Of a stretch of DNA of 43,329 nt, positions 1 to 43,329 are shown piece by piece; the stretch's first letter is position 1; each line of letters starts with the position of its first letter. Source of the stretch: a virus. Location of the stretch: the UHGV virus genome UHGV-1380059; one strand, given 5' to 3'. Position numbers and translations under genes: made by a program. Below the pieces are notes generated by a model. The model did not search any database. It was not told the origin of the DNA and saw only the letters and a list, made by a program, of their open reading frames with translations.

Positions 1-1234
1 TCTTTTTTTCAATTTGTGTATCTGGAATAATGTGGATAAAATTAGGTGTACGCTCCTGTCCAAATCTATCAACTCTGGCTTTTGCCTGAATATAGTCTGT
101 GGAACTTAGAGGCATAGAATTGAATACGCATACACTAGCTATTTTCAAGCTATTAATGCCTGTGCTAGCACTCTTATATTGAGCCAAAACCACTCCATTG
201 TCATAGTCTTTGAAATTAGTCAAATCTTTATTCGTTCCGTTATAACTACTATATGGTCTTTTTAGTTTATTCAACAATTCTGAAATCATATAAAACTCTG
301 CGTTGTAATTATAAAATATGACAATTCTTTCACCACTGTACTCTTCTAATACTGCTTGTAAACGCTCAAATGGTTCTTTAGACACCTGTTTGTGTACACC
401 TTTAAGAAAACCATGTGATACTTGACGTAATGCGTTAAATAATTTACTACTATTGTCTAGCTCAATAATATTATCTAGGTCGTCTTTGTACATTCTAACT
501 TTCTTTAATTTATTATAAAACGCAGGTTTTTTGGTCTTATAATAAAAATCTTGTGGCATATATGGCTTATCACGTTCATACCTAACACTCACTTCATCAA
601 TCATTTGCTTCAATAAGTGTTCATTGCGATATCCAATTATCTGCATGAATCTAGCTGACCCCATCTGTTGCATACGTTCAGTTACGAATAACTCATAGAA
701 CTCTTTTTTTGGCTTGCGGAACACATTTAACATGTGGAGTTGACTATAATAGTTTTCTAGTTTTCCGTTTGCTACTGGTGTTGCAGTTAATAATCTAACA
801 TGGGTGGTCTTTTTACATAAATTCATCATGAACTTAGTCACTTTTGATGTGGGTACTGACACTTTATGACTCTCATCAATTAAAATATAAGTAGCGTTGT
901 TAACCCATTTTGTCAATTCAGTTAAGCGCCAACTACTTTCAAAACTGATTGCAACTCTATCTGATTCAGCTAACAACTCTTTATTTTTAGTAGTTCCTTT
1001 GTTTAAAGGAGTAATTGTAATTCCCATTAATTGACCATCTTCTGCAAAGTCAGATACTTTTGGTGCTAAGCAGACTACTAATAATTTACTACATCCACTT
1101 TTCAAATAAGCTCCTAATGCTGAGTACGTTTTTCCAGTTCCAGCGGACGATAAGTCAAAATTCTTTTTATCAGATAATTCAATAGCTTCCACTTGATGTG
1201 GAAGAAGCTCTACTTTACCTATTTTATTTTGCAT
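1..1234 (-). CDS. SNF2-family DEAD/DEAH helicase; first 411 codons, and the ORF runs off the window start
   Basis: ATG at 1234 (minus strand) preceded by GGAGG. Walker A 'SSAGTGKTYSA', DExH 'LIDESHKV' and motif VI 'QAKARVDRFGQ' read directly from the translation. No stop before position 1. Confidence 0.8.
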   Translation of the reverse strand, partial: MQNKIGKVELLPHQVEAIELSDKKNFDLSSAGTGKTYSALGAYLKSGCSKLLVVCLAPKVSDFAEDGQLMGITITPLNKGTTKNKELLAESDRVAISFESSWRLTELTKWVNNATYILIDESHKVSVPTSKVTKFMMNLCKKTTHVRLLTATPVANGKLENYYSQLHMLNVFRKPKKEFYELFVTERMQQMGSARFMQIIGYRNEHLLKQMIDEVSVRYERDKPYMPQDFYYKTKKPAFYNKLKKVRMYKDDLDNIIELDNSSKLFNALRQVSHGFLKGVHKQVSKEPFERLQAVLEEYSGERIVIFYNYNAEFYMISELLNKLKRPYSSYNGTNKDLTNFKDYDNGVVLAQYKSASTGINSLKIASVCVFNSMPLSSTDYIQAKARVDRFGQERTPNFIHIIPDTQIEKK

Positions 1235-1264
1235 ATTCAAAAATGTAACCTCCTGTTTGTTTAA

Positions 1265-1414
1265 TCATGCTTCATATACCTCCGTAATCTCTTCTAATTC
1301 TAGCGTATTATGAGCGTAATCCACAGCGTCAAAAAGCGTTAGTGCTGGTATTCGTATTTGATGACTAGTTTTCTCAACATGCCTTCCATCATAGCTCGTC
1401 TTTTCATACGTCAT
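1265..1414 (-). CDS. hypothetical small protein (49 aa)
   Basis: Manually read ORF 'MTYEKTSYDGRHVEK...' between the helicase and the next gene; weak RBS. Confidence 0.3.
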   Translation of the reverse strand: MTYEKTSYDGRHVEKTSHQIRIPALTLFDAVDYAHNTLELEEITEVYEA

Positions 1415-1424
1415 TAAATATTCT

Positions 1425-1613
1425 TTAATCAAAATGAATCACCGCCGTTATCATATCATTTGGGTTTACATAAAGTTTTGATATTTTCATTGTATTAATC
1501 TCACTTAGATAATAATATTGATAAAGTTCTTTTCCATAAAAACCATTCCTATTTATTTCAATAACCACCTCATCAATATCCACACAATTTAAAAAGTCTC
1601 GTAAATTAATCAT
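1425..1613 (-). CDS. hypothetical protein (62 aa; start moved to MINLRDF)
   Basis: ORF track 1425..1682; the internal ATG at 1613 has GGAGGAG 7 nt upstream and avoids a long overlap with the upstream gene. Confidence 0.45.
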   Translation of the reverse strand: MINLRDFLNCVDIDEVVIEINRNGFYGKELYQYYYLSEINTMKISKLYVNPNDMITAVIHFD

Positions 1614-1956
1614 ACTCAATCTCCTCCACTTTAATTTCTGGTAATTCTGGTTGTTTGTATTGTCTTTCAATACCATTGTCAATACATGATAATAAAACCA
1701 TCAGTTCTTGAAGTGTATCTCGTAAAATCAATCCAAATCCGCCAGCGTCACGTACTTTCTGCAGATAGCTTACTTGTAATGGATCTGGCTGATAGTTACC
1801 TACTTTTAATTCTAAGCTAATCCAGTAGCCTTTATAGCAACATTCCACATCACTTCTGCCCACTTTATCAAACATGTTTGCGGTGTTTACGTTGACTAAT
1901 GCGCCTTTTTCTTTCAAATATTTTACCACTTCTTTACTAAACTGTGATTCCTTCAT
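1606..1956 (-). CDS. VRR-NUC-like PD-(D/E)xK nuclease
   Basis: Pattern 'GRSDVEC...GYWISLELKVGNYQPDPLQ...W...L...GG..LI' fits VRR-NUC. It sits directly upstream of the SNF2 helicase, a common pairing. Confidence 0.55.
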   Translation of the reverse strand: MKESQFSKEVVKYLKEKGALVNVNTANMFDKVGRSDVECCYKGYWISLELKVGNYQPDPLQVSYLQKVRDAGGFGLILRDTLQELMVLLSCIDNGIERQYKQPELPEIKVEEIEYD

Positions 1957-2152
1957 CGGTTTCCTCCTCTAATTCTATTAGTAAATATCCACTCATGATA
2001 TCAAACGAAATCAGTCTTCTATTTCCAAACTTAGCACCACATGATAATACATCGTAAAGACCATCGTATTTATCACTTGATTCCTCATATACACCTATTC
2101 TCATGTTGTCTGGTATAGCGTAACTTAAAAATGCACCTACTGTTAACATCAT
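1937..2152 (-). CDS. hypothetical protein (71 aa)
   Basis: ORF track; compact minus-strand operon. Confidence 0.45.
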   Translation of the reverse strand: MMLTVGAFLSYAIPDNMRIGVYEESSDKYDGLYDVLSCGAKFGNRRLISFDIMSGYLLIELEEETDEGITV

Positions 2153-2364
2153 TCTTCATCCCAATTTATAATGTTAGTTGTAATGGCGTCTTCTAAGTAG
2201 CGTTTTACACGTTGTGCCTCTTTTAGAGTTAGCGCTACAACAGCATTATCTTCATAATTGTCTATTACTCTAATATAAATATAACGATCATTAGTACACG
2301 TTGAAACCCGTACTTTATCATCAATTATTGTGGTTAGTTCTTTTGTGTAATTCAATTTATCCAT
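2149..2364 (-). CDS. hypothetical protein (71 aa)
   Basis: ORF track; 4-nt overlap with the downstream gene. Confidence 0.45.
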   Translation of the reverse strand: MDKLNYTKELTTIIDDKVRVSTCTNDRYIYIRVIDNYEDNAVVALTLKEAQRVKRYLEDAITTNIINWDEE

Positions 2365-2365
2365 C

Positions 2366-2548
2366 TTAAATCACCTTCACTATTCTAACTTGTTTTAGTG
2401 TATATCCTCGTAATTTATAATGTTGAGCCAGCTTCTTTATGCTATATACATCTATAGGTACATCGTACATATCCCTTACCCATTCTCCTTTATCGTTCAA
2501 TACTTCTATGGCATACGTGTGCTCTGAATGTCTACCAACAGTATACAT
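2366..2548 (-). CDS. hypothetical protein (60 aa)
   Basis: ORF track; RBS GAAGGAGGA upstream. Confidence 0.45.
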   Translation of the reverse strand: MYTVGRHSEHTYAIEVLNDKGEWVRDMYDVPIDVYSIKKLAQHYKLRGYTLKQVRIVKVI

Positions 2549-2549
2549 C

Positions 2550-2642
2550 TTAATATCCTCCTTCTTCTAACCAGTGTATAAGTACTCCAGCTCCGTAAAT
2601 TACTACTCCAATAAATAATAACCCCATCATCATAAATGTCAT
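2550..2642 (-). CDS. possible 30-aa hydrophobic peptide
   Basis: Manually read 'MTFMMMGLLFIGVVIYGAGVLIHWLEEGGY' with GAGGGAGGA upstream; its stop abuts the next start. Confidence 0.3.
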   Translation of the reverse strand: MTFMMMGLLFIGVVIYGAGVLIHWLEEGGY

Positions 2643-2727
2643 TTTTAATTCCTCCCTCTCTATGAATTAATAATACCATGATAAAAAAAGAAAGTCAACA
2701 GATAATGTCAACTTTCTTTAAAAAATA

Positions 2728-2946
2728 TTAAAGTTTATCTGACCTTGTGATTGATACAATATTGTTAACATTCATCATGACATAATATTTATATGTTCCC
2801 ATTCCCACTAGGTCTTTTTCGTGTTCAATAAACATTGTTGCTTCTCCTAAATTTATTGTACGTGCAAATGCTTCAATCAAATCTTCCTCAGTTTCTACTA
2901 CAAATGGTTCTGTTGAATTAGTTGTGTAAATTAAATATTTATTCAT
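2728..2946 (-). CDS. hypothetical protein (72 aa)
   Basis: ORF track; RBS GGAGGAATAGG. Confidence 0.5.
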   Translation of the reverse strand: MNKYLIYTTNSTEPFVVETEEDLIEAFARTINLGEATMFIEHEKDLVGMGTYKYYVMMNVNNIVSITRSDKL

Positions 2947-2957
2947 TCCTATTCCTC

Positions 2958-4544
2958 CTACTGGATATCGTTAAAAATGTTCACGTACTCTGTCCCTGCT
3001 AATGCGTTCATTAAATATGGTCTGATCGACTCATTGTCTCCATTGCGTGCAATCTTTAGACCAGTGAGTACACGTGCTTTACTTGTCCGTTTTTCTTCAA
3101 AACCTTGTTTAAGTAATAATTCTTTCATGGTACGCCAGTTCATTGATTTATTAATATTATTCTCTTTCGTGTACACATTAAAAATATTCTTCAATAGTGT
3201 TAGGTTAACAGTGCCTTCTTCATCCTCTACAATTACAGGTACTTCACTCAAAAACTCTTTAGATGGGTCATTTGATTCAATGTAAGCTTTCTTGAATGCA
3301 ATCATATCTTCTGTTTCTGTGAATGGGTTTTCACCATTTGTGCCTGCGTCTAAAATCTTTTTGAACTGTTGAATACAGAACCATGCAAACTTACCTAACT
3401 GCTCTTTTGACTCCCGTTCTTCACGTTGTTTGTTAAACTCATTAATGCGCTCACGTGCTTCTGGTGTGTCAAGATTGGTGTTGAAGTTTAGAATTAGAAT
3501 ACGTCTATACCATCCGTTTGTGCGGTCGTTAAAGGCTGGTAACTCATTCATGGAGAACATTAATTTCGCATAGTTGGTAAAACTAAATGCATCTTTTCCT
3601 TTTTTCTCTGCATGAACGGCATCAAGACCTCCTGAAAGTTTTTTCAGTGTCTCAGTACCCTTCACAAAGTTGGCGCTTGAATCCGCTTCAAAGTTCAGTA
3701 ATTTATGGTGTAATGAAGCTTTGTCAAAACGATTGTTTTTATCTGCTAAGCTGTCTAGACCAACTGCTGAGCTATTTTTGAACCCAATTAATTTGTTCAT
3801 AATAAAACCACCTACATAAGACTTACCATTTGACCCATTACCTAAGAGGTATAAAATAGATTGATATTTGTACTCTCTATAATACATGTAACCAATGTAC
3901 TCATATAATGTCTGAGCTTGGTCTTTTAGTAGATAGTCAATCCATTGTTTAGCTAGTAATTCATCTGTCTCATCTGTTTTAATTAACGGATAAGGTAGTT
4001 GAAGGGTATGATAATCTTCTAACCTAGTCTCTCTAATGTCATTTGTCTTAAAGTCATATGTCCCATTTTCAAAGGCAATAATGTTTGGGTTAGGGTTGTC
4101 ACCTAGTGGTGCATGTTCTCCACGTGTCATGGAGCGATTAGCTAACTCAGGAGCTAATTTCTTCATTTCTTTGCGAATTTCATTCCCAAACTCTGGGTTT
4201 CTAAATTGTGGTGTAAATTTTGGCGCTAAAATATTTTCAAAGTACCAATCTGAATATTTGTAACTACCTAGGTTTACCTCAGACCAGATACGTGTGTCTG
4301 CGTTGTAGACGTATGGAGCGTTTAAATTAGGGTGGGCGTACACATAGGCTAGCTGGTTAAATTTATCAATAAATAATTCCTGTTGAATCTCAAATTTGGC
4401 TTGAGTGCCGTCTTTGCCACCGTAGTACATTCTTCCTACTTCTGAATTGAAGTCCACAAATTCCTCACTTGGAAAGTTTTTATTTGAAACAGGTAGTAAT
4501 TCCTCAACTGGTGCTGAATAATCTATTTTCTTTAGTTCATTCAT
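2958..4544 (-). CDS. DNA primase/helicase, D5/P4-type SF3 NTPase domain
   Basis: Walker A 'LLGNGSNGKS', Walker B 'LLNFEADSS', and a long D5_N-like N-terminal region; 528 aa. Confidence 0.75.
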   Translation of the reverse strand: MNELKKIDYSAPVEELLPVSNKNFPSEEFVDFNSEVGRMYYGGKDGTQAKFEIQQELFIDKFNQLAYVYAHPNLNAPYVYNADTRIWSEVNLGSYKYSDWYFENILAPKFTPQFRNPEFGNEIRKEMKKLAPELANRSMTRGEHAPLGDNPNPNIIAFENGTYDFKTNDIRETRLEDYHTLQLPYPLIKTDETDELLAKQWIDYLLKDQAQTLYEYIGYMYYREYKYQSILYLLGNGSNGKSYVGGFIMNKLIGFKNSSAVGLDSLADKNNRFDKASLHHKLLNFEADSSANFVKGTETLKKLSGGLDAVHAEKKGKDAFSFTNYAKLMFSMNELPAFNDRTNGWYRRILILNFNTNLDTPEARERINEFNKQREERESKEQLGKFAWFCIQQFKKILDAGTNGENPFTETEDMIAFKKAYIESNDPSKEFLSEVPVIVEDEEGTVNLTLLKNIFNVYTKENNINKSMNWRTMKELLLKQGFEEKRTSKARVLTGLKIARNGDNESIRPYLMNALAGTEYVNIFNDIQ

Positions 4545-4576
4545 TCTTTTTTATCCTCCCTCATCTGATATGTACT

Positions 4577-4611
4577 AAGTATAGCACAAAATTTTCATTT
4601 GTGCTATACTT
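4577..4611 (-). promoter_or_regulatory. Putative promoter/operator upstream of the primase-helicase gene
   Basis: 14-bp perfect inverted repeat 'aagtatagcacaaa'-N9-'tttgtgctatactt'. The minus strand reads 'TGcTATACTTAGTACAT' (extended -10), then GGGAGG and the ATG at 4544. Confidence 0.45.
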
Positions 4612-4615
4612 TTGA

Positions 4616-4798
4616 CTAAAAATATTCAGCAATTGATTCCACTGAATCTTTCACGTCTAATTGAGTGCCGTCTGATATTATGACAATCGTGTATTCCCAA
4701 GCTTTGTTGTGATAGAATGCTGCAATGTGATTAATGTTTACATATACTGTGGTTTCATCAATTCTGGTTAAAGTGATTAGTTCATTCGTTTTATTCAT
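4616..4798 (-). CDS. hypothetical protein (60 aa; start moved to MNKTNE)
   Basis: ORF track 4616..4810; the ATG at 4798 has GAGGTG upstream. Confidence 0.45.
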   Translation of the reverse strand: MNKTNELITLTRIDETTVYVNINHIAAFYHNKAWEYTIVIISDGTQLDVKDSVESIAEYF

Positions 4799-4970
4799 AA
4801 TACACCTCAAATTCTAATATCTGTTCGTTTTGAATATATGTTTTTACTTGATTGGTATTATCCTCTAAAATTAAATAGTCATTACTAAACCAGTATTTAT
4901 CAACATAATTAATTTCAGTTACTTCTATACCTTCACCAGCATTATATTTTGTTACTACTATTTTAAACAT
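4791..4970 (-). CDS. hypothetical protein (59 aa)
   Basis: Manually read 'MFKIVVTKYNAGEGIEVTEINYVDKYWFSNDYLILEDNTNQVKTYIQNEQILEFEVYYE'; its stop overlaps the next ATG. Confidence 0.35.
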   Translation of the reverse strand: MFKIVVTKYNAGEGIEVTEINYVDKYWFSNDYLILEDNTNQVKTYIQNEQILEFEVYYE

Positions 4971-4988
4971 TAGTTTGTCATCCTCTCT

Positions 4989-5312
4989 TTATTTCGCAAA
5001 ATACCCTTTGATAAATGTCAAGCGTTGTGCGTCATTGTTATACATGTTATAGGCTCTGAGAATGACTTTATTAACGTCAAAGGCGGTATACGTGTGTTTC
5101 TCAGTGTCTGCTTTTGATTGTGTCTCTTTTACTTTAAATTGACAATCCTTTCTATTATTTAGATAATCAATTACCCATTTATCGTTATCATTATCAACTA
5201 AACAAAGTTCGTCATAGCTGTTTGATATTACCTTATACTCTTTTCCTGTCGTCCACCATGGTTTATCAGACTTTGTACAAACATATATTTGTCCTTCTTT
5301 TGCGTTCCACAT
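4989..5312 (-). CDS. hypothetical protein (107 aa)
   Basis: ORF track. Confidence 0.5.
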   Translation of the reverse strand: MWNAKEGQIYVCTKSDKPWWTTGKEYKVISNSYDELCLVDNDNDKWVIDYLNNRKDCQFKVKETQSKADTEKHTYTAFDVNKVILRAYNMYNNDAQRLTFIKGYFAK

Positions 5313-5378
5313 TTTTATTTCCTCCTCTGTTATGATTACACTACTAAATTTACGTTTTGTTAGTGTGATTAACCCCTT

Positions 5379-5561
5379 TTAAAATAATGTAGTCCAAACT
5401 AAACTAAACACAACACCAAAAATCACTATACTAAAGAATATTAACATTACAGCAGTTTCACCAAGTATATTTTTTAATATTTCTATGATAAAAGCTAGTA
5501 TAAAAACGCCAATGAATATTAAGATTGTGACCAGTAAACATTTTATAAGTTTAATTAGCAT
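5379..5561 (-). CDS. small membrane protein (60 aa, two hydrophobic helices)
   Basis: ORF track; sequence almost entirely hydrophobic. Confidence 0.45.
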   Translation of the reverse strand: MLIKLIKCLLVTILIFIGVFILAFIIEILKNILGETAVMLIFFSIVIFGVVFSLVWTTLF

Positions 5562-5572
5562 TGTTTCACCCC

Positions 5573-5734
5573 TTATTTTATTCTTACTGTAGCTTCTTTA
5601 CAGTCAATAATTTTATAGTGTTTCTTGGGATATGTTAACCTAAATTCGTTGATAGCGTCCCTCATTGTTTCAGCTAGGTAGGTCAACTGGTAGTTCTGAC
5701 CGTTACGCCTAGCCAGTATGACAAAAGTTGTCAT
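5573..5734 (-). CDS. hypothetical protein (53 aa)
   Basis: Manually read 'MTTFVILARRNGQNYQLTYLAETMRDAINEFRLTYPKKHYKIIDCKEATVRIK'; RBS GGAGGTGAAACA. Confidence 0.35.
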   Translation of the reverse strand: MTTFVILARRNGQNYQLTYLAETMRDAINEFRLTYPKKHYKIIDCKEATVRIK

Positions 5735-5747
5735 TGTTTCACCTCCG

Positions 5748-6038
5748 TTATAAAGACCATGCTCTGTGTTGTAATTTTAGAATAAACTCATTGTTTATAG
5801 GAACAACGCTAGTAACTTCCATATCTTTGAACTTTTCAATAAATTCAGATTTTGTGTAAGTTTGCTTCTCACCAAACACTTTAAATTTAGTGTGTTCAAA
5901 AAATGGTTGTAGTACAAATTGTACTGCGTGAAAATCATAATAAAATTCATTTTTAATATCTCTTATTCTATCACTCACAATCCAAGCAATTTCATGTTCA
6001 ATCTTTTGGGCTTGCTCATCTGTTAAATCGTAGTACAT
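5748..6038 (-). CDS. hypothetical protein (96 aa as annotated); probably the C-terminal part of a longer zinc-ribbon protein
   Basis: ORF track. There is no RBS before the MYYD start, and the upstream reading frame stays open and encodes CxxC-x16-CxxC. Confidence 0.5.
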   Translation of the reverse strand: MYYDLTDEQAQKIEHEIAWIVSDRIRDIKNEFYYDFHAVQFVLQPFFEHTKFKVFGEKQTYTKSEFIEKFKDMEVTSVVPINNEFILKLQHRAWSL

Positions 6039-6120
6039 TCCAGTTGGTGAGAGACAATCATCACATAAATGATTGTCTGGACGATAGTATGCGTTCCAAT
6101 ACTTAATTCCTTTGCATTTC

Positions 6121-6294
6121 TCACATTGTCCTTTTGTTGTGTGTCTGCCAATATCGTTGCGTTGTGTGACTCTGCATGCTGTCTGGTTCGTTCATTTTCA
6201 TCAATTGATCTATTGCCTTATCATGAGACTTAGAGAGTCGCTTGAACTCTCTAAGTTGTATTTTCATGATTTCTGTGTAGTACTTTGCTAACAT
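6121..6294 (-). CDS. hypothetical protein (57 aa); probably the N-terminal part of the zinc-ribbon protein
   Basis: RBS AAGGAG + ATG at 6294. Ends at a TGA immediately after an A4 run (forward T4 at 6132-6135) where a 1-nt change fuses it to the downstream ORF. Confidence 0.45.
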   Translation of the reverse strand: MLAKYYTEIMKIQLREFKRLSKSHDKAIDQLMKMNEPDSMQSHTTQRYWQTHNKRTM

Positions 6295-6524
6295 TCTAAC
6301 ATCTCCTTTATTTTGATGTAGTCAGCTCGTAACTCAGCTAGTACTTTTTCGTCATCTGTATTTACCCAGTTAAACATCTCGTCCATCTTTTCGTCTAGCC
6401 ATGCTGAAACTGTTTCAATATCTTCTTCTGTTTCAATGTCTGCCATTTCGTCTACGAAGTCGCTCGCTAGTTTGTCCATTTTCTTTTGTAGTTCGTTGTA
6501 TTTTTCATGTGTCATTGTTGTCAT
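6288..6524 (-). CDS. hypothetical acidic protein (78 aa)
   Basis: ORF track. Confidence 0.5.
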   Translation of the reverse strand: MTTMTHEKYNELQKKMDKLASDFVDEMADIETEEDIETVSAWLDEKMDEMFNWVNTDDEKVLAELRADYIKIKEMLEC

Positions 6525-6578
6525 TGTTTTTTCCTCCTCTTATTTATGAACTAATTATATCATGCATAGAAACCAGTG

Positions 6579-6740
6579 TCAACTGTGTTGTTGATAAATA
6601 TTATTATAAAAATCAATTATTTTAATATCACTTTGTGATTCAACAATTCTTCTACATTTATCTGGACACATTAGATATAACCCATAACTTATCCAGTTAT
6701 TATTTATTTTATAGAATACTTCTACTTGTCCCTCTCTCAT
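6579..6740 (-). CDS. hypothetical protein (53 aa; start moved to MREGQ)
   Basis: ORF track 6579..6770; the ATG at 6740 has GGAGGA upstream. Confidence 0.45.
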   Translation of the reverse strand: MREGQVEVFYKINNNWISYGLYLMCPDKCRRIVESQSDIKIIDFYNNIYQQHS

Positions 6741-6741
6741 G

Positions 6742-7008
6742 TTATTTTCCTCCGTTATTAAAATTGTCACGTGCTTTAATAGCTAGTGTTTGTAATTCTG
6801 CTACTAATTTATCAAATACATTCTCAATCTCAATAAATTGTTCTTCTGTAAGTTCACCAATTTTTAGTGAGTTTTCAATTAAGTCTTTGCGGTTATTCAT
6901 TAACCAAATAAATGTAGCTTCACAATCTAAGTAAGTTGTGTTGTCACGTTGTGCAAAAATTTCACTCAATTCTTGTGTATATTCTAAAATATCTTCTTTT
7001 GTAAACAT
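6742..7008 (-). CDS. hypothetical protein (88 aa), first gene of the leftward operon
   Basis: ORF track; RBS AGAGGAGGAATAAAAC. Confidence 0.5.
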   Translation of the reverse strand: MFTKEDILEYTQELSEIFAQRDNTTYLDCEATFIWLMNNRKDLIENSLKIGELTEEQFIEIENVFDKLVAELQTLAIKARDNFNNGGK

Positions 7009-7038
7009 GTTTTATTCCTCCTCTTTGTTTCTAAGTTA

Positions 7039-7070
7039 AGTATATTCTATTGAGAAACCATTGTCAATGG
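7039..7070 (-). promoter_or_regulatory. Leftward promoter TTGACA-N17-TATACT with its -35 inside the palindrome CCATTGACAATGG
   Basis: Minus strand reads 'TTGACAatggtttctcaatagaaTATACTtaacttagaaacaaagaggagg' then the ATG at 7008. Confidence 0.6.
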
Positions 7071-7082
7071 AAAAGATTAAAA

Positions 7083-7425
7083 ATGTCACTAATTTTGTGT
7101 TTTTGTCACTATATGACATAGAAATGACTTTTTCAAAATCGCTGTATCCCTTGATACTCTAGGGAAGAGACCAGTTTAGTGACAAAATGACAAAAAAAGT
7201 GCCATACTCTTTATATATAATATATAATATATGCTAATACGCATATTATTTACTTTTTTAGTATTAACTATAAAATATTTTGTCATTTTGTCATTATAAA
7301 AATAAGAATGTAGATATAACAAGGGTTACAGCGATTTTAGGTGTAAAAAGTAGTGACAAAACGATGACAAAAACAAGCCATTTAGTGACAAAATGACCAT
7401 TTTAGGCTGACTTTTTGTCACTAAT
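7083..7425. repeat. Iteron array (~20-bp unit 'TTAGTGACAAAATGAC') in both orientations flanking an AT-rich tract at 7201-7265
   Basis: Forward copies at 7176-7197, 7351-7372 and 7382-7401. Reverse copies at 7083-7094, 7101-7119, 7277-7296 and 7413-7425. 'tatatataatatataatatat' lies between them. Confidence 0.7.
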
Positions 7426-7462
7426 AACTGGTTTACTTAACCAACACAGTATCCCTTATCTA

Positions 7463-7471
7463 TGATATAAT
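7463..7471 (+). promoter_or_regulatory. Rightward promoter, extended -10 TGaTATAAT
   Basis: 'tatgatataat' 24 nt upstream of the first plus-strand ORF. Confidence 0.45.
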
Positions 7472-7494
7472 AGATACAAAGAGAAGGAGGAGAT

Positions 7495-7686
7495 ATGATG
7501 AAAGACACATTGACCACTATTTTATCAATCATATTAAGTCTTTTGATTATCATTGGTTTCGGTTACATTGCTATCTATTTAGGTATGAAGTTACCATATC
7601 AATTATTCCAGCAAGGTGATTGGGGATTTGCCATTGCACAACTGGTTATTGTATGGAGCTGGTTATTAGGAGGTAATGGTAAATGA
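7495..7686 (+). CDS. small membrane protein (63 aa)
   Basis: ORF track; RBS GAAGGAGGAG; hydrophobic. Confidence 0.5.
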   Translation: MMKDTLTTILSIILSLLIIIGFGYIAIYLGMKLPYQLFQQGDWGFAIAQLVIVWSWLLGGNGK

Positions 7687-7850
7687 AGACAGACAAACAA
7701 TTACTGGCACTCAATAAAACAGATTTATTAAAAGAGTATCGTAAACTAGAAGCATCTAAATCCAATAAAGAGCCAACCCTTGAAGAAGCTATTAAGATAG
7801 TAAAGAGTCATGATATGATTGTACGTAAGAAGCAAGACTACAACTTCTAG
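7683..7850 (+). CDS. hypothetical protein (55 aa)
   Basis: Manually read 'MKTDKQLLALNKTDLLKEYRKLEASKSNKEPTLEEAIKIVKSHDMIVRKKQDYNF'; its ATG overlaps the upstream TGA. Confidence 0.4.
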   Translation: MKTDKQLLALNKTDLLKEYRKLEASKSNKEPTLEEAIKIVKSHDMIVRKKQDYNF

Positions 7851-7855
7851 GAGGA

Positions 7856-8053
7856 ATGAGTATGGACGAACCAATCATTGAACCAACAAAGCTAACATTA
7901 GCAGAGATTGCTCGCTTAGTTGCTAGACGTGACGAACTGACAACTGGTCTCCCAATGTATGACGCTCAATATATGCAACATGCAGAAGCATATGCAAGAG
8001 TAATGAATGACTTATATGATATCAATAGTAAACTAAAGGAGGTGGGAATCTAA
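7856..8053 (+). CDS. hypothetical protein (65 aa)
   Basis: ORF track; RBS AGGAGG. Confidence 0.5.
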   Translation: MSMDEPIIEPTKLTLAEIARLVARRDELTTGLPMYDAQYMQHAEAYARVMNDLYDINSKLKEVGI

Positions 8054-8550
8054 TGCCTGAAGAGTGGACTGACGTTAAAGACTATGAGGATAAATATCAA
8101 GTGAGTAGTCTTTGAAGAGTGAGAAACAAAGTTACAAATAAGGTGTTGAAACACGCATTGAACAAATCTGGATATCATAGAGTTAACCTATATAATGAAT
8201 CTGGAATGAAAAGTAAATTCGTTCACCGTCTAGTAGCAGAAGCGTTTATTCCTAATACTGATAATAAACCTGAAGTTAATCATATAGATGAAGATAAAAC
8301 TAATAATAGTGTTGATAATTTGAACTGGATGACTAGATTAGAAAATGCCAATTATGGAACAAATAATGAAAGAATGGCTAAAGCTAAAAGCATTCCCATC
8401 ATTGCCACTAATCTAAAAACTGGTGAATCTAAACAATTCAATAGTACTAAAGAATGCGCTAGACAATTAGGTTTAAATCATTCAAACATTACACATGTTC
8501 TAAAAGATAGATACAAACACACTGGTGGATACACGTTTAAATATATTTGA
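8053..8550 (+). pseudogene. NUMOD4/HNH_3-type homing endonuclease interrupted by an in-frame TGA (8113-8115); the conserved HNH His is replaced by Tyr
   Basis: 'MPEEWTDVKDYEDKYQVSSL*RVRNKV...' is in a single frame. The other copies have Gly (GGA) at the stop position. 'ENANYG' here versus 'ENxNHG' in the intact copies. Confidence 0.6.
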
Positions 8551-8565
8551 AAGGAGGTGCTTCAT

Positions 8566-8724
8566 TTGCCGTTTATGTATTGCAATCACTCAGGCTGTAA
8601 CGAAACCGTTAAGCTACCAGCACAATACTGTGCTAAACATCAACCATCAAAGCTACCTGAATCAGTAAGTGTAGAACAACCAACGGACAAGATTGTTGTT
8701 AAAGCAAAGAAGACCACTAAATAA
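8566..8724 (+). CDS. small Cys/His-motif protein (52 aa), a paralog of the N-terminus of the downstream HNH
   Basis: RBS AAGGAGGTG + TTG. 'MPFMYCNHSGCNETVKLPAQYCAKHQ' matches 'MPKRKCAVASCRAYVTLPERYCDAHQ' with identical spacing. Confidence 0.4.
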   Translation: MPFMYCNHSGCNETVKLPAQYCAKHQPSKLPESVSVEQPTDKIVVKAKKTTK

Positions 8725-8740
8725 CAGTGGTCTTTTCTTC
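8711..8740 (+). terminator. intrinsic terminator
   Basis: 'agaccact aaataac agtggtct' followed by 'tttcttct'. Confidence 0.55.
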
Positions 8741-8768
8741 TATATAATAGTAGAAAGGAGTAAGTACC

Positions 8769-9161
8769 ATGCCTAAACGTAAGTGTGCAGTGGCTTCATG
8801 TCGCGCATATGTCACGCTACCTGAGCGCTACTGTGACGCACATCAAGGGTATAACAATAGCCAGTACAATAAGCACGTAAGATACAACGAAGACAACAAG
8901 AAGTACAGTACCTTCTATCATTCAACCCAATGGAGGAACACACGTAAAGCCAAGCTAATGGAGCAACCACTATGTGAGGTATGCTTGGCACAAGGCAAGT
9001 ACACCAACGCTAACATGGTTCACCATAAGATAGAATTAAGAAGTCCAAATGGATGGAAACATAGACTTGATTTAAATAACTTAGAGTCAATCTGTTACGA
9101 GTGTCACAACAAGGAAGAACATAGCTACAGTTGGAAAAATAGAGGTAGAGAACAGCGTTAA
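8769..9161 (+). CDS. HNH endonuclease, classical family, terminase-associated in cos-type phages
   Basis: 'CEVC...HHKIEL...N...ICYECHNKEEH'; positioned upstream of TerS/TerL. Confidence 0.8.
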   Translation: MPKRKCAVASCRAYVTLPERYCDAHQGYNNSQYNKHVRYNEDNKKYSTFYHSTQWRNTRKAKLMEQPLCEVCLAQGKYTNANMVHHKIELRSPNGWKHRLDLNNLESICYECHNKEEHSYSWKNRGREQR

Positions 9162-9511
9162 ATCAACAACCGCGCAGACAAAATTATTTTTAGGGAGACC
9201 CAAAATGTTTTTACCCCCCCTACCTTTTTATAACGAATTAATCGCTGCCCCCTCTTCTTCGCATAAAAGTCCCAAAACCAACTTTGAAAAACGTCCTTTT
9301 CCCTCGTAAAACGTCATTAAAACCTGGTTTCTTGTGTCTAAAATCAAGGCTTACCACTATATGTAGTGTTATTTCCCTTTAACGATTTATCCCCCAATAA
9401 ACATGATTGAAGCTGGTTTCTTTACACAAGATTCTTTTTATATGATATAATAAAACTATATAAGGGATTTTTTGTTTAACTCAAAACTAAAAGTAAGGGA
9501 GGTAGAAACAC
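9162..9511 (+). other. Putative cos / packaging-initiation region
   Basis: 350 nt noncoding with C-tracts ('ttacccccctacc', 'gctgccccctcttc', 'tttatcccccaat'). Short direct repeats: 'CTGGTTTCTT' x2 and 'aaaacgtc' x2, plus an inverted 'cttgtgt/acacaag'. Lies between the HNH and TerS, as in HNH-cos phages. Confidence 0.3.
9454..9462 (+). promoter_or_regulatory. extended -10 promoter TGaTATAAT
   Basis: 'tatgatataat'; no recognisable -35. Confidence 0.4.
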
Positions 9512-9697
9512 ATGGGTGCTCCAAAACCAATCATCGTTAAAGATTTAGCTACGGGACAATCCAGAAAATTTCCGTCACAGTTCGCTGCTGATGATTTTTA
9601 CGGGAAGAATCGTGGCTATTTTAAAGACGTTCGCACAAAGCTAGGCGGTCGCAACCGTCATTATGAGATTATCGAAATGAAGGACGAACAAAAATAG
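9512..9697 (+). CDS. stand-alone homolog of the C-terminal DNA-binding region of the NUMOD4/HNH homing endonucleases (61 aa)
   Basis: Strong RBS AAGGGAGG. 'PIIVKDLATGQSRKFPSQ' aligns with 'PIIATNLKTGESKQFNST' of the full-length copies. Confidence 0.45.
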   Translation: MGAPKPIIVKDLATGQSRKFPSQFAADDFYGKNRGYFKDVRTKLGGRNRHYEIIEMKDEQK

Positions 9698-9753
9698 TTG
9701 ACAACCTCCTTTATTTGTGCTATTATAATAGTATGGAAGAGGAGGTTTTATTT

Positions 9754-10257
9754 ATGAAAGAAATTTGGAAAGATGTAGAAGGATATGAAGGGTTGTATCA
9801 AGTAAGTAATTTTGGTAATTTATATTCCAGCTACGTTAAACGTAAATTACAATTGAGTTTAGATAAATATGGATACAAACAAGTGATACTTGTAAAGAAC
9901 GGTGTTCGTAAACGACACCTTTTACATCGTATGGTAGCACAAGAGTTCATACCAAACCCTGAAAACAAACCACAAGTTAATCATATTGACGAGAATAAAA
10001 CAAATAATACTGTATCAAACCTAGAATGGGTTACAAGTAAAGAGAATATTAATCACGGAACTAGAACAGAACGACAAATATACACTCAAAGAATTATTCA
10101 AAAATCAAAGCCTGTTATTTGTTCAAATGGCGTGATTTACCGTAGCACAAGGGAAGCTAGTAGGCTATTAGGATTAGATAATGGTAGTTTAAATAAAGTT
10201 CTAAAAGGTAAGCGTAAAACAGTAGGAGGCTACACATTCAAATATAAGGAGGTGTAA
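9754..10257 (+). CDS. HNH homing endonuclease (NUMOD4 + HNH_3)
   Basis: 'MKEIWKDVEGYEGLYQVSNFG', 'HRMVAQEFIPNPENKPQVNHIDENKTNN', 'ENINHG'; the start is the ATG at 9754 with GAGGAGG upstream. Confidence 0.8.
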   Translation: MKEIWKDVEGYEGLYQVSNFGNLYSSYVKRKLQLSLDKYGYKQVILVKNGVRKRHLLHRMVAQEFIPNPENKPQVNHIDENKTNNTVSNLEWVTSKENINHGTRTERQIYTQRIIQKSKPVICSNGVIYRSTREASRLLGLDNGSLNKVLKGKRKTVGGYTFKYKEV

Positions 10258-10262
10258 TCATT

Positions 10263-10724
10263 ATGAGACCACGTAAGCTCTTGAATGCAACGAGCAAACA
10301 CTTAACAACTGAAGAGCGTGAAGCAAAAGAAAAAGAAGAAGAAGTACTTTATAACTATGAGAAGCTAGACTTCAGTTTCTATCCACCAGGTCTATTACCA
10401 CAAGCATTTAATGAATGGGATCGTATTGGAGCATATGTAGGCGATTTACCTATTTCTGAATTAGATGTTAATACAGTTATTAGATATTGTAACTACAATT
10501 ATTTATACGCAGAAGCAGCAGAGAAAGTAGCTCAGATGGGCGCAATTGACCCTGAGACAGGCAAAGCCAACCCATGGGTAAATGCTATGAACTCCTATTC
10601 AAAAGAGCTTAAAACTGCCACGAATGACTTAGGGTTAACAATCAACTCAAGACTAAAAATAGTTTTACCAGCAGAGAAAGAAAAAGAAGTACTTGACCCA
10701 TTTGCAAAAATGTTTGAAGGATAA
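10263..10724 (+). CDS. terminase small subunit (P27-like)
   Basis: 153 aa immediately upstream of TerL; 'LTINSRLKI' region typical of P27-family TerS. Confidence 0.7.
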   Translation: MRPRKLLNATSKHLTTEEREAKEKEEEVLYNYEKLDFSFYPPGLLPQAFNEWDRIGAYVGDLPISELDVNTVIRYCNYNYLYAEAAEKVAQMGAIDPETGKANPWVNAMNSYSKELKTATNDLGLTINSRLKIVLPAEKEKEVLDPFAKMFEG

Positions 10725-10746
10725 CCTACACAAAAAATAAATTGTG

Positions 10747-10755
10747 TGATATAAT
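10747..10755 (+). promoter_or_regulatory. extended -10 promoter TGaTATAAT
   Basis: 'tgtgatataat'. Confidence 0.4.
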
Positions 10756-10814
10756 TTGTATAGCAAATGAGTGGTAATCATTAGATACACCAATAACACA
10801 AAAGTCGGATTTTG

Positions 10815-10823
10815 TGTTATAAT
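10815..10823 (+). promoter_or_regulatory. extended -10 promoter TGtTATAAT for the TerS-TerL intergenic RNA
   Basis: 'tgtgttataat'; the predicted start is near 10830. Confidence 0.45.
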
Positions 10824-10829
10824 AGAGTC

Positions 10830-11130
10830 ACTAGTACACGTGACACCCACTGATATTCAAGGATATTATGTGCAACATACGTGGCAATAAATCGTGGTTC
10901 ACCACACTCCACGTAAAAAAGGGTTGCTGTTAGGATATTCTAGAATATCCAATGAACAGTCGTGGACGGCACACGTAAACGACCGCTCGCCACAGTATCT
11001 GGCGGATAGTGTGATAGTATGACCCTACTTGACGACGAGCACACTAAAGCGACCATACACTTAAAGTAGGGCGTGTATATTCGCAGATACTAACCTCCCA
11101 CTAGTCTAGCTAACTAGTGGGTCTTTTTTT
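10830..11130 (+). ncRNA. Candidate ~300-nt structured noncoding RNA between TerS and TerL
   Basis: GC-rich island (about 50% against ~35% elsewhere) with no ORF. Local helices at 10827-10844, 10933-10950 (18-bp palindrome 'GGATATTCTAGAATATCC') and 10988-11004, and a long-range 8-bp helix 11023-11030/11074-11081. Ends in a strong terminator. Confidence 0.4.
11097..11130 (+). terminator. intrinsic terminator
   Basis: 'cccactagt ctagcta actagtggg' + 'tcttttttt'. Confidence 0.7.
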
Positions 11131-11131
11131 G

Positions 11132-11140
11132 TGCTATAAT
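11132..11140 (+). promoter_or_regulatory. extended -10 promoter TGcTATAAT upstream of TerL
   Basis: 'gtgctataat' 32 nt before the ATG at 11173. Confidence 0.45.
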
Positions 11141-11172
11141 ATAATTGACTAGCATAAAAGGAGGATACATAA

Positions 11173-12945
11173 ATGTTTGATCCAGTACAAGATTATATAG
11201 ATTTAATTGAAAAAGGATATGTAGAAGGTAAAAAATACGTGGTTGAAGATGGGAAATATAAGACAATTAAAGTGGACATTCGTGTAGGAAGTAAAATTAA
11301 AAAAGCGATTGAACGTCACCAAAAAGAAGTTGAGTTATCTAAAACTCCAGATTATCCCTATATTTATAGACCAGAAGAAGCGCTTCCAGTAATTAAATTC
11401 ATGGAAATGCTACCTGATCCCAAAAGTCGTAAGCCAATGAAGCTAGCTACTTTCCAAAAATTCATTATTGGTTTACTATATGGATGGCGTAAAAAGAGAG
11501 ATAATACTAGACGTTTTAGAAAAGCATACATCTCACTAGCACGTAAGAATGGGAAGTCTTTAATCGTAGCAGGTATTGCCTTATATGAGTTTTTATTTGG
11601 CAAGAATCCAGCCGCAAGCCGTCAAGTAGTAGCGGCAGCGAATACAAAAGAGCAAGCTGGAATCGTTTTCAGAATGCTCAAATCTCAGCTAACAGCATTG
11701 CGTAGTGTATCAAAAGAAGTGAAGAAACGAACAACCGTTCGTAGATATGATATTGAAGCTAGCGATGAATCAACCGTCAAACCATTATCAAGTGACGCAG
11801 ACACTCTTGATGGATTGGACGTTTTGTGTGGTATCCTAGATGAGTATGGTGAAGCTAAAGATACTAGTATCATTGAAGTATTAGAATCATCACAAGCACA
11901 ACAAGTGGAAGGATTAATTCTAATGATTTCCACAGCCACAAAGAATCTGAACGGCCCAATGTTTACGATAGATTATGCCTTTGTTGAAAAGTTACTGGAT
12001 GAAGATGTTAAAGCAGATGCCTATCTAGCATTATGTTGGGAAATGGATAGTCTACCAGAAGTTGATGATGAAGCTAACTGGATAAAGGCAAACCCTTTAC
12101 TAGAAATACCAGAAGCATATGAATCAATGATGGAACACAAACGCAACTCACTAGACGAATATAAGGGTAAAATGGATTTATCTGGTTGGTTAACAAAAGA
12201 GCAAAATTTCTGGGTACAATCATCCAAAGATAGTTTTGTAACCAAAGAAGAATGGGATGCAGTTAAAGCACCTACTAATTACAATATTAGAGGTAGAAAA
12301 GTATATATTGGTATTGACTTAGCCAGAACCTCAGATATGACCGCAGTTTCATGGATTATTCCAATAGAAGAAGAACACAAACTATTACTAGATACACATG
12401 GTTTCGTATCATCAGTAGGAGGTATTGACCATAAGCAGTCAATTGACAAAATACCGTATAGGCAATATGAGTCAATGAACCTCATTCATATTTCCCAACG
12501 TGAGGATGGTCTGATTGATACAGAAGAAATGTGTGACTGGATACGTGACTTTATAGATTATAATGACTTGCAATTGGCGGGCATTTATTATGATCCATTT
12601 ATGATGGACAAAGCTTTGATTAATCTAAGTAAAACATATCCCAAAAAACTAATTGAAGTACCGCAGAAAATTAACTATTTATCTTCACCAACAAGAGCGC
12701 TGCGTGAGTTAATTCGTAGAGGTGAAGTGATGCACACCAACAATCCTTTATTGAATCGTGCGGCATACAATGCTATGATTAAAGAGTATAATGATAGCGT
12801 TGCTATTGATAAGCAAATAAACAGAAATAAAATTGACTCACTTGATGCCATTATAAACGCAATGAGTGACGCTCAATATCATGATTATGACGCTCCAACA
12901 TTGCAAGATTTACTAGATACTGGAGAGTTTGGCTTTGGTTACTAG
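11173..12945 (+). CDS. terminase large subunit
   Basis: 590 aa, Terminase_1-like, with an N-terminal ATPase and a C-terminal nuclease region; RBS AAAGGAGGA. Confidence 0.9.
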   Translation: MFDPVQDYIDLIEKGYVEGKKYVVEDGKYKTIKVDIRVGSKIKKAIERHQKEVELSKTPDYPYIYRPEEALPVIKFMEMLPDPKSRKPMKLATFQKFIIGLLYGWRKKRDNTRRFRKAYISLARKNGKSLIVAGIALYEFLFGKNPAASRQVVAAANTKEQAGIVFRMLKSQLTALRSVSKEVKKRTTVRRYDIEASDESTVKPLSSDADTLDGLDVLCGILDEYGEAKDTSIIEVLESSQAQQVEGLILMISTATKNLNGPMFTIDYAFVEKLLDEDVKADAYLALCWEMDSLPEVDDEANWIKANPLLEIPEAYESMMEHKRNSLDEYKGKMDLSGWLTKEQNFWVQSSKDSFVTKEEWDAVKAPTNYNIRGRKVYIGIDLARTSDMTAVSWIIPIEEEHKLLLDTHGFVSSVGGIDHKQSIDKIPYRQYESMNLIHISQREDGLIDTEEMCDWIRDFIDYNDLQLAGIYYDPFMMDKALINLSKTYPKKLIEVPQKINYLSSPTRALRELIRRGEVMHTNNPLLNRAAYNAMIKEYNDSVAIDKQINRNKIDSLDAIINAMSDAQYHDYDAPTLQDLLDTGEFGFGY

Positions 12946-12995
12946 TACAAAACATTAGATTATGCCTAAATAGCATACTTTTTTCTTATTTTTTG

Positions 12996-13004
12996 TGTTA
13001 AAAT
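12996..13004 (+). promoter_or_regulatory. extended -10-like promoter TGtTAAAAT
   Basis: 'tgtgttaaaat'. Confidence 0.3.
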
Positions 13005-13038
13005 AGAGTTAGAAATATCGTAAAAGGAGCGTGAAAAC

Positions 13039-13215
13039 ATGAAATTTGTTGCGGTCATTGTAGCTGTTTTGTATATAATTAGCGCAGTATTTATCGCTTT
13101 ATCAGCGTTTTTAGTATCAAATACACTTGGTTTACTTACATGTGGTATAGGATTCATGATACCAACCATTGTTTTATATCATGAAGCCACTAATTCAGGA
13201 GAAGGGAGGTCATAA
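13039..13215 (+). CDS. small membrane protein (58 aa)
   Basis: Manually read 'MKFVAVIVAVLYIISAVFIALSAFLVSNTLGLLTCGIGFMIPTIVLYHEATNSGEGRS'; RBS AAAGGAG. Confidence 0.4.
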   Translation: MKFVAVIVAVLYIISAVFIALSAFLVSNTLGLLTCGIGFMIPTIVLYHEATNSGEGRS

Positions 13216-13218
13216 TAA

Positions 13219-14424
13219 ATGGGATTATTCATAAACAACGGAAATCCAGTTACAGAACAACAATTTATTGATTATATCAACACTGGAACAGTTTACACTA
13301 CCAACTTTACAGGTCTAAAAGCGTTGACAAACTCAGATATTTATACTGGAGTGAACATCATTGCTGGAGACATTGCTCAAAGTCCATTCAAACCTGTAGA
13401 GACTACAACGATTGATGAAAATTTATTGCACATATTAAATAAAGAACCAAAGGAAAATCAATCGCACTATACAATGATGTATGCAGTGGTTTCAAACCTT
13501 ATTTTAACAGGAAATGCGTATGTCCTCATTCATAGAAACAATGATGATAGTGTAAAAGAGTTAGAATTTGTAGAAACGCAACAGGTTAATGTCATCAGAG
13601 ACTTGGCAACAGGTGTATACAGATATGAGGTTAACATGCCATATGGGAATATCATGTACAAATGCGACCCACGTGATATCTTACACTTCAAGTTAAGCAC
13701 CACAGATGGTTGGTTGGGACGCTCACCGTTACTATCATTAAATGACGAAATATCACTACAAACTAATGGATTAAAAGTATTAAATAATTTCTTTTCAAAA
13801 GGTGTATTCTCTGGAGGCATTCTTAAATTATTAAATGGTACAGTCAACAACAGTGCTAAGAAACAAATTAGAGATGACTTTGAAGCAGTGAATGGCAACG
13901 GTGGAGTTGTCGTGATAGATGACTCACAAGAGTTCACTGACAGCAAAATCAATACAGAAGTGCTAAAATTAATCCAAGCTAATAAATTTAGCACACAACA
14001 AATAGCCAAAGTTTTAGGTATTCCAGTAAGTAGATTTGGACAAGAATTAGTCAACTCATCTGACACAGGTCAGAATGATATTTATATTGCCAGCACGACC
14101 GCGATGTATGAGTCATCTATCTGTGATGAGATAAACCTAAAGTTAGGAGTAGAGTTGGAGTTAGATTTATCTAAACTACGTCAAGATACAAAAGAGGATA
14201 GACTGCGTAGAATCGCAGAAGGTAAAGTCAAATCTGAATTCGCACAAGCATTGACCGTTAATGATGCTCGTGAGTACCTTGGTTTTACTGAGATAGACGG
14301 AGGAGACACCCTACTTGGTCAAACACCAGAATCAACTGAAAATAAAACAGAACAGGAAGTGGATGTTAATGAAGAAGAACTTGGAAATCAGAGCCCTACA
14401 GACACTGGAGAAGACAGAGGATAA
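13219..14424 (+). CDS. portal protein (HK97-family)
   Basis: 401 aa, directly after TerL; typical portal core with an acidic C-terminus. Confidence 0.85.
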   Translation: MGLFINNGNPVTEQQFIDYINTGTVYTTNFTGLKALTNSDIYTGVNIIAGDIAQSPFKPVETTTIDENLLHILNKEPKENQSHYTMMYAVVSNLILTGNAYVLIHRNNDDSVKELEFVETQQVNVIRDLATGVYRYEVNMPYGNIMYKCDPRDILHFKLSTTDGWLGRSPLLSLNDEISLQTNGLKVLNNFFSKGVFSGGILKLLNGTVNNSAKKQIRDDFEAVNGNGGVVVIDDSQEFTDSKINTEVLKLIQANKFSTQQIAKVLGIPVSRFGQELVNSSDTGQNDIYIASTTAMYESSICDEINLKLGVELELDLSKLRQDTKEDRLRRIAEGKVKSEFAQALTVNDAREYLGFTEIDGGDTLLGQTPESTENKTEQEVDVNEEELGNQSPTDTGEDRG

Positions 14425-14920
14425 TGTAGTAGAAGGGTACGCACTAAAATTCAATAAAGAATCACGTAATTTAGGTGGATTTGTGGAAACAATTTCACCA
14501 GAAGCATTAGACGGAGTAGACTTGACAGACGTACGTTGTTTCATGGATCATGACTCTAGTAAGTTATTAGGACGCACGTCAAGCGGAACACTACAACTGA
14601 ATGTAGATGACGTTGGGTTACATTTTAGTTGTGTACTTCCTGACACAAGTAATGGACGTGACGCAATGGAACTTGTAAAACGTGGGGACTTGAATCAATG
14701 CTCATTTGGTTTCACAGTGGCTAAAGACAAATGGATAAAAGGTAAAGACATTATGAAACGCTCAATTAATAAGATTGGTTCATTATTAGAAATTTCGCTA
14801 GTATCCATTCCAGCATACGATGACACAGATGTGCGAGTTGCTACACGCTCACTAGAGGAAGCTGTTAATGAATTAGAGAAACAACGCTTAGAAGTTGAAT
14901 TGGAGCTGTTGGGCTTGTAA
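14369..14920 (+). CDS. prohead protease (HK97 / S78-U35 family)
   Basis: 'EGYALKFNKESRNLGGFVETISPEA...GRTSSGTLQL'; the start is probably the ATG at 14363/14369 rather than the 14315 given in the ORF track. Confidence 0.8.
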   Translation: MKKNLEIRALQTLEKTEDNVVEGYALKFNKESRNLGGFVETISPEALDGVDLTDVRCFMDHDSSKLLGRTSSGTLQLNVDDVGLHFSCVLPDTSNGRDAMELVKRGDLNQCSFGFTVAKDKWIKGKDIMKRSINKIGSLLEISLVSIPAYDDTDVRVATRSLEEAVNELEKQRLEVELELLGL

Positions 14921-14947
14921 TTTAAAGCCCACAACTTCTTATATGTA

Positions 14948-14956
14948 TGCTATAAT
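14948..14956 (+). promoter_or_regulatory. extended -10 promoter TGcTATAAT upstream of the capsid gene
   Basis: 'tatgctataat'. Confidence 0.4.
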
Positions 14957-14989
14957 TAAAACAGAAAGCTAGTGAAGGAGTGAGATTGA

Positions 14990-16204
14990 TTGAATCGTGA
15001 AGAGCAAATCAAAAAAGCACATGATTTATTGTCAGAAGGCAAATTTGAGGAAGCACGTAGTTTAGTTGAAGCAATTAAGAAACATGATGCAGAAGAGTTA
15101 GAAAATAAAGCTTCTGAAGAACAGCCTGAAGAAGATAAAGTTGTTGAAGAAACAAAAGATGAAGAAAAAGAAGAACAAAAAGAACCAGAAACAGAAAAAC
15201 AACCTGAAGAAAAACCAAAAGATGAAGAAAAACGCTCATTAGAGCAAGAAGGAGAAGAAGAAAATATGGAAAAAGTAGTGTTAGATGGAAAAGAAATCTC
15301 TCAGCCAGAAACAGAAGTTCGTGGATTTTTAAATTATGTACGTTCTCATAACCCTAAGATGGACTTGCGAGCGCTTCCAGACGGTGTTAAATCAACTGAT
15401 GTGGGTGCTATTATTCCTGAAGATATTGTTACAAAAACAAAAACGTTACCTGAAACAGTGGTAGATTTACGAAACCTAGTTCAAACAGTGAAAGTAAGCA
15501 CTCCAACTGGTAAATACCCTATCTTGAAATCAACAGAGGCTGTAATGCACACTGTTGAAGAACTTGAAGCAAATCCTGATTTGGACAAACCACAATTTGA
15601 AAATGTATTGTATGATGTTGCAACTTATCGTGGACAAATTCCAGTTTCTCGTGAATCTTTAGATGATTCAGATGAAGATTTGGGTGCTTTAATCGCACGT
15701 CATATTCAACGTATTGCATTGAACACAGCAAACTCTAAAATTGTTGAAAACTTGAAAACAGCAACACCTAAAACTGTTAAGAATTTGGATGAAATCAAAG
15801 CAATCATCAATACTGAGTTTGACCCAGCATATAACTTACAATTTGTAGTTTCTCAATCATTCTATAATGAAGTAGACTTAATGAAAGACAATGAAGGACG
15901 TTACATGTTACAACCTTCAATCACTGCTCAATCAGGTAAATCACTACTTGGTTTGAATGTGACAGTACTTTCTGATAAATTGCTAGGAGGTTCAGCAGGC
16001 GCTAAAGTAGCATTCTTGGGAGATCCAGCTGGATTTACATCATTCTTTGACCGTAACGAAATGGCAGTTCGTTGGCAAGAGCATCAACACTATGGAGAAA
16101 TTCTAGCCGCAGCTATGCGTTTTGACGTTAAAAAAGTAGACGCAGCAGCGGGTAAATTCTTAACTCTTACACCAACTGTACCAGGAGTAGGTGGAGGAGA
16201 ATAA
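14990..16204 (+). CDS. major capsid protein (HK97 fold) with an unusually acidic low-complexity N-terminal domain
   Basis: TTG start with a GAAGGAG RBS; residues ~30-95 are E/K/P-rich; the C-terminal ~280 aa is capsid-like. Confidence 0.8.
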   Translation: MNREEQIKKAHDLLSEGKFEEARSLVEAIKKHDAEELENKASEEQPEEDKVVEETKDEEKEEQKEPETEKQPEEKPKDEEKRSLEQEGEEENMEKVVLDGKEISQPETEVRGFLNYVRSHNPKMDLRALPDGVKSTDVGAIIPEDIVTKTKTLPETVVDLRNLVQTVKVSTPTGKYPILKSTEAVMHTVEELEANPDLDKPQFENVLYDVATYRGQIPVSRESLDDSDEDLGALIARHIQRIALNTANSKIVENLKTATPKTVKNLDEIKAIINTEFDPAYNLQFVVSQSFYNEVDLMKDNEGRYMLQPSITAQSGKSLLGLNVTVLSDKLLGGSAGAKVAFLGDPAGFTSFFDRNEMAVRWQEHQHYGEILAAAMRFDVKKVDAAAGKFLTLTPTVPGVGGGE

Positions 16205-16269
16205 TATACAACATTCATTAAGAGGGGTGGGGCTCATGCCTCATCTCTCTTTTATTATAGTAGAAGGAA

Positions 16270-16551
16270 GTGATAGAGTCAATGATTACAGTAGCAGAAA
16301 TTAAAAATAATTTGCGTATTGACTATGATGAGGATGACGCCTACTTAGAAATGTTACTTGGAGCAGCACAACTCTATATTTTAGGTAGTATTGAAGTAAC
16401 CGTATTACCAGATGACCCAAAAACAAACACACTAATATTCATGCTGGTATCATTATGGTATGAAAATCGTGTTCCAGCTACAAATGCACTGCAACAACAA
16501 GTACCATTTACTATTACAGCAATGATTCATCAATTGAGAGGTGTTGTATAA
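16270..16551 (+). CDS. head-tail connector (gp6-like)
   Basis: 93 aa in the position and of the size typical of Phage_connect_1; the start is either GTG 16270 or ATG 16282. Confidence 0.55.
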   Translation: MIESMITVAEIKNNLRIDYDEDDAYLEMLLGAAQLYILGSIEVTVLPDDPKTNTLIFMLVSLWYENRVPATNALQQQVPFTITAMIHQLRGVV

Positions 16552-16886
16552 TGGCAAACATCAAGACATCCAAACTGAACCAGCGGATTACACTACTAGT
16601 GAAAACGCGTTCACGAAACGAGTACTTTGAGTGGATTGAAACATGGAATCCAGATAGAAAAATATGGTGTTCCGTCAAACAGCAGTATTTCAAAGACTAT
16701 CAAGACACGTACGGAACAACGCTAGCTAATACAACAAACTTTATCATTAGATATGATACAGGGCAACTGGTTTCAAAGTCTAATCGCATTGAATTCAAAG
16801 GTAAACAATACAGAATTGAGGACATTCTGGAAGGTTCATTTGATAGAGACTTCACTACATTAGTATGTAAACAAGTGGAGGATTAA
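16551..16886 (+). CDS. head closure / head-tail joining protein
   Basis: 111 aa; its ATG overlaps the upstream stop. Confidence 0.55.
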   Translation: MANIKTSKLNQRITLLVKTRSRNEYFEWIETWNPDRKIWCSVKQQYFKDYQDTYGTTLANTTNFIIRYDTGQLVSKSNRIEFKGKQYRIEDILEGSFDRDFTTLVCKQVED

Positions 16887-16888
16887 CT

Positions 16889-17260
16889 ATGAAAAAGAAT
16901 TATGTTGATTTTAGCTCAGTCTACAAAGCTCTAGGTAAAACGGAAAAGCAATTTGAAAAGGCAGCCGTCAAAGCGGTAGAAGTAGCTGGCGAATATGCGT
17001 CAAAACAGTTGAAGACAAAGACGCCAATTGATTATGATACAAAAACACATATGAAAGACCACATTGTCTATAGTAAACCAACAGCAAAAAAACCAATTTC
17101 AGAAGTTGGTTTTGATAAGCAAGTAGCCTGGCGCGCGCATTTCGTGGAATTTGGAACGATTAAACAACCACCACAAGCCTTTATACAAAAAACAATGAGA
17201 GATATAGAAAACAAAGTAGCAGATATTATACAATCAGAAATGATGAGGAGGTTAAAATAA
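16889..17260 (+). CDS. tail component (HK97 gp10-like)
   Basis: 123 aa in conserved order. Confidence 0.5.
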   Translation: MKKNYVDFSSVYKALGKTEKQFEKAAVKAVEVAGEYASKQLKTKTPIDYDTKTHMKDHIVYSKPTAKKPISEVGFDKQVAWRAHFVEFGTIKQPPQAFIQKTMRDIENKVADIIQSEMMRRLK

Positions 17261-17625
17261 TGAAATTACCAATTTTAATGATTGCTGAGGCATTAGAAGA
17301 ATCTATCCCAGAGATAAACTGGTTTGTCAATCAAATTGAAGAAGAAAAACAAGTAAATCCACCTTATCCTCTAGGACGTATCGTAGAGCTATCTGGTGAC
17401 TATGTAGATTACGCCTCAGAGCAACCTAATTATCTAACAACAAGCGTTCAGGTAGATGTGTGGGTGCGTGACGTGCAAGAATCAAACAAGTACTACTTTT
17501 TACTTGATAAAGTCATGAGAGAGCAAGGTATTCAATGTACTTATACAGAAGAAACACAGGACCAGGATTTGAAAGAAGGACGCAGAATTATTAAGCGTTA
17601 TGTGCTATCACAGCGAGTCTTATAA
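17260..17625 (+). CDS. tail completion protein (gp11-like)
   Basis: 121 aa in conserved order. Confidence 0.45.
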   Translation: MKLPILMIAEALEESIPEINWFVNQIEEEKQVNPPYPLGRIVELSGDYVDYASEQPNYLTTSVQVDVWVRDVQESNKYYFLLDKVMREQGIQCTYTEETQDQDLKEGRRIIKRYVLSQRVL

Positions 17626-17648
17626 TTAAACACAAACACTTAATAATG

Positions 17649-17657
17649 TGATATAAT
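17649..17657 (+). promoter_or_regulatory. extended -10 promoter TGaTATAAT
   Basis: 'tgtgatataat' upstream of the major tail gene. Confidence 0.4.
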
Positions 17658-17686
17658 TACTATAGAAACAAAATAAAACAAAGGAC

Positions 17687-18265
17687 GTGATTATTATCGC
17701 TTTAATCGGATTTGAAAAAGCCATTATCTCTGTGCCAAAAGCAACAGGATCAGGCGTAGACCAATTAGTAATTGATAAGACAGGTGGAGGTACTATTGAA
17801 GCAAGTATCTCAGGACTTTCACCAGACCAAACGACAGTGTACGCTTCAAATGTACCAATTTACGTGTCAGCTAAAGGGGTTGGTGAGATTACCGCTTCAC
17901 TAAATGTATTTGATCTTTATAAAAATGGAGTTTATGAGAAAATTTTAGGTATCACACGCGACACTGACGGGGTTGCAAGTGTTGGGCAAGATGCCGAAGC
18001 GCCATATGTGTCAATTGTATTTGTATCAAGCGCACCAGATGGTAAGAAGATGTTCCTTGGCTTGACAAAAGGACGTTTCTCACATCCAGAACTAGCCTTG
18101 AACACATCAGAATCAGGTGGAACAGAACCAAACACAGAAACAATTGAAGGTTCATTTGTAACTGACTCACGTGGGATTGCTTATATGAGTGGTGTGGAAA
18201 ATGGTACAACGCTAACACTAGACAAATTCATCAACAAAGTAAACAATGTAGTAGGTGCAGGTTAA
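17687..18265 (+). CDS. major tail protein
   Basis: 192 aa, Ser/Thr/Gly-rich, in conserved position; GTG start; the upstream in-frame stop is at 17663. Confidence 0.7.
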   Translation: MIIIALIGFEKAIISVPKATGSGVDQLVIDKTGGGTIEASISGLSPDQTTVYASNVPIYVSAKGVGEITASLNVFDLYKNGVYEKILGITRDTDGVASVGQDAEAPYVSIVFVSSAPDGKKMFLGLTKGRFSHPELALNTSESGGTEPNTETIEGSFVTDSRGIAYMSGVENGTTLTLDKFINKVNNVVGAG

Positions 18266-18272
18266 CCACTAG

Positions 18273-18299
18273 ACCTAGTCTTAATTGACTAGGTTTTTT
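18273..18299 (+). terminator. intrinsic terminator
   Basis: 'cctagtc ttaatt gactagg' + 'tttttta'. Confidence 0.65.
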
Positions 18300-18322
18300 A
18301 TTTGCACAAGTAAGTGAATCTA

Positions 18323-18331
18323 TGTTATAAT
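18323..18331 (+). promoter_or_regulatory. extended -10 promoter TGtTATAAT
   Basis: 'tatgttataat'. Confidence 0.4.
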
Positions 18332-18365
18332 GAAATAGTAAATAAAACTAATTGGAGGAACTAAA

Positions 18366-18695
18366 ATGATTACATTAAATTTAGAAATTGACGGAAAAAC
18401 AAAAGAATTTAAACAAAAATCAATCAAAGTGCGAGCTATGCGTGAAATGATGAAATTTCAAGCACGTATGGAAAAAGTAGAATCTGGTGAGGATCAAATG
18501 AGTCCACTAGAACAAATTGATGCAATGGTTATGTTAGTAGCAGATGTGTTTGACAATCCAGAGGTAACATTTGAGTCAATTATTAATGGAGTTGACGCTG
18601 ATAAACTAGAATCAGTGTTAGGCGGTGTATTTGAAGCTATTGGAGGCGGTATGGCTGAACAGCCAAAAAAGGTGAAAAAGACCTCTCAGAAATAA
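18366..18695 (+). CDS. tail assembly chaperone G
   Basis: 109 aa between the major tail and tape measure genes; contains the slippery site near its 3' end. Confidence 0.65.
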   Translation: MITLNLEIDGKTKEFKQKSIKVRAMREMMKFQARMEKVESGEDQMSPLEQIDAMVMLVADVFDNPEVTFESIINGVDADKLESVLGGVFEAIGGGMAEQPKKVKKTSQK

Positions 18696-18925
18696 GCTGG
18701 GAGGAACACATAGAAGCAATGGACAAGCTGTACACTGACCTTCTATCCAGTGAGTCTGGAGCGTGGTCCCTATCAGAAATTAACAACGCTGATTATAACT
18801 TACTAATGGAGTTATTTACAAAAGACAATAAGCCTAAAAAAGAAAAACTACAAGACCCACTAGATTTCTTTGGTACATTTATGAGTCCACAAGATATAGC
18901 AAAAGTCAAAGGAGAAACTACGTAG
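18366..18925 (+). CDS. tail assembly chaperone GT (frameshift fusion product)
   Basis: After the shift, the -1 frame is open from 18670 through 'KKGEKDLSEISWEEHIEAMDKLYTDLL...' to the TAG at 18923-18925. Confidence 0.6.
18665..18671 (+). other. -1 programmed ribosomal frameshift heptamer A_AAA_AAG
   Basis: 'cca aaa aag' in the G frame; a -1 shift reads through into the 18719..18925 ORF frame. Confidence 0.7.
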
Positions 18926-18972
18926 TGTATAACTGCGTAGTTTTCGTATAACCATAGGGGGTAAGTATCAGC

Positions 18973-19638
18973 ATGACAGTATTAGTGTATGAACATATTA
19001 CGCCTAATGAGAAACGATATATAGGTATTAGTAAAAATATACATGAACGATGGAGAAAGCATGGACTAAGTTCATCATATAATAAATATTTTACAAAAGC
19101 GGTTAAAAAATATGGGTGGGATAATATAGAACATAATATTATAGCTATATGTGATACTTATGAAGAAGCGTGTAATATAGAAATTAAATATATAAGTATA
19201 TTTAATAGTACAGACCCACGTTTTGGATATAATATAACTCAAGGTGGAGAGTTACTAACTGGGGAAAACCATCCTGCGTTTGGTAGGTTTGTCAATAAAG
19301 ATGAACGACGTAGACGAAGTATTAAGGCTAAAGAAGTGTTTAAAAATAGGGATTATACTGGAAAAAACAACAGCTTTTATGGTAAGCAACATAGTGATGA
19401 GACTAAGCGTAAAATAGGTAAAGCTAACTCAGGTAAACGTAGTGATGAATATAAACGTAAAATGGCAGAAGTATTGGGTACACCAGCATTCAACATATAC
19501 TATAACGGTGAGTACATTGAAACAATGTATAATCAATCTGAGTGCGCTAGAAAATATAACTTACATGTAGCATCAGTCAATAGGTGTTTACTTGGTAAAC
19601 AACATACAACAAACGGATATACTATCAAACCAGTGTGA
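18973..19638 (+). CDS. GIY-YIG homing endonuclease with NUMOD3 repeats
   Basis: 'VYEHITPNEKRYIGISKNIHERWRKH' (GIY-YIG), and 'NHPAFGRF' / 'NSFYGKQHSDETKRKIGKANSGKRSDEYKRKM' (NUMOD3-like). Confidence 0.8.
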   Translation: MTVLVYEHITPNEKRYIGISKNIHERWRKHGLSSSYNKYFTKAVKKYGWDNIEHNIIAICDTYEEACNIEIKYISIFNSTDPRFGYNITQGGELLTGENHPAFGRFVNKDERRRRSIKAKEVFKNRDYTGKNNSFYGKQHSDETKRKIGKANSGKRSDEYKRKMAEVLGTPAFNIYYNGEYIETMYNQSECARKYNLHVASVNRCLLGKQHTTNGYTIKPV

Positions 19639-19656
19639 TTAAAACACTGGTTTTTA
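19631..19656 (+). terminator. intrinsic terminator
   Basis: 'ccagtgtg attaaaa cactgg' + 'ttttta'. Confidence 0.6.
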
Positions 19657-19665
19657 TGTTATAAT
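19657..19665 (+). promoter_or_regulatory. extended -10 promoter TGtTATAAT upstream of the tape measure gene
   Basis: 'tatgttataat'. Confidence 0.4.
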
Positions 19666-19698
19666 AGATTAAGAAAGCAACCAAAAGGAGTGAAATGC

Positions 19699-22600
19699 AT
19701 GGCACAAGATAGACCTATAGGAAACATGCGATTTGGCGTGGGATTTGACGGAATAGACGAATCTTTAAATACCTTAGATAAGTTAAACAGAGCCTTAAAG
19801 CAGTCAGAGTCAAGTATGAAGGCAACCATGTCAACCTTTGATAAGGCGGGTGCCTCTGCTGAAGACCTGTCACGCAAAGAGCAAGCTTTAATTGATACTA
19901 CAGAATTACAAGCAAAGAAAATACAATTATTGGAAAAACGTAGAGAGGACTATATCCAAACCTACGGAAAAGAATCTAAACAAGTAGCTAATGTTACAAC
20001 ACAAATCAACACAGCTACCGCTAAATACAATAAGCTATCAAAAGAACTTGATTCAACAAAACAAGCTTACATTCTAGCTAGTACTGGAGTTGACAAATAC
20101 GCTTCAGCAATCAAAGATAATGAAAAAGCAATGAATGATGAAATCAAAGCATTCAAAGAAGCTGGAGACAAAGCTGGAGAACTTGAAGCAAAACAACGTG
20201 GATTAACAAAACAAGCAGAGTTGACAGAACAAGCCATTGAATCACAAAAACAAGCAATCAACAAAATGGCGCAAGAGTTTGGCGAATCATCAACTCAAGT
20301 AGCACAAGCACAAGCCAAATTAGAAGAGTTTAAACGTTCAGCAAAAAATACAGATACACGCTTAGAGGGTGTGACCAACTCACTCTCTGAGTTGAAAAGA
20401 GAAGCCTCTAATGTAGATGATAAAGTAGATAAAGCGGGAGACTCACTAGAAGAAGCTGGTAAACAAGGTAATAAAGCAGAAGATGGTTTCAAGAGTGCTA
20501 CTAAAGAATTCAGTGCATTGGCTACAGGTCTAGCTGTTTCTATATCTACAAAAGCCCTGGATATGGCGATTGAAGCGGCAGACTCATTGAAAGAATCATT
20601 TAACGAAGTAGTGGAAGCCTCAAATACATTTCAGGGTAAAATGGGAATTACAAAAGGTGAATCTAAACAATTCCTAAATTTTGCCAATGATTTAGTAAAA
20701 TCAGGAATGGTAGATACCCTGGAAGAAGCTCAAGAAGCTATTACACAAGTCTACCAAACAGCTGGTAAAAAAGTTACGCCAGAAGGATTGAAACAACTAA
20801 CAAAATACGCTATCTCATTCAGCAAAACATTTGATACAGATGTAAATGAAACCATGCGTGGTGCGTCACGTATGATGGAAAACTTTGGTATCAGTGCTGA
20901 AGAAGCTTTTGACTTACTGACTGCTGGTGCACAAAATGGATTGAATCAATCAAATGAGTTAGCAGACAATATGGCTGAGTATTCTCAACTATTTGGTCAA
21001 ATGGGATTTACCGCAGATGAAACATTTAGTTTACTTGAAGCTGGATTAGATGGTGGAGCATATAACTTAGACAAAGTAAATGATTTAATCAAAGAAATGG
21101 GTATATCCTTAACAGATGGACGTTTTGAAGAAAACGCAGACATGTTCAGCGAATCAACAAGGAACTTATTTAATGAGTGGAAAAACGGCAAAGCGACTCA
21201 GGGTGAAGTAGTCAAGGGTATGATGAATGACTTTTCCAATATGGAAGGTGGATACGAAGCCCTTAATAAAGCGGGTACCGTATGGTCTGCTCTAGGAGAG
21301 GACAATTCTCTTAAAGTAATCAAAGCAATGGCAGGAGCTAGTAGTTCATTTGGTGACGCAGACGGTGCAGCAGAAGAGTTAAATAACACCATGACTAATA
21401 CTACAGCATGGGAAGCTTTCACTAATGGGGTAAAAGGAACGATTAACTCCATTGCCATATGGGCGCAAGAGTTCTCTGGTGGAATGACAGAGCCAATTGA
21501 GAATTTCTTTAATAATACATTACCTAATGCTATGACAACATTAGATGGCTTTTTAGCTTATATTGGTACATTCATCTCAAATTTAAAAGATGTTATTGGT
21601 AAAATGTGGTCTGGACAGGACACAGTAAGCGACCAACATATTTTAAATATAATGGGGTTCAGTTGGGAAAGTATCTGGGCGTTAGATGACTTCATTACAC
21701 AGGTTAAGGAGAAGGGTGAAGTATTAACCCAGTATATTAAAGGTTTCTGGCAGTTATTTACTGGTGATGAAGCTACCCAAATGCAAGGGTACTCCTTACT
21801 CCGTTCATTAGGGATGAGTCAAGAAGACATAGAATCACTAGAAACAGCGAAAGAAAATATTATGAAGGCTTTTGATTCTGTAAAAGAGGTAATAATAAGA
21901 CTGCTTGAAGATGGGTTGGATAAAATGCTTCAAGCATGGAAAGACTTAGTTAAGATTTGGGAGGAAGTTATAGCACCTGATTTATTACCTCTGTTTCAAC
22001 AGTTCAGTAACTGGCTCAGTCGTATCACAGGTGATCTATCAACTATTACTGGGGCACTAGATAACTTTGGTAGCTCATCACAAAGTAACTCTAACGTAGT
22101 TATTGACGCATTTGGGTTGATGTGGCAAGGTATCAAGATTAAGCTAGGTTTAATCATGGCAACCATTGAAACAGCTATGATAATCATTTCCAGTACTATC
22201 AAGATTTGGAGTAAAATTTTCCAAGGCGATTGGGGTGGTGCTTGGGAAGAAATCCAAAAGATGTATGACCGCATATCTACTTCAATCAAAGAAAATTTGA
22301 AAAACACCTTCTTAGGTGATATGATTACAAGTATTGAAACGTGGAACACCAAAACGACCGCGGCGTTCACTGGCTGGATCAGTGATATATCTACCAAATT
22401 TAGCACATGGCTAACTAAAATGAAGAAATGGTTTCAAGACTTACCAGGTGAGTTAGCTGATAAGTTTAAATCAGGAGGAAGTAAAGTGGCAGATGCGTTT
22501 AAAGGTGTATTCAACGGTGCACTAAAAGCAATTGGAAAACCTGTTAATGGTATTATCAAAGGTGCTTCTTGGGTACTTGAAAAATTAGGCGCTGAACCTT

Positions 22601-24186
22601 TAGAAGAGTGGGAAGTACCACAATACGCTACAGGTACACCAGTAGGCGGACACCCAATTAATGGGCCAATGATGGTTAATGATGGTCGTGGAGCAGAAAC
22701 AGTCATCACACCAGATGGTAGAGCATTCATCCCTAAAGGACGCAACGTTGTATTAAACGCACCAAAAGGAACGCATGTCTTGACCGCAGAAGAAACAGCC
22801 CAGCTTCAAGGTTCTAAAGCTCCTCGTTACCGTTATAAGAAAGGTACTAACTTCTTTGGTAACATGTGGGACAGTGTGAAATATGTTGCTGGTAATGTGG
22901 GAAACACACTGAAAAATGTAGTAGGTGATGTGTGGGACTTTATTTCAGACCCTGGAGCATTGGCTAGAAAAGTACTTGGGGGGTTAGATGTATTAGGTGG
23001 ATTGACAAAATATCCATTAGAAGTAGGTAAAGGCATCCTATCTAAAGCAACAAGTGCACTCACTGATAAAATTACTGGCTTGTTCTCATCAGGTAACTTG
23101 GATACTTCCATAGGAACCAATGGTGTCTATAAATATTTGGCTGATGTTGCTAAGTCTGTGATGAAGAAATTCCCAGGTTTCATGGTAACTAGTGGGTATA
23201 GACCAGGTGACCAGTATTCACATGGTAAACGTAATGCCATTGATATTGCCCTACCAGGCGTTACAGGAGGATCACCTAAATATACAGAAGCCGCCAACTA
23301 TGCGTTTGACAAATTCGCTTCCAAGATTGGTTACGTAATCACTAATGGTAAGGTTCGTGACCGTTCAGGGCAATCAGGTCAACCAGCAACTGGTGCATGG
23401 GAGCCATGGCCAGCTGGAGACCACTATGATCACGTGCATTTAAACGGTGTGAAAGACCCACAAAACACCCAAATTTCAGGCGATAGTGTGGGGGGCAGTG
23501 GCGTAGAAAGATGGCGTAATGTAGCAATCAGAGCGTTGAAAATGACTGGTCAATACAGCGCGGGAAATCTAAATGCATTACTAAACCAAATGCGTACAGA
23601 GTCAAATGGTAATCCTAATGCAGTTAACAATTGGGATATTAACGCTAAAAACGGCACACCTTCTAAAGGTTTAATGCAGGTGATAGACCCAACCTTTAGA
23701 GCATACGCAATGTCAGGATTCAACAGCAATATTTTTGACCCACTATCTAACATCTTAGCTTCAATCAGATACGCACTATCAAGATATGGTTCACTAACAA
23801 ATGCGTATCGTGGAGTTGGCTATGAAAACGGTGGAATTATCACGAAAGAACACATTGCAAGAGTTGGAGAAGGTAACAAGGAAGAGGTAGTTATTCCACT
23901 AACTGGTTCTGGGTTAAAACGCTCTAGAGCTATGCAACTATTAGCATATGCAAATGAGAAGTTGAATAAACAGAGTACTTCAACAACGGTTACTACAAGT
24001 AACTCTAACTCTGACTCTAACCTACAACTTATCATTGCTCTAATGCAACAACAAAATGAGCTACTAGTTCAACTCTTAGAAAAGAACACTGATGTTCTAA
24101 TAGATGGTAAGTCATTAAATCGTGAATTGCAGAAGATAAACAAAACTGAACAAAGAAACACCAATCGCGCACTAGGGTTAATTTAA
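19699..24186 (+). CDS. tape measure protein with C-terminal peptidase M15-like and lytic transglycosylase (SLT) domains
   Basis: The start is probably the ATG at 19699 (AAGGAG 8 nt upstream). Coiled-coil N-terminus. 'YSHGKRNAIDIA...EPWPAGDHYDHVH' (M15-like). 'MRTESNGNPNAVNNWDINAKNGTPSKGLMQV' (SLT). Confidence 0.85.
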   Translation: MAQDRPIGNMRFGVGFDGIDESLNTLDKLNRALKQSESSMKATMSTFDKAGASAEDLSRKEQALIDTTELQAKKIQLLEKRREDYIQTYGKESKQVANVTTQINTATAKYNKLSKELDSTKQAYILASTGVDKYASAIKDNEKAMNDEIKAFKEAGDKAGELEAKQRGLTKQAELTEQAIESQKQAINKMAQEFGESSTQVAQAQAKLEEFKRSAKNTDTRLEGVTNSLSELKREASNVDDKVDKAGDSLEEAGKQGNKAEDGFKSATKEFSALATGLAVSISTKALDMAIEAADSLKESFNEVVEASNTFQGKMGITKGESKQFLNFANDLVKSGMVDTLEEAQEAITQVYQTAGKKVTPEGLKQLTKYAISFSKTFDTDVNETMRGASRMMENFGISAEEAFDLLTAGAQNGLNQSNELADNMAEYSQLFGQMGFTADETFSLLEAGLDGGAYNLDKVNDLIKEMGISLTDGRFEENADMFSESTRNLFNEWKNGKATQGEVVKGMMNDFSNMEGGYEALNKAGTVWSALGEDNSLKVIKAMAGASSSFGDADGAAEELNNTMTNTTAWEAFTNGVKGTINSIAIWAQEFSGGMTEPIENFFNNTLPNAMTTLDGFLAYIGTFISNLKDVIGKMWSGQDTVSDQHILNIMGFSWESIWALDDFITQVKEKGEVLTQYIKGFWQLFTGDEATQMQGYSLLRSLGMSQEDIESLETAKENIMKAFDSVKEVIIRLLEDGLDKMLQAWKDLVKIWEEVIAPDLLPLFQQFSNWLSRITGDLSTITGALDNFGSSSQSNSNVVIDAFGLMWQGIKIKLGLIMATIETAMIIISSTIKIWSKIFQGDWGGAWEEIQKMYDRISTSIKENLKNTFLGDMITSIETWNTKTTAAFTGWISDISTKFSTWLTKMKKWFQDLPGELADKFKSGGSKVADAFKGVFNGALKAIGKPVNGIIKGASWVLEKLGAEPLEEWEVPQYATGTPVGGHPINGPMMVNDGRGAETVITPDGRAFIPKGRNVVLNAPKGTHVLTAEETAQLQGSKAPRYRYKKGTNFFGNMWDSVKYVAGNVGNTLKNVVGDVWDFISDPGALARKVLGGLDVLGGLTKYPLEVGKGILSKATSALTDKITGLFSSGNLDTSIGTNGVYKYLADVAKSVMKKFPGFMVTSGYRPGDQYSHGKRNAIDIALPGVTGGSPKYTEAANYAFDKFASKIGYVITNGKVRDRSGQSGQPATGAWEPWPAGDHYDHVHLNGVKDPQNTQISGDSVGGSGVERWRNVAIRALKMTGQYSAGNLNALLNQMRTESNGNPNAVNNWDINAKNGTPSKGLMQVIDPTFRAYAMSGFNSNIFDPLSNILASIRYALSRYGSLTNAYRGVGYENGGIITKEHIARVGEGNKEEVVIPLTGSGLKRSRAMQLLAYANEKLNKQSTSTTVTTSNSNSDSNLQLIIALMQQQNELLVQLLEKNTDVLIDGKSLNRELQKINKTEQRNTNRALGLI

Positions 24187-24198
24187 TATTTATGTATA

Positions 24199-24222
24199 AA
24201 GGTGGTTCACAGCCACCTTTAT
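24199..24222 (+). terminator. intrinsic terminator
   Basis: 'aaggtgg ttcacag ccacctt' + 'tatttgtg'. Confidence 0.55.
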
Positions 24223-24225
24223 TTG

Positions 24226-24234
24226 TGTTATAAT
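24226..24234 (+). promoter_or_regulatory. extended -10 promoter TGtTATAAT
   Basis: 'gtgttataat'. Confidence 0.4.
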
Positions 24235-24255
24235 TAATAAAAAGGAGGAAGAATC

Positions 24256-24783
24256 ATGAAAGAAATTTGGAAAGACATTGAAGGATATGAAGGACTTTAT
24301 CAGGTAAGTAGTTTTGGAAGAGTTAAGAGTCTAAAGCACTATAAGAAAGATAAAATACTTAAAGAAAGAGTTACAGGTAACGGTTATTTATCAGTAGCAT
24401 TATTTAGAAATTCAGTTAGAAAAGAAAATAGGCTTCACCGTCTAGTAGCTCAAGCTTTTATACCAAACCCAGAAAATAAACCTGAGGTTAACCACATTGA
24501 CGAAAACAAACTCAATAACGATGCGACTAATTTAGAATGGGTTACCTCAAAAGAAAATAGTAATCATGGAACTAGAAACCTCAGAATACATCAAAACAAC
24601 GGTGTAACATATAATAGAAAACCAATTATATGTGTAACAAATGGTGCAACATATACAAGCTTAACTGAGGCTTGCAAAAGTTTGGGAGTAACAAAACCCC
24701 ATGTATGTTCAGTATTAAAAGGTAAACGTAAGACAACAAAAGGATATGTTTTTAAATACTTAAACGAAGGAGATAATAAATAA
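24256..24783 (+). CDS. HNH homing endonuclease (NUMOD4 + HNH_3)
   Basis: 'MKEIWKDIEGYEGLYQVSSFGRV', 'HRLVAQAFIPNPENKPEVNHIDENKLNN', 'ENSNHG'; inserted between the tape measure and Dit genes. Confidence 0.85.
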   Translation: MKEIWKDIEGYEGLYQVSSFGRVKSLKHYKKDKILKERVTGNGYLSVALFRNSVRKENRLHRLVAQAFIPNPENKPEVNHIDENKLNNDATNLEWVTSKENSNHGTRNLRIHQNNGVTYNRKPIICVTNGATYTSLTEACKSLGVTKPHVCSVLKGKRKTTKGYVFKYLNEGDNK

Positions 24784-27700
24784 TGAGCCAAAATTATGAT
24801 TTTCTACGATCCTTTACGATTGACGGAAAAGAAACAAAACATTTGTTTCAAATTGCTAAATTAAATATCCCGTTTTTATCAAAAGAAAACGAGTTTTTTC
24901 AAGTAGGCAATACTGATGGAAAAAAGTTTAGACACACTAGATTAGGAGATTACGCATTAAGCATTGATGGTTTCATCATCAAAGACAACACAGGTAAAAC
25001 CGTACCAGAAGTGATGGATGAACTAAAAGCGTTAGTCAATAGTGACGAACCTCAGAAGTTAGTGTTTGATATTTTTCCAGATAGATACTTCAATGCTATC
25101 TTCACAGGAGCTGAAGAATATGATGCAACAGATTTGAAGTACACACCGCTTACATTGACTTTTGATGTTCCTGACGGATTAGCGCATCAACTAGAACCAA
25201 ACACTTTTACAAATGTATATTCTACATCAAGAAACCTTATTTTGGATCCTGAATATCAGAAAAAGGATGTGTATTTACATCCAGGAGTTAAGTTAGCAGA
25301 AGAAAAACACAATGGATCATCTGTTGTTTACGTGGATTATAGAGATGGTATCCCTTATGAAGGCTCAGCGCAAGATGAATATGTGTGGTTACCTATATAC
25401 TATATGAATATGCGTAAATTGCCAGAATTACAGGTAGGTCAAGATGTAAATTTTTCAATAGAGGCTAAAGTGTTAGCGATTGATGAAGATAATGATAGAC
25501 CAGAGGCAGGTAATCTAGTTCTGGAAGAATGGTCTATCAATCCATCAAAACTTTTGCGTACGCACTTTATCAATATACCAAAAAAAGTAGGAGACTTCAA
25601 AAAGTATGGTAAGGTGATTAAAATCACAGACCCTAACACCAAAGCGCTCAATGTGAACTATGGAATTACTGGACTAGATACTCTCATTCACTGGTCTAAG
25701 CCAATGCTATCACTATTACCTCCAATTGGTGAGACAGTAACAGCCCCAAGTGTGGGAGCGAAGGCGTACAGCAACAGCATCGACTTCGGGGACTATGATT
25801 ATAGTGGGAATCCTAACCTTAGCGCTAAACTTAATGCTTCAAGTTTTTCATCTGGCACTGGCGGTACTGCCGTAGATGATAATGATGAGATTGTGTTTAC
25901 CTTAGACGGTAAGAGTAAGTTAACCAAATATAAGGTAGGTACACAAGTACCACTAATTGAAGGTAAACAGTACACAATTAGTGGTGAAATCATGTTAGAA
26001 AGTGATTTTATTGGTGACCCATCAGGTCTAAGACTACAACAGGCTTATGCTGATGGTGGTGTGGTAACGTTAGCTACAACAACAATACCTACATTAGAGT
26101 TAAACACGTGGCAAAAACTCAGTGGTAGCGCAATAATAAAATATGCTTCTAATACACCCAAACAGTGGTATACCGTTTTTATAAATACGATTAGTGGTAA
26201 CCCAACAGGTAAAGTTAGACTAAGAAAAATTAAGATTGAAGAAGGTCCAACAGCCACACCGTACCAACCAAATCTACTCGATGCGCCGTATTATTTGAGT
26301 AAGATTCCACTGGGAGAGAATATTCTTAAACCAGCTTCTTTCCCAATTAATACTACAGAATATATGGCGGCTAATTTTACTCCTAATGAACCATACGTAC
26401 AGGGACAAAAGTATACTTTTACAATGAAGGCGAGCAAACCATCTACACAGACGTTTGGAATTTATTTACGAGCTGGATCTTTACCTGTCGGTAATATGGT
26501 TCCTGTAGAAGGTTTGGCAGACGTATGGCAACTTACTTTCGAAATAACACAAAGTCACATTGATGGTAGTGCAAATGCATTGAATGTATTTCAAGCGCCA
26601 AAATCGACGAAAGGAACAGTAAATATTGAATGGGCAAAACTAGAAAAAGGCGACACACGCACACCAAATATTCCATATTATAAATATGAAGGGATAGCAC
26701 CAGCCCCGTCCAATAATCCAAAAGATTATCATTGGGGATACAGTCCAAGTTACTATAATGCTATTACTTATGAACCATCAACGACTGGTATTTCAGATCT
26801 ACTGAAAATAAAAAACAATGGTACTTACAAAACAACACCTCGCTTCATTTTCAAAACTCAAGGTGAAAATGGTCTAGTTGCGTTAGCTAAAGATGATGGC
26901 TCAGTTTTACAGTTTGGAAATACTGAAGAAGTGGATAATGTAACAAACGTGGTTAGTCAACAAGTAGTTTCTTGGGATTTTTATGGTAGTCAGTTACCCG
27001 CAAACATGGAAGTGAATGCCCCTATTGGCTCAAGCTATCCATATTTTTCAAACAATCCTAGTACTCCAAATCTCATACAAGGTTCTTGGAATATGGACTT
27101 AGATATTGACAGTGCGCTACCTGGCTGGATAGCAGAAGAAACAAGAGCAGTGTGGCATGGCCCCACATTAAGACATGCTATTCCATTGGATTCAGCAGGC
27201 AATAGAAACGGAGAGTTTAGCACACACAATCGCTTTAGATTCTACACACCAAGTCAGAACCACAGAGGGCGCATTGAGTACGTCATTTCAGATGATAATG
27301 TTCAAAATTATCTAGGTTTCGTACTAAGAGATTCAGCTACAACTAACACTACTATGTTCATGGAGTGTTGGTATAAAGGAAAACTATTGAAAACAATCAT
27401 GATTTCACGTAAAGACTTTACAAAAGATTTCTTTGAAATAAATATGTATCGTTATAAGAAATCATTACACTGGAGACTTGTTCAAGTAAAAGGTATAACT
27501 AATAACAATACGGTTATAATTGATAAAGAAGTTAAGTTTAATTATAATTTGAATGAAGAGGACACTACACCTATTAAGTATTGGGGTGTTTGGACTGAAC
27601 GTTATTCAAGCTCAAACTATATACGACCATTCATTACTGATACTCAATTTCGTTGGATAAGTACACCTGTAGTTCAAAATATTAGAAATTATTTCCAGGA

Positions 27701-27896
27701 TGGAGATATAATTGAGATAGATGTTAAGTCTAGACAAATTCTAGTGAATGGTGTGATAAATAATGAACTGAACGTGGTTGGTAATCAATGGGAGAAATTC
27801 GTATTAGATATAGGAGAAACAACGATACAACCTATTGTTTCAAGTTGGGCAAACCCTGCGGAAGTTACTTGTATTGTTGAAGAAAGTTATTTGTAG
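24783..27896 (+). CDS. distal tail protein (Dit), 'evolved' form with large insertions, 1037 aa
   Basis: The N-terminal ~140 aa matches Sipho_tail/Dit ('FTIDGK...LGDYALSIDGFI'). Sits immediately after the tape measure gene. Three to four times the canonical Dit length. Confidence 0.65.
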   Translation: MSQNYDFLRSFTIDGKETKHLFQIAKLNIPFLSKENEFFQVGNTDGKKFRHTRLGDYALSIDGFIIKDNTGKTVPEVMDELKALVNSDEPQKLVFDIFPDRYFNAIFTGAEEYDATDLKYTPLTLTFDVPDGLAHQLEPNTFTNVYSTSRNLILDPEYQKKDVYLHPGVKLAEEKHNGSSVVYVDYRDGIPYEGSAQDEYVWLPIYYMNMRKLPELQVGQDVNFSIEAKVLAIDEDNDRPEAGNLVLEEWSINPSKLLRTHFINIPKKVGDFKKYGKVIKITDPNTKALNVNYGITGLDTLIHWSKPMLSLLPPIGETVTAPSVGAKAYSNSIDFGDYDYSGNPNLSAKLNASSFSSGTGGTAVDDNDEIVFTLDGKSKLTKYKVGTQVPLIEGKQYTISGEIMLESDFIGDPSGLRLQQAYADGGVVTLATTTIPTLELNTWQKLSGSAIIKYASNTPKQWYTVFINTISGNPTGKVRLRKIKIEEGPTATPYQPNLLDAPYYLSKIPLGENILKPASFPINTTEYMAANFTPNEPYVQGQKYTFTMKASKPSTQTFGIYLRAGSLPVGNMVPVEGLADVWQLTFEITQSHIDGSANALNVFQAPKSTKGTVNIEWAKLEKGDTRTPNIPYYKYEGIAPAPSNNPKDYHWGYSPSYYNAITYEPSTTGISDLLKIKNNGTYKTTPRFIFKTQGENGLVALAKDDGSVLQFGNTEEVDNVTNVVSQQVVSWDFYGSQLPANMEVNAPIGSSYPYFSNNPSTPNLIQGSWNMDLDIDSALPGWIAEETRAVWHGPTLRHAIPLDSAGNRNGEFSTHNRFRFYTPSQNHRGRIEYVISDDNVQNYLGFVLRDSATTNTTMFMECWYKGKLLKTIMISRKDFTKDFFEINMYRYKKSLHWRLVQVKGITNNNTVIIDKEVKFNYNLNEEDTTPIKYWGVWTERYSSSNYIRPFITDTQFRWISTPVVQNIRNYFQDGDIIEIDVKSRQILVNGVINNELNVVGNQWEKFVLDIGETTIQPIVSSWANPAEVTCIVEESYL

Positions 27897-27907
27897 GAGG
27901 ATGTAAA

Positions 27908-29332
27908 ATGGATTTTTATATAACTGATAGAAAGTTCAAACTTAAAACAATTGTCAGCACAGAGGGAAGTACCCCTGTGAGTGTGATTGACGCAGTAGAC
28001 AGTAGTGTCTTGACTACTGCGTCAAGAAACTTGAAGTTAACATTAGGGTTTGAAAAAAAAGACAGTGCGCTTATCAAGAAACTAGTTTCTGTGGGCGATC
28101 ATGTATTATATGTAGACTCTCAAAACAATTATATTTGGCAAACCATTATGTCAGTAGAACACAATCCTTTAATGAACACACGCACTGTTGAATGCGAAAG
28201 CGCATCTATTGATTTAATAAATGAAACAGTTAGCGAATATAAAGCTACTCAAGCATACACAATACAAGCATATATAGAACGCTTTGTCTATGACAGTGGT
28301 TGGGTAATTGGTATCAATGAAATACCAAATTTAACACGCACATTAGAGTGGGAAGGAGAAGCTACGTGCTTAGAGCGTATATTATCCGTAGCAACGCGGT
28401 TTGACAATGCAGAGTTAGAATTTTCGTTTGAATTTAATGGTAACAGTTTAATTCAACGCAAGATAAACATTTTAAAAAAACGTGGGCGTGATAATAATAT
28501 TAAGTTATATGTCAATAAGGATATAAACTCAATAATAACTAGAGAAAATATTTATGAATTACACAACGCCTTAATTATAAAAGGTGGTACTCCAGAAGGT
28601 AGTGACAAGCCAGTAGATTTAAAAGGGTATAAATGGACTGATCCAGACGGAAGATTTTTACTGCGTCAGAATGACGGCATGTTGTTTGATTTAGAAAATG
28701 TGCGTCACTGGTCAAGAACAAATACTCAGGGTAATTATATAGTTAGATATAAGAACTATACCTCAACAAATAAACAGAGTTTATTGAATGATGGTATTTC
28801 AGACTTAAAAAAATATAGTAGTCCTATTACAGAGTATGAAGTTGATATTGCAAACATTAATGTACCTATTGCTCTAGGCGATACCGTAAACATTGTTGAT
28901 GAGTATGAAGAATTATTTCTATCCAGCAGATGTCAAAAAATAGAATACAATTACACAACAAATAATCTGAATGTTGAACTGTCTGACTTCAAAATTGTTG
29001 ATTCAGGGATATCAGAAGAATTGCGGAATTTGGCAAATGATTTAAAAAACGATTTAAACTCTAAATTGCCATATGAGGTATTCATTGAAGCCTCATCACC
29101 ATTGTTTATTGGAGGTAAAACACAAGATGGAAACAACACAATTACACTTAGTGCAAAAGTAAAGTGGGCTGGCAGAGATGTAACAAATCTATTTAGTAAT
29201 ACAGATTTTACATGGACACGCTATAAAGCAGATGGTTCATTAGACACTAGTTTTACTGAAAACAGTAGATCAATCACAGTACAGTCTGGAAATGAGTCTC
29301 AATTCAAATATGAAGTAGCCTTGAGCTATTAA
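27908..29332 (+). CDS. tail-associated lysin / baseplate protein Tal (prophage-tail-endopeptidase-like N-terminal domain)
   Basis: 474 aa following Dit, with an N-terminal region typical of siphovirus Tal. Confidence 0.65.
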   Translation: MDFYITDRKFKLKTIVSTEGSTPVSVIDAVDSSVLTTASRNLKLTLGFEKKDSALIKKLVSVGDHVLYVDSQNNYIWQTIMSVEHNPLMNTRTVECESASIDLINETVSEYKATQAYTIQAYIERFVYDSGWVIGINEIPNLTRTLEWEGEATCLERILSVATRFDNAELEFSFEFNGNSLIQRKINILKKRGRDNNIKLYVNKDINSIITRENIYELHNALIIKGGTPEGSDKPVDLKGYKWTDPDGRFLLRQNDGMLFDLENVRHWSRTNTQGNYIVRYKNYTSTNKQSLLNDGISDLKKYSSPITEYEVDIANINVPIALGDTVNIVDEYEELFLSSRCQKIEYNYTTNNLNVELSDFKIVDSGISEELRNLANDLKNDLNSKLPYEVFIEASSPLFIGGKTQDGNNTITLSAKVKWAGRDVTNLFSNTDFTWTRYKADGSLDTSFTENSRSITVQSGNESQFKYEVALSY

Positions 29333-29344
29333 GGAGGAAAAGAA

Positions 29345-30514
29345 ATGACCACAATTACATCAAGCATTTTACTACCAAACTACAACCCTGAAGAGGTTGG
29401 ACTAAAAGGCGAGAAGGGAGACAATGGGAAAACCAGTTACTTACACATTGCTTACTCTAACAGCGCAGATGGTGTATATGAGTTTAGCACAACTGATCCA
29501 ACTAACAGAGCCTATACGGGTTACTATACAGATTTTGAAATGATAGATTCAACAGACCCTAGTAAATATACTTGGCAACGTACAAAGGGTGAAGATGGGG
29601 CAGACGGACAAATATTCACTGGTGAAACAGAGCCAACAGATTTCAATGAAGGTGATATCTGGTATAAAGTGGTTTCTGGCAAAGTAACTGGTGTATATGA
29701 AGCTAAAGATGGTACGTGGGTGGAAATACCGTTTGAAAGTTCTGTAATTGCAGATACCATTGTTGGTAAAACAATTCAGGCGTCACATTTAACAGGTAGT
29801 ACTATTGATGGTGGTGAGATCAATGGTAGTATCATCAACGGTGGTGAGTTCAACAACACCTTTACAGAACCAGTTGGCACTGACGCCACTTTGACAGGTA
29901 ATACCACGATTCAACGTGGAATCGTGGAAACACAGTACAATATCAATAATAATGATACAGGTGAATTCCTATCTAGCGGTCGTCAAACATGGAACGGTGT
30001 AAATATTGAATCAGTACAAAATGGAGCTGATGGTTTGACAGCTGCAAGCTCTACATTTGGAGCTACTGGAATAGACATATATAACAAAGAACTCCATAGT
30101 CAATTCGGAAGGGTTCATCTAGGCTATCAAGATTTGATGACGTTACCACGCAAAGAAGTTACACACTTCAATGTTCGTTTTAAAGCCTATCCTGGTCAGC
30201 CACCAGCTGCTAGAAGAATTATGCGTACAGTTCAGTTATATGGCGCATTCACTAATTTGTATGAGCTATCAGTAGCAGACGCAGAAAAAGCCATATGGAT
30301 GGGCAGTTTACCAATAGGTTATAGACCACCTGAATCAATACGATTCGTTATGCAAGCAAGTGGCGTCAACAGATATTTGTTAGATATAGATCCGGACGGT
30401 GGAATGTATGTTTCACGTATGTCAGGCTGGACAGGATCACAATATAACTTCGTTAAAACACAAGCTGGATCATGGTTAAATATTCAGTGTAATTTCATGG
30501 CTGCAGATGTATAG
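29345..30514 (+). CDS. receptor-binding protein / tail fibre with a short collagen-like stretch
   Basis: 'GLKGEKGDNGKT' and 'KGEDGADGQ' Gly-X-Y segments; position after Tal. Confidence 0.5.
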   Translation: MTTITSSILLPNYNPEEVGLKGEKGDNGKTSYLHIAYSNSADGVYEFSTTDPTNRAYTGYYTDFEMIDSTDPSKYTWQRTKGEDGADGQIFTGETEPTDFNEGDIWYKVVSGKVTGVYEAKDGTWVEIPFESSVIADTIVGKTIQASHLTGSTIDGGEINGSIINGGEFNNTFTEPVGTDATLTGNTTIQRGIVETQYNINNNDTGEFLSSGRQTWNGVNIESVQNGADGLTAASSTFGATGIDIYNKELHSQFGRVHLGYQDLMTLPRKEVTHFNVRFKAYPGQPPAARRIMRTVQLYGAFTNLYELSVADAEKAIWMGSLPIGYRPPESIRFVMQASGVNRYLLDIDPDGGMYVSRMSGWTGSQYNFVKTQAGSWLNIQCNFMAADV

Positions 30515-30539
30515 AAACTAAGATATAGGAGATGATAAT

Positions 30540-30806
30540 ATGTATATTGAAGAATTTAAAAAGGCTTATATGCAAGAGTGTTTAGTTGAAGGTAAGCCAT
30601 TGAAAGGTAGAGTTAAAGAATTATTTGATTTGTGTATACTAAATGACTTTGGTGGGGATAACGTATCAATGGATTACTTGATTCAGTCACTCGCTGATGA
30701 ATATTCAGGTAATACAAACAAGACTGATAATGAAATACTACAAGATAAATTAGACACACTATCAGAAAAGCTTGATTATCTAACTCAACAATTATTAAAT
30801 AAATAA
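30540..30806 (+). CDS. hypothetical protein (88 aa)
   Basis: ORF track. Confidence 0.5.
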   Translation: MYIEEFKKAYMQECLVEGKPLKGRVKELFDLCILNDFGGDNVSMDYLIQSLADEYSGNTNKTDNEILQDKLDTLSEKLDYLTQQLLNK

Positions 30807-30807
30807 T

Positions 30808-30838
30808 AAAAAGCCCTCTATTTGAGGGCTTTTTATTT
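30808..30838 (+). terminator. intrinsic terminator
   Basis: 'aaaagccctc tattt gagggcttttt'. Confidence 0.75.
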
Positions 30839-30867
30839 GCTTTCAAACGGATAACTACCCACCTACT

Positions 30868-30910
30868 AAAATTTAAACGCCTTAGAATGCTCGTGAGAGA
30901 CACACTATTT
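30868..30910. repeat. Direct repeat copy A (23-bp perfect core 30881-30903 'CTTAGAATGCTCGTGAGAGACAC')
   Basis: Identical 23-mer at 32677-32699. The flanks 'aaatttaaa' and 'ct.ttt' are also shared, giving ~42 nt with 5 mismatches. Confidence 0.85.
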
Positions 30911-30922
30911 CACCCATATTGA

Positions 30923-30931
30923 TGTTATACT
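30923..30931 (+). promoter_or_regulatory. extended -10-like promoter TGtTATACT upstream of the lysis genes
   Basis: 'gatgttatact'. Confidence 0.35.
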
Positions 30932-30983
30932 TAATACAGACCTAGGAAACGAGGTGAAAAATGACTGATTAGGAGTGTCTTGT

Positions 30984-31262
30984 ATGAACTTAAATGATAA
31001 GGAGTTTGTTTCATTAAAAGAACAGTTGGCAAGAATTGAGGTAAAATTGGATGATATACCTGAGATTAAAACCGACTTGAAAGACTATGGAAGTCGCTTA
31101 GAACGTCAATCAGAAAAAGCAGATAAGGCGTACAGCATGTCCATGCAAAATAGAGAAGGCTTAGCAGACCTGAAAAACAGCTACACATGGTTAACACGTA
31201 CTACAGTTGGAGCCGTTATAGGCGCACTGATTAGTATAGGACTATCATTATTTATGAACTAG
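30984..31262 (+). CDS. XhlA-like lysis-associated membrane protein
   Basis: Coiled-coil N-terminus plus a single C-terminal transmembrane helix 'TVGAVIGALISIGLSLF'; the ATG at 30984 has AGGAG upstream. Confidence 0.5.
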   Translation: MNLNDKEFVSLKEQLARIEVKLDDIPEIKTDLKDYGSRLERQSEKADKAYSMSMQNREGLADLKNSYTWLTRTTVGAVIGALISIGLSLFMN

Positions 31263-31275
31263 GAGTGATAAAAAC

Positions 31276-31557
31276 ATGAAAAATATTAACTGGAAAGTTC
31301 GTTTCAGCAAAGACAACCTAACATTTATTTTACGTTTCGTAAGCGCATTAGCAATTCCAATTTTAGCATACTTTGGTTTGAAGTTTGAAGATATTACATC
31401 GTTTGATACATTATTGGATGTGTTAGTCAGAGCAGTAAGTAATCCATATGTATTAGGATTAACTGTGATTAACGCATTGAATATGATTCCAGACCCAACA
31501 ACCAAAGGTATTACAGATAGTGAAAAAGCATTGAACTATACAGAACCAAAGAAATAA
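31276..31557 (+). CDS. holin (phage_holin_1-like)
   Basis: 93 aa with a transmembrane helix 'FILRFVSALAIPILAYF', directly upstream of the endolysin. Confidence 0.6.
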   Translation: MKNINWKVRFSKDNLTFILRFVSALAIPILAYFGLKFEDITSFDTLLDVLVRAVSNPYVLGLTVINALNMIPDPTTKGITDSEKALNYTEPKK

Positions 31558-31573
31558 GAAAGAGAGTGATAAT

Positions 31574-32599
31574 ATGATAGAAATCATCAATAAAACAGTC
31601 ACACGTGGCGTGGCTGGACGTAGAGGCGGAGCAGTCAAAGGTGTAGTATTTCATAACACATGGGGTAACTCAACAGCTAAACAAGAAGCCAATCGTTTAG
31701 CAACAATGAACAACAATCAATTGGCAGCAGGATTTGCGCATTACTACATTGATAAAAACACGATCTGGCGCACAGAAGACACATTCAATGGTGCATGGCA
31801 TACTGCAAACAGTGATGGCAATATGAACTACATTGGTTATGAAGTGTGTGGTAACGATCAAACACCACTAAAAGACTTCTTGCAAGCGGAAGAAAATACG
31901 TTCTGGCAAATTGCGCAAGATTTGAAATACTATGGTTTACCAGTCAATCGTAATACTGTACGTTTACATCCAGAGTTTTCAGCAACTCAATGTCCTAAAC
32001 GTTCATTGATCATTCACACTGGCTTCAACTCAACACAAGCTCAGCCAGCTAACGTCATTAATGCTATGAAGGATTATGTTATTGGTAAAGTGAATAAGTA
32101 TTACAATAACTCTAGTTTGAAGCCAGACGGCAAAGCACCATCCACAAGTGCGCAAACACCTCCAAGTGGTGCTAATGTAAAACCAGTGACTCCAAGTCAA
32201 CATGATAAAGCCGTTGCTGCTACAAAACCTAAACATCAAGGCAATGCGTGGGGTAAACTTGACTACTTTAACGGCCATGGTAAAGATCAAATTCGTGTAG
32301 CGGGTTGGTTAGTACCAGATAAAGCTACTGGACCAATTGGATCATATGCTTATGTGATCTTCATGCAGCATGGGACAAACAAAGAGCTGACACGCATTCA
32401 GTCTGCTGGAATTAAACGTCCAGACGTTAAGAAAGCATACGGTTATCAAGGTGGACAAGAACTTGGTTTTGATGTGACGGTTAAGAAAGCTCAGTTCAAA
32501 GGTAAAAAAGTAGATGTCATCTTACGTAGAGCAAATAAAACCAATGGAGAAGGTGCAGTGAACGATGTGCGAATTGACTCAATCTATCTAAGTTTATAG
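31574..32599 (+). CDS. endolysin: N-acetylmuramoyl-L-alanine amidase (Amidase_2) plus a C-terminal cell-wall-binding domain
   Basis: 'GVVFHNTWGNSTAKQEA...AHYYID...WHTANSDGNMNYIGYEVCG'; a low-complexity linker; a 150-aa C-terminal domain. Confidence 0.85.
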   Translation: MIEIINKTVTRGVAGRRGGAVKGVVFHNTWGNSTAKQEANRLATMNNNQLAAGFAHYYIDKNTIWRTEDTFNGAWHTANSDGNMNYIGYEVCGNDQTPLKDFLQAEENTFWQIAQDLKYYGLPVNRNTVRLHPEFSATQCPKRSLIIHTGFNSTQAQPANVINAMKDYVIGKVNKYYNNSSLKPDGKAPSTSAQTPPSGANVKPVTPSQHDKAVAATKPKHQGNAWGKLDYFNGHGKDQIRVAGWLVPDKATGPIGSYAYVIFMQHGTNKELTRIQSAGIKRPDVKKAYGYQGGQELGFDVTVKKAQFKGKKVDVILRRANKTNGEGAVNDVRIDSIYLSL

Positions 32600-32604
32600 A
32601 AAAA

Positions 32605-32634
32605 AGACACTCTTAATTGAGTGTCTTTTCTTTT
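32605..32634. terminator. bidirectional intrinsic terminator between the convergent endolysin and kinase genes
   Basis: 'agacactc ttaatt gagtgtct' with A/T runs on both sides. Confidence 0.7.
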
Positions 32635-32663
32635 GTATTTAAGTGAGTAATCATCTTACTTTA

Positions 32664-32706
32664 CAAATTTAAAGTGCTTAGAATGCTCGTGAGAGACACG
32701 CTTTTT
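32664..32706. repeat. Direct repeat copy B (core 32677-32699); overlaps the last 6 codons and stop of the kinase gene
   Basis: Revcomp reads '...tgt ctc tca cga gca ttc taa' = CLSRAF*. Confidence 0.85.
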
Positions 32707-33372
32707 CTAGAAAATAGCTGTGTTCTTCACCACTAATGGCTTCTACATGAAATAATTCATCAAGTATTGTCATTAGTACTTCTCTACGATGTTCTTGATT
32801 ATTTACATAGTCAAGAGATGTCACATCTATAATTAATTTAGGAAAGCTCAACTCTTGATTCATCCATTCTTGATAATTAGCATGATGATTTCTGAAGTAT
32901 TCATAGAGTTCAGAATCTTCTTCAACTTTCTCAAAGTCTCTTGCACGTCTATTAATGCGTCTTATTTCTTCATCAAAACTACAATTTAACACAATCATTA
33001 AATCAGGTGATTTCTTTGGTAATGGTTCTAACTCTTTCAGCATACGATTTAATAGTTTTGTGTAGACATCTAACTCCAGTTTGTTCACAGAACCTTCATC
33101 ATATAACTGCTTTAAAAAGATAGAATCCTCATAAATTGAACGATCAAGAATACCATTTTTAACACTCATAGCCTTCTGAATAAGTTCAAAGCGCTTTGAC
33201 AACATGTCAATTTGAAATAGAAAACCATACTTTTTCTTATCTGCATAGAACTTCTCCAGCAGAGGATTTTCTTCAACTGGTTCATACACTGCTTTAGTTT
33301 CTAGTAATTCACTTAATAGTTCTGTCATTGAGGACTTACCTATCCAATTGGTCCTGCCAATGTGATCAACAC
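32678..33372 (-). pseudogene. deoxynucleoside kinase (dAK/dGK family) with a 1-nt frameshift inside the P-loop
   Basis: GTG at 33372 (GGAGGA 6 nt upstream) reads 'MLITLAGPIG' then TAG. The -1 frame continues 'IGKSSMTELLSELL...DRSIYED...'. The consensus 'GPIGxGKSSLT' needs one more nucleotide between GGA and GGT near 33340-33343. Confidence 0.6.
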
Positions 33373-33384
33373 TAATCTTCCTCC

Positions 33385-33606
33385 CTATTTAAATTCTTCC
33401 CATTTATTTGGTGCAAACCCCATACTCACAAACTCACCATCTTTAAACACTACTGGAAGCGTTTTTAGATTCATAGTAATTAATTCATTTAACCCTTCTA
33501 AGCTATCATCCACATTGATCTCAGTGAAAGTGTGTCCTTTTCCTTTAAACCAATTCTTCGTCATTTTGCAAGGCATACAGTTGTTTTTAGTATACATTTT
33601 GATCAT
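33385..33606 (-). CDS. NrdH-like glutaredoxin
   Basis: 'MIKMYTKNNCMPCKMTKNWF' CxxC redoxin; the start is at the ATG at 33606 after AGGAGGAAATAAA. Confidence 0.7.
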   Translation of the reverse strand: MIKMYTKNNCMPCKMTKNWFKGKGHTFTEINVDDSLEGLNELITMNLKTLPVVFKDGEFVSMGFAPNKWEEFK

Positions 33607-33635
33607 TTTATTTCCTCCTATTATTTTATGAATTA

Positions 33636-33665
33636 AGTATAACACCTCAGTTAAGAGGTGTCAAG
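33636..33665 (-). promoter_or_regulatory. Promoter TTGACA-N17-TGtTATACT with a palindromic spacer 'ACACCTCagttaaGAGGTGT'
   Basis: Minus strand reads 'TTGACAcctcttaactgaggtgtTATACTtaattcataaaataataggagg' then the NrdH ATG. Confidence 0.6.
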
Positions 33666-33668
33666 TGT

Positions 33669-35948
33669 TTAATCAATATAGTTTTTAACTTCTGGAAACT
33701 CATCTATTTGGCTATGAGCCTGTTCAATACGCTCTTTCCAATTTGTGCCAAACCACATTACGAGTAAATATTCCACCTGTGTTATATAGTAGTCTTTATC
33801 AATATCATCAAGAGTTATCCATCCTTCACCAATTGCCGCATTGTCAATGGCATAATATTCAGGAGCATTAGGTAAACCTTTAGTGTAAGAATCATCACCA
33901 ACAATTGTTGTACCTTCCTCTTCAATAATAGCTCCGCGTTTCACTTTGAATATTTCAACAGCTTTATTAGGGTCTTTTACTGCAAAGGTGCGGTTTACTT
34001 TTTGTGCTTTAAGTTCAGTACCTTTGCTATCACGTACAACCGTATCATCAAAAGTATAGCCTGTTTTCGTAATCATTTGGAACTGACGTAGTTCGTCACA
34101 CTCATTAATAAACTCTTTATAATCTTTGCCAGCAACTACATAGTTAATGAATGCATTTGACACAATTGCTTTAGATACGTTCAAACCATTAGTTAGCCCT
34201 ATGGCACCCTTAAACTTCACTTTACCATCTGATGTAACTGCCAAGTAATTATTAACGTCCTTCTGGAAAATAGCTTTAAATGGATCATCATCTAAGGTAT
34301 ACCCTGTCCGTTTCATCCAATCATTTGCAATCTTATCAATGGCTTTTTCATCTTCCTCACTAAATGGAATATAATAATGTGCGTCTGTGTTTGATTGAAT
34401 AATAGTGGCATGGTTTTCAATCTTTTCTAGTAAATCCCACATTGCCATCTGTCCAGTAATACATACTAATAACCTCATACGTGGGTCATACAGTTTATTA
34501 AACTCAGCCCCCATTGCACCATATTTCGTGTTTAGAGGTAGTTTATAGCCATTAATTAGCAACTTGGTTGGAATCTGAACGCCTTTAATTTCAGTAAACT
34601 CTTTATTAGAATACTTAGCTTCCATACGTTCATCTAATAACATTTGATAGATATGTCGTTTATCTTCTGGAATGTTTCTTGATAAGTAGTCAAACAATAC
34701 CATTGTGTTTGGATGCAATGAACCCACGTCACGCGCATGGAAGTTACCTACATGAATAAATGACTCTTTAGCGCCATGGATGCCACCTACCCCCAATACC
34801 TCTGTTACGTCTCTACGTGTTACATCTAATGAGATACTTGCATGTCCTTTATCATTAGCTTCGAATTCATCTGTCATAAACGCCTGACGTATGGTCTCTG
34901 ACTCAATTTCAAAGCCTTCTGGTAGTTCATACTTATCTAACTCGTCACCTCTATCAGGTGTTTTTTCAGCCCCTAATAATTCAGCAGTCAAGTTTGCGTT
35001 TGTCATTGATAGTGCCATCTTATCTAAACCAAAGTATAAGGCAATTGCAGCCTTAGCTACTAACATACCTATGTTTTGTTCAAAACGTTTTTCAGTAGCT
35101 AATACATCATTCTTACAGTAAATTTCATTCAATACTTGCTCTTCTTCTGTTAATTCTCTATCTAAGTCAAAATCAACCCCTGTTTCTTTAATATTGATAC
35201 CCATGAACGCACTATGTTCTTTCAAACTAAAACCCCTATTGTCTTGATACAAATCCATCCCAAACAGTGGTGTTTTCTTAGTATCAAACATTTTATATGC
35301 TAACGCTCTATCATCACTTTCAATGATTGCTTTTGACACATGAAATGGATTTTTACCTTGTAAATATGCACGCATGACATTGGAATCATATGAGTGTGAA
35401 TTATAACCTACAAACAATGAATCTCTATTCGCTAGATAGAACTTGCGTAACGCGTCTAAATCATTATGAATAACTGTCCATTCTTTAGTGAAGTAATCTC
35501 TGAAAACAAATAAGTTATCTTTTTTAAATACTTCAATATCATAAATATAGATGGTTTGTTTTGTTAGTGCCTCATTTGGCTTCTCAGGTAATATGTCAAT
35601 GACTGATCCTTTTTGATTAATGGTTACATTTGGAAAACTATTATTATATTTTAGAGTGATGTTTAGTTGCTGTCCCACTTCTATCTTTTCCCACGTTTTC
35701 CAATCTTGTTTACGGAACTTCATAATATAAAACGTAGCGTCACGTCCATCAGTTGTGCTACGTACTTTAATTTCTTTCATTTCTTTACCTTTAGCGCTTA
35801 AGCGTTCCTCTGCTTTAATCACTACCACTTGATGGATGCCTTCAATCATTGGGTCAAAACTTTTACTATTGCCAGCAAGTGCTGCGAATATTTCTAACAG
35901 TTTACTTGCTAACTTGTCAGCATGTTTGAATTCTGCAATATTTTTCAT
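33669..35948 (-). CDS. DNA polymerase, family B-like, with 3'-5' exonuclease
   Basis: Exo I 'YIYDIEV', Exo II 'YNSHSYDSNVM', Exo III 'YCKNDV'. Pol A 'DVGSLHPNTM', Pol B 'K...LNTKYG', Pol C 'SNTDA'. 759 aa. Confidence 0.7.
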   Translation of the reverse strand: MKNIAEFKHADKLASKLLEIFAALAGNSKSFDPMIEGIHQVVVIKAEERLSAKGKEMKEIKVRSTTDGRDATFYIMKFRKQDWKTWEKIEVGQQLNITLKYNNSFPNVTINQKGSVIDILPEKPNEALTKQTIYIYDIEVFKKDNLFVFRDYFTKEWTVIHNDLDALRKFYLANRDSLFVGYNSHSYDSNVMRAYLQGKNPFHVSKAIIESDDRALAYKMFDTKKTPLFGMDLYQDNRGFSLKEHSAFMGINIKETGVDFDLDRELTEEEQVLNEIYCKNDVLATEKRFEQNIGMLVAKAAIALYFGLDKMALSMTNANLTAELLGAEKTPDRGDELDKYELPEGFEIESETIRQAFMTDEFEANDKGHASISLDVTRRDVTEVLGVGGIHGAKESFIHVGNFHARDVGSLHPNTMVLFDYLSRNIPEDKRHIYQMLLDERMEAKYSNKEFTEIKGVQIPTKLLINGYKLPLNTKYGAMGAEFNKLYDPRMRLLVCITGQMAMWDLLEKIENHATIIQSNTDAHYYIPFSEEDEKAIDKIANDWMKRTGYTLDDDPFKAIFQKDVNNYLAVTSDGKVKFKGAIGLTNGLNVSKAIVSNAFINYVVAGKDYKEFINECDELRQFQMITKTGYTFDDTVVRDSKGTELKAQKVNRTFAVKDPNKAVEIFKVKRGAIIEEEGTTIVGDDSYTKGLPNAPEYYAIDNAAIGEGWITLDDIDKDYYITQVEYLLVMWFGTNWKERIEQAHSQIDEFPEVKNYID

Positions 35949-36049
35949 TCCTTACTTCCTCTCTCGTTTGAATATAATATAGTATATCACGTCAATTACT
36001 AATACACAAGTGCAAAATATAAATTCTATGAAACTTTCTATTGTGTGTC

Positions 36050-36256
36050 TCATTGGAACATTCTAAATTGTCTTGGATGACCTTGTGTTTGCATATACAA
36101 GATATCATCTAACTTATAAACAGCAATCGTTTTCTTCTTGTTTGCAATCATCATTTGAGTTGGATCAATCTTTACATAAATTTCATTGAAATGTCTGTTG
36201 ATAATTACACCATCTTCTTCTTTCACTGTTAAAACCAACTGGTCTACTAACATCAT
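36050..36256 (-). CDS. hypothetical protein (68 aa)
   Basis: ORF track. Confidence 0.45.
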   Translation of the reverse strand: MMLVDQLVLTVKEEDGVIINRHFNEIYVKIDPTQMMIANKKKTIAVYKLDDILYMQTQGHPRQFRMFQ

Positions 36257-36269
36257 TTATTTGTCCTCC

Positions 36270-36602
36270 TTATTTGAAATCATCTTTGTTCATCAACGCG
36301 CCAATAATATTGAATAGTGAAATAATTGTTGGAATACCTGTCCAGCAGAACACCAGTTTGATAAGTCCTGTTACTGGTTTTCCAACATAGAAATCATGCG
36401 CACCAATTCCTCCTAAGAAGAGCGCTAGCAATAAATAAACAGTCAAACTTGGTTTATTAGAGTCCTCTTTCATACTTTTAAGTTGTTCTAATTGTTCCTT
36501 TAAAATTTCGTTTTGTAATTGATCGTTAGTCATTTCTTTTTCCTCCTCTTGTGGTGTGTTCATTTTCTTCAATGTTTCTAATACTGGATTTTGTTTAGTC
36601 AT
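36270..36602 (-). CDS. TM2-domain membrane protein
   Basis: 'LLALFLGGIGAHDFYVGKPVTGLIKL' TM2 signature; acidic coiled N-terminus. Confidence 0.6.
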   Translation of the reverse strand: MTKQNPVLETLKKMNTPQEEEKEMTNDQLQNEILKEQLEQLKSMKEDSNKPSLTVYLLLALFLGGIGAHDFYVGKPVTGLIKLVFCWTGIPTIISLFNIIGALMNKDDFK

Positions 36603-36638
36603 TTTAATTACGTCCTCTCTTTATGTTATGAGTTAATG

Positions 36639-36857
36639 TTACCATGCCATGTTCACTTTGTCAATGTTTTTGGTTGATAATTTTAAATCTTTTTCTAAGA
36701 AAGCTTCTGTTGATCCATTTTCTAACCTAGCCAGTACTTCATATCCATCAACTGGTTTATAAAGCTTGTAGAGTACTAAACCCTTCTCTCCTTTGCGACC
36801 AATTCCGTTTAGATTATCTCTTTTTAACTCAATGATGTTGCCCACTTTGATTTGCAT
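36639..36857 (-). CDS. hypothetical protein (72 aa)
   Basis: ORF track; contains an internal TTGACA-N17-TAACAT promoter for the TM2 gene at 36631-36659. Confidence 0.45.
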   Translation of the reverse strand: MQIKVGNIIELKRDNLNGIGRKGEKGLVLYKLYKPVDGYEVLARLENGSTEAFLEKDLKLSTKNIDKVNMAW

Positions 36858-36858
36858 G

Positions 36859-37371
36859 TTACTTTACTCCTTCATTTAAGTATTTGAATGTGTATCCTCC
36901 AGTTTGTTTATATCTACCTTTTAACACTTTTGCAATGTTTGATTTATCCAAACCTAATTGTCTAGCACATTCTTTTGTACTATAGTATTCTTTAGACTCA
37001 CCAGTTTTGAGATTAGTTGCAAGGATTGGAATACTTCTTGTTTTAGCCATTCTTTCAGTACGTGTTCCGTGGTTTGAATTTTCTTTTGCGGTAGACCATT
37101 CTAAATTTGATAATTTATTGTTTGTTTTATCCTCGTCTATGTGGTTTACCTCTGGCTTGTTTTCTGGGTTTGGAATGAACGCTTGTGCTACTAGACGATG
37201 CATTTTCTTATTAGATTTAATACCATTTTTATATAACTTAACTTGTAGATATCCCCATGAATCTTCACTACCTTTCAAAATAAGATTCTTATACAAACTA
37301 TGAACTCTACCCAAGTTACTTACTTGGTACAACCCTTCATATCCTTCAATATCTTTCCAAACTTCTTTCAT
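36859..37371 (-). CDS. HNH homing endonuclease (NUMOD4 + HNH_3)
   Basis: 'MKEVWKDIEGYEGLYQVSNLGRV', 'HRLVAQAFIPNPENKPEVNHIDEDKTNN', 'ENSNHG'; the start is the ATG at 37371 with GAAGGAGG upstream. Confidence 0.85.
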   Translation of the reverse strand: MKEVWKDIEGYEGLYQVSNLGRVHSLYKNLILKGSEDSWGYLQVKLYKNGIKSNKKMHRLVAQAFIPNPENKPEVNHIDEDKTNNKLSNLEWSTAKENSNHGTRTERMAKTRSIPILATNLKTGESKEYYSTKECARQLGLDKSNIAKVLKGRYKQTGGYTFKYLNEGVK

Positions 37372-37462
37372 AAATAAAACCTCCTTCTTTATCTTACAAG
37401 TTAATTTTAACATTGATACAAAAAGAAGTCAACCATTTAGGTCAACTTCTTTCACATTTATT

Positions 37463-38155
37463 TTAGAACGGTAATTCCTCGTCTGATGCTACTTCTTTCT
37501 GGTCATTTGGGTCAAGCGCTTGTGCCTCCAACCACCCAAATGGAGATTTTGGATCCAACATGTTCTTATTTACAGTACAATCCACAACCATTCCAATAGC
37601 CATGTCTGCTGTATCCCATGTTACATTTACATCTTCAAACAATTCGTTAAAGCGTGCTTTAGCTTTTGCAAGTTTAGCTTGGTTAGGAATAAATTTATTT
37701 AATTTCTCAATATAAACTCCTGAATTAAAATTGAATGAGTAGTATTTTCCTTCATGCTCAACAACTACGGCACGTCCTTTTGCACTGTCTTTTATTTCAA
37801 CAATTGGTACTTGTTTTAATCGTTTTAGTGAAACCAGTGGTTTCTCAATCTTCTTAAATGATGTTCCTTCTTCAAAGTAGGCTTTTCCAGTCTCTTCGTC
37901 TACGTACATTTCTAATTCTTTATCTTCAAGATTATCAAACGATCCACCTAACATTTCTAAGGCTTTAGCTAATCGTTCTTTACCTTTTACATCGTCATCT
38001 GTGAAGTCATTCCACGTTTTAGAGTCTTTATCATATGTTTGTTTAAATACTGCAGCTTCATAGATAGCGCTGTAGTCCTCACTGGCTACCTGTAATTTCA
38101 CACTAATATCATCTTCCTCTGCGCTAACAATAATTACTTTTTTCAATTCTGACAT
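37463..38155 (-). CDS. hypothetical replication/recombination protein with an SSB-like acidic C-terminal tail (…DEELPF)
   Basis: The C-terminus 'ASDEELPF' mimics the SSB/gp2.5 tail; the start is the ATG at 38155 with GGAGGA upstream. Confidence 0.4.
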   Translation of the reverse strand: MSELKKVIIVSAEEDDISVKLQVASEDYSAIYEAAVFKQTYDKDSKTWNDFTDDDVKGKERLAKALEMLGGSFDNLEDKELEMYVDEETGKAYFEEGTSFKKIEKPLVSLKRLKQVPIVEIKDSAKGRAVVVEHEGKYYSFNFNSGVYIEKLNKFIPNQAKLAKAKARFNELFEDVNVTWDTADMAIGMVVDCTVNKNMLDPKSPFGWLEAQALDPNDQKEVASDEELPF

Positions 38156-38237
38156 TTTAATTTCCTCCAATTAATTTGTTTTATTTCATCTCTTACAAAA
38201 TCTATTATATCATATATTCCCTTACTTGTGTAGCATG

Positions 38238-39044
38238 TTACAGTATCTCATAATCAATTTTAAGTTTCTTCAAGTCGTCTTTCTTAACTTTAATTGTCAC
38301 ATATTCAACTGGTTTAGGAGCCTCCTGTTTTTGCTCGTTTCCAGTGAGTATGACAATGTCAGGAACTTTCGTTTCTTTCACTCGTCTTTGCTCAATCTCA
38401 AGACGTTCTTTCTCAGCAATCATGTTGGCATAGTCAACGATAGCTTCTTGCATATTATGACCGTTTTTAGAGTAGGCAATTAGAATGGCTGAACGATCAT
38501 CCTTGTCTGGATATTGTGTTTTTAATAGGTCATAGTCCTGTTTAAATGTTTCAAAATAAGAAACCACTGATTCACGTATCTTTTTAGCGCTTGTTGCCTT
38601 ATTAGTAATTAGTGTTGGATTTTTGCCAATGAATTTATCAAAAGTAAGCCATTGTGGAGCGTTATATGACTTCTGATATTTTTTAAATAAGTCTTTGATT
38701 TGTAACTTACGCTGTTCCTGTTCACGAGCAGTAATCTCTTTAATTTGAGCATTTATATGACCCTCACCTTCGCCAAGTACCTCTTTCAATACTTTTATTT
38801 TCTCATTGAGTTCGTCATAGGGTGTCATAATTTCACGCTTAACAGCTAGACGTTCTGAGTCTAATTTTTTAATTTCTTTACGAATTTCAGCAAGAAGTTT
38901 TTTGTTTTCAATAATGTTTTCCTCATTCACTTCTTGCTCTTTCATACGGTCAGCTAATCTCCTAACATCGTCAAGTGTTTTTTCGTAACCAATGAATTGT
39001 ATTTCATGTTTACCCGTAGATTGAATTGATAATTCAAATACCAT
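38238..39044 (-). CDS. hypothetical coiled-coil protein (DUF1351-like)
   Basis: 268 aa, charged and alpha-helical, as in phage DUF1351 proteins. Confidence 0.4.
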   Translation of the reverse strand: MVFELSIQSTGKHEIQFIGYEKTLDDVRRLADRMKEQEVNEENIIENKKLLAEIRKEIKKLDSERLAVKREIMTPYDELNEKIKVLKEVLGEGEGHINAQIKEITAREQEQRKLQIKDLFKKYQKSYNAPQWLTFDKFIGKNPTLITNKATSAKKIRESVVSYFETFKQDYDLLKTQYPDKDDRSAILIAYSKNGHNMQEAIVDYANMIAEKERLEIEQRRVKETKVPDIVILTGNEQKQEAPKPVEYVTIKVKKDDLKKLKIDYEIL

Positions 39045-39201
39045 ATTTTTCATCCTCCATTTGAAGGCGTTTATACTCTACTGCAAAAATTTCATCAATC
39101 GTATAATTTAATTTGAATAACCATTTGTATTTTTCAATTATAGCAAACAACTGGTTTTCTGTGTATCCATAATCTAATTTCAACAGTGTCTTATAGTTCA
39201 T
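39034..39201 (-). CDS. hypothetical protein (55 aa)
   Basis: Manually read 'MNYKTLLKLDYGYTENQLFAIIEKYKWLFKLNYTIDEIFAVEYKRLQMEDEKYGI'; its ATG overlaps the upstream TGA (ATGA). Confidence 0.35.
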   Translation of the reverse strand: MNYKTLLKLDYGYTENQLFAIIEKYKWLFKLNYTIDEIFAVEYKRLQMEDEKYGI

Positions 39202-39419
39202 CCTCTATTACCTTCCAATACAATTGCTTGATAAATCTCATCCTCTGAACCTCCAAAGCTTATACATTTAATAGTATGTTCCCCATATTTATCAACTAAC
39301 TCTTGTAGTGTGTAAAACATTTCAGGTGTTGTCCATCTATCAAACTCATCCAGAAATACTATACCAATATAGTCATCTAATAAATGTGCTAATTCTTTTA
39401 CAGTATATTTTTTCATCAC
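39198..39419 (-). CDS. hypothetical protein (73 aa)
   Basis: ORF track. Confidence 0.45.
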   Translation of the reverse strand: MMKKYTVKELAHLLDDYIGIVFLDEFDRWTTPEMFYTLQELVDKYGEHTIKCISFGGSEDEIYQAIVLEGNRG

Positions 39420-39643
39420 AGCTCCTCCTTCAGCAAATCCAAATCTTCATCACTCAAGCGGTCAATCAGTTCAATATCTTCTTCACGTACTTCTTCAAAT
39501 CGTGCTGCAAACTCTCCGCTTTCAACTAAGACAAGAATGTTTCCAAACTTGTCTACGTGTTGTACTGTACCCTCATCAACTTGTGCTGCGTGCATTCCAT
39601 AATTGTTTGTGAATTTTACTAAATCTCCATATTGATATTTCAT
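39416..39643 (-). CDS. hypothetical acidic protein (75 aa; start moved to MKYQYG)
   Basis: ORF track 39416..39682; the ATG at 39643 has GAGGAGGAAATAAA upstream. Confidence 0.45.
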   Translation of the reverse strand: MKYQYGDLVKFTNNYGMHAAQVDEGTVQHVDKFGNILVLVESGEFAARFEEVREEDIELIDRLSDEDLDLLKEEL

Positions 39644-39678
39644 TTTATTTCCTCCTCTGTCTTTATGTTTTAATTGTA

Positions 39679-40449
39679 TCATCTTACTAACCAGTTGTCA
39701 ACATCTTTTTTGGTAATTTTTCCTTTTGAACGTTTAATCAACCCATCAAAAGTGCGATATGTTTCTGACTGGTGTAGTTCTACATTAATTGCTCCTGGCT
39801 TCGCAAATTTGTCAACAAATAACTCTCTTTCTGTTGTACTTAAATGGCGATATGAACCTGAGCTGAATACATCATAGCCAGTGTGCTGTTTTGTAGATTC
39901 GTAAAATTCAATAACTTTAGGGTCGTAATTAGCTTCAAGTAATAGTGTATCAATCTTTAAAGCATTGTCCAAAAGATACTTTTCGTAGTCTGTCATTGTA
40001 CTTAAATCAGTGGCAAACAGAGTATTTTGTTTAGGTGTCTCCATGATGAAACCATGTGTTTCTGTATACTCTTCCCCAGCTCCATGATAATTCTGAAGGG
40101 TTGTGAACTTAACTTCACCTATTTGGAATTGGAAGTCATCTTTGAATATAAGGTCTAACAGTGGTAAGTTACGCTTCTTCAAGTTGTCTTGTACTTCCTG
40201 GTTTCCTAATATTTTAATGTGTGGAAAGTTCTCACGTATTTTCTTGTATGTTGTATATACAAGATGGTCTTGGTGACGATGAGTTATTAAAATGAATTGC
40301 TTGTTAAATAAGTATGGCTCAACATATTTATATGGCCGCCCTATGTCAATTAAGAATCCTAAATTATCGTAATAGATAGAAGCGCAGTTACCTTTACTTC
40401 CTGTATAGTGAATATCAAAACTAAATTCGTTCAATGTGCCAACCTCCAA
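39679..40449 (-). CDS. metallo-beta-lactamase-fold hydrolase
   Basis: 'LITHRHQDH' HxHxDH motif. Confidence 0.65.
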   Translation of the reverse strand: MEVGTLNEFSFDIHYTGSKGNCASIYYDNLGFLIDIGRPYKYVEPYLFNKQFILITHRHQDHLVYTTYKKIRENFPHIKILGNQEVQDNLKKRNLPLLDLIFKDDFQFQIGEVKFTTLQNYHGAGEEYTETHGFIMETPKQNTLFATDLSTMTDYEKYLLDNALKIDTLLLEANYDPKVIEFYESTKQHTGYDVFSSGSYRHLSTTERELFVDKFAKPGAINVELHQSETYRTFDGLIKRSKGKITKKDVDNWLVR

Positions 40450-40482
40450 CTGTTTTACTTTTACCAGATATTACTTCTTCAC

Positions 40483-40947
40483 TCATTTATTTCTATCCTC
40501 CCATCTAAACCCTTCCAATTCCCATAATTCTTTACCAAGCTCTTTTGCTTTCTTCCAATTATCTTTATCTATTGCGTTGTTAATTGCAATGATTAAGGCC
40601 TGTCGTTTTGGCTCTACTTTCTTTCTAAAAGGACGTTCCACACGTTCTACCCCTTCTTTTGGATTAATAGCGTAGCCAATGTTGGTATAGTGACTATTTT
40701 GTACGTTGCCATCTTTAAAATATAAATATCCTAAGTTATGCTCATTTTTAACAAACATATCTGCCACTAACTGAGAGATATAGAACTTACGTGACTTCTT
40801 ATGTGATCCATCAAGAACCACGTACATCTTTCCATTCTTTGGATCAACTAGTTCATTTTCATATCGTTCTTTATCTAGATGAAACACATGACCCTCATCT
40901 GTTATGGCGTACATATCATACGGCTCGTTTAATGGTTCAAATCTCAT
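40483..40947 (-). CDS. truncated, His-less paralog of the NUMOD4/HNH endonucleases (154 aa)
   Basis: 'YVVLDGSHKKSRKFYISQLVADMFVKN' aligns with 'Y...NG.RK..RLHRLVAQAFIPN'. 'LYFKDGNVQNSHYTN' sits where 'VNHIDENKTNN' is, so His becomes Phe. No C-terminal DNA-binding domain. RBS GGAGGA. Confidence 0.4.
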   Translation of the reverse strand: MRFEPLNEPYDMYAITDEGHVFHLDKERYENELVDPKNGKMYVVLDGSHKKSRKFYISQLVADMFVKNEHNLGYLYFKDGNVQNSHYTNIGYAINPKEGVERVERPFRKKVEPKRQALIIAINNAIDKDNWKKAKELGKELWELEGFRWEDRNK

Positions 40948-41359
40948 CTTGTTTTTCCTCCAATTTTATTAGTTGGTCTACATAAACCTTCACTTTTTTC
41001 AAGTCTTCAATGCCGTTCTTTTGTTTATATCTATGTGTATACTTGTAAATGTTCGCTTTGTAGAAACCACACAGCTCTTCGTATGTTAGTAAATCATCTT
41101 CTAATACGTCAAAGAGCTGTTTACCTGATTTAGTTTTGTAGCGTTTGGTATTTTGTAGTTCTTCAGATTCACTACTATCCAATACTTTCTCAAAGCGTGA
41201 AGCTGAATATGATTCAGTGTGATTTTTCAAGCATACAAATGTTTCATCCAAATCATAATCGTAGTTAACGTTGGTAATTTCATATACGTGCCCAATTTTT
41301 AAGCTATGCGTTCTACCTTCATCATTTATACATATAACTCTATCTCCAACTTTAAACAT
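40937..41359 (-). CDS. DUF3310-like protein
   Basis: C-terminal 'LTYEELCGFYKANIYKYTHRYKQKNGIEDLKKVKVYVDQLI' resembles DUF3310. Confidence 0.45.
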   Translation of the reverse strand: MFKVGDRVICINDEGRTHSLKIGHVYEITNVNYDYDLDETFVCLKNHTESYSASRFEKVLDSSESEELQNTKRYKTKSGKQLFDVLEDDLLTYEELCGFYKANIYKYTHRYKQKNGIEDLKKVKVYVDQLIKLEEKQDEI

Positions 41360-41388
41360 TTTATCAAATCCTCTCTTTTAACTATTTT

Positions 41389-41417
41389 AATATTATCATA
41401 CTCTTGTTTGAATGTCA
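41389..41417 (-). promoter_or_regulatory. Promoter TTGACA-N17-TAATAT for the DUF3310 gene
   Basis: Minus strand reads 'TTGACAttcaaacaagagtatgaTAATATtaaaatagttaaaagagagg' then the ATG at 41359. Confidence 0.55.
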
Positions 41418-41480
41418 ACACAAAACTTTTATTTTATGCTATAATTAATTATAGGGATATTCCTCCTCCCTCCTCTCGTT

Positions 41481-41507
41481 AAGACTAGTCAATTGACTAG
41501 TCTTTTT
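41481..41507 (+). terminator. plus-strand-oriented intrinsic terminator inside the minus-strand gene block
   Basis: 'agactagtc aatt gactagtct' + 'ttttt'. On the minus strand it is followed by 'taacgag', so it is not a minus-strand terminator. Overlaps the stop codon of the 41497..41697 gene. Confidence 0.5.
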
Positions 41508-41697
41508 GTTTATAGTTTTGAATATCTGATAAATATCCAAAAACCTCGCGCGCGGTATGAAACTCAACTCTATGAATATCTTGTGGCTCATTAACATGGA
41601 AAACCTCTACATAGTAATTTAACTCAAATCTTGATTGACTGAATACTGTCACACAATATCCATTTTTAAACTCTGTACTAAATAATCGCTTATCCAT
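41497..41697 (-). CDS. hypothetical protein (66 aa)
   Basis: ORF track. Confidence 0.45.
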   Translation of the reverse strand: MDKRLFSTEFKNGYCVTVFSQSRFELNYYVEVFHVNEPQDIHRVEFHTAREVFGYLSDIQNYKQKD

Positions 41698-41699
41698 TA

Positions 41700-42209
41700 T
41701 TATTCCTCCTTATATTTAAATGTGTAGCCTCCAACATGATTATGTTTACCTTTTAATACTTCGCAAATTGAACCGTTTGATACGTGTAGCAATGCTCCGG
41801 CTTCACTTATACTATTGTAAGTATTTCCATTTGAACAGATCACAGGCTTACTACGTGACGCTTTACTTCTTTTAATGCCTGAACCGTGTCTTATATTATC
41901 CAAATGTGATACCCATTCTAGATTACTTGATGTATTATTACATTTATTTTCATCAATATGATTTACATCAGATAAATTCAAGGGGTTATTTATAAAATAG
42001 GTCGCCACTAACCTATGAACCCTATAACACTTTCGTTCTCTTGAATTTATAATATGGATGTAATAATACCCACTTGTCTTATTCTTAAATGGTTTTAAAA
42101 TTCTATTTGTTTTAATATTTTTTATCCTACCCAAACTACTCACTTGATAATTTGGAAAATCTTTAATTGTCCGCCATTCTTCGCAATTCACGTTTTCTAA
42201 CTGACTCAT
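41700..42209 (-). CDS. HNH homing endonuclease (NUMOD4 + HNH_3)
   Basis: 'EEWRTIKDFPNYQVSSLGRIKN', 'HRLVATYFINNPLNLSDVNHIDENKCNN', 'DNIRHG'; strong RBS GAGGAGG; the start overlaps the PrimPol 3' end by 47 nt. Confidence 0.8.
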   Translation of the reverse strand: MSQLENVNCEEWRTIKDFPNYQVSSLGRIKNIKTNRILKPFKNKTSGYYYIHIINSRERKCYRVHRLVATYFINNPLNLSDVNHIDENKCNNTSSNLEWVSHLDNIRHGSGIKRSKASRSKPVICSNGNTYNSISEAGALLHVSNGSICEVLKGKHNHVGGYTFKYKEE

Positions 42210-42903
42210 ATGTTCTCAATACCTCCTCTTCTGATAATGGTGGGTTAAGTGATATTTGGTTAACATATAGACTCCACACTCTTACTTCCTCGTGTTCAAG
42301 TCCAGTTGCAAATAATTTACCAATAATTGAGGTTAAAAATATATTCCTTGATCCCTCTCCACATCCTGCAATAATGTCACCTAGTAAATTAGCTGTAAAC
42401 TTTCTCTCTCTTTTTTTATTTTTCTTGGTAATCGTTTTATCTGTAAACATTTCTAACCATTTCTCAGGTAGTTCTGCGAGTTCTACATCACGTACTACTT
42501 CATAATAGTTCCCATCAATTTGACTAGGTGGTGCTACTACGTATCGCAAATGAGTCTGAAAGTCAACGCCCTCTAGTTGTGAGTGGTTTTGAATGAATTG
42601 CGTGTCATTATATTTATCATCTAACTTAAAGTAGTAGTGTAGTCCACCACTTGGAGTCCTAACAACTTTGGTTTTTGGTAAAGTGATGTCATACATTTCT
42701 AAGAAATTTTTCAAGTTGCCAAGACCATCAACTCCGTTATGATTGTCAATATCAATTACTGCAATACCACTTTTTGATCCAGTAAGTGTACCAACGTTGC
42801 CACCTTCTTGTATCCATTTTTGAATTAACTCTTCTGATTCTCCGTCAAACGCTCCAGCCACTAGTGGAGCTTTACCGTTTTTCTTTAGTCTTAGTTGTTT
42901 CAT
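42163..42903 (-). CDS. bifunctional primase-polymerase (PrimPol / D5_N-like) with a PriCT-like C-terminus
   Basis: 'GIAVIDIDNHNG', 'TPSGGLHYYF', C-terminal 'SRNIFLTSIIGKLFATG'. Confidence 0.7.
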   Translation of the reverse strand: MKQLRLKKNGKAPLVAGAFDGESEELIQKWIQEGGNVGTLTGSKSGIAVIDIDNHNGVDGLGNLKNFLEMYDITLPKTKVVRTPSGGLHYYFKLDDKYNDTQFIQNHSQLEGVDFQTHLRYVVAPPSQIDGNYYEVVRDVELAELPEKWLEMFTDKTITKKNKKRERKFTANLLGDIIAGCGEGSRNIFLTSIIGKLFATGLEHEEVRVWSLYVNQISLNPPLSEEEVLRTYESVRKRELRRMADN

Positions 42904-42906
42904 TTA

Positions 42907-43182
42907 TTAATACCTCTCAATCTTATATGCTGTAATGTCTTTTAAGAATATTGTGTAACCCTCTTCTGTATCAACTCTTAACCTTGGGTTTCCTACTGTG
43001 TATTGCTTAAATGCTCCGTCAACAACTTGAGGTCTTGCCTCTGCAATTTTTTTCTCAATTTCTGCAAGTTGTGACCCATGTACATTTACATAGAATGTTA
43101 ATTCTTGCGGTACATTAGTTACAAATCCAGTTATTTTGTATCTTGAATTTGGGTGTGGGTCTTTAAATGTATTGTAATTCAT
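42907..43182 (-). CDS. hypothetical protein (91 aa)
   Basis: ORF track; RBS AGAGGAGGAAGTAAA. Confidence 0.5.
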   Translation of the reverse strand: MNYNTFKDPHPNSRYKITGFVTNVPQELTFYVNVHGSQLAEIEKKIAEARPQVVDGAFKQYTVGNPRLRVDTEEGYTIFLKDITAYKIERY

Positions 43183-43210
43183 TTTACTTCCTCCTCTTAT
43201 TTATGTACTA

Positions 43211-43239
43211 AGTATAACACCCCATTTAAGGGGTGTCAA
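43211..43239 (-). promoter_or_regulatory. Promoter TTGACA-N17-TGtTATACT with a palindromic spacer 'ACACCCCatttaAGGGGTGT'
   Basis: Minus strand reads 'TTGACAccccttaaatggggtgtTATACTtagtacataaataagaggagg' then the ATG at 43182. Confidence 0.6.
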
Positions 43240-43264
43240 CTAGTTTGGCATATTTATTTTTATT

Positions 43265-43329
43265 TTATTTCACACTCTCCTCAATCATCTCATTTGTGAA
43301 GTATTTTCCGTTTGTCACTGTATCAAAAA
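43265..43329 (-). CDS. Probable C-terminal 20 codons of the same SNF2 helicase if the sequence is circular
   Basis: The 1 nt left at position 1 plus the revcomp of 43329-43328 gives codon ATT. Reading continues 'FDTVTNGKYFTNEMIEESVK' to a TAA at 43267-43265, in frame with the helicase. Confidence 0.4.
   Translation of the reverse strand, partial: FDTVTNGKYFTNEMIEESVK

Follow-up and report, generated by a model that had tools for sequence, protein, structure and literature searches.

The terminase locus of an Enterococcus siphophage

The window analyzed here, the whole 43,329-nt stretch of virus genome UHGV-1380059, represents a virulent Enterococcus siphophage, with its genome in circularly permuted form. 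The deposited genomes nearest to it are those of IME-EFm5, vB_GEC_Ef_S_9, the KEN18-22 phages, dArtagnan, Aramis, IME-EFm1, and 9184, with 80-90% DNA identity around the terminase genes. The genes of the small (TerS) and large (TerL) terminase subunits, recognized by their domain matches (Table 1), are separated by a gap of 448 nt, in agreement with the first-pass annotation, which had put the distance at about 450 nt and had placed in it a dedicated gene for a structured non-coding RNA. All related phages have a long stretch between TerS and TerL, and it is unannotated in nearly all records. We found no paper on this locus in the literature. An I-HmuI-type homing endonuclease gene (9715-10257; NUMOD4, HNH_3, and I-HmuI NUMOD-like domains) lies between a small ORF and TerS, and is missing at this position in IME-EFm5, IME-EFm1, and 9184. 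DELF1 and, by sequence, L088 have a similar endonuclease gene, placed after the RNA terminator and before TerL.

The GC-rich island in the gap had been described as free of ORFs. The longest ORFs of the whole gap encode 42 and 39 aa (+ strand) and 38 aa (- strand), and none is conserved. We rejected protein coding since the ORFs vary between phages and none is kept among relatives. The two sequence types of the core domain described below have the same conserved bases and different reading frames on the - strand. Two deposited annotations cover the RNA region with small ORFs: one of 130 aa on the minus strand in KEN18 (2594-2986), and six of 29-37 aa across 2499-3165 in KEN21. They are absent from the other phages and are probably spurious. 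ARAGORN identified no tRNA or tmRNA. The GC content is 46.2% over 10889-11096 against 35.2% in the window, which is within the top 0.9% of 208-nt windows, with peaks of 0.48-0.52 in 100-nt windows. The GC island is therefore real, at 46% over some 200 nt, but the earlier figure of about 50% over 250 nt was somewhat generous. The minimum free energy is better than that of shuffled sequences on both strands (z-scores: + strand, -3.4; - strand, -3.2). Because these values are so similar, thermodynamics alone is not decisive. The covariation described below is.

The cohesive end of IME-EFm1 was experimentally mapped and has a 9-nt 3' overhang (PMC4445525). This overhang and its flanks match the - strand of the window at 9223-9251 with one mismatch (GGGGCAGCG, the published overhang being GGGTCAGCG), which gives the + strand overhang CGCTGCCCC at 9243-9251 and implies that the window is a permuted complete genome. 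The cos site lies in a non-coding stretch of 350 nt (9162-9511) that also has a promoter at 9423-9451. The reading of the gap as a cos or pac site was rejected, since the cohesive end is 1.5 kb upstream of it. The suggestion that the gap might be a cis-acting packaging element is unlikely for the same reason, and also because the core is absent or truncated in relatives whose TerL is 83-98% identical.

Table 1. Coordinates of the features at the TerS-TerL locus (positions in the window).
Feature	Position	Strand	Description
HNH protein ORF	8769-9161		
TerS	10263-10724		Pfam Terminase_4 match
TerS-TerL gap	10725-11172		448 nt
Promoter P1	10727-10755	+	TACACA, 17-nt spacer, TG-extended TATAAT; extended -10 TGATATAAT at 10747-10755
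Small hairpin AATGA/TCATT	10766-10782	+	Promoter P1-transcript segment; read from sequence
Promoter P2	10793-10823	+	Extended -10 TGTTATAAT at 10815-10823
5' irregular hairpin	10837-10883	+	Stacked helices 10837-41/10879-83, 10844-46/10870-72, 10851-57/10862-68
A-run stem-loop unit	10890-10925	+	GTGG...CCAC, AAAAAA, then GGGT
Variable-length hairpin GCTGTT/AACAGT	10926-10960	+	Alignment A4
Perfect palindrome, 18 nt	10933-10950		GGATATTCTAGAATATCC; apical extension of hairpin 10926-10960
Small stem-loop CGTG/CACG and tail	10961-10985	+	Tail TAAACGACCG
Core domain	10986-11091	+	106 nt; three hairpins, two tertiary helices
Core helix P1	10988-92/11000-04		
Core helix P2	11009-13/11040-44		
Core helix P4	11049-60/11073-84		
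Loop-tail pseudoknot	10994-10999/11086-11091		Helix P1 loop AGUAUC with 3' tail GAUACU
Kissing helix	11023-11028/11066-11071		Helix P2 loop CCCUAC with helix P4 loop GUAGGG
Intrinsic terminator	11097-11130	+	9-bp stem (11097-11121), 7-nt loop, T-run
TerL promoter, extended -10	11132-11140	+	TGCTATAAT; kept in all relatives
TerL	11173-12945		TerL_ATPase and TerL_nuclease domain matches

A conserved frame of promoters and terminator

The two extended -10 promoters previously proposed for the RNA were both found in place. Promoter P1 begins 3 nt past the TerS stop codon, matched 10/12 positions with TG in the promoter scan, and is kept in nearly all relatives whatever the sequence downstream, including L085. 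Together the two promoters form a 28-nt direct repeat in which P2 is the duplicate (75% identical). A perfect 11-bp hairpin (10793-10803/10810-10820) overlaps promoter P2. The fresh promoter claimed for TerL is also there, and is followed by an RBS (11157-11164) and the start codon. The motif TGNTATAAT is found in the gap at 10747, 10815, and 11132, and occurs 15 times in the window where 4.3 occurrences are expected, a number that none of 100 shuffles reached.

The strong terminator predicted at the end of the unit is likewise present, with its stem and T-run. The stem has compensatory changes at two positions across relatives, and the record of phage 9184 annotates a terminator at the corresponding site. 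The elements conserved nearly everywhere are the first ~30 nt (promoter P1), the terminator (CCCACTAGTCTAGCTAACTAGTGGG and the T-run), and the TerL promoter with its RBS. Since promoters and terminator were called from consensus matches plus conservation, it is on these grounds that the gap has what is expected of an independent sRNA gene, i.e. its own promoter and its own intrinsic terminator, both conserved.

Composites in which the T-run of a terminator passes directly into an extended -10 (TGNTATAAT) are found at 11097-11140 and at least three more times in the structural operon, at 18271-18331, 19627-19665, and 24196-24234, with terminator and promoter at 18271/18323, 19627/19657, and 24196/24226. 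The structural operon thus looks punctuated into re-initiating units. As these composites are the normal punctuation of the phage, TerL would have its own start and be independent of read-through, and the RNA unit would be insulated from it.

A core domain supported by covariation

The block adjoining the terminator is present in most E. faecium-type relatives, and its structural model was drawn after paired substitutions had been noticed by eye. It consists of three hairpins (helices P1, P2, and P4) and two tertiary helices, a loop-tail pseudoknot and a loop-loop kiss. In a first alignment of 16 sequences, 94.6% of the cells were paired and 14 pairs had changed on both sides, whereas sliding the 3' partners by 1-3 columns left only 23-48% of the cells paired. 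We built a covariance model (R1), which scores the core of the window at 123.5 bits, and gathered further copies of the core from IMG/VR and metagenomes. Among the resulting 31 distinct homologues, 94.2% of the core cells are paired (20-55% in the slid controls). Compensatory changes affect 15 of the 34 pairs, in a sample that represents a narrow clade with two main sequence types and their recombinants, so that the independent events number perhaps a dozen. None of 500 shuffles matched the observed values.

Each of the five core helices has at least one compensatory pair. In the loop-tail pseudoknot an A-U pair became G-C in vB_EhiS_268, and in the kissing helix AC/GU alternates with CU/AG among relatives. 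The core contains G·U in 37 cells at 13 positions, and A·C in only 6 cells at 2 positions. This excess indicates that the structure is selected on the + strand, which is the strand of the promoters and of the terminator. A nested consensus proposed by RNAalifold for the core (31-33/106-108 and 40-43/96-99 in alignment A1) was rejected since helices P2 and P4 and the kissing helix explain more of the covariation. Covariation among homologues, which the first-pass annotation had named as the check on its helices, supports the helices found here in the core and in the 5' hairpin.

One genome, vB_Efm8_KEN21, has two complete cores in tandem (2878-2982 and 3032-3136), which represent the two sequence types. 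Compensatory changes distinguish them in every helix, and the kissing pair is CCCTAC/GTAGGG in one and CCCTCT/(A/T)GAGGG in the other. Copies that differ in this way would not cross-pair within one transcript.

Other RNA modules in the gap

The remainder of the unit is a series of smaller folds. The small hairpin of the promoter P1 transcript is kept in the relatives carrying the segment specific to this promoter. In the 5' irregular hairpin all cells are paired in an alignment of five sequences (A5) that includes the Efquatrovirus phages phiSHEF2 and vB_EfaS-271, where the slid controls give 20-57%. Two of its pairs are compensatory and two others are invariant G·U pairs, which fit the + strand. 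The covariation support for this hairpin is modest, as a single clade split is involved.

The A-run stem-loop belongs to a family of units of roughly 33-38 nt with a short G-rich tail, present in one to three copies in relatives. Its stem covaries between subtypes (AGAGG/CCTCT and AGTGG/CCACT). The unit may form an H-type pseudoknot, with a loop-tail helix of only 3 bp (CAC/GTG, CAG/CTG, AAC/GTT, or ACC/GGT), a length at which chance complementarity is likely. The IMG/VR contig 3300045988_072413 (L078) has a tandem array of 2.1 A-run units of 34 nt at 2188-2259 (AATAGAGGTTTACAGATCCTACCAAAACTGGCTT), and after it comes a third unit, diverged from the others, that immediately precedes the core. 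TRF identified no tandem repeats in the window between 10700 and 11200.

The 18-bp perfect palindrome that had been noticed at this locus is the tip of the next hairpin. The base of this hairpin is kept in alignment A4, with G·U in nine sequences and A-U in four. Its apical part varies from 7 to ~23 nt among relatives, the palindrome of the window being the longest tip. The small stem-loop that follows is kept in most relatives, with one compensatory variant (CGTT/AACG in L025). From 10890 to 10985 alignment A4 shows no covariation because the sequences are too similar: the stretch is nearly invariant among the 13 phages that carry this segment.

A long-range helix had also been claimed, for which the candidate is probably 10821-10835/11113-11127. 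The two arms are 80% complementary. This pairing between the 5' end and the terminator was set aside since the 5' arm, compared by eye, is not conserved in IME-EFm5. The long-range pairings backed by covariation are the loop-tail pseudoknot and the kissing helix of the core.

Several relatives (L002 at ~1700-1990, L010, L012, L013, and others) have a further block of ~170-300 nt that the window lacks. In this block there is a hairpin whose loop, AGUUGGAAACCUUA(A/G), is invariant while its stem occurs in three different covarying forms (GUGAG/CUCAC, GACGG/CCGUC, and AGGAG/CUCCU). This block is probably another structured module of the cassette.

Shuffling of modules within the lineage

The TerS-TerL interval ranges from 399 to 785 nt in the deposited genomes examined first and from 174 to more than 900 nt in the IMG/VR relatives, the latter range spanning phages with 83-98% identical TerL. 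The largest intervals also contain an inserted ORF or an endonuclease gene. The alignment of the gaps is a mosaic, with a series of variable blocks between the conserved parts of the frame. The shortest case, L085 (83% identical TerL), lacks the core: its interval of 174 nt comprises promoter P1, a single hairpin, the terminator seen in the window, and the TerL promoter. In L086 (TerL of both at 83-84% identity) the core is replaced by other cargo. In L088 (98% identical over a partial TerL match) a deletion removes half of the core and fuses the A-run unit to the second half. Several metagenomic contigs carry one and a half or two cores. As close relatives keep the promoter and the terminator but lack, truncate, or duplicate what lies between them, the core is dispensable cargo and, judging from these genomes, is not needed for terminase function.

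Outside a narrow group of Enterococcus siphophages the core motif was not found. Its pattern had no match in 185,579 bacterial genomes, and the gap sequence had no meaningful match in 72,556 plasmids. In the Efquatrovirus sister clade (phiSHEF2 and others) the frame and the block of the 5' hairpin recur, but the non-coding sequence is otherwise different. The gap of this type is a mosaic common to 111 phage records. In phiSHEF2 it measures 536 nt (907-1442) and consists, by eye, of two successive units of promoter, structured sequence, and terminator. Both terminators are built on GACTTAGN...CTAAGTC, and only the first hairpin is common with the window. EF36P1 (2905-3165) and L086 (~2080-2340) carry an insertion after the RNA terminator, an 86-aa ORF that has its own RBS and is followed by a second TerL promoter copy. 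This ORF has the look of a small accessory gene ("moron") inserted in the same hotspot.

Comparison with known RNA families

We searched the locus with Rfam 15, whose families include ROOL, GOLLD, pRNA, ToxI, EAR, riboswitches, and small ribozymes. At the gathering thresholds there were no matches in the whole window or in 15 related loci, and at E<=1 there were none in 7 loci. At E<=10, with the gap alone as query (window and KEN18), only scores far below the gathering thresholds were obtained. The idea that the RNA belongs to a known class of large phage RNAs thus found no support, since no family, ROOL and GOLLD included, was matched at the threshold or at permissive E-values. The only riboswitch-like trace is that of PreQ1-I (RF00522) on the A-run unit, with 15.3 bits against a gathering score of 39. 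With its short stem-loop, its A-run, and the brief complementary stretch downstream, the unit has the outline of the H-type pseudoknot of this riboswitch, but it is followed by no regulated gene. PreQ1-I had no match in the sister units of KEN18, and the annotation of the related phage 9184 contains no queuosine genes.

A study of viral metagenomes described 14 candidate structured RNAs ("csRNAs") located consistently upstream of a putative large terminase family (PMC10690425). Like these candidates, ROOL, and GOLLD, the gap RNA is phage-borne, non-coding, and rich in conserved hairpins and pseudoknots backed by covariation. Unlike ROOL and GOLLD, it is built of exchangeable modules, is confined to one lineage of Enterococcus siphophages, and is shorter, measuring ~300 nt in the window. 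By comparison with Rfam 15 it is a previously undescribed RNA family, unless it should be one of the 14 candidates of PMC10690425.

Type III toxin-antitoxin systems offer another comparison. In the tenpIN operons of E. faecium, tenpI is made of non-identical repeats that form H-type pseudoknots with a conserved adenosine stretch and lie between a promoter and a terminator (PMC12283969). Phage PhiTE escapes ToxIN through an RNA mimic, pseudo-ToxI (PMC3475682). The gap RNA shares with ToxI, CptI, TenpI, and pseudo-ToxI the promoter, the A-rich stem-loop units, which may be of pseudoknot type and are tandem and diverged in some relatives, and the rho-independent terminator. It differs from ToxI, CptI, and TenpI by the lack of an adjacent toxin gene (TerL lies downstream), by the single unit in the window, and by the lack of sequence or model similarity. 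Moreover, its dominant structure, the core, is not a repeat.

The packaging RNA of phi29, pRNA, is essential and belongs to phi29-like podophages that lack TerS. The likeness lies in a phage RNA of ~120-170 nt with covarying loop-loop complementarity, in a phage with an ATPase packaging motor. However, a pRNA, as a required part of the motor, would be expected in all phages with that motor, whereas the core is missing from phages with the same terminase (L085 and L086) and half deleted in L088, and pRNA gave no match in our Rfam scans. Similarly, an RNA element of processive antitermination (put of HK022, EAR) would be expected in all genomes that have the downstream operon with its terminators, and no such shared module was found here.

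A proposed trans-acting accessory RNA and its alternatives

The conserved promoter and terminator around variable contents, the covariation of the core and of the 5' hairpin, and the asymmetry of the G·U pairs bear out the proposal of a dedicated non-coding RNA gene as opposed to a spacer. Our preferred reading, which we hold with moderate confidence, takes the TerS-TerL gap for a self-contained gene whose product, a structured + strand RNA, acts in trans as an accessory factor and has a binding partner, most plausibly a protein. The conserved frame, the dispensable and exchangeable cargo, the compact tertiary folds with conserved unpaired nucleotides, and the restriction to virulent phages all point to this role. 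The anatomy and conservation of the locus, the structure and strand of the RNA, and the dispensability of the core are results of this analysis, whereas we infer the transcription of the RNA, its action in trans, and its binding to a protein or service as a decoy. Transcription by the sigma-A RNA polymerase of the host would begin at promoters P1 and P2, the tandem extended -10 sites, and end at the intrinsic terminator, giving predicted transcripts of ~370 nt and ~300 nt, respectively, and TerL would be transcribed from its own promoter just behind. The RNA would be a string of separate folds: the 5' hairpin, the A-run unit, the variable-length hairpin, the small stem-loop, and the 106-nt core, with its three hairpins tied by the loop-tail pseudoknot and the loop-loop kiss. 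Promoter and terminator make up a conserved frame within which modules are gained, lost, duplicated, and exchanged in the lineage. The RNA would be non-essential and control neither TerL nor packaging. It would most likely work as a high-copy, nuclease-resistant ligand or decoy of a host or phage protein, e.g. a component of host defence or RNA turnover. We identified no antisense target within the phage, i.e. no complementarity of at least 13 nt except for the promoter repeats. The fixed position between TerS and TerL across the whole lineage is not explained by a purely accessory trans-acting RNA.

This fixed position is one of the arguments for a cis-acting leader of the late operon, in which a phage or host factor recognizing the RNA would make the polymerase read through this terminator and the later ones, in the manner of lambda N/nut, HK022 put, or EAR, and so time or boost the expression of TerL and the structural genes. 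The element heads a 20-kb structural operon on the + strand, directly before a strong terminator, and the operon has several more intrinsic terminators, some of them annotated in phage 9184. Yet each of these terminators, including the one ending at 11130, has its own extended -10 promoter right behind it, and no module is common to all phages with the late operon, given the single hairpin of L085, the other cargo of L086, and the different RNAs of the SHEF2 clade. The spacer between core and terminator varies and can contain an extra hairpin, so no overlap able to form an antiterminator exists. As no Rfam family matches either, we find the leader fairly unlikely. As a specific form of the accessory reading, it is quite doubtful that the A-run units, and perhaps the core, imitate type III RNA antitoxins and, when over-produced, keep a host endoribonuclease toxin neutralized. 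The resemblance to tenpI is architectural only, being judged from published descriptions: a promoter, diverged stem-loop units of ~34 nt, arrayed 2.1 times in L078, and a rho-independent terminator. E. faecium does have tenpIN operons with antitoxins described in like terms (PMC12283969), RNA mimicry by a phage has a precedent (PMC3475682), and the gain and loss of modules would fit an arms race. But the window has a single unit, no tandem repeat, no toxin gene after the terminator, and no similarity to plasmids or Rfam families. The second pseudoknot helix, of 3 bp, lacks statistical support, and the best-supported structure, the core, is not repeat-like.

The two 6-bp tertiary helices could in principle form between molecules and lead to dimers or rings, as in phi29 pRNA or the cages of ROOL and GOLLD, and the assembly would then serve a structural purpose or one connected with packaging. 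Both helices, loop-loop and loop-tail, covary, the gene adjoins those of the terminase, and the tandem cores of KEN21 differ at every helix, the kissing pair included. Nevertheless, sequence alone cannot separate intramolecular from intermolecular pairing, the Rfam scans gave no pRNA, ROOL, or GOLLD match, and the core is missing from phages whose TerS and TerL are nearly the same, which makes self-assembly very improbable in our view. We give hardly any credence to an element acting at the level of DNA, be it a TerS recognition (cosB-like) site, a recombination hotspot, or the decayed remnants of a mobile element, whose hairpins would be incidental. The region does adjoin terS, is a mosaic with many indels, and has a homing endonuclease gene and small inserted genes nearby in relatives. 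Against this, the match to the mapped IME-EFm1 termini puts the cohesive end 1.5 kb upstream, the compensatory changes maintain pairs of both kinds, nested and pseudoknotted, G·U is in excess in a strand-specific way, and the promoter and terminator are conserved around the element. The accessory trans-acting RNA could also be taken further, in a speculation that we deem unlikely: the gap would be the RNA counterpart of a protein anti-defence island, i.e. a fixed promoter-terminator slot with shuffled pseudoknotted modules, among them the antitoxin-like A-run units and the core, each a decoy or inhibitor of a different host system that is RNA-guided, RNA-cleaving, or causes abortive infection, such as tenpIN of E. 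faecium.

Implications

What sets this locus apart from ordinary cases is a well-supported double-pseudoknot core together with a cassette-like shuffling of modules in a fixed promoter-terminator frame. As a new RNA family with a compact fold, it is tractable for structural work and pull-downs. It also gives content to a region of 0.2-0.9 kb that is unannotated, or filled with spurious small ORFs, in nearly every deposited genome. These phages are candidate agents for treating infections with vancomycin-resistant E. faecium, and if it is true that the cargo affects host range or the evasion of defences, the locus would be relevant to the choice and engineering of therapeutic phages. More generally, these results suggest that phages may diversify non-coding RNAs much as they do accessory proteins.

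Follow-up and report, generated by a model that had tools for sequence, protein, structure and literature searches.

Intrinsic terminators and promoters joined in short, directly repeated cassettes have been described in T4-like phages as promoter-early stem-loops (PeSLs; Arbiol et al. 2010, PMC2839356; Comeau et al. 2014, PMC4122927). PeSL copies recombine with each other and mark the places where genes are gained, lost, or replaced. Also relevant are activator-dependent late and lysis promoters of Gram-positive systems, such as PA3 under phi29 p4 and the promoters served by the RinA/ArpU/LtrC/Alt superfamily (PMC3753634), which have a weak or absent -35 and an upstream element at a fixed distance. 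The locus considered here has features of both, and no description of its repeated element was found in the literature searched.

The window is the whole 43,329-nt stretch analyzed, UHGV virus genome UHGV-1380059. A 23-mer, CTTAGAATGCTCGTGAGAGACAC, occurs exactly, on the plus strand, at 30881-30903 (the upstream copy, U) and at 32677-32699 (the downstream copy, D), as the first-pass annotation had reported. These are its only 2 places in the window, with no third even at 3 mismatches, and the chance expectation from 100 shuffles is 0.00 matches. Recurrence at many other positions, named in that annotation as evidence against a special role, was thus not seen within the window. The similar flanks noted earlier extend the repeat beyond the ~42 nt first given, to 83 nt at 71% identity (30829-30911 versus 32625-32707), and a further 30 nt align without gaps (16/30 identical, empirical p = 0.003). 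In this extension TGTGTTCTT of D stands opposite the extended -10 of U, TGTTATACT. With an nhmmer profile of the 81-nt unit, the copy number is exactly two both in the window and in the whole dArtagnan genome. With no matches expected and only two copies per genome, a chance or generic motif is ruled out. The features of the locus are as follows.

30805..30837, unstranded: T1, bidirectional intrinsic terminator closing the tail/receptor-binding operon (14-bp stem, then a T run)
30829..30911, plus: U unit, consisting of terminator T-tail, ~43-nt spacer, 23-mer box, and ACTATTTC (repeat finding; nhmmer E = 2e-20)
30881..30903, plus: U box, CTTAGAATGCTCGTGAGAGACAC (exact match)
30904..30911, plus: ACTATTTC, conserved extension of the U box at the -35 position of the lysis promoter (diversity 0.010)
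30923..30931, plus: extended -10 of the lysis promoter, TGTTATACT, without a -35; hexamer at 30926-30931
30961..30972, plus: leader mini-ORF ATGACTGATTAG with its own GAGGTG Shine-Dalgarno (read from the sequence)
30984..31262, plus: xhlA (Pfam XhlA, E = 4.5e-14)
31276..31557, plus: holin (Pfam Phage_holin_1, E = 4.7e-22)
31574..32599, plus: endolysin, N-acetylmuramoyl-L-alanine amidase (Pfam Amidase_2, E = 6.4e-16)
32602..32629, unstranded: T2, bidirectional terminator where late and early operons converge (11-bp stem, flanking A/T runs)
32625..32707, plus: D unit (repeat finding; nhmmer E = 1.5e-20)
32677..32699, plus: D box, identical to the U box; its minus strand gives CLSRAF and the stop of the kinase ORF
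32719..32727, plus: TGTGTTCTT, degenerate form of the extended -10, spaced from the box as in U (16/30 identical, p = 0.003)
32678..33372, minus: deoxynucleoside kinase gene with a P-loop frameshift at ~33343 (alignment with five relatives)
33385..33645, minus: glutaredoxin-like gene (Pfam Glutaredoxin)

The interval between the copies consists of the XhlA, holin, and endolysin genes, now supported by Pfam, and terminator T2, in agreement with the first reading of it as a lysis module. Each repeat copy begins at the T-tail of a bidirectional terminator, and U lies, as proposed, after the terminator of the tail operon. Both boxes are 43-47 nt past a terminator. The box skeleton is CTTAGAATnnTCnTnnGAnnCAC (23 nt), with two conserved blocks on either side of a 12-nt spacer that varies more; nA(G/T)AAT is kept in every copy, and neither dyad nor direct-repeat symmetry was detected in the box. 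A host or prophage origin was tested with a 21-mer, which has no match among 185,579 representative bacterial and archaeal genomes. In the window the stop codon of the leader mini-ORF overlaps the xhlA Shine-Dalgarno; relatives have a mini-ORF in the equivalent spot that finishes in ATGA at the start codon of xhlA.

Two genera have xhlA-holin-endolysin enclosed by the U/D pair, that of the window (E. faecium siphophages, e.g., IME-EFm5, dArtagnan, and 9184) and Efquatrovirus, with 136 phage records and 238 places; phiSHEF5 and LM99 are counted there as having one place, yet carry a D copy. Genomes have two copies, or three in 9184 and Vaquero. The third 9184 copy is within the DNA polymerase gene and was seen only in that phage. 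Single copies occur far from the lysis genes in other Enterococcus phage groups (Saphexavirus and 9181-like). U and D are more alike inside a genus (identity 0.90 and 0.83) than either is to its counterpart in the other genus (U-U 0.76, D-D 0.73), and 9184 carries the ..GAGGT.. and TTTGGATGR variants in all its copies. Such shared lineage-specific variants indicate concerted evolution. By these sequence comparisons the pair is ancestral to the two genera and not the product of a recent event.

U is the best-conserved noncoding block of the region in all relatives, including phages that lack the kinase. Among 24 unique relatives, nucleotide diversity is 0.036 in the U box and 0.010 in ACTATTTC, versus 0.176 in the left 50 nt, which points to purifying selection stronger on U than on its flanks. 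The distance from the box end to the hexamer of the extended -10 (TGnTATAMT) is exactly 22 nt in all unique U copies of the two genera (43/43), and a simple scan finds no sigma-70 -35 for this promoter. Because the distance to an extended -10 without a -35 is fixed, we assign U to the upstream half of this promoter. A constant place with respect to a core promoter that itself lacks an element is what would be looked for in an operator or activator site. Other late promoters of the window have nACACA 17 nt from the -10; at the lysis promoter ACACA is 21 nt away. ACTATTTC follows every U copy in both genera and also the single Saphexavirus copy, and a 72-kb phage contig with a flank only ~67% identical carries an exact box. 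The 22-nt spacing is not kept by the single copies of Saphexavirus and 9181-like phages. No data on transcription start sites of these phages were found in the literature searched.

D lies beyond the terminator of the lysin gene, at the convergence of late and early transcription, and carries only a degenerate, unusable -10. It is the stop point of the last gene of the leftward early operon, which is the kinase in the window and glutaredoxin in Efquatrovirus; elsewhere an NMN transporter or glycosidase gene terminates within it. As first noted, the downstream 23-mer does encode the ...CLSRAF* end of the minus-strand kinase ORF. D-box substitutions in relatives are mostly nonsynonymous, with a premature stop arising from one of them. 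Alignments to kinase homologues elsewhere end at residues ~214-219 of 231, and it is the remaining tail that is read out of the element. For annotation, the last ~15 codons of the kinase, and the terminal ones of glutaredoxin in Efquatrovirus, are shown to be read-through into a putative regulatory element rather than part of an enzyme. The window's kinase also differs at the P-loop, where five aligned relatives have ccaattggggtagg and the window has ccaattgg-atagg; the ORF list gives only 216 aa, from an internal ATG. This frameshift probably reflects a pseudogene or a sequencing error.

Block 1 of the D box, CTTAGAAT, shows no variation across 9/9 Efquatrovirus D copies, in which it is noncoding and adjoining DNA has a diversity of 0.15-0.23; Efquatrovirus U copies keep it unchanged as well. 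In the window's genus its diversity in D is 0.060, versus 0.13-0.16 for its neighbors.

On balance, and with modest confidence, we favor the interpretation that the pair is a conserved cis-regulatory box within a duplicated terminator-promoter cassette that also serves as a recombination substrate. U and D would be paralogous copies of a short cassette (terminator T-tail, ~45-nt spacer, and 23-nt box), and the arrangement around xhlA-holin-endolysin would predate the split of the window's genus from Efquatrovirus. The box may be bound by a protein, either an activator or a repressor and from either phage or host, that would control the -35-less lysis promoter, and hence the timing of lysis. 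D may be a second site for the factor that acts at U (an auxiliary operator, roadblock, or insulator where transcription converges), unless gene conversion is what keeps it similar to U. The pair could incidentally offer homologous recombination a foothold, by analogy with PeSLs. Consistent with the favored reading, a laboratory recombinant of Aramis and dArtagnan had swapped ~3 kb running from tail-module into lysis-module sequence (PMC11210271). A more specific version, in which U and D are co-evolving putative sites for one factor that would repress or activate the lysis promoter at U and insulate or loop the cassette at D, where late transcription meets early, is speculative, and we consider it rather unlikely. 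If true, it would imply a dedicated lysis-timing switch in >100 Enterococcus siphophages, with reuse of the box in at least two unrelated Enterococcus phage groups.

Potential regulators were sought in the window. No PHROG or Pfam match to helix-turn-helix, sigma, or RinA/ArpU/Alt-type proteins was found among about 45 ORFs; the window also has many small ORFs without an assigned function, and the factor may come from the host. This negative result counts against the favored reading, as do the asymmetry of the box, the unusable -10 of D, the viability of D-less phages, the flank-like diversity of the D box in the window's genus, and the single copies that depart from the 22-nt spacing. A 235-aa early protein was considered as a sigma factor and rejected because its model (pLDDT 82) has a beta-rich, tandem OB-like fold; the modeled structure suggests that it is probably a single-stranded-DNA-binding protein. 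The annotated "sigma factor" of 9181 has no homologue in the window, and scanning Saphexavirus Ef2.2, 9181, dArtagnan, and the window with a relaxed bipartite motif revealed no further copies of the box; a phage sigma factor was rejected. Consensuses of known host sites (sigma-H, sigma-B, ECF, ComX, LexA, CcpA, and CodY), compared with the box by eye, do not appear to fit it. Also rejected were a small peptide encoded through the box on either strand, as the frames are not conserved between flank types, and a pairing of GAGACAC with the xhlA ribosome-binding region, seen in one fold but absent from 9184 and Efquatrovirus.

Among the alternatives, the one that survives best, although we consider it improbable, is that the pair is purely a recombination relic: a terminator and promoter were duplicated once, the box has no function, and gene conversion alone explains the likeness of the copies. 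U and D have demonstrably exchanged sequence, to judge from the tandem duplication of the unit in Vaquero, the 98% identity of U and D flanks in Ef6.4, and the D copies with a U-type ACTATTT right flank in LG62 and L013. The whole D box in the window's genus evolves about like its flanks (0.149 versus 0.151), and DELF1, vB_EhiS_268, and EF36P1-3 are viable without D, as a relic would predict. However, across phages diversity is 5 times lower in U than in the flank beside it, the 22-nt spacing is exact in all 43 copies, the box is exact in the 72-kb phage despite a diverged flank, and CTTAGAAT is invariant in noncoding D copies while the adjoining 12 nt vary. Gene conversion alone is therefore not enough.

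A further possibility, to which we assign little probability, is that the box is itself a weak promoter, with TAGAAT as a -10 or CTTAGAAT and ACTATTTC as a -35/-10 pair read by some specificity factor yet to be recognized, or that it acts as a signal in read-through RNA shortly past the terminators. Consistent with this are its two-block architecture with a more variable 12-nt spacer, the nA(G/T)AAT present in every copy, and the position of both copies 43-47 nt past a terminator. The blocks also appear to resemble the SPO1 late promoter consensus (CGTTAGA / GATATT). However, none of the flank types has a -35 at 16-18 nt before TAGAAT, and PHROG and Pfam scans of about 45 window ORFs detected no sigma-like gene. 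Saphexavirus Ef2.2 comes from a group in which a phage sigma factor is annotated (in VD13), yet it has just one copy, so the box does not define a promoter class there. As for an RNA element, neither an Rfam hit nor a consensus structure or covariation was found: Rfam covariance models gave sub-threshold, terminator-driven hits only, RNAalifold gave -1.4 kcal/mol with 0 compensatory pairs, and the box region showed no significant folding, the z-scores being driven by the terminators only.

The first-pass annotation had proposed that the lysis cassette was inserted or exchanged as a unit at the repeat and that U is an orphan duplicate of the kinase 3' end. That proposal, too, now seems a poor bet, and for recent events it is largely refuted. 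In its favor, the direct repeats enclose precisely the lysis genes and their terminator, Campbell-type integration of a one-copy circle would yield such a layout, and single copies do exist away from lysis genes in other Enterococcus phage groups. Parts of the recombination signature also stand, namely the nonrandom repeat, the mosaic boundaries, and the recombining copies. The variable DNA lies outside the pair, however, with receptor-binding genes to the left of U and a kinase, kinase remnant, NMN transporter, or glycosidase to the right of D. The lysis module is the constant part: content between the copies is invariant, and the replacement boundaries are at T1, where megablast homology to most relatives starts (window 30810-30816), and just right of D.

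U is near-invariant in DELF1, vB_EhiS_268, and EF36P2, which lack both kinase and D, and this contradicts its origin as a kinase-end duplicate, as do the overlap of D with another gene in Efquatrovirus and the lack of homology between the kinase tail and other kinases. The expected empty site, with the tail module abutting the kinase at a single 23-mer, was not found; a lysis cassette lies between the copies at every locus examined in the two genera. An att-like site and a duplicated target site, both suggested earlier, are unsupported because PHROG and Pfam scans of the ORFs tested, and annotated relatives, include no integrase or recombinase, and no transposase is present; the repeat, at 83 nt, is moreover imperfect, and none of the inverted-repeat pairs listed are terminal inverted repeats at the interval ends. 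The annotation had set against its own proposal a conserved regulatory element independent of the lysis genes. This is partly what we find, in that the box lies in a conserved regulatory region and other Enterococcus phage groups have single boxes well away from their lysis genes.

Least likely, and in our view very doubtful, is that the box is the target of one of the many I-HmuI-like HNH homing endonucleases of these phages, whose cutting would drive gene conversion and mosaicism. HNH/NUMOD4 enzymes are among the few proteins detected in both the window and the single-copy phage groups (others that hit are a kinase, a glutaredoxin, one small ORF, and a tail protein), and the window has at least 6 homing-endonuclease genes. 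In LY0322 an HNH gene has entered the stretch from T2 to the D flank, and in L030 and 9181 the single box has HNH genes at a distance of ~200 nt. This reading nevertheless leaves the fixed -10 spacing unaccounted for, the box-adjacent HNH genes of L030 and LY0322 are only 32% identical, and no HNH gene adjoins U or D in the window or most relatives.

Efquatrovirus and the IME-EFm5/dArtagnan group are leading therapy candidates against vancomycin-resistant enterococci. The box described here, sharply conserved and rigidly spaced from a lysis promoter that has no -35, provides a concrete handle for finding a lysis-timing regulator and for engineering lysis timing. The cassette pair also marks swap points, for receptor-binding genes on the left and nucleotide-metabolism accessory genes on the right, which is useful for prediction and design of recombinants.

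Compared with PeSLs, U likewise combines terminator and promoter in one unit (T1 and the extended -10), and D has T2 with a degenerate -10; the loss of the -10 from the downstream copy is a departure from PeSLs. PeSLs occur in dozens of copies and in hyperplastic regions, whereas here there are two (three in 9184 and Vaquero). Between PeSL copies are dispensable ORFans, as opposed to a conserved, essential lysis cassette, and the strong sigma-70 early promoter of PeSLs contrasts with a -35-less extended -10 that follows a 31-nt box and serves late genes. In a PeSL-type cassette, recombination between copies would be expected to yield circles or deletions; here recombination is read indirectly, from sequence (the tandem unit of Vaquero and homogenized flanks of Ef6.4).

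The resemblance to Gram-positive activator-dependent late and lysis promoters would extend to the separate control of late functions, although homologues of the activators (p4 and RinA/ArpU/LtrC/Alt) were not detected in the window. Here the box would govern the lysis cassette only, rather than the whole late operon, and a second copy lies downstream of the cassette. The looping operators lambda OL/OR, lac O1/O2, and deo provide a third comparison. Unlike these, the box lacks dyad symmetry, and helical phasing is not conserved (separations of 1742-1796 nt). Purely by analogy with them, there are two sites, about 1.65-1.8 kb apart, of which one overlaps a promoter and the other would be a dispensable auxiliary site, and the two vary in step across lineages.

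The exact 23-mer CTTAGAATGCTCGTGAGAGACAC (the box) reported by the first-pass annotation was confirmed at two positions, the only ones in the window with up to three mismatches allowed; the chance expectation is none. The repeat itself is longer than was recognized, extending over 83 nt at 71% identity, and each copy starts at the T-tail of an intrinsic terminator. Weaker ungapped similarity continues over the next 30 nt (16/30 identical, empirical p = 0.003), and the downstream copy carries TGTGTTCTT at the exact position of the extended -10, TGTTATACT, of the upstream copy. The genes between the copies are indeed a lysis module, encoding XhlA, a Phage_holin_1 holin and an Amidase_2 endolysin.

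The repeat pair and neighboring features
30805-30837, bidirectional terminator T1, before U
30829-30911, plus strand, upstream copy U (box 30881-30903)
32602-32629, bidirectional terminator T2, before D
32625-32707, plus strand, downstream copy D (box 32677-32699)
32678-33372, minus strand, deoxynucleoside kinase gene, ending in D

Nucleotide identity of the region to virulent Enterococcus faecium siphophages is 80-90% (9184, RG1, IME-EFm5, IME-EFm1, dArtagnan/Aramis, KEN18-22, LG62 and EF36P1-3); DELF1, vB_EhiS_268 and Bp29 are more distant matches. In most of these, homology starts at window position 30810-30816, at T1, and the receptor-binding genes on the left are replaced. The DNA to the right of D also differs.

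DNA to the right of D
Kinase: most relatives
Kinase lost between CACTAAT microhomologies, D kept: IME-EFm1, KEN20, KEN21
D and kinase lost between ATCA microhomologies, kinase ribosome-binding site and GTGTTGAT remaining: EF36P2
Glycosyl hydrolase: LG62
Kinase and NMN transporter: L013, L020, L022, L038 (loci of relatives)

The variable DNA is thus outside the pair. Insertion of the lysis module at this sequence had been proposed, but no relative shows an empty site in which the tail module abuts the kinase with a single copy; all loci examined contain the lysis cassette. In a published evolution experiment, the ~3 kb swapped in an Aramis x dArtagnan recombinant extended from the tail module to within the lysis module (PMC11210271).

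U had also been read as an orphan duplicate of the kinase gene end. This does not hold, as U is present in DELF1, vB_EhiS_268 and EF36P2, all of which lack both kinase and D. Alignments to kinase homologues from 130 other phage records stop at residues ~214-219 of 231, and in some relatives the slot is taken by a 267-aa kinase, which is longer and has a C-terminus of its own, with an NMN-transporter gene after it; therefore, the kinase reads into the element, not the reverse. For the kinase tail, most substitutions in D are non-synonymous (CISRTF, CLSREF, CTSRAF, CFSRAF), and one in relatives creates a premature stop. The window kinase has a frameshift in its P-loop (33340-33349; ccaattggggtaggtaaa, GPIGVGKS, in relatives versus ccaattgg-ataggtaag in the window) that yields ...GPIG* and leaves the remainder of the protein in another frame. 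From the sequence, this is a pseudogene or else reflects an error in sequencing a G run, and it fits the dispensability of the slot in relatives.

The pair is an old feature, shared across the family. The U region of E. faecalis phage Max (Efquatrovirus) has matches at 238 places in 136 phage records, two places in most of them; phiSHEF5 and LM99 scored one place, yet each has a D copy. In Max, LY0322, Ef6.4, Alamo, IME196, Vaquero, VEsP-2, phiSHEF5 and LM99, U occupies the interval from T1 to xhlA, and D directly follows T2, overlapping the 3' end of a glutaredoxin gene because there is no kinase. U and D carry a common box variant within a genus, GCTCGTGAGAGACAC in the genus of the window versus (GC/CG)TCCTNTGAMRCAC in Efquatrovirus, and U-D identity within genera is 0.90 and 0.83, with U-U 0.76 and D-D 0.73 between genera. 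All three copies in phage 9184 carry a variant particular to that phage. The third, a flank and box at 5616-5685 of its locus (nhmmer E = 1e-8), falls within the DNA polymerase gene, in frame and in the part for the variable C-terminus; its reading frame is other than that of the kinase through D, and it is unique to 9184 within the phage collection.

Several patterns are direct traces of exchange between copies. The U and D flanks of Ef6.4 are 98% identical across 50 nt; Vaquero has a tandem duplication of the unit (terminator 3' half, flank and box; L050 3895-4056, 77-nt period) upstream of the lysis promoter, with a D-type flank on both copies; and the D copies of LG62 and L013 have the U-type right flank ACTATTT. 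LY0322 has an HNH endonuclease gene between its lysin terminator and the D flank (L046 4682-5212), an insertion that lengthens the U-D distance to 2198 nt.

The U box was compared across 12 annotated relatives together with 23 IMG/VR and 7 metagenome loci, and is exact or one to two bases off in nearly all, DELF1, vB_EhiS_268 and EF36P2 included; the exception is 9184, with six differences.

Nucleotide diversity (24 unique sequences of the window's genus)
U box: 0.036
8 nt after the U box (ACTATTTC): 0.010
50 nt left of the U box: 0.176
D box: 0.149, about equal to the D flank (0.151)

The end of the U box is exactly 22 nt from the start of the -10 hexamer in 43/43 unique U copies from both genera, despite variability in the 11 nt between ACTATTTC and the TG of the extended -10. 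No -35 element was found for this lysis promoter. If transcription is assumed to start ~7 nt past the -10 hexamer, the box plus ACTATTTC would span about -57 to -27. The skeleton of positions kept in both genera is CTTAGAATnnTCnTnnGAnnCAC. In Efquatrovirus, CTTAGAAT is invariant in 9/9 U and 9/9 D copies. It is non-coding in D, next to 12 nt whose diversity is 0.15-0.23.

In other late promoters of the window, nACACA lies exactly 17 nt upstream of the extended -10 (TGnTATAAT); the ACACA of the lysis promoter is 21 nt away. By sequence, the nACACA class probably comprises middle or late promoters. The early leftward promoters, a 62-nt repeat family, have a perfect TTGACA plus TGTTATACT.

Promoters in the window
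7463, 9443, 10747, 10815, 14948, 17649, 18323, 41437, plus strand, nACACA promoters
38212, minus strand, nACACA promoter
6521-6582, 33603-33664, 39640-39701, 43178-43239, early leftward promoters

The xhlA leader contains a mini-ORF, ATGACTGATTAG (30961-30972), with a strong GAGGTG Shine-Dalgarno and a stop that overlaps the xhlA Shine-Dalgarno. In relatives (e.g., L038 and L040) it is ATGAATAGGAGTGTTTTGCTATGA, terminating on the xhlA start codon. This arrangement suggests translational coupling or control of xhlA.

Other Enterococcus phage groups have single box copies in large non-coding regions, far from lysis genes; the box was not found in representative bacterial genomes.

Single box copies
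72-kb contig related to phage 9181 (L030): exact box, flank only ~67% identical
9181, orthologous spot: diverged
Saphexavirus Ef2.2: CTCAGAATGCGCCTGTGCGACAC plus ACTATTTC

Each of these regions (L030 4361-5240, L052 2492-3223 and L044 7061-8287, in the 72-kb 9181-like phage and Ef2.2) spans 700-1200 nt of non-coding DNA with many short repeats (TATAGTA, AAAAATTTTCTCATTTTTTATT) and resembles an origin or control region. In the window, inverted and direct repeats built on TGTCACTA/TAGTGACA cluster at 7083-7405, in the intergenic DNA from which the early and late gene blocks diverge, and may mark an origin or operator region.

Three features suggest that the box is a DNA site read by a protein: its constant distance from a promoter that has no -35, the strong purifying selection on it, and its reuse in unrelated phages that share a host genus. 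A homing-endonuclease target is possible: HNH genes adjoin the box in LY0322, the 72-kb contig and 9181. Against this, identity between these enzymes is only 32%, and cleavage at the box would leave the box-to-(-10) spacing unexplained. The lysis cassette may have entered by an ancient insertion of Campbell type, but the present data do not require this. With just one or two box copies in each genome, a promoter class read by a phage sigma factor is unlikely. An RNA element is unsupported.

The window has an unusually high load of homing-endonuclease genes, of I-HmuI-like NUMOD4/HNH_3 and other HNH types. One gene matches PHROG homing-endonuclease families, one of these GIY-YIG, and several are mutually paralogous (repeat families D1, D5, I1-I8).

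Homing-endonuclease genes
1606-1956, 8119-8550, 8769-9161, 18973-19638, 40483-40947, 41700-42209
9715-10257, 24256-24783, 36859-37413, by paralogy

For a protein-read site, the most likely candidate reader would be a regulator of the lysis promoter. Among about 45 window ORFs scanned against PHROG and Pfam, no transcription factor was identified. Few proteins are detectably common to the window and the single-copy phages: chiefly I-HmuI-like HNH endonucleases, the kinase and glutaredoxin, with one small ORF and one tail protein. The largest early protein of no assigned function, conserved, 235 aa long and without a Pfam family (37463-38170, minus strand), is modeled by AlphaFold (pLDDT 82) as a beta-rich, OB-like fold with two barrel-like halves. 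It weakly matches the tandem OB-fold DNA binders HIN-200, ModE DiMop and PrgE SSB, and probably serves the phage as its single-stranded-DNA-binding protein. D, the second copy, has no working promoter. That its first block is conserved suggests continued use, for example as an auxiliary operator or, at the convergence of late and early transcription, as a roadblock or insulator. Its likeness to U could instead be maintained by gene conversion from U.

No description of the U/D element was found in the literature searched. Among described systems, the nearest is the PeSL of T4-like phages, a composite terminator/promoter cassette that occurs as repeats, flanks variable genes and undergoes recombination (PMC2839356, PMC4122927). 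Like PeSLs, the U/D element acts as a recombination substrate. It differs in copy number, lacks both the strong sigma-70 early promoter and dispensable content between copies, and has, in addition to the features of PeSLs, a specific conserved box.
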